Part shown: piece by piece, positions 1 through 18,555 of the stretch
Position numbering within the stretch: the stretch's first letter is position 1
Layout of the letters: every line of letters starts with the position of its first letter
Assembly: GCA_964371145.1 (NCBI GenBank)
Contig: CAYJKO010000002.1
Span: forward strand, 90,899 to 109,453
Direction of reading: 5' to 3'
Length of the DNA: 18,555 nt
DNA from: an uncultured Muribaculaceae bacterium
Lineage (GTDB): Bacteria > Pseudomonadota > Alphaproteobacteria > Rs-D84
Notes under the pieces: model-generated
Seen by the model: the letters and a program-made list of their open reading frames with translations, nothing else
What the model was told of the DNA's origin: nothing
Database searches by the model: none
Position numbers and translations under genes: made by a program

Positions 1-135
1 TGTACGTTGCTGGATTGTTAATTCCCACGAATGCATTCGCGGGTCCCTTTCCCCTTCGTACTTTTCCGACTGCATTTTATTTGTCGGCAAAACTTTCGGG
101 TCGAACCTCTGGTTCTCATCTCATGACTCTATCAC

Positions 136-170
136 AAAAAAAATACCACCCGATGGGTGGTATGTTTTTT
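136..170. terminator. Intrinsic terminator-like hairpin inside repeat unit 1 (bidirectional form)
   Basis: A8 (136-143), a 9-bp stem ATACCACCC/GGGTGGTAT (143-151 / 155-163) with loop GAT, then T6 (165-170). A and T runs flank it on both sides. Confidence 0.6.
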
Positions 171-307
171 GGTGTACGTTGCTGGATTGTTAATTCCCAC
201 GAATGCGTTCGCGGGTCCCTTTCCCCTTCGTACTTTTCCGACTGCATTTTATTTGTCGGCAAAACTTTCGGGTCGAACCTCTGGTTCTCATCTCATGACT
301 CTATCAC

Positions 308-341
308 AAAAAAAATACCACCCGATGGGTGGTATATTTTT
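308..341 (-). terminator. Intrinsic terminator of the tRNA-Gly/tRNA-Tyr transcription unit (repeat unit 2 copy)
   Basis: The same 9-bp GC-rich hairpin (315-335) lies directly after the tRNA-Tyr CCA end. It is followed on the minus strand by T8 (complement of A308-315). Confidence 0.75.
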
Positions 342-427
342 TGGTGGGAGTAGCTGGATTCGAACCAGCTCAGTCTGAGACAACAGATTTACAGTCTGCC
401 CCGGCTCTCCAACTCCGGCGTACGCCC
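342..427 (-). tRNA. tRNA-Tyr (anticodon GTA), class II with long variable arm, CCA encoded
   Basis: Minus strand folds as GGGCGTA-CG-CCGG-AGTTGGAGAG-CCGG-G-GCAGA-CTGTAAA-TCTGT-TGTCTCAGACTGA-GCTGG-TTCGAAT-CCAGC-TACTCCC-A-CCA (86 nt). Non-canonical C8 and a C4.U69 mismatch. Confidence 0.9.
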
Positions 428-433
428 AATCTT

Positions 434-508
434 TGGTGCGGGCAGCGGGACTCGAACCCGCATTTCAAGCTTGGAAGGCTTGCATTCTAGCCTTTGAACT
501 ATGCCCGC
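434..508 (-). tRNA. tRNA-Gly (anticodon TCC), CCA encoded
   Basis: Minus strand folds as GCGGGCA-TA-GTTC-AAAGGCTA-GAAT-G-CAAGC-CTTCCAA-GCTTG-AAAT-GCGGG-TTCGAGT-CCCGC-TGCCCGC-A-CCA (75 nt). Confidence 0.95.
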
Positions 509-528
509 AAAGACCTTTAAGCTTTACA

Positions 529-556
529 ATTATATATAATCGAATAAAAAAATCAA
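529..556 (-). promoter_or_regulatory. Sigma70-type promoter for the tRNA-Gly/tRNA-Tyr unit
   Basis: Minus strand reads TTGATT (556-551), a 16-nt spacer, then TATAAT (534-529). The -10 ends 20 nt upstream of the mature tRNA-Gly 5' end. Confidence 0.5.
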
Positions 557-566
557 GCATTTATTA

Positions 567-1298
567 TTATTTTTTTGGTTGCCCTATTATTCCGTCTTCT
601 ATTGTTATTATTTTGTCCGCAAATCCGGCCAATTTTATGTCATGAGTCACAAATAGCATCGCCATGCCTCTGTCTCGTACAATTTTAAATAACAAATCAA
701 AAACCATGGACGCATGTTTTGGATCCAAACTTCCCGTTGGTTCGTCCGCCAATAAAACATCTGGATTATTTGCCAAAGCCCGAGCAACCGCAACACGTTG
801 TTGTTCTCCGCCCGACATTTCCCCCGGTAAATGATTTACGCGATGCGCAACATTCGCGGATTTTAATAATTTTTTTGCATGGTTCGATGCGTCCGTATAA
901 GACACACCATTTGCCAACATCGGCAATATTACATTTTCTATTGCTGTGAAATCATTTAATAAATTATGCTTTTGATAAACAAACCCAATTTTTTTACGGC
1001 GCATTTTTGTTCGTGTTAAATCATCCATTTTTTGGGCGGCGTTCCCAGAAATTAATATGCTGCCAGACGTTGGTTTATCCAACAAACCAACACATTGTAA
1101 CAATGTTGATTTCCCGCATCCAGATTGACCAACCAATGCGATTATTTCGCCACGACATAAATCGAATCCGCCCCCACGTAGAATATGCAAAGGCTGACCG
1201 CCTTCGATAAAAGTTTTTTTAATATCGCGAACGCTTAACACTATGTCTTTTGCATTGCCTGTTTTTGTTAAAGATTTTAATATATTAGCCATAGACAT
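567..1298 (-). CDS. lolD: Lipoprotein-releasing system ATP-binding protein LolD (ABC ATPase)
   Basis: Walker A GQSGCGKST, ABC signature MSGGEQQRVAVARAL, Walker B LLADEPTGSLD. It follows a LolC/E permease gene by 8 nt, with SD AAGGAA. Confidence 0.93.
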   Translation of the reverse strand: MSMANILKSLTKTGNAKDIVLSVRDIKKTFIEGGQPLHILRGGGFDLCRGEIIALVGQSGCGKSTLLQCVGLLDKPTSGSILISGNAAQKMDDLTRTKMRRKKIGFVYQKHNLLNDFTAIENVILPMLANGVSYTDASNHAKKLLKSANVAHRVNHLPGEMSGGEQQRVAVARALANNPDVLLADEPTGSLDPKHASMVFDLLFKIVRDRGMAMLFVTHDIKLAGFADKIITIEDGIIGQPKK

Positions 1299-1306
1299 TT
1301 TTCCTT

Positions 1307-2563
1307 TTATTCATTACGCAATACTTCGACCGGGTCTGTGTTCGCCGCTTTCCATGCCGGATACAATGTCGCAAGAAAAGACAATAAAACCGCAATCAAC
1401 GCAATACCCAATACATCAGTTAATATAATTTTAGATGGTAATTCTGACAAATAATATAATTCTGGTGGGAATAAATCTCTCCCTGTTAAGCTTTGTATAA
1501 ATTGGCGAATGTTTTCAATATATGTTGCAATTAATAAACCCAAACCTGTCCCCATTATCGAACCAATTAACCCTATGCTGGTTCCGGTTAAAACAAATAT
1601 TTTCATCATGGATTTACGTGACACGCCAAATGTTCTCAATACTGCGATATCTTTTGATTTGTCAGAAACCAACATAACCAAACTGGACACGATATTGAAA
1701 GCCGCCACAATTATAATTAACATTAATATCAAAAACATAACATTAGATTCCACCTGCAAAGCGCCTACAAAACCACTGTTTAATTCGCGCCAATCGCGAA
1801 CGATAAAGCTTTCTGGTAATAACGTTTTTAAACTGTCCACAACTTCTGTCGTTTCTTCTGGATTTTCTAAAAATAAATCTATGTGCGTTACAGAATTTTC
1901 GATATTCAAATATTTTTGAGCCGTATTCATAGGCATAAATATATAACCAGAATCGTATTCATACATCCCCATAAAAAACAAAGAAGATACCGGATATGAT
2001 TTAATACGAGGCACAGTTCCGAACGCCGTTACAGACGCACCATTGGCAGACACCAAAGATATTTTTTCACCCACCCCCGCTTTTAAATTACGAGCCATAG
2101 ACACACCCATAACCAATTCGCCGTCTTTTATTTGTGTTAATTCTTTACCGAAACTTTTTGCGCCGCTGTGCATTTTAGATTGCAAATCTTCCATCGCAAT
2201 TCCGCGAACCATAGCGCCCGTATTATTTCCATTTGCAGAAACCATAACCTGGCCTTCGGCGATTGGAATAATATCAACAACAGATTTTTGAACTATTTTA
2301 TTTTGATTCATTTTATCGATTAAAAAATCATAATCGGAAATCGCGCCATCTTGATGATATACAACAACGTGTCCATTCATACCGACGATACGTGATAACA
2401 AAGTATCATGAAATCCACCCATAACAGACATTACAACAATCAATGTTGCAACACCCAACATAATACCCAACAAAGACACCCAAGAAACGACCGATATGAA
2501 ACCTTGTTTCTTTTTAGATTTTAAATATCTGAATGCAATTTTTCTTTCTAATTTTGAAAACAT
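1307..2563 (-). CDS. lolC: Lipoprotein-releasing system transmembrane permease, LolC/LolE family (single copy, LolF-like arrangement)
   Basis: N-terminus KIAFRYLKSKKKQGFISVVSWVSLLGIMLGVATLIVVMSVMGGF, a large periplasmic domain, and a C-terminal FtsX-like TM bundle ending YPAWKAANTDPVEVLRNE. Only one permease gene precedes lolD. Confidence 0.92.
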   Translation of the reverse strand: MFSKLERKIAFRYLKSKKKQGFISVVSWVSLLGIMLGVATLIVVMSVMGGFHDTLLSRIVGMNGHVVVYHQDGAISDYDFLIDKMNQNKIVQKSVVDIIPIAEGQVMVSANGNNTGAMVRGIAMEDLQSKMHSGAKSFGKELTQIKDGELVMGVSMARNLKAGVGEKISLVSANGASVTAFGTVPRIKSYPVSSLFFMGMYEYDSGYIFMPMNTAQKYLNIENSVTHIDLFLENPEETTEVVDSLKTLLPESFIVRDWRELNSGFVGALQVESNVMFLILMLIIIVAAFNIVSSLVMLVSDKSKDIAVLRTFGVSRKSMMKIFVLTGTSIGLIGSIMGTGLGLLIATYIENIRQFIQSLTGRDLFPPELYYLSELPSKIILTDVLGIALIAVLLSFLATLYPAWKAANTDPVEVLRNE

Positions 2564-2585
2564 ATTGATTTAACCCTTAATATTA

Positions 2586-3938
2586 TTATTGACCCAAAAA
2601 TTCACGCAATGAATCTCCGGATAAATCTGATACGCTTGAATTTTCAACCGGTTTTTCATCGACGATTGAAATGACTCTTGGGCTCATAAACACAACCAAT
2701 TCTGCAAATGGGCTGATTAAAGTTTCTGGGGTTGTTACAAACGAATGTGTTGGTATACCGATAATTACATAATTATCACCCAAACTGCTTGGGATTGTGA
2801 ACGAAGACAATTCTCCCTCAGACGTTCTTAATACAATTTTGGCATCAATTTTTTTCTTGTCTCCCATATCTCCATAAGTCGCAACCGCACCCACAGTTAA
2901 ATCAGTTTCCAATCTTTCTTCTTTACCGCATTGACCGATGTCAAATCTGGATTGCCATCCATCCGGTAATACAAAAGTTCCTTGGGAAATTAAAACTACA
3001 TTTGCTTGGCGAGATAAAAATTCTTGCAAAGTTTTTGTATTGATTTCCGGACTGGTAACCAGCGCACGACCAACAACACCCGGCACAGACATTTTAATAT
3101 TATTTTCACCGAACGCAGGCAATAAATTCATCCAAATAATTGGATTATCTGTTCGCGGATACACACGATAAACATCCAAATCCCATGCAATCATATAATT
3201 TTTGTCTGCAACATCATTTACGATTTTTGCAACTTCTTTTTCTGTTTGATAATTGCCTTCGAAAATAACGGTTTTATCTTGCCAATCTACCAATAAATTT
3301 CGCATATCTGCACCGTGCATAGCATCCATCAATGCCATAATAATGCTTTCATCATTTGGCATTTTCATTAACCATTTAGAACGATGTTTCAAATGCAATT
3401 CTTGGGCGTCTGCGTCATAGCTGAAATAACTGCGTCCCATTTTTGTGATTAAATCAATAGCATCCGTTAATGATGCAGATTGAATTGAACCGGATATTTT
3501 ATCTGTTAAATTTTCTTCTGCGACAACCGCAATATCTGTTCCCAATAATAATTTATCCAAAACTTGTTTCACTGTTTTTTTAGAAAATTCATAATCCGAT
3601 ACATTAAAGTCCGGCAACGCGTCCCCGACCCCCAAACGAATTATTTCAATTTCTTCTTCTGGTACGACAGACAACACATTTTGATTATCCCAATCAACCG
3701 TACATCTTTTTGGCAATTCGATAGAAAATCTGCGCGCCGTATCGGTTGTCAAAGCCGCTTTTTTTGGAAAGATGGGTACAGAATTTTCATCTACAACCAA
3801 ATTATCGATAACGGTTACCGTATCATACAAAGGCATTTGATTTTGTTGATTTTGCTGATTCACAGCACACCCTGCGAACAAAGAAACAAATCCTGTTATC
3901 GCAATTGTTTTTATCAAATTTAATTTTGATTCTCTCAT
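2586..3938 (-). CDS. Secretin-family-like outer-membrane lipoprotein (N0/STN-like, Secretin_N-like and compact secretin core); divergent, function unassigned
   Basis: Lipobox SLFAG|C24 with Ala at +2 and a Q/N linker. aa 115-185 resemble an N0/STN fold (VKQVLDKLLLGTDIAVVAEENLTDKISGSIQSASLTDAIDLITKMGRSYFSYD). aa 186-260 resemble Secretin_N (VDWQDKTVIFEGNYQTEKEVAKIVNDV...DLDVYRV). aa 311-424 resemble a secretin core (ANVVLISQGTFVLPDGWQSRFDIGQ...DNYVIIGIP...ELVVFMSPRVI). SD AAAGGGA. Confidence 0.6.
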   Translation of the reverse strand: MRESKLNLIKTIAITGFVSLFAGCAVNQQNQQNQMPLYDTVTVIDNLVVDENSVPIFPKKAALTTDTARRFSIELPKRCTVDWDNQNVLSVVPEEEIEIIRLGVGDALPDFNVSDYEFSKKTVKQVLDKLLLGTDIAVVAEENLTDKISGSIQSASLTDAIDLITKMGRSYFSYDADAQELHLKHRSKWLMKMPNDESIIMALMDAMHGADMRNLLVDWQDKTVIFEGNYQTEKEVAKIVNDVADKNYMIAWDLDVYRVYPRTDNPIIWMNLLPAFGENNIKMSVPGVVGRALVTSPEINTKTLQEFLSRQANVVLISQGTFVLPDGWQSRFDIGQCGKEERLETDLTVGAVATYGDMGDKKKIDAKIVLRTSEGELSSFTIPSSLGDNYVIIGIPTHSFVTTPETLISPFAELVVFMSPRVISIVDEKPVENSSVSDLSGDSLREFLGQ

Positions 3939-3956
3939 AAAATCATCCCTTTTATA

Positions 3957-4268
3957 TTATATATTCATAACTTTTTCAAATTCTGCCAAACTCATTTCAT
4001 GCACAGGCTTTTGTGTAGGAGTCGTCAAATTTTTCACATTTTCGAAAACATTTTCCAATTTTTGCAAAACATTTTTCACATCCGCATTATCAGAATTCAA
4101 TCTTTTTCCATATTCAATTATAAATTCCAAAACATCGGCTGCAAAAAAACGCCCCACATAATTTTCCATTGCAATTCCGCCTTTATTTACGGAAACAGCA
4201 GACATAATCGCAGACATTTGGTTGTAAAAATTTATTAAATTATTAAACTTTTCTATATTGTTTGCCAT
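3957..4268 (-). CDS. Hypothetical 103-aa protein with no signal peptide; first gene of the secretin-like/lolCD operon
   Basis: Clean ORF with SD AAAGG. It ends 18 nt upstream of the secretin-like gene. Predicted helical and acidic; no motif recognised. Confidence 0.5.
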   Translation of the reverse strand: MANNIEKFNNLINFYNQMSAIMSAVSVNKGGIAMENYVGRFFAADVLEFIIEYGKRLNSDNADVKNVLQKLENVFENVKNLTTPTQKPVHEMSLAEFEKVMNI

Positions 4269-4315
4269 AATTTATGCCTTTGTTTTGCGGGGTGCGTATA
4301 TTTATTGTTAAATAC

Positions 4316-4345
4316 ATTATAAAAACTATTGCCCCACTTTGGCAA
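4316..4345 (-). promoter_or_regulatory. Putative promoter for the 103-aa ORF / secretin-like / lolCD operon
   Basis: Minus strand reads TTGCCA (4345-4340), an 18-nt spacer, then TATAAT (4321-4316). It sits back-to-back with the plus-strand promoter at 4329-4357. Confidence 0.4.
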
Positions 4346-4357
4346 TTAAATTATAAT
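4329..4357 (+). promoter_or_regulatory. Putative promoter giving a leaderless mRNA for the 126-aa lipoprotein gene
   Basis: TTGCCC (4329-4334), a 17-nt spacer, TATAAT (4352-4357), then 7 nt to the ATG at 4365. No SD. Confidence 0.4.
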
Positions 4358-4364
4358 ATAAATT

Positions 4365-4745
4365 ATGAAAATAAAAAACTTTATATTTTTAGCATTTTTG
4401 TCCGCATGTTCTTCATACAACACGGGCAACATAAATGACGCCACAATTTTAAATTGGGAAAACGAATTGGTTACAATGGAACAATTTGTTCGTGACCATA
4501 AAGAATGTTTGGGTGTAACGCGTCCAGATCACGCGCCGCGTTCATCTTTGGCAAAAATGTTATCTCCGAACCAATCTGCTCAAATGCCCGACTGGGGTGG
4601 TTTGTGGGTAACGTTCCAATCAAATGAATATTCAGACGTTGGGCAAAGACCTTTGTTATCTATTCCATCCAACTCTACATCTAAATCCGTTGGCACATAC
4701 AGAAAATGTATGTTCCGTTTGGGATATTTATTACGCGCCAGTTAA
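4365..4745 (+). CDS. Small hypothetical lipoprotein (126 aa)
   Basis: Signal peptide with lipobox MKIKNFIFLAFLSA|C. The mature part carries two further Cys (HKECLGV and YRKCMFRLGY). Confidence 0.6.
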   Translation: MKIKNFIFLAFLSACSSYNTGNINDATILNWENELVTMEQFVRDHKECLGVTRPDHAPRSSLAKMLSPNQSAQMPDWGGLWVTFQSNEYSDVGQRPLLSIPSNSTSKSVGTYRKCMFRLGYLLRAS

Positions 4746-4781
4746 AAATAATTACAAATTCTTTTTTATTTAAAAAAAATA

Positions 4782-4790
4782 TGTTATACT
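4782..4790 (+). promoter_or_regulatory. Extended -10 element upstream of ftsQ (leaderless geometry)
   Basis: TGtTATACT at 4782-4790, then 7 nt to the ATG at 4798. No SD. Confidence 0.35.
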
Positions 4791-4797
4791 GTTATTT

Positions 4798-5481
4798 ATG
4801 AAAAAGAATCTTTTATTTTGGCTGTTTTTTGTTTTATCCATAATGTTTGCAACATATTTTGGAACCCGCGTAACCATGGGGTGTTTTTTCGGCGGTGATA
4901 TATCTTCTGTCAAATCTTTAAAATTCACAGGAAATCTGGATCCAAGAGACATCCCATCTATCCAGGCTTCGATTGGAATATCATCCAAACAAACAAATAT
5001 TTTCGAATTAAATTTGAACGAAGTAAACACCAGAATTTCCAACCGACCTGAAATAAAACATTCATCAGTTCGCAGAAAAGGAAATGGAGTATTGGATATA
5101 ACAATTGAACAATATGAACCGGTCGCAACTTGGACGGATGGACAATTTTATTATCCTATTACAGAAAACGGTATTGTTATCAGCACTCCTACAAATGAAA
5201 AACCGAACAATTCTTTTATATTTACAGGTAAAACAAAAAAATTCATAGGCGATTTAATAACATCAGCACAACCTTTGTTTAACAAAATTGAATCCATAGA
5301 ATTAATTGAAAACAGAAGATGGAACATACATTTAAAAAATGACATTACAATAATGTTGCCAGAAAATGGATTCATCCCTGCCATCGGCAGCTTGATCATC
5401 ATAGATAATAAACATCAAATATTATCAAAAGATATAGAACAAATTGATATGCGCGACGCATCAAGAACTTTGGTTAAATAA
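4798..5481 (+). CDS. ftsQ: Cell division protein FtsQ (bitopic, POTRA domain)
   Basis: N-terminal TM helix (LLFWLFFVLSIMFATYF). POTRA-like IKSLKFTGN...NLNEVNTRISNRPEIKHSSVRRKGNGVLDITIEQYEPVATW. C-terminal IDMRD motif. Sits immediately upstream of the ftsA-like ORF with a 3-nt gap. Confidence 0.85.
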   Translation: MKKNLLFWLFFVLSIMFATYFGTRVTMGCFFGGDISSVKSLKFTGNLDPRDIPSIQASIGISSKQTNIFELNLNEVNTRISNRPEIKHSSVRRKGNGVLDITIEQYEPVATWTDGQFYYPITENGIVISTPTNEKPNNSFIFTGKTKKFIGDLITSAQPLFNKIESIELIENRRWNIHLKNDITIMLPENGFIPAIGSLIIIDNKHQILSKDIEQIDMRDASRTLVK

Positions 5482-5484
5482 AAT

Positions 5485-7242
5485 ATGAATATTGTAAATT
5501 CTTCTTTTTTATGTCTGGATATAAATTCTGACAATGTTGGTGGTATTGCTCATTACATTCGTGACGGCCGTATTATTAAATCCGTTTTACATATGGCAAA
5601 CGTAGAAAACAATGATGTTACATACGCAATAAAAACTGTTCTGGAAGAATTGGATTCAAAAACCGGAATCAGATTCGACACTGCATATATTACAGGTGAA
5701 TTTGGTCAATCTTTTTTTAACGTAAATCTTGTAACTTGTCGTTGGGACAAAAACCATTTGGTTAATAACGCGGATATGTTGGCCGAGATAAAAAAAATAG
5801 AAAACCACCCAGAATTGTGTTTGTTCCATATAATACCGTCCGGTTATACGGATGGCTTGTCCGGCATAGAAAGCACACCTGTTGGAAAAAAATGCAAAAT
5901 ATTAAAATCCAGATTTAATGTAATCAGATATCAAAAAAATGATATAGAAAACATTATATCTATGTTAAAAAAAACATACATACATGCAAAAAGTTTCCAA
6001 GACAAAGCATTTTTAATCAGCACAAAATACAGCCGTAAAAATGAAAATTCCTTGCAAATAGAAATGGGCGGGGATTTCACAACTGTTTCAATTTGGCGTT
6101 CTGGTTTTCCAGTTGTTTTCAAAAAAATACCGGCGGGACAAAATTCTATTGTTAAAAAAATTCAATCTGAATTAAATATTCCATATAACGAAGCGCGTGA
6201 TCTAAAAAATTCCAGCGCGGATATATTTACAAATTCCAGCGACAGTTTTAACATTATAAATCTGGCATATAAATACACAAAAGACGATATTAATTCTATT
6301 ATCATTCAAGAAATTTGGGATATATTAGAAACGATAAAAACTGTCGTTAATCCATTTACAGAAAAATATAGATTAAACAACATATACATTTATGGCACAG
6401 GATCAAATATTAAAAATTTGGATAAATATTTCGCAGAAGAATTTGACGCGCCCGCTACAATTTTAGAAGCGGACGAAGCGTTGCAATGTTTTTCAAAAAG
6501 ATTATTTTCAAATCCTGATAAAAAAGAAAAAACCAGCATATGGTTCGAAAACAAAATAACAGATAAAATTGCAAATTTATTTACAAAAAAAGAAACTTTT
6601 TTTAATCCGATATTCCCAAGCACGATGGCATTTGATGTAAACAACGAATGGACATATTCTCAATTTAAATCGGCCGACATATCTTGTGTTCATATTGATA
6701 TAACTGACGGTTTTTTTGTTAATACTATTTATGGAAATATTGATGATATAAAAACAATAAAAAAGAATTCAAATTTAAAAACTCAAGTCCACTTAATGAC
6801 TGAAACACCGGTCGTTTTGGGAAAACAAGCGATTAATGCAGGCGCAGATACCGTCATTTTATCAGCCGAAGCAATCGGTTCAAAAAATGCCATTTCTGAA
6901 TTAAAAAAGATTGGCGGACGTGTTGGATTGGCAATAAACCCGAACACATCGATACATGTATTAACAGACGTTATAAAACAATTGGACGATGTTTTAATTT
7001 TGGCGGTTGAACCCGGTATGGGCGGACAAACATTTAAACCGGACGTTTTATCCAAAGTAAAATCTTTGGTCGCCACCCGAGATAAATATAAATTGAATTT
7101 TAAAATAACGGTTGACGGTGGAATTAATGATACGGTCGCAAAATTATGTTGGGCGGCAGGCGCAGATTATTTGGTATCGGGTGCACATTTAAAATCTGCT
7201 CCAGATTTTCCATTGGCTGTTAATAATTTGTTAAAAAAATAA
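5485..7242 (+). CDS. ftsA-rpe: Fusion ORF: divergent FtsA-like actin-fold cell-division protein (aa 1-~373) joined in frame to ribulose-phosphate 3-epimerase Rpe (aa ~374-585)
   Basis: FtsA-like segments: FLCLDINSDNVGGIA, HIIPSGYTDGLSGIESTPVGK, IEMGGDFTTVSIWRSGFPVVFKKIPAGQNSIV, IYIYGTGSNIKNLDKYFAEEF, and an amphipathic helix IWFENKITDKIANLFTKK. Rpe segments: IFPSTMAFD, HIDITDG, VHLM, GLAINPNT, LILAVEPGMGGQTF, ITVDGGIN, GADYLVSG. No stop and no ATG lie between the two parts. Confidence 0.8.
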   Translation: MNIVNSSFLCLDINSDNVGGIAHYIRDGRIIKSVLHMANVENNDVTYAIKTVLEELDSKTGIRFDTAYITGEFGQSFFNVNLVTCRWDKNHLVNNADMLAEIKKIENHPELCLFHIIPSGYTDGLSGIESTPVGKKCKILKSRFNVIRYQKNDIENIISMLKKTYIHAKSFQDKAFLISTKYSRKNENSLQIEMGGDFTTVSIWRSGFPVVFKKIPAGQNSIVKKIQSELNIPYNEARDLKNSSADIFTNSSDSFNIINLAYKYTKDDINSIIIQEIWDILETIKTVVNPFTEKYRLNNIYIYGTGSNIKNLDKYFAEEFDAPATILEADEALQCFSKRLFSNPDKKEKTSIWFENKITDKIANLFTKKETFFNPIFPSTMAFDVNNEWTYSQFKSADISCVHIDITDGFFVNTIYGNIDDIKTIKKNSNLKTQVHLMTETPVVLGKQAINAGADTVILSAEAIGSKNAISELKKIGGRVGLAINPNTSIHVLTDVIKQLDDVLILAVEPGMGGQTFKPDVLSKVKSLVATRDKYKLNFKITVDGGINDTVAKLCWAAGADYLVSGAHLKSAPDFPLAVNNLLKK

Positions 7243-7244
7243 AT

Positions 7245-7640
7245 TCATTTGATTGTTATTTTTCGTCCCAATCCATATTCTTCGATATATAAATGAATTG
7301 TATTTTTTGGTAATTTATTCATTGCGATTTCTGGCCATTCTATTAATGTTATATCATTTTCAATAGAATGCATTAAACCCACCTCTTCCAATTCGGACGG
7401 ATCATTTATTCTGTATAAATCGAAATGAGATATTCCATCATAATTCTGAACGATGGTAAAAGTCGGACTGGGCACAACCGTATCATCCCCGCGCAAAGTT
7501 TTTATAATTGTACGCGCGATTTCAGATTTCCCCATACCCAAATTACCATGCAAAGCAACGGTTGTTGGCGCAGTCAAAGTTTTCGCAAAATCTTTTGCGA
7601 ATTGTTTTGTTTCATTTAAATCTTTTAATGTTTTTTCCAT
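7245..7640 (-). CDS. tsaE: tRNA threonylcarbamoyladenosine (t6A) biosynthesis ATPase TsaE
   Basis: P-loop LHGNLGMGKSEIAR, then SPTFTIVQNY...HFDLYRINDPSELEEVG...LIEWPE. Its start lies 4 nt after the uvrB stop. Confidence 0.9.
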   Translation of the reverse strand: MEKTLKDLNETKQFAKDFAKTLTAPTTVALHGNLGMGKSEIARTIIKTLRGDDTVVPSPTFTIVQNYDGISHFDLYRINDPSELEEVGLMHSIENDITLIEWPEIAMNKLPKNTIHLYIEEYGLGRKITIK

Positions 7641-7644
7641 ATGC

Positions 7645-9657
7645 CTACTCCAACAATAATAAATCTTCTTCCATTCTGCGGATTAAATCACGCGCTGTTC
7701 CTGCTTCTTCAAACTCTAAATTTTCGGCATGCTTTTTCATCTTTGCGGTCAAGACTTTTATTTCTTTGCGCAATGATGATGCATCCATAACACCCATATT
7801 TTTAGAATACACGAATTTTTTATTTTTATCGGTTTTTTCTTCTCTGTCCCCGACTTCTGCGAACACGGATTTGGAAACCGTTTTTGGTGTTATACCATGT
7901 TCTTTATTATATTCTTCTTGTTTTTGACGACGGCGCGACGTTTCGTCCAATGCCGCACGCATAGAATCTGTTATTTTATCAGCGTATAAAATTACGCGTC
8001 CATTTTCATTACGTGCCGCGCGTCCAATTGTTTGTATTAAAGAACGAGTCGAACGTAAAAAACCTTCTTTATCCGCATCCATAATTGCAACCAATTCACA
8101 TTCTGGAACATCTAATCCTTCGCGTAATAAATTAATACCAACCAATACGTCGTATTCACCCAAACGCAACGAACGCAATAATTCTATACGTTCCAAAGTT
8201 TCAATATCGGAATGCAAATATCGTGCGCGCACCCCGTTTTCTTGCAAATAATCTGTTAATTGTTCCGCCATTTTTTTGGTCAAAGTCGTAACCAAAACAC
8301 GTCCCGGCAAAACAGATTTTACCTGGCTCAACAAATCGTCGACTTGATTTTTTGTTGGATGGATATCACATATCGGATCTAACAATCCTGTCGGACGAAT
8401 TACTTGTTCTGCGACAATACCATTTGCTTGTTCTAATTCCCAAGCGGCGGGCGTTGCAGACACAAAAACTGTTTGCGGGCGGAACCCATCCCATTCATCA
8501 AAAGTCAACGGACGATTATCGATACAAGACGGCAATCTGAAACCGTATTTAGATAAATTTTCTTTACGCGCCCTGTCTCCTCGGGACATAGCACCAATTT
8601 GCGGAACGGTTACATGGCTTTCGTCTATGAATAACAAAGCGTCGCGCGGCAAATATTCAAACAAAGTCGGCGGCGGTTGCCCCGGCAATCTGCCGGACAA
8701 ATATCTGGAATAATTTTCAATACCACGACACGTTCCTGTTTGTTCCATCATTTCTATATCAAAATTTGTGCGTTCGCGTAATCTTTGTTCTTCGACATAT
8801 TTCATATTTTCATGAAAATATTTTAAACGCGTCGACAAATCTTCTTTTATCTGTCCGATTGCTTGAATAATAGACGGCATAGGCGTCGCGTAATGAGTAT
8901 TAGGATACACAGACACCCCGTCCAAAGTTCGCGTTCTTTGCCCCGTTAAAGTATCAAATTCAAATATTTGTTCTATTTCATCTCCGAAAAAAGAAATCTT
9001 CCAACCGCGATCTTGGGAATGAGATGGGAATATATCTAAAAAATCACCGCGAACTCTAAATTCTCCACGATCAAAACCGACATCATTTCGTTTATATTGT
9101 ATGTCGACTAAATTTTTTATGACTTCTTTTATGGAAATTTTGTCCCCTGTATTTAAAACCAATTTCATACCGCCATATTGTTCAGGCGACCCCATACCAT
9201 AAATCGAAGACACCGACGATATCACAATAACATCTTTTTCTTCCAACATAGCCCGCGTTGCAGAATGTCGCATACGATCCAATTGTTCATTTATGGATGC
9301 ATCTTTATCTATATACGTATCGGTGGTCGGAACATAAGCCTCTGGCTGATAATAATCGTAATAAGACACAAAATATTCAACGTGATTATTTGGAAAAAAA
9401 GATTTCATTTCTGTATATAATTGCGCCGCCAAAATTTTATTCGGCGCCATAATCAAAGCCGGTCTTCCCAAATCTGCAATAACGTTCGCCATGGTAAAAG
9501 TTTTACCCGACCCCGTCACACCCAATAATACTTGGGATTTGTTTCCGTTTTCTATACCCGATTTTAATTCAGCAATTGCCCCGGGTTGATCACCCATGGG
9601 TTTATAATTTGATACAAGATTAAATATTTTTTTATTCACACAATTAATATAATTCAT
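7645..9657 (-). CDS. uvrB: Excinuclease ABC subunit B (UvrB)
   Basis: [11 protein letters not shown], Walker [14 protein letters not shown] box (FIDESHVT), helicase motifs [13 protein letters not shown] and [13 protein letters not shown], and a C-terminal UVR domain ([20 protein letters not shown]). Confidence 0.98.
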
Positions 9658-9663
9658 TATAAT
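9635..9663 (+). promoter_or_regulatory. Putative promoter for the AsmA-family gene, overlapping the uvrB start codon
   Basis: TTCACA (9635-9640), a 17-nt spacer, TATAAT (9658-9663). The spacer contains the uvrB ATG (9655-9657 on the minus strand). SD AAGAGAG precedes the ATG at 9693. Confidence 0.4.
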
Positions 9664-9692
9664 AAAATTACAAGGATGAAAAAGAGAGAATT

Positions 9693-12158
9693 ATGAAACA
9701 TAAAATATTATGGTCGTTTGTCGGTTTATTCACAGTCGCAGGACTGGCAACAGTTATCATTCCCCCATTTGTTAATATAAACGAATTAAAACAGGACATA
9801 GAAAAAGCTATACAAAAACAAACGGGTGATGCTACGAAAATTTTGGGCGACATAAATTTTTCTTTAATCGGTGGCGCACAAATTGTTGCTAACAACGTAC
9901 AATTAGAAAACGGTTCTATTGAACGAATTAAATTTAATATTCCTTTTTCTAAATTATTCGATCTATCCGCTATTTCTTTAACAGACGACGTTACCATTTA
10001 CGGGGCGAATTTAAAAATCACAAATTTAATACCTCCTGAAACAAACAACGTTTTAAACATAAAAAATTCAACATTTGATTTTCGTGGGCAAAAATTTGAA
10101 TTAACAGATACAGAATTAAATGACAATATTTTATCCGGCACAATTAAAACAAATAACGAAGATTATTATATGGTCTTTGACGGGTCAAAATTTAATATCA
10201 AAAACGATGATTATAATATGATATTAAATGGAATTTTAAATCCGGACGGATCAGCCACCGGTTCTCTATTTTTAAACACAAATAAAATAAATGATTTCTT
10301 CAAATTTGAAAATCCTAGAATCAGAAATGATATTTCTGTCAGCGCTAAATTTTATTGGGATGGCGCGCACGGCATTCAATATACAGACATTATTGGATCA
10401 GACATAACCGGTGATGTAAAAACATACAACAATAATCGCCGTGATATAAACTTAATCGCTGAAAACAAAGTCGTTGATTTATCATTCTTAATGACAAAGC
10501 CTGAATTAATATTCACATCCAACATAAACATAGAATTATTCGGTCAAATAAAATTTGGTAAAGATATTTTTGAATATGTAAAAATAAACACTGTTGGCGA
10601 AAACGATAAAATTATCATAAAAGAAATAATTGCGGACGATATTAAAATATCAGGTGGGATTATTACAAAAAACGAATTTGAAAATTTATCTGCAAGCTTT
10701 TTATTAAACAATGAACAAACGTTTTGCCTGTTGTCTGGTAATAAAACAAATTGGACATGCAATGATTTTAAACAAGGCGACATATCAGGCACAATTATAA
10801 AAGCAGATAATTCATTTAACATAAAAATTAAATCGAACGGTAAAATGATAGAAAACACCGGCTTTTATAAACAATTTTTGCAAATTGCAAATAACGGGGA
10901 AATATATTTTGATTTTTCTGACGCCAGCGGAACTGTGGATATAATAGACGGTCGCCCGTACCCTATATATAATTTTATTAAACATAAAAATTTAAATTGG
11001 CTGGATTTAGATTTATATTTTTTATCGGACAAAATGAAGACTGAAATCGGAGATTTGAAATCTGATAAAGATACAATTTATTTCACTGCGAAAGCCAGTT
11101 CTTGGAAATTTAAATTTTCACCGAAAAACAACGAATTTAAAATATCGGGATTATCTATTAAACAATTGTTACCAACAGATATAAATTTATCAGCGTTTAA
11201 CGACAAATCATTTATAATTTCAGGCAAAGTTTATGGCGCAAATATTTATGATTTAAACATTCAAATCGGCGACCATATTTTCAAAGGGAATGCGGTAAAA
11301 AACAACATACAATTATCTGGTGACGTTTTGAACATTGATAATCTTTTATCGAAAAATTACATTGAAAATTATGATGAATTTCAATTTTTAAACCAAGCCA
11401 GTTTTTTAATACCTTTTGATTTTGGTTTAAACATCAGTTTGTCTGCAAATAAATTAATTTATAACGGGGAAACGTTTTCTAATTTTTTATATTCATTAAA
11501 TGACAATGAACAATCTTTTTCAATTGATGATGAATATGCGGGCGATTTATTGACAACAATAACAGACAACAAAACCGATTATGATATATTAATAGAATTA
11601 AATAATTTCGTAACGCGTAACAAATTATTGAACGACCAATCCCCTATTAACATTGAAAACACAACCATCACAGGCCAAGCAAAGTTGAATACATCGGGCA
11701 AAATTGCAGCGGATATTTGGTATAATTTAAAAGGTAACATGGACATTGTTTTTAACGGCGGCAATTTAATCGGATTGGGTATCGATAAATTTTATCAAGA
11801 ATACGAATATATCAATCGTATGAACGCGGAATACGCCATTGCAACAGCATTGGAAACAGGCACAACAAAATTAAAATATTTACGTTTAATCGGAGAATAC
11901 AATAACGGTGATTTTATATCTACAAAACCATTTGAATTATCTATGAACAACAGTCAAGCGAATGGTATTTTAAAAATAATTGATGGTGTTATAGATTTAG
12001 ATTTATCAATTATATTACGTGGGATATCTATGACAGAATCACCGATAAATTTAAACATAGAAAATAACAAAAATCGCAAATATTCTTTATCTGAAATAAT
12101 GGTGATTTTTGACCCGTATTATTTCAAAGATTTTGTTGCAAAGCATAATAAATTTTAG
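9693..12158 (+). CDS. AsmA-family protein (N-terminally anchored envelope/outer-membrane biogenesis protein)
   Basis: N-terminal TM followed by the typical AsmA start (IIPPFVNINELKQDIEKAIQKQTGDATKILGDINFSLIGGAQIVANNVQLENG). Long beta-rich N/K/I-rich body. AsmA_2-like C-terminus (GNMDIVFNGGNLIGLGIDKF...ANGILKIIDGVIDLDLSI). Confidence 0.8.
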   Translation: MKHKILWSFVGLFTVAGLATVIIPPFVNINELKQDIEKAIQKQTGDATKILGDINFSLIGGAQIVANNVQLENGSIERIKFNIPFSKLFDLSAISLTDDVTIYGANLKITNLIPPETNNVLNIKNSTFDFRGQKFELTDTELNDNILSGTIKTNNEDYYMVFDGSKFNIKNDDYNMILNGILNPDGSATGSLFLNTNKINDFFKFENPRIRNDISVSAKFYWDGAHGIQYTDIIGSDITGDVKTYNNNRRDINLIAENKVVDLSFLMTKPELIFTSNINIELFGQIKFGKDIFEYVKINTVGENDKIIIKEIIADDIKISGGIITKNEFENLSASFLLNNEQTFCLLSGNKTNWTCNDFKQGDISGTIIKADNSFNIKIKSNGKMIENTGFYKQFLQIANNGEIYFDFSDASGTVDIIDGRPYPIYNFIKHKNLNWLDLDLYFLSDKMKTEIGDLKSDKDTIYFTAKASSWKFKFSPKNNEFKISGLSIKQLLPTDINLSAFNDKSFIISGKVYGANIYDLNIQIGDHIFKGNAVKNNIQLSGDVLNIDNLLSKNYIENYDEFQFLNQASFLIPFDFGLNISLSANKLIYNGETFSNFLYSLNDNEQSFSIDDEYAGDLLTTITDNKTDYDILIELNNFVTRNKLLNDQSPINIENTTITGQAKLNTSGKIAADIWYNLKGNMDIVFNGGNLIGLGIDKFYQEYEYINRMNAEYAIATALETGTTKLKYLRLIGEYNNGDFISTKPFELSMNNSQANGILKIIDGVIDLDLSIILRGISMTESPINLNIENNKNRKYSLSEIMVIFDPYYFKDFVAKHNKF

Positions 12159-12468
12159 AACGACGAATCCCAACTGCAATTAAATTATCTGGCCCAATTA
12201 AATCGAATTTTGGGCCATACAATAAACGTTTAAAACCATCACCAACAGATTGATTATCATTGCACAAATATCTGGCAATTAATACATCGTCTATTTTAAT
12301 AAGACTGGAAAAATCATATTTACGACCACGCAGTCGCAATACATAAATTTGATATGCGCTTAAATTCATATTTTTTGACACGATATCTATTCTTTGGTCA
12401 TAATCCATAATAATTGCTCTTTTTTTATAATTTATTACATTATAAAAATACATAACTTGCAATTCCAT
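12124..12468 (-). CDS. Hypothetical 114-aa protein (alternative start at 12408 gives 94 aa); doubtful
   Basis: ORF with no recognisable motif. Its 3' end overlaps the asmA-like 3' end by 35 nt. It lies downstream of the aspS terminator. A weak SD (AAGAG) precedes the internal ATG at 12408. Confidence 0.3.
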   Translation of the reverse strand: MELQVMYFYNVINYKKRAIIMDYDQRIDIVSKNMNLSAYQIYVLRLRGRKYDFSSLIKIDDVLIARYLCNDNQSVGDGFKRLLYGPKFDLIGPDNLIAVGIRRSKIYYALQQNL

Positions 12469-12486
12469 AAGCTTGTTTTCTCAAAG

Positions 12487-12509
12487 AAAAAACCGGCAAA
12501 AAGCCGGCG
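12487..12509 (-). terminator. Intrinsic terminator of aspS
   Basis: Minus strand has CCGGC-TTTTT-GCCGG followed by T6, about 20 nt after the aspS stop. Confidence 0.75.
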
Positions 12510-12529
12510 TTTTTCCTATTTTTGAAACA

Positions 12530-14287
12530 TTACATTTTTTTACGAACCGTAATATGAACGTCACGTAATTGTTGTTCTGTAACATTGCTTGGTGCGCCCA
12601 ACATCAAATCCATACCCTTTTGATTTGTTGGGAACAATACGACTTCACGCAGGTTGTTTGCATTACATAAAATTTGAATAATTCTATCCATTCCAAATGC
12701 GCATCCGCCGTGCGGTGGAACACCATATTGGAAAGCAGTATACATACCACCAAATTTTTCGCGAACGACGTCTTCTGAATATCCGGCAATTGCAAATGCT
12801 TTTACCATGGTTTCGGGATTATAGTTGCGCAATCCACCAGAACATATTTCAACACCATTCATAACCATATCAAATTGGTTTGCTTTGATATCCAACGGGT
12901 TGTCGTTATCCAGCGAGCCTTTTGGCAAAGAAAATGGATTATGGCCAAATTTCACACCACCTCTTTCTTCATCCATTTCATAGAATGGGAAATCTTCGAC
13001 CCAGCATAAAGCAATTTCATTTTCATCAATTAAACCCAAATCTGCGCCCAATTTTTCGCGTAATTTTCCAGCGGCTTTTGCGGCCGGCTCTGGCAGATCA
13101 CACACAAAGAACAAAGATGAATTATCCCCTGCAATTTCTTTTAATGCGTTTAATTTTTCAGCAGATATTTTTTTAGATACAGGACCTTTTGCCTCTTCGC
13201 CAAACACTACATAAGCCAATCCGCCCAACCCCAATTCTTTGGTTGCAAATTCACCCAATTTATCGAAAAACGATCTGGCTTTATCTGCGCTGTTTGGTGC
13301 TGGGATTGCACGAACAACAGAACCATTTTTAACAGCGTCCGCGAATATGGTAAATTCAGAATCACGGAAAATTTCAGACACATCTGTAATTTCAATCGGG
13401 TTACGTAAATCCGGCTTATCAGTTCCGTATTTCATCATAGCGTCATCAAATGCGATATGTGGAATTTCAGAACGTAATTTAAAGCTTGGTGCAAATTCAT
13501 TAATCAAAGCAGGCATCAATTCGTCACCAACAGTTTGAATATCTTTTAAATCAACAAAAGACATTTCCAAATCCAATTGATAAAATTCCAACAATCTGTC
13601 TGATCGTAAATCTTCGTCGCGGAAACATGGTGCAATTTGAAAATATCTGTCGAACCCTGCTACTTGGATCAATTGTTTAAATTGTTGTGGCGCTTGTGGC
13701 AAACAATAAAACATACCGTGGTGAATACGGCTTGGCACCAAAAAGTCACGCGCCCCCTCTGGTGAGCTGGCAGTCAATACGGGCGTTTGAAATTCTGAAA
13801 AACCCATATCCCACATTTTATCACGAGCAAATTTCATAAATTTATTTCTGAACAAAATATTGTCATGCAAAGACGCACGACGCAAATCGATATATCTGTA
13901 TTTTAAACGTAATTCTTCGGACACAGATCCGTCGTCTCCGAAAACTTGGAACGGTAATTGATCTGCATTTGTTAATACTTCGAATCCTTGTACGGCAACT
14001 TCTATCTCGCCTGTTGATATTTTATCATTGATGGCCGCCGCATCACGAGCTACAACCGAGCCGGATATTTTAATAACGGATTCTGGATGAATTTTTTCTA
14101 TATCAATATCCCCACCGTCGAAAACGATTTGAGTCATTCCATAATTATCACGCAAATCTATAAACAATAAAGATCCGTGATCACGTTTACGATGAACCCA
14201 ACCAGATAAAGTGACAGATTCACCAATATTTTTTGAATTTAATTCACCGCAAGTATGACTGCGATATTTTGATTTTAAAGACAGCAT
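12530..14287 (-). CDS. aspS: Aspartate--tRNA ligase (AspS), bacterial type
   Basis: RSHTCGEL N-terminus, OB anticodon-binding domain, class II motifs (FRDEDLRSDR; GGLRNYNPE; GGCAFGMDRI), and a bacterial insertion domain. I prefer the ATG at 14287 (SD AAGGTG 6 nt upstream). The six-frame track starts at the GTG at 14296. Confidence 0.97.
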   Translation of the reverse strand: MLSLKSKYRSHTCGELNSKNIGESVTLSGWVHRKRDHGSLLFIDLRDNYGMTQIVFDGGDIDIEKIHPESVIKISGSVVARDAAAINDKISTGEIEVAVQGFEVLTNADQLPFQVFGDDGSVSEELRLKYRYIDLRRASLHDNILFRNKFMKFARDKMWDMGFSEFQTPVLTASSPEGARDFLVPSRIHHGMFYCLPQAPQQFKQLIQVAGFDRYFQIAPCFRDEDLRSDRLLEFYQLDLEMSFVDLKDIQTVGDELMPALINEFAPSFKLRSEIPHIAFDDAMMKYGTDKPDLRNPIEITDVSEIFRDSEFTIFADAVKNGSVVRAIPAPNSADKARSFFDKLGEFATKELGLGGLAYVVFGEEAKGPVSKKISAEKLNALKEIAGDNSSLFFVCDLPEPAAKAAGKLREKLGADLGLIDENEIALCWVEDFPFYEMDEERGGVKFGHNPFSLPKGSLDNDNPLDIKANQFDMVMNGVEICSGGLRNYNPETMVKAFAIAGYSEDVVREKFGGMYTAFQYGVPPHGGCAFGMDRIIQILCNANNLREVVLFPTNQKGMDLMLGAPSNVTEQQLRDVHITVRKKM

Positions 14288-14478
14288 TATATACACCTTT
14301 TTTTGTATAATGTTTTTATCTTAATCGGCGTAAAAAAATTTGAAAAATTTGACACCGACCGTTTTAATGCATCAGGGGCGAATTATAAAATATAAACCGC
14401 GGTGCCACCCTGTTTTGTCTCTTTATATAAAACCGATTTTTTGCTCGGCGGTCGTTAATCGCGTCATAGAAAAAAATC

Positions 14479-14552
14479 TGGTGCCCCAAGCAAGAATCGG
14501 ACTTGCGACTCGTCCTTACCAAGGACGTGTTTTACCACTAGACTATTGGGGC
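14479..14552 (-). tRNA. tRNA-Thr (anticodon GGT), CCA encoded, non-canonical T-loop
   Basis: Minus strand folds as GCCCCAA-TA-GTCT-AGTGGTA-AAAC-A-CGTCC-TTGGTAA-GGACG-AGTC-GCAAG-TCCGATT-CTTGC-TTGGGGC-A-CCA (74 nt). The T-loop reads TCC rather than TTC, and there is a C12.A23 mismatch. Confidence 0.85.
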
Positions 14553-14564
14553 GATTATTTTTGT

Positions 14565-14592
14565 ATTATATACGGATTTTTATAAAAATCAA
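14565..14592 (-). promoter_or_regulatory. Sigma70-type promoter for tRNA-Thr
   Basis: Minus strand reads TTGATT (14592-14587), a 16-nt spacer, then TATAAT (14570-14565), 12 nt upstream of the tRNA 5' end. Confidence 0.5.
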
Positions 14593-14593
14593 A

Positions 14594-14621
14594 TAAATAA
14601 AATCCCCGAAAAGAATCGGGG
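14594..14621 (-). terminator. Intrinsic terminator after the BOF/YgiW gene pair
   Basis: Hairpin CCCCGA-N6-TCGGGG (14604-14621) followed on the minus strand by ATTTTATTTATTT. It lies about 12 nt after the stop at 14633. Confidence 0.7.
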
Positions 14622-14632
14622 TATTTTTTATT

Positions 14633-14968
14633 TTATTGAACTGAAATTACATCTACTTCTATTTCCGGATTTCCCCACCAAGAATCATCAACTGTTCCAT
14701 ATATAATAACGATGTCATCTGGTGTTATGTTTTGTGGCGGCCAAACATCATCTTCTATTTCAACAACTATATCCCCTGTGCTGTCGGAAAAATTATATTC
14801 TTCGTCATCTATGACATCTTCTATCACTCCACGAACAGCAACATATTCTCCGTCGTTCATATTCCAAACCTCCGACACAGTAATCGGTGTTTCTGACATC
14901 ATCACATATCCCGCATTCGCAGAACCTATCATTGTTATTAATCCCAAAATAAACATAAATTTTTTCAT
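14633..14968 (-). CDS. Periplasmic OB-fold protein, YgiW/YdeI (BOF) family
   Basis: Signal peptide ending SANA|G. Family-typical core TVSEVWNMNDGEYVAVRGVIEDVIDDEEYNFSDSTGDIVVEIEDDVWPPQNITPDDIVIIYGTVDDSWWGNPEIEVDVISV. SD AAGGAG. Confidence 0.8.
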   Translation of the reverse strand: MKKFMFILGLITMIGSANAGYVMMSETPITVSEVWNMNDGEYVAVRGVIEDVIDDEEYNFSDSTGDIVVEIEDDVWPPQNITPDDIVIIYGTVDDSWWGNPEIEVDVISVQ

Positions 14969-14988
14969 AACGCATTTCTCCTTTTAAA

Positions 14989-15351
14989 TTACATTGCTTG
15001 AATCGAATACACATCTACAACGGACCCGTCCATAGTGCCGTATATCATAACCATATCATCCGGCATAGATTGCATCGGCCAAACGGTTTCGTCAATTTCA
15101 ACAATTATATTACCGGTACTGTCGGTAAAAACGTATCTGTCTTCTGCAACCATATCTTTAACTGTTCCGTACAAAATTACATTATTGCCAGAACCTATTG
15201 TCATTACTTCATCAACCATCATAACGGTATTGCCGGCAGATGATTTATTTTTCATATCGTGATTATGATGCATACTGTTTGTATGTCCCCCCGCATTTGC
15301 AGCCATAATTGATAAACCGAATACGCTGGTCAAAGTTAATATTTTTTTCAT
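14989..15351 (-). CDS. Periplasmic OB-fold protein, YgiW/YdeI (BOF) family paralogue with His-rich N-terminal segment
   Basis: Signal peptide ending AANA|G, then GHTNSMHHNHDMK. Core is paralogous to the downstream gene (DRYVFTDSTGNIIVEIDETVWPMQSMPDDMVMIYGTMD). Confidence 0.75.
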   Translation of the reverse strand: MKKILTLTSVFGLSIMAANAGGHTNSMHHNHDMKNKSSAGNTVMMVDEVMTIGSGNNVILYGTVKDMVAEDRYVFTDSTGNIIVEIDETVWPMQSMPDDMVMIYGTMDGSVVDVYSIQAM

Positions 15352-15496
15352 TTTTTATCCTTTTGATTGATTAACATATATTAATTTTATTCGAACAGAC
15401 GTTAAATTTCATCAAGATACAAAACCTAGGAATTTATATTGGATGTTAATTTTATTCAATGTTATAATGAACACAATATAAACCCAAGGCAGAAAA

Positions 15497-16612
15497 ATGA
15501 CAAAAACAACATTGATTGATTTTACAGGATTTCATAAAATAACATTGGCTAAAAAAACAGACAAAACAAACAAATTATCCAAAGTCATAATCAGACCGAT
15601 TTTAATTAAAAACCAAACCTTTGCACAAATCGAAGAATTCAAAGATAATCAGGCTTTTCATAAAAATATCTCGACGGACGAATTAAATTCTTTTGTAACC
15701 AATTATTTGGAAAATTATTTTATGGAAATATATGTTTTATTTGAAAGTCACGAAATGTATGGCCGAAGAAATAAAAATAATGAATTTTCATTTCGCAAAA
15801 CAAAAGCCAAACAAACCAGAACATTAAATATGTCACATGATAAAGATAAAAATTACATTTTAAAAAATAATTTAATTATCCCTCCTTTAATTGAATTGGG
15901 AATTATGGACAAATCCGGTATTGTATTCAAAAGCAAAATGGATAAATTTATTCAGATAAATAATTTTTTAAATATTCTTGACCAAGCATCAAACGATATG
16001 ATAAAAACGGGCAACAAAATTCATATATTGGATTTATGTTGTGGTAAATCATATTTAACTTTTATCCTTTATTACTTTTTCGAAAAAATTAAAAAAATCG
16101 ATTTTCAATTAACGGGCGTCGATATGAAATCAGATGTTATAAAAAAATGTAATGATATAAAAAATAATCTGGGGTATAACAATCTGGAATTTATTGAAAG
16201 CGACATAACAAAATACAAACACAAATCTCAAATTGATATTGTAATCAGTTTGCACGCATGCGATATTGCAACAGATATCGTTTTACAAAGCGCCGTAAAA
16301 AACAACGCAAAATTAATTTTGTCTGTCCCATGTTGTCACAAAGAATTACAAAATCAAATCCATCATCCGGATTTGGAATTTGCATTAAAATACGGATTAC
16401 TTAAATCCAGATTTGCAGCAATTATAACAGACGCACTTCGTGCAAATTATTTGGAAAACAATGGGTACAAAACAGACATATTGGAATTCGTAGATTTTGA
16501 AAACACACCAAAAAACGTTATGATTCGCGCCGCGTTTAATGATAAAAAACAAAATAACGATTTGGAAAAAATTGTCAAAGACCTTGAAATAAATCCCAGC
16601 ATTTTAAAATAA
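15497..16612 (+). CDS. Class I SAM-dependent methyltransferase (Methyltransf_32-like core) with an uncharacterised ~170-aa N-terminal domain
   Basis: Motif I ILDLCCGKSYLT, acidic motif II GVDMK, and the motif IVISLHACDIATD. A TGtTATAAT extended -10 and SD AAGG lie upstream. Confidence 0.75.
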   Translation: MTKTTLIDFTGFHKITLAKKTDKTNKLSKVIIRPILIKNQTFAQIEEFKDNQAFHKNISTDELNSFVTNYLENYFMEIYVLFESHEMYGRRNKNNEFSFRKTKAKQTRTLNMSHDKDKNYILKNNLIIPPLIELGIMDKSGIVFKSKMDKFIQINNFLNILDQASNDMIKTGNKIHILDLCCGKSYLTFILYYFFEKIKKIDFQLTGVDMKSDVIKKCNDIKNNLGYNNLEFIESDITKYKHKSQIDIVISLHACDIATDIVLQSAVKNNAKLILSVPCCHKELQNQIHHPDLEFALKYGLLKSRFAAIITDALRANYLENNGYKTDILEFVDFENTPKNVMIRAAFNDKKQNNDLEKIVKDLEINPSILK

Positions 16613-16619
16613 AACAGCT

Positions 16620-16649
16620 AAAAAAAACCGGCTTTTTGCCGGTTTTTTT
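16620..16649. terminator. Bidirectional intrinsic terminator between the convergent methyltransferase and ogt genes
   Basis: A8, CCGGC-TTTTT-GCCGG, T7. The T-run overlaps the ogt stop codon (16648-16650). Confidence 0.75.
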
Positions 16650-17109
16650 ATATATTATTAACACTTTCCAAATCTAATATTTTCTCTTTCATAGACATCC
16701 CACCTGCATATCCAACCAATTTTCCGGTTGACCCTATTACTCTGTGGCACGGCACAATTATTGTAATTGGATTTTTATTATTCGCCATACCTATTGCTCG
16801 GCTGGCTTTTGGATTTCCGACTTTTATTGCAATATCTTTGTAACTGGCTGTCTCTCCATATGGAATTGCTGTCAAAGCGTCCCATACTTTTTTTTGAAAA
16901 TCTGTCCCCGATAATACATACGGAACATCGAAACTTTTTCTTTTTCCGGCAAAATATTCATCCAGCTGTGATTTTAATTTCAATGTTAATTCACAATCTT
17001 TATGAGTTTTATATTCGTCGCCGATTTTTTTCAAGAAATATATTTTATTCAAATCATGAACAATAGTAAAAACACCAAACTCAGATTTATAAAAAGCAGT
17101 TTGTTTCAT
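16648..17109 (-). CDS. ogt: Methylated-DNA--protein-cysteine methyltransferase (Ogt/Ada C-terminal-type, no Ada regulatory domain)
   Basis: Active site IIVPCHRVIG, with upstream GETASYKDIA and NPKASRAIGMANNKNP. Confidence 0.93.
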   Translation of the reverse strand: MKQTAFYKSEFGVFTIVHDLNKIYFLKKIGDEYKTHKDCELTLKLKSQLDEYFAGKRKSFDVPYVLSGTDFQKKVWDALTAIPYGETASYKDIAIKVGNPKASRAIGMANNKNPITIIVPCHRVIGSTGKLVGYAGGMSMKEKILDLESVNNI

Positions 17110-17762
17110 TATTTATTCCTTTTTTTTACACCACAATCTGTATAGCCCGCAACCATTCCATTTCCAACTTGCCATAAATAAAGACTTGCCACAGATGAAT
17201 AAGGATAATACCGTTTTTTATACTTTGCAAACAATTGTTTTGTAATTTTTTTATGACGGTAAATCATTCGCATACCCCTTTGAATAATCAAATCATCAAA
17301 AGCAATAACATCCATACGCTCCATAGAAAATATCATTAACATCTGTGCCGTCCATTTTCCTATCCCCTTCAAATTTGACAATCTATTGCAAATTTCATCA
17401 TCGGTTAAAAAATATAATTCATCCAGATTTAAATTTCCTGATTTAACTTCGGACGCTATGTTTTTTAAATATTCAACTTTTTTAAAAGTCAATCCGCACG
17501 ATTGCAATTCCGAGTCATCTATATTTAAAATATTATCAGGATTGATTTCTTTTAATTTTTCTTTTATGCGACTATAAACGGTTTCTAATGCTTTTCTGGA
17601 AATTTGTTGGCCTACAATTGCGTTTATTAAAGAATCGAATAAATCTTTATTTGTTTCTCTTTTGATAAATCCGACCGCATCTATTACCTTACCCAATTTT
17701 GCATCTTTGGATTTCAATAAATTTATATGCGACTCATCATATGAAAAATAAGATTCGCACAC
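17109..17762 (-). CDS. alkA: DNA-3-methyladenine glycosylase II (AlkA-like, HhH-GPD superfamily)
   Basis: HhH-GPD region LSNLKGIGKWTAQMLMIFSMERMDVIAFDDLIIQRG and INAIVGQQIS. GTG start at 17762 with SD AAGGA 7 nt upstream. Its stop overlaps the ogt start (TAATG). Confidence 0.82.
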   Translation of the reverse strand: MCESYFSYDESHINLLKSKDAKLGKVIDAVGFIKRETNKDLFDSLINAIVGQQISRKALETVYSRIKEKLKEINPDNILNIDDSELQSCGLTFKKVEYLKNIASEVKSGNLNLDELYFLTDDEICNRLSNLKGIGKWTAQMLMIFSMERMDVIAFDDLIIQRGMRMIYRHKKITKQLFAKYKKRYYPYSSVASLYLWQVGNGMVAGYTDCGVKKRNK

Positions 17763-17789
17763 AGTATTTATCCTTTTTTAGTAACATTA

Positions 17790-17812
17790 AACAAAAACCG
17801 GAAAATCCGGTT
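17790..17812 (-). terminator. Intrinsic terminator after tRNA-Met
   Basis: Minus strand has CCGGA-TTT-TCCGG followed by TTTTTGTTT, beginning about 12 nt after the tRNA CCA end. Confidence 0.65.
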
Positions 17813-17821
17813 TTTATATTT

Positions 17822-17898
17822 TGGTAGCGAAGGAGGGACTCGAACCCCCGACACGTGGATTATGATTCCACTGCTCTAACCACCTGAGCTACTTCGCC
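17822..17898 (-). tRNA. tRNA with CAT anticodon: elongator tRNA-Met type (lysidine tRNA-Ile2 not excluded; not initiator)
   Basis: Minus strand folds as GGCGAAG-TA-GCTC-AGGTGGTTA-GAGC-A-GTGGA-ATCATAA-TCCAC-GTGTC-GGGGG-TTCGAGT-CCCTC-CTTCGCT-A-CCA (77 nt). G1.U72 wobble. It lacks the initiator GGG/CCC anticodon stem and the C1xA72 mismatch. Confidence 0.88.
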
Positions 17899-17911
17899 AA
17901 AACTGATTGGT

Positions 17912-17939
17912 ATTATAACAATTCTTTTTTAAAAATCAA
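17912..17939 (-). promoter_or_regulatory. Sigma70-type promoter for tRNA-Met
   Basis: Minus strand reads TTGATT (17939-17934), a 16-nt spacer, then TATAAT (17917-17912), 13 nt upstream of the tRNA 5' end. Confidence 0.5.
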
Positions 17940-17999
17940 ATGTTTTTTATATAAATACAAATTATCGTGATTTTTAACCTATTTTTTTTTGATGCAATA

Positions 18000-18008
18000 T
18001 GATATAAT
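18000..18008 (+). promoter_or_regulatory. Extended -10 element upstream of the PagL-like gene (very short leader)
   Basis: TGaTATAAT at 18000-18008. The ATG at 18019 is only 10 nt downstream, and there is no SD. Confidence 0.35.
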
Positions 18009-18018
18009 TTGACAACGT

Positions 18019-18555
18019 ATGAAAAATTTAATATTTATTTTTACTGGTATTTTTTTGTCTGCAAATGCTTTTGCGGATGATTTGCCGTATAATCCAATGT
18101 TTGGTGAACATACCCAACAATTTAATTTTTCAACCGGCATCGGGGTAGACAGCGGTCAAATCGTCCCTGTCCCAACACGTTTTGTACCATTTTCTTTATT
18201 CCAGGGCGGATATTCAATTCCGAATACTTTTTTTGGTCTGCCGGCACGTCAATCTATTAACGTTGCGATGACGGTTGGCTATGATCAAAAATATGGATGG
18301 GATTGGCCAGAATATTCAACGCCTCTGGTTTATGTATCCGAAGACTTTTTATTGGCACACGGCAAAGAATGGTATTTTGGATCTGGCGCGGGTATCGGTA
18401 TGCAGCTGGACGAGAATGAAAGAATTGGAACAAAATTATTATTTCAATTCAAAGTCTTTGCCGGATATCAAATTGCAGACAATTATAATTTAGAGGCTTT
18501 TGTACTGCATATGTCCAACGGCTCGACCAGTTTGAATAACCATTCATATGCTTTT
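18019..18555 (+). CDS. Acyloxyacyl hydrolase / lipid A deacylase PagL-like outer-membrane protein (3' end outside the window)
   Basis: Not in the ORF track because it has no stop. I translated 179 codons from ATG 18019 to the window end without a stop. Signal peptide MKNLIFIFTGIFLSANAFA|DD, beta-barrel-like alternation, and the family-typical VLHMSNGS...NNHSYAF (His/Ser motif). Confidence 0.72.
   Translation, partial: MKNLIFIFTGIFLSANAFADDLPYNPMFGEHTQQFNFSTGIGVDSGQIVPVPTRFVPFSLFQGGYSIPNTFFGLPARQSINVAMTVGYDQKYGWDWPEYSTPLVYVSEDFLLAHGKEWYFGSGAGIGMQLDENERIGTKLLFQFKVFAGYQIADNYNLEAFVLHMSNGSTSLNNHSYAF

Follow-up and report, generated by a model that had tools for sequence, protein, structure and literature searches.

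The window, by which we mean the whole stretch of 18,555 nucleotides analyzed here, contains four closely packed genes on its reverse strand and a fifth that diverges from them. The 450-aa product of the second gene is the subject of this report. The genes and features of the locus are listed below, with (-) for the reverse and (+) for the forward strand.

567..1298 (-): lolD-like ABC ATPase; best NCBIfam match TIGR02211 (E = 8e-74, below cut-off)
1307..2563 (-): lolC/E-type lipoprotein-releasing ABC permease; TIGR02212 at 421.7 bits (cut-off 362), Pfam MacB_PCD and FtsX
2586..3938 (-): 450-aa ORF, predicted lipoprotein and divergent, gate-less member of the secretin superfamily
2658..3155 (-): predicted shortened secretin core, aa ~262-427, ending in ELVVFMSPRVI
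3156..3380 (-): N3-like beta-alpha-beta-beta-alpha-beta ring-building domain, aa ~187-261, from hhalign and the structural model
3387..3680 (-): N0 / STN-like domain, aa ~87-184, from hhalign to secretin N0 and a sub-threshold STN match
3681..3833 (-): N-terminal segment of extreme conservation, aa 36-86, with the invariant C79 at its end
3867..3938 (-): signal peptide and lipobox, aa 1-24, LFAG-C24, with Ala at +2
3957..4268 (-): 103-aa ORF without signal peptide or transmembrane segment
4316..4345 (-): promoter-like site TTGCCA-18-TATAAT, 11 of 12 consensus positions
4329-4345: palindrome TTGCC-N7-GGCAA, one half-site of which is the TTGCCA -35 hexamer
4329..4357 (+): divergent promoter-like site before the 126-aa lipoprotein gene, 10 of 12 positions, with its -35 supplied by the palindrome
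4365..4745 (+): divergent gene for a 126-aa putative lipoprotein, lipobox LSAC, with the palindromic promoter region in common

The 103-aa ORF is separated from the 450-aa ORF by 18 nt, lolC/E follows 22 nt downstream, and lolD lies 8 nt beyond lolC/E. A Shine-Dalgarno-like AAGG(G) stands shortly 5' of each of the four genes. The ORFs, the lipobox at Cys24/Ala25, the 18-nt and 22-nt gaps, the lolC and lolD genes, and the promoter-like site all lie where a preliminary description of this DNA had placed them. The equivalog-level match of lolC/E to TIGR02212 is also found in two related loci (L082 and L083). The lolD product reaches 247.8 bits against TIGR02211, for which the cut-off is 307.75, so that the ATPase is assigned at the level of best hit only.

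Promoter-like sites are as numerous in the region (18) as in shuffled sequence (18.3), and for this reason such a site alone is weak evidence. Because the scan is nonsignificant, we place weight on the conservation of site and palindrome across species. A TTGCC-N5-9-GGCAA palindrome precedes the small ORF in 50 of 74 Enterousia-clade loci, and a promoter-like site with at least 10 of 12 consensus positions is present in 47 of the 74, nearly always with TATAAT. The 126-aa lipoprotein gene holds the equivalent position in 80 of 81 Enterousia-clade loci (63-78% identity) and may be co-regulated with the operon of the 103-aa and 450-aa ORFs.

The remaining genes of the window are ftsQ, an ftsA-rpe fusion, tsaE, uvrB, an AsmA-like gene, aspS, two BOF genes, and genes for a methyltransferase, Ogt, and a glycosylase. 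The whole window is free of pilus, type II secretion system (T2SS), T3SS, and phage genes, and no pilus or secretion genes occur within 8 kb on either side of the 450-aa homologue in the 81 Enterousia-clade loci. The 450-aa protein is thus an orphan with respect to such machinery, as the preliminary description had stated. A prophage or mobile-element origin was considered and rejected, given the lack of PHROG matches, the lack of relatives in viral contigs, and the housekeeping flanks.

Secretin homology and the gate region

The 450-aa protein had been read as a succession of an N0/STN domain, a Secretin_N domain, and a secretin core. Searches with standard profiles did not recover this reading. 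The Pfam Secretin model (PF00263) gave no match at E ≤ 1 for the window protein, 20 family members, or 10 distant members. Neither the 450-aa nor the 103-aa protein has a significant match in Pfam, NCBIfam, or PHROGs, and PDB sequence searches, whether with the single protein or with family profiles A1 and A6, returned no match. STN matches are sub-threshold, at 13.7 bits in the window protein, and occur in 19 of 20 members (best E = 0.0015). A Pfam match to DUF3734 (patatin; E = 0.035) was discarded as noise. The family has no Pfam or NCBIfam model of its own, and its members are always annotated as “hypothetical.”

Profile-profile and fold searches, in contrast, do confirm the reading. Run against 1.84 billion representatives, the family profile recovers Pfam-positive secretins. 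The family alignment A6 aligns with 27 of these by hhalign over residues 86-427 (probability 99.9%, E = 1.7e-34), and this bridging set has BfpB as its best PDB match (E = 2.9e-33). An AlphaFold2 model of the 450-aa protein, built from 75 diverse sequences, reached a pLDDT of 89.3 and a pTM of 0.78; a shallow alignment of 20 sequences (~75% identity) had given a pLDDT of 33. The top 22 Foldseek matches of the model in the PDB are all secretins (probability 0.97-1.00), with BfpB first (E = 1.8e-9), followed by InvG, PilQ, and GspD, including entries that comprise the beta-barrel only. Against solved secretins the global TM-scores reach no more than 0.15-0.27, a low range that is usual for a monomer model with multiple domains, so that the fold evidence is local, domain by domain. 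The N0-like region matches N0-N1 crystal structures, those of the EscC, GspD, and XcpQ N-domains, and the ring domain is of the N3 type. ELVVFMSPRVI, earlier singled out as a secretin hallmark, aligns with the C-terminal ELV..PR.I strand of secretins, and all 75 members share its E413. The profile alignments and the model identify the 450-aa protein as a true secretin homologue, highly diverged and miniaturized. By profile comparison, the true secretins nearest to it are the lipoprotein secretins of type IVb pili, of the BfpB and PilN-like kind.

The miniaturization is concentrated in a defined part of the core. The G(FxVG)-to-G(IxGI) distance is 55 residues (53-60) in all 75 family members, against 94 (93-111) in the 27 secretins, so that some 39 residues are missing from the gate 1/gate 2 segment throughout the family; the spacing of the flanking anchors is 16 residues in both sets. 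The missing stretches, mapped through two successive alignments (family to secretin set, and secretin set to BfpB), coincide with gate 1 (406-430) and gate 2 (461-479) in the published domain map of BfpB (PMC12114550). C337 lies at the base of the missing gate 1. The alignments thus indicate that both gate hairpins are lost across the whole family. The preliminary description did not mention that the core is without both gate loops.

A protein without gates might no longer be a channel at all. It could be what is left of a decayed secretin, now serving a structural or envelope-related function as a scaffold or ring in the periplasm, attached by its lipid anchor. This would fit a core that is ~57 residues shorter than in true secretins, with a segment before the last strand of 14 rather than 33 residues, and the division and envelope genes that adjoin the operon (ftsQ, ftsA, and the AsmA-like gene). 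However, the strands of the inner barrel, the outer barrel, and the C terminus are kept and are modeled with a pLDDT above 90, and the whole core is under very strong purifying selection. We therefore regard this alternative as improbable.

Because its nearest true relatives are type IVb pilus secretins, the protein could instead be a conventional secretin that has become separated from its machine, serving as the channel of a type IV pilus, Tad, or T2SS apparatus encoded elsewhere in the genome. Some relatives with larger genomes do have a prepilin peptidase within 10 kb. We consider a displaced secretin very unlikely, since both gate loops are absent family-wide, the constant neighbors X, Y, and Z described below match no pilus profile, and the 81 loci are free of pilus genes to 8 kb on either side. 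In addition, a survey of Rs-D84 / Enterousia genomes gives type IV pili for another lineage only, and no flagella (PMC12306168).

Lipid anchor, conserved segment, and genomic partners

The N terminus of the 450-aa protein reads MRESKLNLIKTIAITGFVSLFAG, followed by C24-A25-VNQQNQQNQ, and thus includes the Q/N-rich stretch previously described after Cys24. The proposed lipidation holds for the window protein and for most of its close relatives, and less so for the remainder of the family. A conservative lipobox pattern, which some true lipoboxes escape, is matched by 101 of 120 close relatives, 50 of 56 members of the next clade, and only 34 of 101 members of the distant clade. The 67 distant-clade members without a match include proteins with SPase-I-type signal peptides, and many of this clade appear not to be lipoproteins. 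From the lipobox, the +2 alanine, and the absence of any match to an S-domain, we infer only that targeting to the outer membrane (OM) would be Lol-dependent and pilotin-independent.

Residues 51-79 of the conserved segment that precedes the N0 domain are nearly all invariant among 20 sequences. Two cysteines, C79 and C337, are invariant across the 75 family members, at positions that are not conserved as Cys in the bona fide secretin set. A disulfide between them would probably join the conserved N-terminal segment to the stump of gate 1.

By the searches made, the family is confined to uncultured gut Alphaproteobacteria. A distant homologue is encoded on a plasmid of the cultured Erythrobacter aureus YH-07 (WP_115418396.1; hhalign probability 98%). 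Among the 81 Enterousia-clade loci, identity is 71-79% for the 450-aa protein, 72-82% for LolC, 70-77% for LolD, 51-64% for the 103-aa ORF, and 33-41% for FtsQ. Enterousia-clade genomes are small (~0.75-1.0 Mb, about 0.9 Mb; PMC12306168). The window comes from this group (Candidatus Enterousia), whose members are abundant, uncultured, partner-dependent gut alphaproteobacteria.

The genome-contig scan covered the 80 closest loci, all of them Enterousia, and the more distant gene contexts were taken from scans of encoding contigs and metagenomes. These contexts place the 103-aa ORF in a different light from that of the stand-alone partner it was taken for. It matches residues 311-369 of L083_410 by blastp (E = 1.7e-6), and an alignment of 74 of its homologues matches the Y proteins of relatives by hhalign (probability 97.2%, E = 3.6e-11). 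These matches identify the 103-aa ORF as the retained C-terminal domain of Y, a larger conserved upstream protein of 278-694 aa in relatives. Y lies directly upstream of the secretin gene in nearly all contexts for which upstream sequence is available, and is the most constant genomic partner of the secretin-like gene. Most relatives outside Enterousia have a module of the order HTH regulator, X, Y, secretin. In distant clades a further gene, for the bitopic membrane protein Z, comes after the secretin gene. Searches of Pfam, PHROGs, and the PDB gave no match for X, Y, or Z.

The linkage to lolCD is clade-specific. Both genes come after the secretin-like gene in every one of the 81 Enterousia loci but in only 11 of the 57 contexts from elsewhere, all 11 from two sister clades; in the lolCD-linked arrangement of L082 and L084, stop and start codons overlap. 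Linkage is absent in the other 46 contexts, including L090, a close relative of the lolCD-linked L083. Z is downstream in 42 of the non-Enterousia contexts, and lolCD and Z never occur together. In Enterousia and the two sister clades, lolCD fills the downstream slot of Z. The conserved linkage expected from this window is therefore tight within these clades and does not extend to the family at large.

The preliminary description had raised the possibility that the protein is a component of the Lol pathway. It would then form the OM end of lipoprotein trafficking, either as a LolB substitute or as a trans-envelope partner docking on LolCD. The tight operon with equivalog-level lolC and with lolD in all Enterousia and 11 sister-clade loci is in keeping with this idea, as are the occupation of Z's slot by lolCD to the exclusion of Z and a conservation on par with that of LolC and LolD. 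However, linkage is missing from most contexts outside Enterousia, even in L090 so close to the linked L083, and two-thirds of the distant members (67 of 101) have no conservative lipobox match. The fold, moreover, is that of a secretin and not the half-barrel of LolA and LolB, for neither of which the 450-aa protein has a Pfam or NCBIfam match. Lastly, the absence of LolB in Alphaproteobacteria is already accounted for by a bifunctional LolA (PMC9963962). The adjacency to lolCD does not show a role in the Lol pathway, and we think such a role quite doubtful.

In three loci (L087, L088, and L091), the module directly follows arrays of two to three paralogous polytopic membrane proteins, and four of the eight array proteins have weak TrbL/VirB6 matches (E = 0.001-0.01). 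VirB11-like ATPases (E ~1e-44, sub-cut-off) and a giant TrbI-domain protein are encoded nearby. The HTH-X-Y-secretin-Z module could thus belong to a Rickettsiales-like (rvh-type) T4SS, to which it would contribute an unusual OM element. Every T4SS match is under its curated cut-off, though, and the arrays adjoin the module in these three loci only. There is no T4SS-like gene near the Enterousia copies, and to our knowledge no T4SS uses a protein with a secretin core. A T4SS accessory function is, on this evidence, unlikely.

Proposed role and known counterparts

We propose that the 450-aa protein is a diverged, gate-less liposecretin and the OM element of a lineage-specific envelope module, a reading to which we assign a probability of roughly 0.6. 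The lipidated protein would be extracted by LolCD and then anchored in the OM, like self-piloting liposecretins. There its copies would assemble into a ring or pore from which the periplasmic gate typical of secretins is missing, and this gate-less ring would be the OM element of the module. The adjacency to lolCD would be a clade-specific operon arrangement by which an abundant, indispensable lipoprotein is expressed together with its extractor. A bolder version, which we offer as a long shot, is that, in Enterousia and the sister clades, the gate-less ring exchanged Z, its original partner in the inner membrane, for LolCD. The ring and LolCD would then span the envelope as a LolB-less, perhaps LolA-less, conduit for lipoproteins to or across the OM, or else the ring would be an always-open OM pore for the uptake, from partner cells, of lipids and metabolites that the bacterium is unable to produce.

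What defines a secretin is a gated double-walled barrel and membership in a pilus, secretion, or phage-export machine. The family departs from both rules, having no gates and, in Enterousia, no such machine nearby. In ~0.9-Mb genomes that have shed most biosynthesis and most standard transporters, selection maintains the protein as strongly as it does LolC and LolD. Such selection in genomes this small suggests that the protein probably has a central part in the construction or use of the OM by these gut alphaproteobacteria. Should the ring prove to be an open pore or to couple to LolCD, it would represent a new use of the secretin fold. More conservatively, the family is a new subfamily of the secretin superfamily with a defined set of partners: HTH, X, Y, and Z.

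HxcQ-type liposecretins pilot themselves by their lipid anchor. HxcQ itself has the full length and the gates of a T2SS secretin, and its gene lies in a T2SS operon. The window protein shares with them a lipobox with a residue other than Asp at +2, which implies Lol-dependent OM targeting without a pilotin. Unlike HxcQ, it has no gates and lies in no T2SS operon. R64 PilN-type and MshL-type secretins (TIGR02520 and TIGR02519) provide the best models, though sub-cut-off, for the bridging secretins, which have a lipobox in their consensus and, in most cases, an STN domain. One bridging secretin is encoded in a secretin-ATPase-platform cluster, resembling that of a type IVb pilus, on a conjugative plasmid. 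The window protein itself matches neither model and has a different gene neighborhood.

LolB and the bifunctional LolA (PMC9963962) are associated with the OM, as the window protein would be, and the gene of the window protein adjoins lolCD in a lineage expected to be without LolB. Their fold is unrelated to that of the window protein, however, and the family shows no general linkage to lol genes. The filamentous-phage secretin pIV (PDB 7ofh) has a minimal N0-N3-secretin architecture and a length similar to that of the window protein, but it keeps both gates, where leaky mutations cluster (PMC8563730). The window family has neither gates nor PHROG matches nor relatives in viral contigs.

The nearest counterpart is BfpB of the bundle-forming type IVb pilus of EPEC (PDB 9u5s). 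BfpB has both gates and a core of ~240 aa, whereas the window protein lacks the gate hairpins and has a core of ~165 aa. The two have no direct match at the sequence level, and the C79/C337 pair is found in the window family only. BfpB is a pilus secretin, and the window protein has no pilus genes nearby. In the bfp operon, a small partner gene, bfpG, presumably lies immediately 5' of bfpB. Both proteins are without an S-domain or pilotin, and BfpB is a lipoprotein composed of an N0 domain, a single N3 domain, and the secretin core (PMC12114550), an architecture that the window protein, with its N0-like domain, resembles.

Locus layout and promoter region

The secretin-like gene is encoded together with a remnant of a conserved partner, directly upstream of genuine lolCD genes. 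The ORF list and HMM matches place the ORFs, their 18-nt and 22-nt gaps, and the lolC–lolD neighbors just as in the preliminary description:

567..1298, minus strand: LolD-like protein, 243 aa, best match TIGR02211, 8 nt beyond lolC
1307..2563, minus strand: LolC/E permease, 418 aa (TIGR02212; Pfam MacB_PCD and FtsX), 22 nt downstream of the 450-aa ORF
2586..3938, minus strand: secretin-like ORF, 450 aa
3957..4268, minus strand: 103-aa ORF, 18 nt upstream of the 450-aa ORF
4365-4745, plus strand: putative 126-aa lipoprotein (lipobox LSAC), divergent to the 103-aa/secretin/lolCD operon

The permease exceeds the TIGR02212 cut-off (421.7 bits; cut-off 362), and the 243-aa protein has LolD as its top match (TIGR02211, E = 8e-74), yet stays under the curated cut-off. 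A Shine-Dalgarno-like AAGG(G) precedes each operon gene. The secretin-like protein begins with MRESKLNLIKTIAITGFVSLFAG, followed by C24-A25-VNQQNQQNQ; the lipobox with Cys24 and Ala at +2, and the Q/N-rich tether behind it, are thus present as first described.

The promoter-like site TTGCCA-18-TATAAT was likewise found where it had been reported, at 4345..4316 on the minus strand, upstream of the 103-aa ORF. Promoter-like sites are as dense in this A+T-rich region as in shuffles (18 observed, 18.3 in shuffles). The promoter element is contained in a palindrome, TTGCC-N7-GGCAA, with TATAAT boxes on either side, one per strand (window 4316-4357). A TTGCC-N5-9-GGCAA palindrome precedes the small ORF in 50/74 Enterousia-clade loci, and a promoter-like site matching at least 10/12 is found in 47/74. 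Because of the palindrome, the flanking boxes, and this recurrence across genomes, the element appears to be a genuine promoter and operator acting in both directions, common to the operon and the divergent lipoprotein gene. The palindrome may be a shared operator for some regulator. The putative 126-aa lipoprotein matches no family and could be an additional component; across the clade, its gene is always divergent to the operon and its sequence is 63-78% identical.

The remaining genes in the window are housekeeping genes: ftsQ, an ftsA-rpe fusion, tsaE, uvrB, an AsmA-like gene, aspS, two BOF genes, a methyltransferase gene, ogt, an HhH-GPD glycosylase gene, and four tRNAs. In the fusion (585 aa, 5485-7242, plus strand), an N-terminal part resembling FtsA (Pfam FtsA, E = 4e-7; weak MreB) precedes a complete domain of ribulose-phosphate 3-epimerase (E = 1e-38); a pentose-phosphate enzyme is an unusual fusion partner for a cell-division protein. 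The fusion recurs in a related genome (592 aa, locus L001, 6577-8355). For an 821-aa protein (9693-12158, plus strand), with a syntenic 823-aa homologue in L001, the sole match is a faint one to the AsmA N-terminus (E = 7e-4); it may belong, as a divergent member, to the AsmA/TamB-like lipid-transport proteins, and the organism reportedly has no lipid biosynthesis. The BOF genes encode tandem secreted YgiW-like OB-fold paralogues (14633-14968 and 14989-15351, minus strand), the second with an N-terminal stretch rich in His/Met (HTNSMHHNHDM). At window 1-360, a 172-bp tandem repeat (2.1 copies, 96% identity) extends into the 3′ end of tRNA-Tyr (342-427), which tRNA-Gly (434-508) adjoins; the repeat might represent an attachment site that was duplicated, or else a scar left by recombination.

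Secretin homology and gate loss

We show that the 450-aa lipoprotein belongs to the secretin superfamily and that liposecretins of type IVb pili are its nearest relatives. Curated models do not recover it: PF00263, NCBIfam, PHROGs, and the sequences of the PDB all give no match, and STN scores 13.7 bits, below threshold (a sub-threshold match also seen in 19/20 family members). The protein is still clearly a secretin homologue on three independent lines: bridging matches, profile-profile comparison, and predicted structure. First, at the weak end of the search of 50%-identity representatives (E = 1e-12 to 1e-4), the matches are Pfam-positive secretins of 450-850 aa, many with STN and some with a C-terminal TcpQ domain. 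Second, hhalign of 75 family members against 27 of these secretins gives a probability of 99.9% (E = 1.7e-34, 337 aligned columns), spanning residues 86-427 from N0 through the final ELV..PR.I strand. These 27 secretins match BfpB (E = 2.9e-33), and their best-scoring models, under cut-off, are MshL and PilN type IVb; one of them sits in a secretin-ATPase-platform cluster on a conjugative plasmid. Third, an AlphaFold2 model from a diverse alignment (pLDDT 89.3, pTM 0.78) has secretins as all of its top 22 Foldseek matches in the PDB, led by BfpB (1.8e-9), then InvG, PilQ, and GspD, and including barrel-only entries and N0-N1 crystal structures. Global TM-scores to solved secretins are low (0.15-0.27); this is no surprise, since a subunit with several domains, modeled as a monomer, was set against subunits taken out of rings.

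In order, the protein comprises a lipobox, tether, conserved N-terminal segment, N0-like domain, one N3, short secretin core, and short C-terminal helix. The earlier three-module reading (N0/STN, Secretin_N, and core) and its choice of the closing ELVVFMSPRVI as the secretin hallmark hold; of the checks it proposed, the fold comparison agreed and the curated HMM search did not.

The hhalign alignment reveals three deletions in the family's core relative to true secretins. We compared core lengths as distances between anchors conserved in both sets, which are valid since the first spacing is equal:

Anchor distances in the family (n = 75) and in true secretins (n = 27)
S(ISxG) to G(FxVG): family 16; true secretins 16
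G(FxVG) to G(IxGI): family 55 (53-60); true secretins 94 (93-111)
G(IxGI) to E(ELVV): family 14; true secretins 33
Y to S (outer barrel/lip): family 60; true secretins 70

Deletions were located by alignment to BfpB and its published domain map (gate 1, 406-430; gate 2, 461-479; inner barrel, 393-405, 431-460, and 480-492; PMC12114550). In the window protein, the first deletion falls between residues ~340 and 341 and takes out the gate 1 hairpin; the second falls between F380 and T381, where gate 2 is missing along with part of the last inner-barrel strand. The core retains the four strands of the inner barrel and those of the outer barrel, with AlphaFold2 strands at 329-333, 348-357, 362-372, 375-385, 389-396, and 413-426. 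The family thus lacks both gates. All members share two invariant cysteines: C79, which closes a nearly invariant segment near the N-terminus, and C337 in the stump of gate 1; neither is conserved in true secretins, which makes the pair family-specific. It is reasonable to suppose that a C79-C337 disulfide would tie the N-terminal segment to the former gate position.

The loss of both gates, together with the reported gene content of Enterousia, makes it unlikely that the protein is a secretin displaced from a pilus system. Type IV pili are reported solely for another lineage (PMC12306168), and the gene in Enterousia has no cognate machine nearby.

Conservation and linkage to lolCD

The order 103-aa ORF, secretin-like gene, lolC, lolD is found in every sufficiently long locus among 81 Enterousia-clade loci, a few of which carry an insertion within the block. 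The operon tolerates small insertions, as some genomes have ~0.7 kb separating lolD from lolC, or 0.5-1 kb separating lolC from the secretin-like gene (L020, L033, L039, L051, L059, L063, and L064; L011, L053, and L055).

Identity to the window proteins across 81 Enterousia-clade loci
Secretin-like protein: 71-79%
LolC: 72-82%
LolD: 70-77%
103-aa ORF: 51-64%
FtsQ: 33-41%

With identities on par with those of LolC and LolD, the secretin-like protein shows the conservation of an essential gene, and strong purifying selection acts on it in these very small genomes.

Among 57 non-Enterousia contexts, lolC lies 13-68 nt downstream of the secretin-like gene in 11 (P0123-like and P0125 clades), with overlapping stop/start codons in two loci (L082 and L084). 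All more distant clades lack this downstream lolC, as does L090, a close relative of the lolCD-linked L083. A conservative lipobox pattern, which misses some true lipoboxes, matches 101/120 and 50/56 members in lolCD-linked clades and 34/101 in a distant clade, where SPase-I-type signal peptides also occur. We consider lolCD adjacency a probable clade-specific operon arrangement.

The preliminary description had proposed a Lol-pathway component, the most exciting reading, and the comparative data weaken it. Tight linkage in three clades, sometimes with translational coupling, conservation equal to that of LolC and LolD, and the mutual exclusion of lolCD and the alternative downstream gene Z (never together in the loci surveyed) would fit a LolCD-coupled role. 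Against this, homologues in most other lineages are unlinked to lolCD, the very finding proposed as its refutation; the fold is in conflict; and a bifunctional LolA is the published explanation for Alphaproteobacteria without LolB (PMC9963962). We assign this reading a low probability. Rather, we infer that the lipoprotein would be sorted to the outer membrane by Lol, like known liposecretins, and would form an ungated ring or pore as part of an uncharacterized envelope module.

Distribution and partner genes

The family is unannotated, outside all curated secretin models, and without the defining gates. The window protein has >1,200 close relatives; all named ones are annotated "hypothetical protein" and come from uncultured Alphaproteobacteria of the gut. 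When one genome per species was scanned, 321 genomes contained a relative. The best 80 of these (71-79% identity) are labeled almost exclusively Candidatus Enterousia, uncultured Alphaproteobacteria, or "Rickettsiales" MAGs, and come from human, ruminant, horse, and chicken gut; one is a closed chromosome of 958,618 bp. The family is small and confined to one lineage, since its profile recovers just 147 clusters (92 at E ≤ 1e-10) among 1.84 billion 50%-identity representatives. Enterousia (order Rs-D84) are described as having genomes <1 Mb from which most biosynthesis, flagella, and standard transporters are missing, and as probably dependent on partner cells (PMC12306168). A conserved gate-less secretin in a 0.9-Mb genome would surprise a secretin specialist.

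A distant relative occurs in a cultured alphaproteobacterium, on a plasmid of Erythrobacter aureus YH-07 (NZ_CP031358.1; WP_115418396.1, hypothetical, 377 aa; locus L141, 11707-12840), behind a gene for a 1304-aa hypothetical protein. By hhalign it matches the family from N0-N3 into the beginning of the core (probability 98%, E = 2e-13), and it is a possible experimental handle.

Across the 57 contexts, the most constant neighbor is the directly upstream gene for Y (278-694 aa), a protein with no signal peptide or TM segment that runs from a helical domain at the N-terminus through an acidic linker to a conserved C-terminal domain. The 103-aa ORF, at first taken for a stand-alone partner, is homologous only to this C-terminal domain (blastp E = 1.7e-6; hhalign probability 97.2%, E = 3.6e-11), and is thus a remnant of Y. 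Most non-Enterousia loci also encode a protein of 305-341 aa that carries two HTH_3 domains, as well as X, which has a ~110-aa domain in common with Y. The downstream neighbor of the secretin-like gene in distant clades encodes Z; this bitopic protein has a single TM segment, an N-terminus rich in P/Q, and a conserved C-terminal domain. None of X, Z, and the HTH gene is found within ±8 kb in Enterousia.

In three loci, the HTH-X-Y-secretin-Z module directly follows arrays of paralogues, each comprising 2-3 polytopic membrane proteins of 413-851 aa that have 6-11 predicted TM segments and weak TrbL/VirB6 similarity:

L087, 1776-6440: TrbL/VirB6-like array
L088, 46-6354: TrbL/VirB6-like array
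L091, 1263-6778: TrbL/VirB6-like array

Near these arrays are genes for VirB11-like ATPases and for a TrbI-domain protein of 2409 aa. These matches, all under their curated cut-offs, hint that the module may be linked to type IV secretion, and the paralogous arrays recall the duplicated VirB6 genes of Rickettsiales.

Follow-up and report, generated by a model that had tools for sequence, protein, structure and literature searches.

The stretch of DNA analysed here (the window, 18,555 nucleotides from an uncultured bacterium) raises the question of whether a cell-division protein of the FtsA type and the pentose-phosphate enzyme ribulose-phosphate 3-epimerase (Rpe) are made as one polypeptide and, if so, what their union does. 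The initial annotation had described a single 585-aa ORF directly after ftsQ, with no stop codon between an FtsA-like and an Rpe half, and this is what the window contains. The ftsA::rpe fusion gene occupies positions 5485..7242 of the forward strand (585 codons plus the stop) and starts 3 nt downstream of the stop codon of ftsQ (4798..5481, forward strand; 227 aa, with the Pfam domains POTRA_1 and FtsQ_DivIB_C); the two halves are read through without interruption. The AF2 model, Foldseek comparisons and profile searches delimit a divergent FtsA core with an actin/ASKHA fold (aa 1-343, 5485..6513). It is followed by a basic interdomain linker, predicted from AF2 pLDDT values to be flexible (aa 344-372, 6514..6600), and by a complete Rpe (β/α)8 barrel (aa 373-585, 6601..7239; PF00834, PRK05581, 2FLI and Foldseek). 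These and all features described below lie on the forward strand.

The linker contains two 7-base homopolymers, A7 and T7, at 6585-6603, and an indel in either of them could have joined two separate genes through a sequencing or assembly error. The initial annotation had advised a search for the same architecture in relatives, and such relatives are plentiful. Of 264 homologues, the best 120 range in length from 585 to 607 aa, and each carries both PF14450 and PF00834. A genome scan with the window protein as single query gave no matches, whereas an alignment-based scan did, its best 80 genome loci covering aa 1-583 of the 585-aa query. All 83 related loci encode the fusion in one reading frame (588-608 aa), and ftsQ lies immediately 5′ of it in every case (83/83); the gene order is ftsI-ftsQ-fusion in P0137, and the fusions of P0142, P0133 and P0130 are likewise positioned directly after ftsQ. 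Because the in-frame architecture is conserved across related loci, in hundreds of independent assemblies whose linker DNA is unrelated, an indel artefact is excluded for practical purposes, its probability being negligible. Within 10 kb of the fusion, no ftsZ was seen in the related loci; ftsA-ftsZ adjacency is absent from the fusion loci and also from unfused relatives. Estimates of dN/dS were 0.09 in the FtsA core, 0.06 in Rpe and 0.23 in the linker between them; strong purifying selection thus acts on each half. Within its clade the fusion is real, conserved and of ancient origin, and the closest relative of the window protein there is P0127 (44% identity).

An FtsA-like actin fold had been proposed for the N-terminal half, and both profiles and structures bear this out. 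In the whole window protein, Pfam FtsA (PF14450) matches aa 192-329 (E = 4e-7) with 30.9 bits, 0.9 below the gathering score of 31.8, and with the N-terminal part alone the score is 32.0 bits. TIGR01174, the NCBIfam ftsA equivalog, gives 49.5 bits for the window protein, not reaching its cut-off of 175.85, and ranges from 45 to 165 bits across the fusion family. A single-sequence PDB search with the N-terminal part was too weak, ranking MreB first, and a family profile was required; this profile matched six solved FtsA structures with E values of 5e-16 to 2e-13 over profile positions 10-338. The AF2 model of the window protein has a pLDDT of about 80-93 over the FtsA core (84 overall), and its best Foldseek matches are the FtsA structures 3wt0, 3wqt, 1e4g, 4a2a, 7q6f and 7q6d (E values of 1e-22 to 1e-18 over about 350-390 aligned columns, TM 0.65-0.73). 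In a set of 1.84 billion representative proteins, those closest to the fusion family without belonging to it are FtsAs of canonical length.

Could the N-terminal domain instead belong to a different actin-like ATPase, of the PilM or MreB type, and serve some other function? The equivalog score far under its cut-off and the MreB hit in the single-sequence search would fit such an assignment, as would the phosphate-2 motif D-x-G-A-E-x-T, which is similar to that of PilM, and the PilM_2 and MreB_Mbl profiles, which also match most members. Nevertheless, it is very improbable. TIGR01174 matches 25 of 25 family members, with a best E value of 2.6e-27 as compared with 5.5e-12 for pilM, and FtsA is the best-matching family for every fusion member. 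FtsA structures match the whole domain, whereas PilM and MreB profile matches are confined to its C-terminal half, and the Foldseek TM to PilM is 0.51. Moreover, the gene always follows ftsQ, and FtsA HMM scores form a continuous series that begins with unfused FtsAs (243-263 bits), passes P0137 (165 bits) and ends with the core fusion family (45-72 bits). The case that the initial annotation had named against its own reading, an N-terminal part unrelated to FtsA, is rejected on the same best-family result and whole-domain structure matches. Amino acids 1-343 are a divergent but complete FtsA fold.

The core includes an inserted subdomain (aa ~76-163, 5710..5973) that the AF2 model and profile alignments place at the position of FtsA subdomain 1C, the SHS2 insert. 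Its elements in the model are E76-92, H95-103, E111-122, E136-150 and H151-163, and the FtsA profile alignment continues through it ('lHiiPlrYd..tPvG' versus 'lHViPqey..nPvG'). Pfam SHS2_FTSA scores above its cut-off in the fused relatives P0137 (44.4 bits), P0141, P0142 and P0131; among the 19 core members only one has a sequence match to it, and the window protein has none. Canonical FtsAs (E. coli, T. maritima, S. aureus and V. maritimus; 7Q6D, 1E4F/4A2A, 3WQT and 7Q6F) have in common with the fusion the actin fold, the 1C-type insert, the position after ftsQ and, putatively, an amphipathic helix after the core. By contrast, the N-terminal part of the fusion is only 13-17% identical to the solved FtsAs, its putative membrane helix lies inside the protein, ahead of a 213-aa enzyme domain, instead of at the C-terminus, ftsZ does not lie downstream, and the nucleotide motifs are changed in the window copy.

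These motifs (D-I-G-T/S, D-L-G-A-E-F-T and G-G-G) are nearly invariant in the fusion family. The phosphate-1 motif of the window protein is D12-I-N14-S15 (5518..5529), where relatives have D-I-G-T/S; D12 is invariant, while the glycine at position 14, kept in 81/82 relatives, is Asn. Phosphate-2 reads E193-M-G195-G-D-F-T199 (6061..6081; D-L/F-G-A-E-F-T in relatives) and aligns to 'vvDiGaGtmd' of V. maritimus FtsA, with Glu in place of an aspartate (D193) that is found in 81/82 relatives. In the adenosine motif, G304-T305-G306 (6394..6402) corresponds to G-G-G in relatives, 81 of 82 of which have glycine where the window copy has T305.

For the C-terminal half, a full-length Rpe TIM barrel had been recognized from the sequence, and aa 373-585 indeed form a complete one. 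Pfam Ribul_P_3_epim (PF00834) matches aa 390-567 with an E value of 1e-38, and PRK05581 (NCBIfam rpe subfamily, PRK05581.1-4) scores 174 bits against a cut-off of 165; the window Rpe part remains below the cut-off of the equivalog TIGR01163 (134.8 versus 212.6 bits). The profile match to 2FLI (E = 1e-49) covers chain residues 6-214 of 220, and Foldseek superposes the Rpe part on this structure with a TM of 0.91 and an rmsd of 1.5 Å. The full (β/α)8 barrel is shared with the Rpe enzymes of S. pyogenes (2FLI), potato (1RPX), Synechocystis (1TQJ) and human (3OVP), and the likeness to 2FLI comprises 35% identity, the His/Asp/His/Asp metal tetrad and the phosphate loops. Unlike stand-alone Rpe, the Rpe part of the fusion lacks its own start codon and is joined to FtsA through its N-terminus.

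The initial annotation had also judged the catalytic positions of Rpe to be intact, which holds for the metal tetrad but not for two of the three pocket methionines or for a phosphate-site serine. H403-I-D405 (6691..6699) contributes two metal ligands, D405 being a catalytic acid/base as well, and aligns to H34/D36 of 2FLI. H436 of the VHLM motif (6790..6792; H67 in 2FLI) is a metal ligand, and D544 of the VDGG motif (7114..7116; D176 in 2FLI) is both metal ligand and catalytic acid/base, according to the roles described for Rpe residues (bioRxiv 10.1101/2022.09.29.510120). This tetrad is present in the window and invariant in 82/82 fusions, and S379, D408, PGMGGQTF and DGG are likewise intact in the window Rpe part. 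The departures from stand-alone Rpe are T407 (6703..6705) at the first pocket methionine and L506 (7000..7002) at the third, each Met in 81/82 relatives with P0127 also having Leu at the latter, and A567 (7183..7185) in the G-S phosphate-site motif, Ser in 80/82 relatives. The second pocket methionine, M438, is Met in 82/82, so the three-methionine pocket is a feature of the fusion family and not of the window copy. Across the 82 sequences, little or no variation is seen in the metal tetrad, the Met triad, PGxxGQxF or DGG, and Rpe is predicted to be competent in most fusion members. The window copy is an unusually derived member that departs at near-invariant ligand-site positions in both domains.

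Between the two domains, IWFENKITDKIANLFTKK (aa 352-369, 6538..6591) is by alignment a homologue of the C-terminal amphipathic helix of FtsA, now internal, in agreement with the membrane-targeting helix suspected at the outset. It aligns with the C-termini of two unfused FtsAs, '...SKILAKVKKWIDDNF' in P0149 and '...LFGKIRKFINDNF' in P0154, and the linker occupies the exact position of the C-terminal membrane-targeting helix in unfused FtsA relatives. Helically spaced hydrophobic positions are conserved in the linker across 82 fusions, and the hydrophobic moment of IWFENKITDKIANLFTKK is 0.54, as compared with 0.50-0.58 for unfused C-termini. A helix is modelled at aa 347-371 of P0018, a typical Enterousia fusion (pLDDT 74-90); in the AF2 model of the window protein it is only weakly predicted, pLDDT being <50 over aa 344-371. 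The amphipathicity of a single linker was not significantly higher than that of shuffled controls, and the case for a membrane helix is accordingly built on homology to the C-termini of unfused FtsAs and on the conservation of the hydrophobic positions. The linkers of relatives have a length of about 46 aa and a net charge of about +10.

The view that the Rpe part has no ATG of its own also stands: the codon opening its strand β1 is TTC in the window, the first downstream in-frame ATG (M381) comes after β1, and no internal start is conserved. Two proteins might still be produced from the one ORF, by internal initiation at the junction or by proteolysis of the linker, which is flexible and basic. 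We regard this as quite improbable. Although the codon just before the β1 P-S-T motif is ATG or TTG in 60/84 sequences, it is TTA, CTG or TTC in 24/84, the window having TTC; 67/84 sequences have no Met in the 32 residues preceding the junction, and the GGAGG spacer of an unfused relative has been lost in the fusions. No SD-like motif was seen upstream of the junction in any of the 84 sequences, a result that is uninformative, as true starts in these genomes show one in only 4/84.

That unfused relative, P0149 (MCT4552437.1; loci L086/L087), is the best-scoring stand-alone FtsA, comes from an alphaproteobacterial MAG and, unlike the fusion, passes the TIGR01174 equivalog cut-off, at 242.7 bits. 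Its locus reads ftsQ-ftsA-(16 nt with GGAGG)-rpe, two genes with a stop codon between them, in the same order and orientation as in the fusion locus. The P0149 FtsA ends with 'SKILAKVKKWIDDNF' and its Rpe begins with a basic tail, 'MFKKRKQK', before β1; this FtsA C-terminal helix and the basic Rpe tail both align with the fusion linker. In the P0154 locus the order is ftsQ-ftsA-ABC exporter-rpe. Since the closest stand-alone FtsA is encoded in an operon, ftsQ-ftsA-(16 nt)-rpe, whose genes are not fused, we conclude that the fusion arose when the stop codon and spacer between neighbouring ftsA and rpe genes were lost. A rough NJ tree, which is open to long-branch attraction, groups the 19 fused representatives in a single clade, and one common origin is likely. 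The clade corresponds to Candidatus Enterousia / GTDB order Rs-D84 and relatives, which are uncultured gut alphaproteobacteria.

Two AT-rich sister lineages, P0133 and P0130, retain the whole fusion ORF intact with the Rpe catalytic residues replaced. P0133 is represented by 10 full-length copies, on contigs of up to 198 kb and with unchanged gene order. For the dead Rpe domains, dN/dS is 0.12-0.57, as calculated from 2-7 non-synonymous and 3-6 synonymous differences, numbers too small to be decisive. In both lineages Rpe would be wrongly scored as present by annotation. The retention of catalytically dead Rpe domains hints at a structural role.

We consider it reasonably probable that the ftsA of the clade ancestor was fused in frame with the rpe immediately downstream, the product keeping the job of FtsA and using Rpe as an oligomerising structural appendage. 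The polypeptide has three parts: an FtsA domain of the actin fold, complete yet fast-evolving; the amphipathic helix inherited from FtsA and, after it, a polybasic tract, both now serving as internal linker; and a complete Rpe TIM barrel. The N-terminal part would still bind FtsZ and, by way of this helix and the polybasic tract, hold the Z ring on the membrane. The Rpe part would be made solely within the fusion protein and would still be an active epimerase in most of the clade. Since Rpe enzymes are obligate dimers or hexamers (described as dimers or a trimer of dimers; bioRxiv 10.1101/2022.09.29.510120), the Rpe domain would render FtsA constitutively multivalent. The initial annotation had offered either an enzyme tethered at the divisome or membrane or Rpe as a structural appendage, and both are compatible with the data; the latter gains support from the lineages with a dead Rpe domain, as a structural, oligomerising role would explain why Rpe is kept where its catalytic residues have been lost.

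Other readings of the Rpe part deserve consideration. One is a passive 'Rosetta-stone' fusion in a shrinking genome, in which co-transcribed neighbours were joined once stop codon and spacer had gone, FtsA and Rpe keep their own jobs on a flexible tether and their linkage is without functional consequence. The genomes of the clade are strongly reduced (0.67-1.6 Mb; PMC12306168), an adjacent unfused ftsA-rpe pair exists in a relative, and most members show strict conservation of the residues for Rpe catalysis. In the AF2 models the two domains do not make a fixed contact (pTM 0.57-0.61 versus pLDDT 84-91, with a disordered linker), which fits a passive fusion equally well. We nonetheless hold a passive fusion to be possible but somewhat unlikely: no clade member seen has re-split the gene or shed the Rpe domain, not even the two AT-rich lineages in which catalysis has been lost; the FtsA domain diverged sharply after the fusion while Rpe did not, its scores staying steady at about 174-194 bits; and the linker retains both the putative membrane helix and its charge. 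A different possibility concerns the window lineage, where catalysis by the Rpe domain may already be impaired, perhaps along with the nucleotide site of FtsA, and the barrel may be kept only as a structural pseudoenzyme. Both ligand sites are unusually altered there, and reduced or lost catalysis is therefore possible: M407T and S567A occur in the window alone and M506L in the window and P0127, G14N, D193E and G305T affect near-invariant positions of the FtsA part, and the Met triad stabilises the enediolate intermediate of the reaction (bioRxiv 10.1101/2022.09.29.510120). P0133 and P0130 have gone further, with loss of metal and acid-base residues. This impairment is rather unlikely, as the four metal/acid-base residues and the S379, D408, PGMGGQTF and DGG elements persist, the PRK05581 score is still above its cut-off, and Thr, Leu and Ala are mild replacements.

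A bolder version of the appendage reading, to which we give only a slim chance, is that Rpe oligomerisation, possibly modulated by pentose phosphates or metal, governs how membrane-bound FtsA polymerises, with the barrel reduced to a pseudoenzyme scaffold in the most reduced lineages. If true, pentose-phosphate status would be hard-wired to Z-ring anchoring and divisome activation.

Moonlighting metabolic enzymes that regulate division include UgtP in B. subtilis, OpgH in E. coli and GdhZ/KidO in Caulobacter. They resemble the fusion in that an enzyme of central metabolism is physically associated with the FtsZ machinery, but they are separate proteins that bind FtsZ conditionally, whereas in the fusion a permanent covalent bond links the enzyme to FtsA. 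The Z ring is anchored to the membrane mainly by FtsA, whose free C-terminal helix and oligomeric state play a central part in current models of divisome activation. The C-terminus and oligomeric state of FtsA regulate its function, controlling polymerisation, membrane binding and divisome activation (PMC4252000; PMC11323482), and these are the properties that a C-terminal oligomeric domain would perturb. The swapped-anchor FtsA variants and point mutants of those studies (PMC4252000; PMC11323482) were engineered in the laboratory, whereas the fusion is natural and clade-wide.

The initial annotation knew of no described FtsA-Rpe architecture, and we likewise found no published description in the literature on FtsA with Rpe, on Rs-D84 or on Enterousia. 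The fusion is widespread and already present in databases, where it is named only 'ribulose-phosphate 3-epimerase'; when such reduced genomes are surveyed for metabolism or for the divisome, FtsA therefore seems to be missing and Rpe to be ordinary. A whole gut-bacterial order carries, after the FtsA helix, the 213-residue domain of an oligomeric enzyme that is never lost in the members seen, even where it is dead. The fusion is a natural experiment on the changes tolerated in the C-terminus and valency of FtsA, and it may be a hard-wired link from central metabolism to cell division.

A single uninterrupted ORF of 585 aa, the ftsA::rpe fusion (5485..7242, +), starts 3 nt past the stop codon of ftsQ (4798..5481, +; 227 aa, Pfam POTRA_1 and FtsQ_DivIB_C). 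The protein matches Ribul_P_3_epim at aa 390-567 (E 1e-38) and FtsA PF14450 at aa 192-329 (E 4e-7, with a bit score about at the gathering threshold) in Pfam, while in NCBIfam it scores 174 bits against the rpe subfamily PRK05581 (cut-off 165) and 49.5 bits against ftsA TIGR01174, well under the 175.85 cut-off. No stop codon, start codon or ribosome-binding site was seen between the two halves of the window ORF, so the initial annotation had correctly described one ORF directly after ftsQ with no such signal at the junction. It was also right that the Rpe part lacks its own ATG before strand beta-1: TTC is the codon preceding P-S-T of this strand, and no in-frame ATG follows until M381, past the strand.

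The same architecture was sought in relatives. A search of 5.8 billion proteins gave 264 matches, the best 120 of which are all 585-607 aa long, carry both Pfam domains and share 36-40% identity with the window protein. An alignment-based genome scan, using one genome per GTDB species, yielded at least 588 confirmed candidates; 80 loci were kept, all covering query residues 1 to 583-585. The halves are in one frame in 83/83 related loci, with products of 588-608 aa, and dN/dS is low (FtsA core 0.09, linker 0.23, Rpe 0.06; 49 sequence pairs with unsaturated dS). The linker-coding DNA of the window holds an A7 run (6585-6591) and a T7 run (6597-6603), an indel-prone site that is harmless here. 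An indel artefact through these runs (6585-6603) was ruled out, since it cannot explain an in-frame architecture conserved across homologues under low dN/dS.

The N-terminal part of the fusion is FtsA, as first proposed. A family profile matched solved FtsA sequences over positions 10-338 (E 5e-16 to 2e-13), and PilM (2e-10) and MreB (3e-9) over positions about 180-330 only. The best structural matches of the AF2 model of the window protein (pLDDT 84.4) are FtsAs (E 1e-22 to 1e-18, about 350-390 columns), with a target-normalised TM of 0.65-0.73 versus 0.51 (rmsd 9 Å) for PilM. A PilM or MreB identity was rejected on this partial profile coverage and the lower PilM TM. TIGR01174 was the top actin-family model in 25/25 members. 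When 1.84 billion representative proteins were searched with the N-terminal profile, the 28 matches at E<=1e-30 were the fusion family and its fragments, followed by FtsAs of canonical length (390-440 aa). Rpe is also carried by more distant fused proteins (P0137, P0141-P0147, P0179), several distant fused proteins have the FtsA-specific SHS2 insert above the Pfam cut-off, and the gene order around P0137 is ftsI-ftsQ-fusion.

Unfused relatives point to how the fusion arose. The top-scoring stand-alone FtsA (P0149, 420 aa, annotated FtsA, from an alphaproteobacterial MAG) is encoded in an ftsQ-ftsA-rpe arrangement (L086/L087, 10001-11954). Its C-terminal end, '...SKILAKVKKWIDDNF*', is a typical amphipathic membrane-targeting helix; a 16-nt spacer with GGAGG follows, and then rpe, starting 'MFKKRKQKIQISPSIF...'. 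In the alignment, the linker of the fusions falls at the unfused FtsA helix together with the basic tail of Rpe; it reads '...LSKIATFFHRKKVVKQKKFIPIMPSTL' in the fused protein P0018 and '...ITDKIANLFTKKETFFNPIFPST' in the corresponding window stretch. This homology supports the putative membrane-targeting helix proposed for the FtsA C-terminus. A second unfused relative (P0154; L088 5001-8767) shows ftsQ-ftsA-ABC exporter-rpe, and the third, P0155, has no rpe nearby. The first two arrangements show that rpe was linked to ftsA before fusion, and P0149 together with the linker alignment indicates that the fusion arose when two adjacent genes lost the stop codon and spacer that had separated them. 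In a rough NJ tree, 19/19 fused FtsA domains form one clade with P0137 basal, which suggests one fusion event, with a long-branch caveat.

In relatives the linker has about 46 aa and a net charge of about +10, with hydrophobic positions conserved at helical spacing and then a K/R-rich run. The P0018 model (pLDDT 90.6) contains a helix at 347-371 (pLDDT 74-90), eight disordered basic residues and then Rpe beta-1; in the window model, linker aa 344-371 have pLDDT <50 and form a five-residue helix only. With a hydrophobic moment of 0.54, the window segment is similar to unfused C-termini (0.50-0.58), although the amphipathicity of single linkers was not above shuffled controls.

The Rpe barrel is full-length, in line with the initial annotation, covering residues 6-214 of the S. 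pyogenes Rpe structure 2FLI (35% identity, TM 0.91, rmsd 1.5 Å). It is joined to FtsA at the N-terminus of beta-1; in a TIM barrel the active site lies on the other face. All 82 unique fusions keep the metal tetrad H403/D405/H436/D544, and likewise S379, D408, G409, P510, G511, Q515 and the DGG motif. Three methionines stabilise the enediolate intermediate in Rpe (bioRxiv 10.1101/2022.09.29.510120), and these are kept in 81-82/82 fusions. This conservation makes an active epimerase very probable in most of the clade, with the window copy as an exception to the pattern. The earlier claim of intact metal and catalytic positions held for the tetrad of the window copy and failed at two pocket methionines, replaced by T407 and L506, and at the G-S serine, replaced by A567. 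The FtsA half of the window copy has N14, E193 and T305 at positions conserved in 81/82 relatives. The closest relative, P0127 (44% identity), shares N14, S305 and L506, which argues for lineage changes rather than sequencing errors.

In two very AT-rich lineages the ORF is full and the gene order the same, and the metal and acid-base residues of Rpe are replaced, so that the active site is lost. The P0133 lineage (589 aa; loci L091/L092/L093/L094, L091 10001-11770, 25.6% GC) reads 'FYTTIMDG', 'SGAEIE' and 'VCGDI' at the Rpe motifs and has also lost the FtsA nucleotide motifs; P0130 (575 aa; L090 4568-6295, 23.6% GC) reads 'NIDIYDG', 'INLM' and 'IYDIY'. Both look like pseudoenzyme forms of the fusion. 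P0133 is represented by 10 full-length copies from several sources, on contigs of up to 198 kb, and still reaches 88.9 bits with the Pfam model for Rpe; its lineage has dN/dS of 0.31-0.39 overall and 0.12-0.57 in the Rpe-like part, from very few substitutions. That genomes so extremely reduced keep a dead domain suggests a role other than catalysis, although the evidence is thin. FtsA HMM scores fall from 243-263 bits in unfused relatives to 165 in the basal fusion P0137 and 45-72 in the remaining fusions, whereas Rpe holds at 174-194 bits outside the dead lineages; after the fusion, then, the FtsA domain changed far more than the enzyme.

The carriers are MAGs labelled as Alphaproteobacteria, Rickettsiales or Candidatus Enterousia, and their sources are rumen, colon, faeces and anaerobic digesters. 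Enterousia, a member of GTDB order Rs-D84, has genomes of 0.67-1.6 Mb with no respiration or TCA cycle, incomplete glycolysis and a non-oxidative pentose-phosphate pathway without transaldolase (PMC12306168). A second ftsA or rpe would be unlikely in genomes of only 0.7-1 Mb. The window (34.5% GC) keeps the clade order lolD-lolCE-two unknowns / lipoprotein-ftsQ-fusion / tsaE-uvrB / asmA-like ... aspS, and its fusion is a clade outlier (32% identity to the others in the FtsA core, 50% in Rpe). With an E. coli FtsZ probe, no ftsZ was found within 10 kb of the fusion in any of 83+ related loci, and ftsA has no neighbouring ftsZ in relatives with or without the fusion; in this part of Alphaproteobacteria the classical ftsQ-ftsA-ftsZ cluster appears to be broken up.

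Three neighbouring genes lack a Pfam match: two downstream of lolCE/lolD, for proteins of 450 aa (2586-3938, -) and 103 aa (3957-4268, -), and one upstream of ftsQ, for a lipoprotein-like protein of 126 aa (4365-4745, +). They resemble a clade-specific block of envelope genes, and their arrangement is kept in 72/83 related loci as well as at the loci of P0142, P0133 and P0130. An 821-aa protein (9693-12158, +) with a faint N-terminal AsmA match (E 7e-4), conserved in position in 64/83 loci, is possibly an AsmA-like lipid-transport protein that has diverged. A tandem pair of paralogous genes codes for secreted BOF proteins (YgiW-like OB-fold, PF04076; 14633-14968 and 14989-15351, both -). The minus strand also carries an adjacent tRNA-Tyr(GTA) and tRNA-Gly(TCC) pair (342-508) and, apart from it, tRNA-Thr(GGT) (14479-14552) and tRNA-Met(CAT) (17822-17898). 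ORF 15..353 (+) is probably spurious because it overlaps the tRNA-Tyr gene; 9668..9997 (-), 1509..1919 (+), 3564..3923 (+), 7508..7927 (+) and 10544..10858 (-) overlap real genes on the opposite strand and are likely spurious.

The fusion protein is most likely the FtsA of this clade: the internalised helix and basic tract would hold it at the membrane, and Rpe would travel with it as a permanent passenger. Dimers and trimers of dimers are the forms taken by Rpe enzymes (bioRxiv 10.1101/2022.09.29.510120), and FtsA depends on its C-terminus and oligomeric state for the control of polymerisation, membrane binding and activation of the divisome (PMC4252000, PMC11323482); the passenger would therefore be expected to render FtsA multivalent. 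Such multivalency could account for the rapid change of the FtsA domain as well as for the retained dead barrels. A functionally neutral fusion is nonetheless a serious rival, because the models lack a fixed interdomain contact (pTM 0.57-0.61).

A literature search over 8 million full texts found no mention of an FtsA-Rpe architecture, and published accounts of Enterousia and Rs-D84 make no mention of FtsA. The domain architecture is new and joins two well-known families; a large uncultured clade has conserved it, and how it originated in evolution can be seen directly. Hundreds of copies are already in databases under the names 'ribulose-phosphate 3-epimerase' or 'hypothetical protein' (PGAP, IMG), so that in annotation-based surveys ftsA seems to be missing from these genomes.
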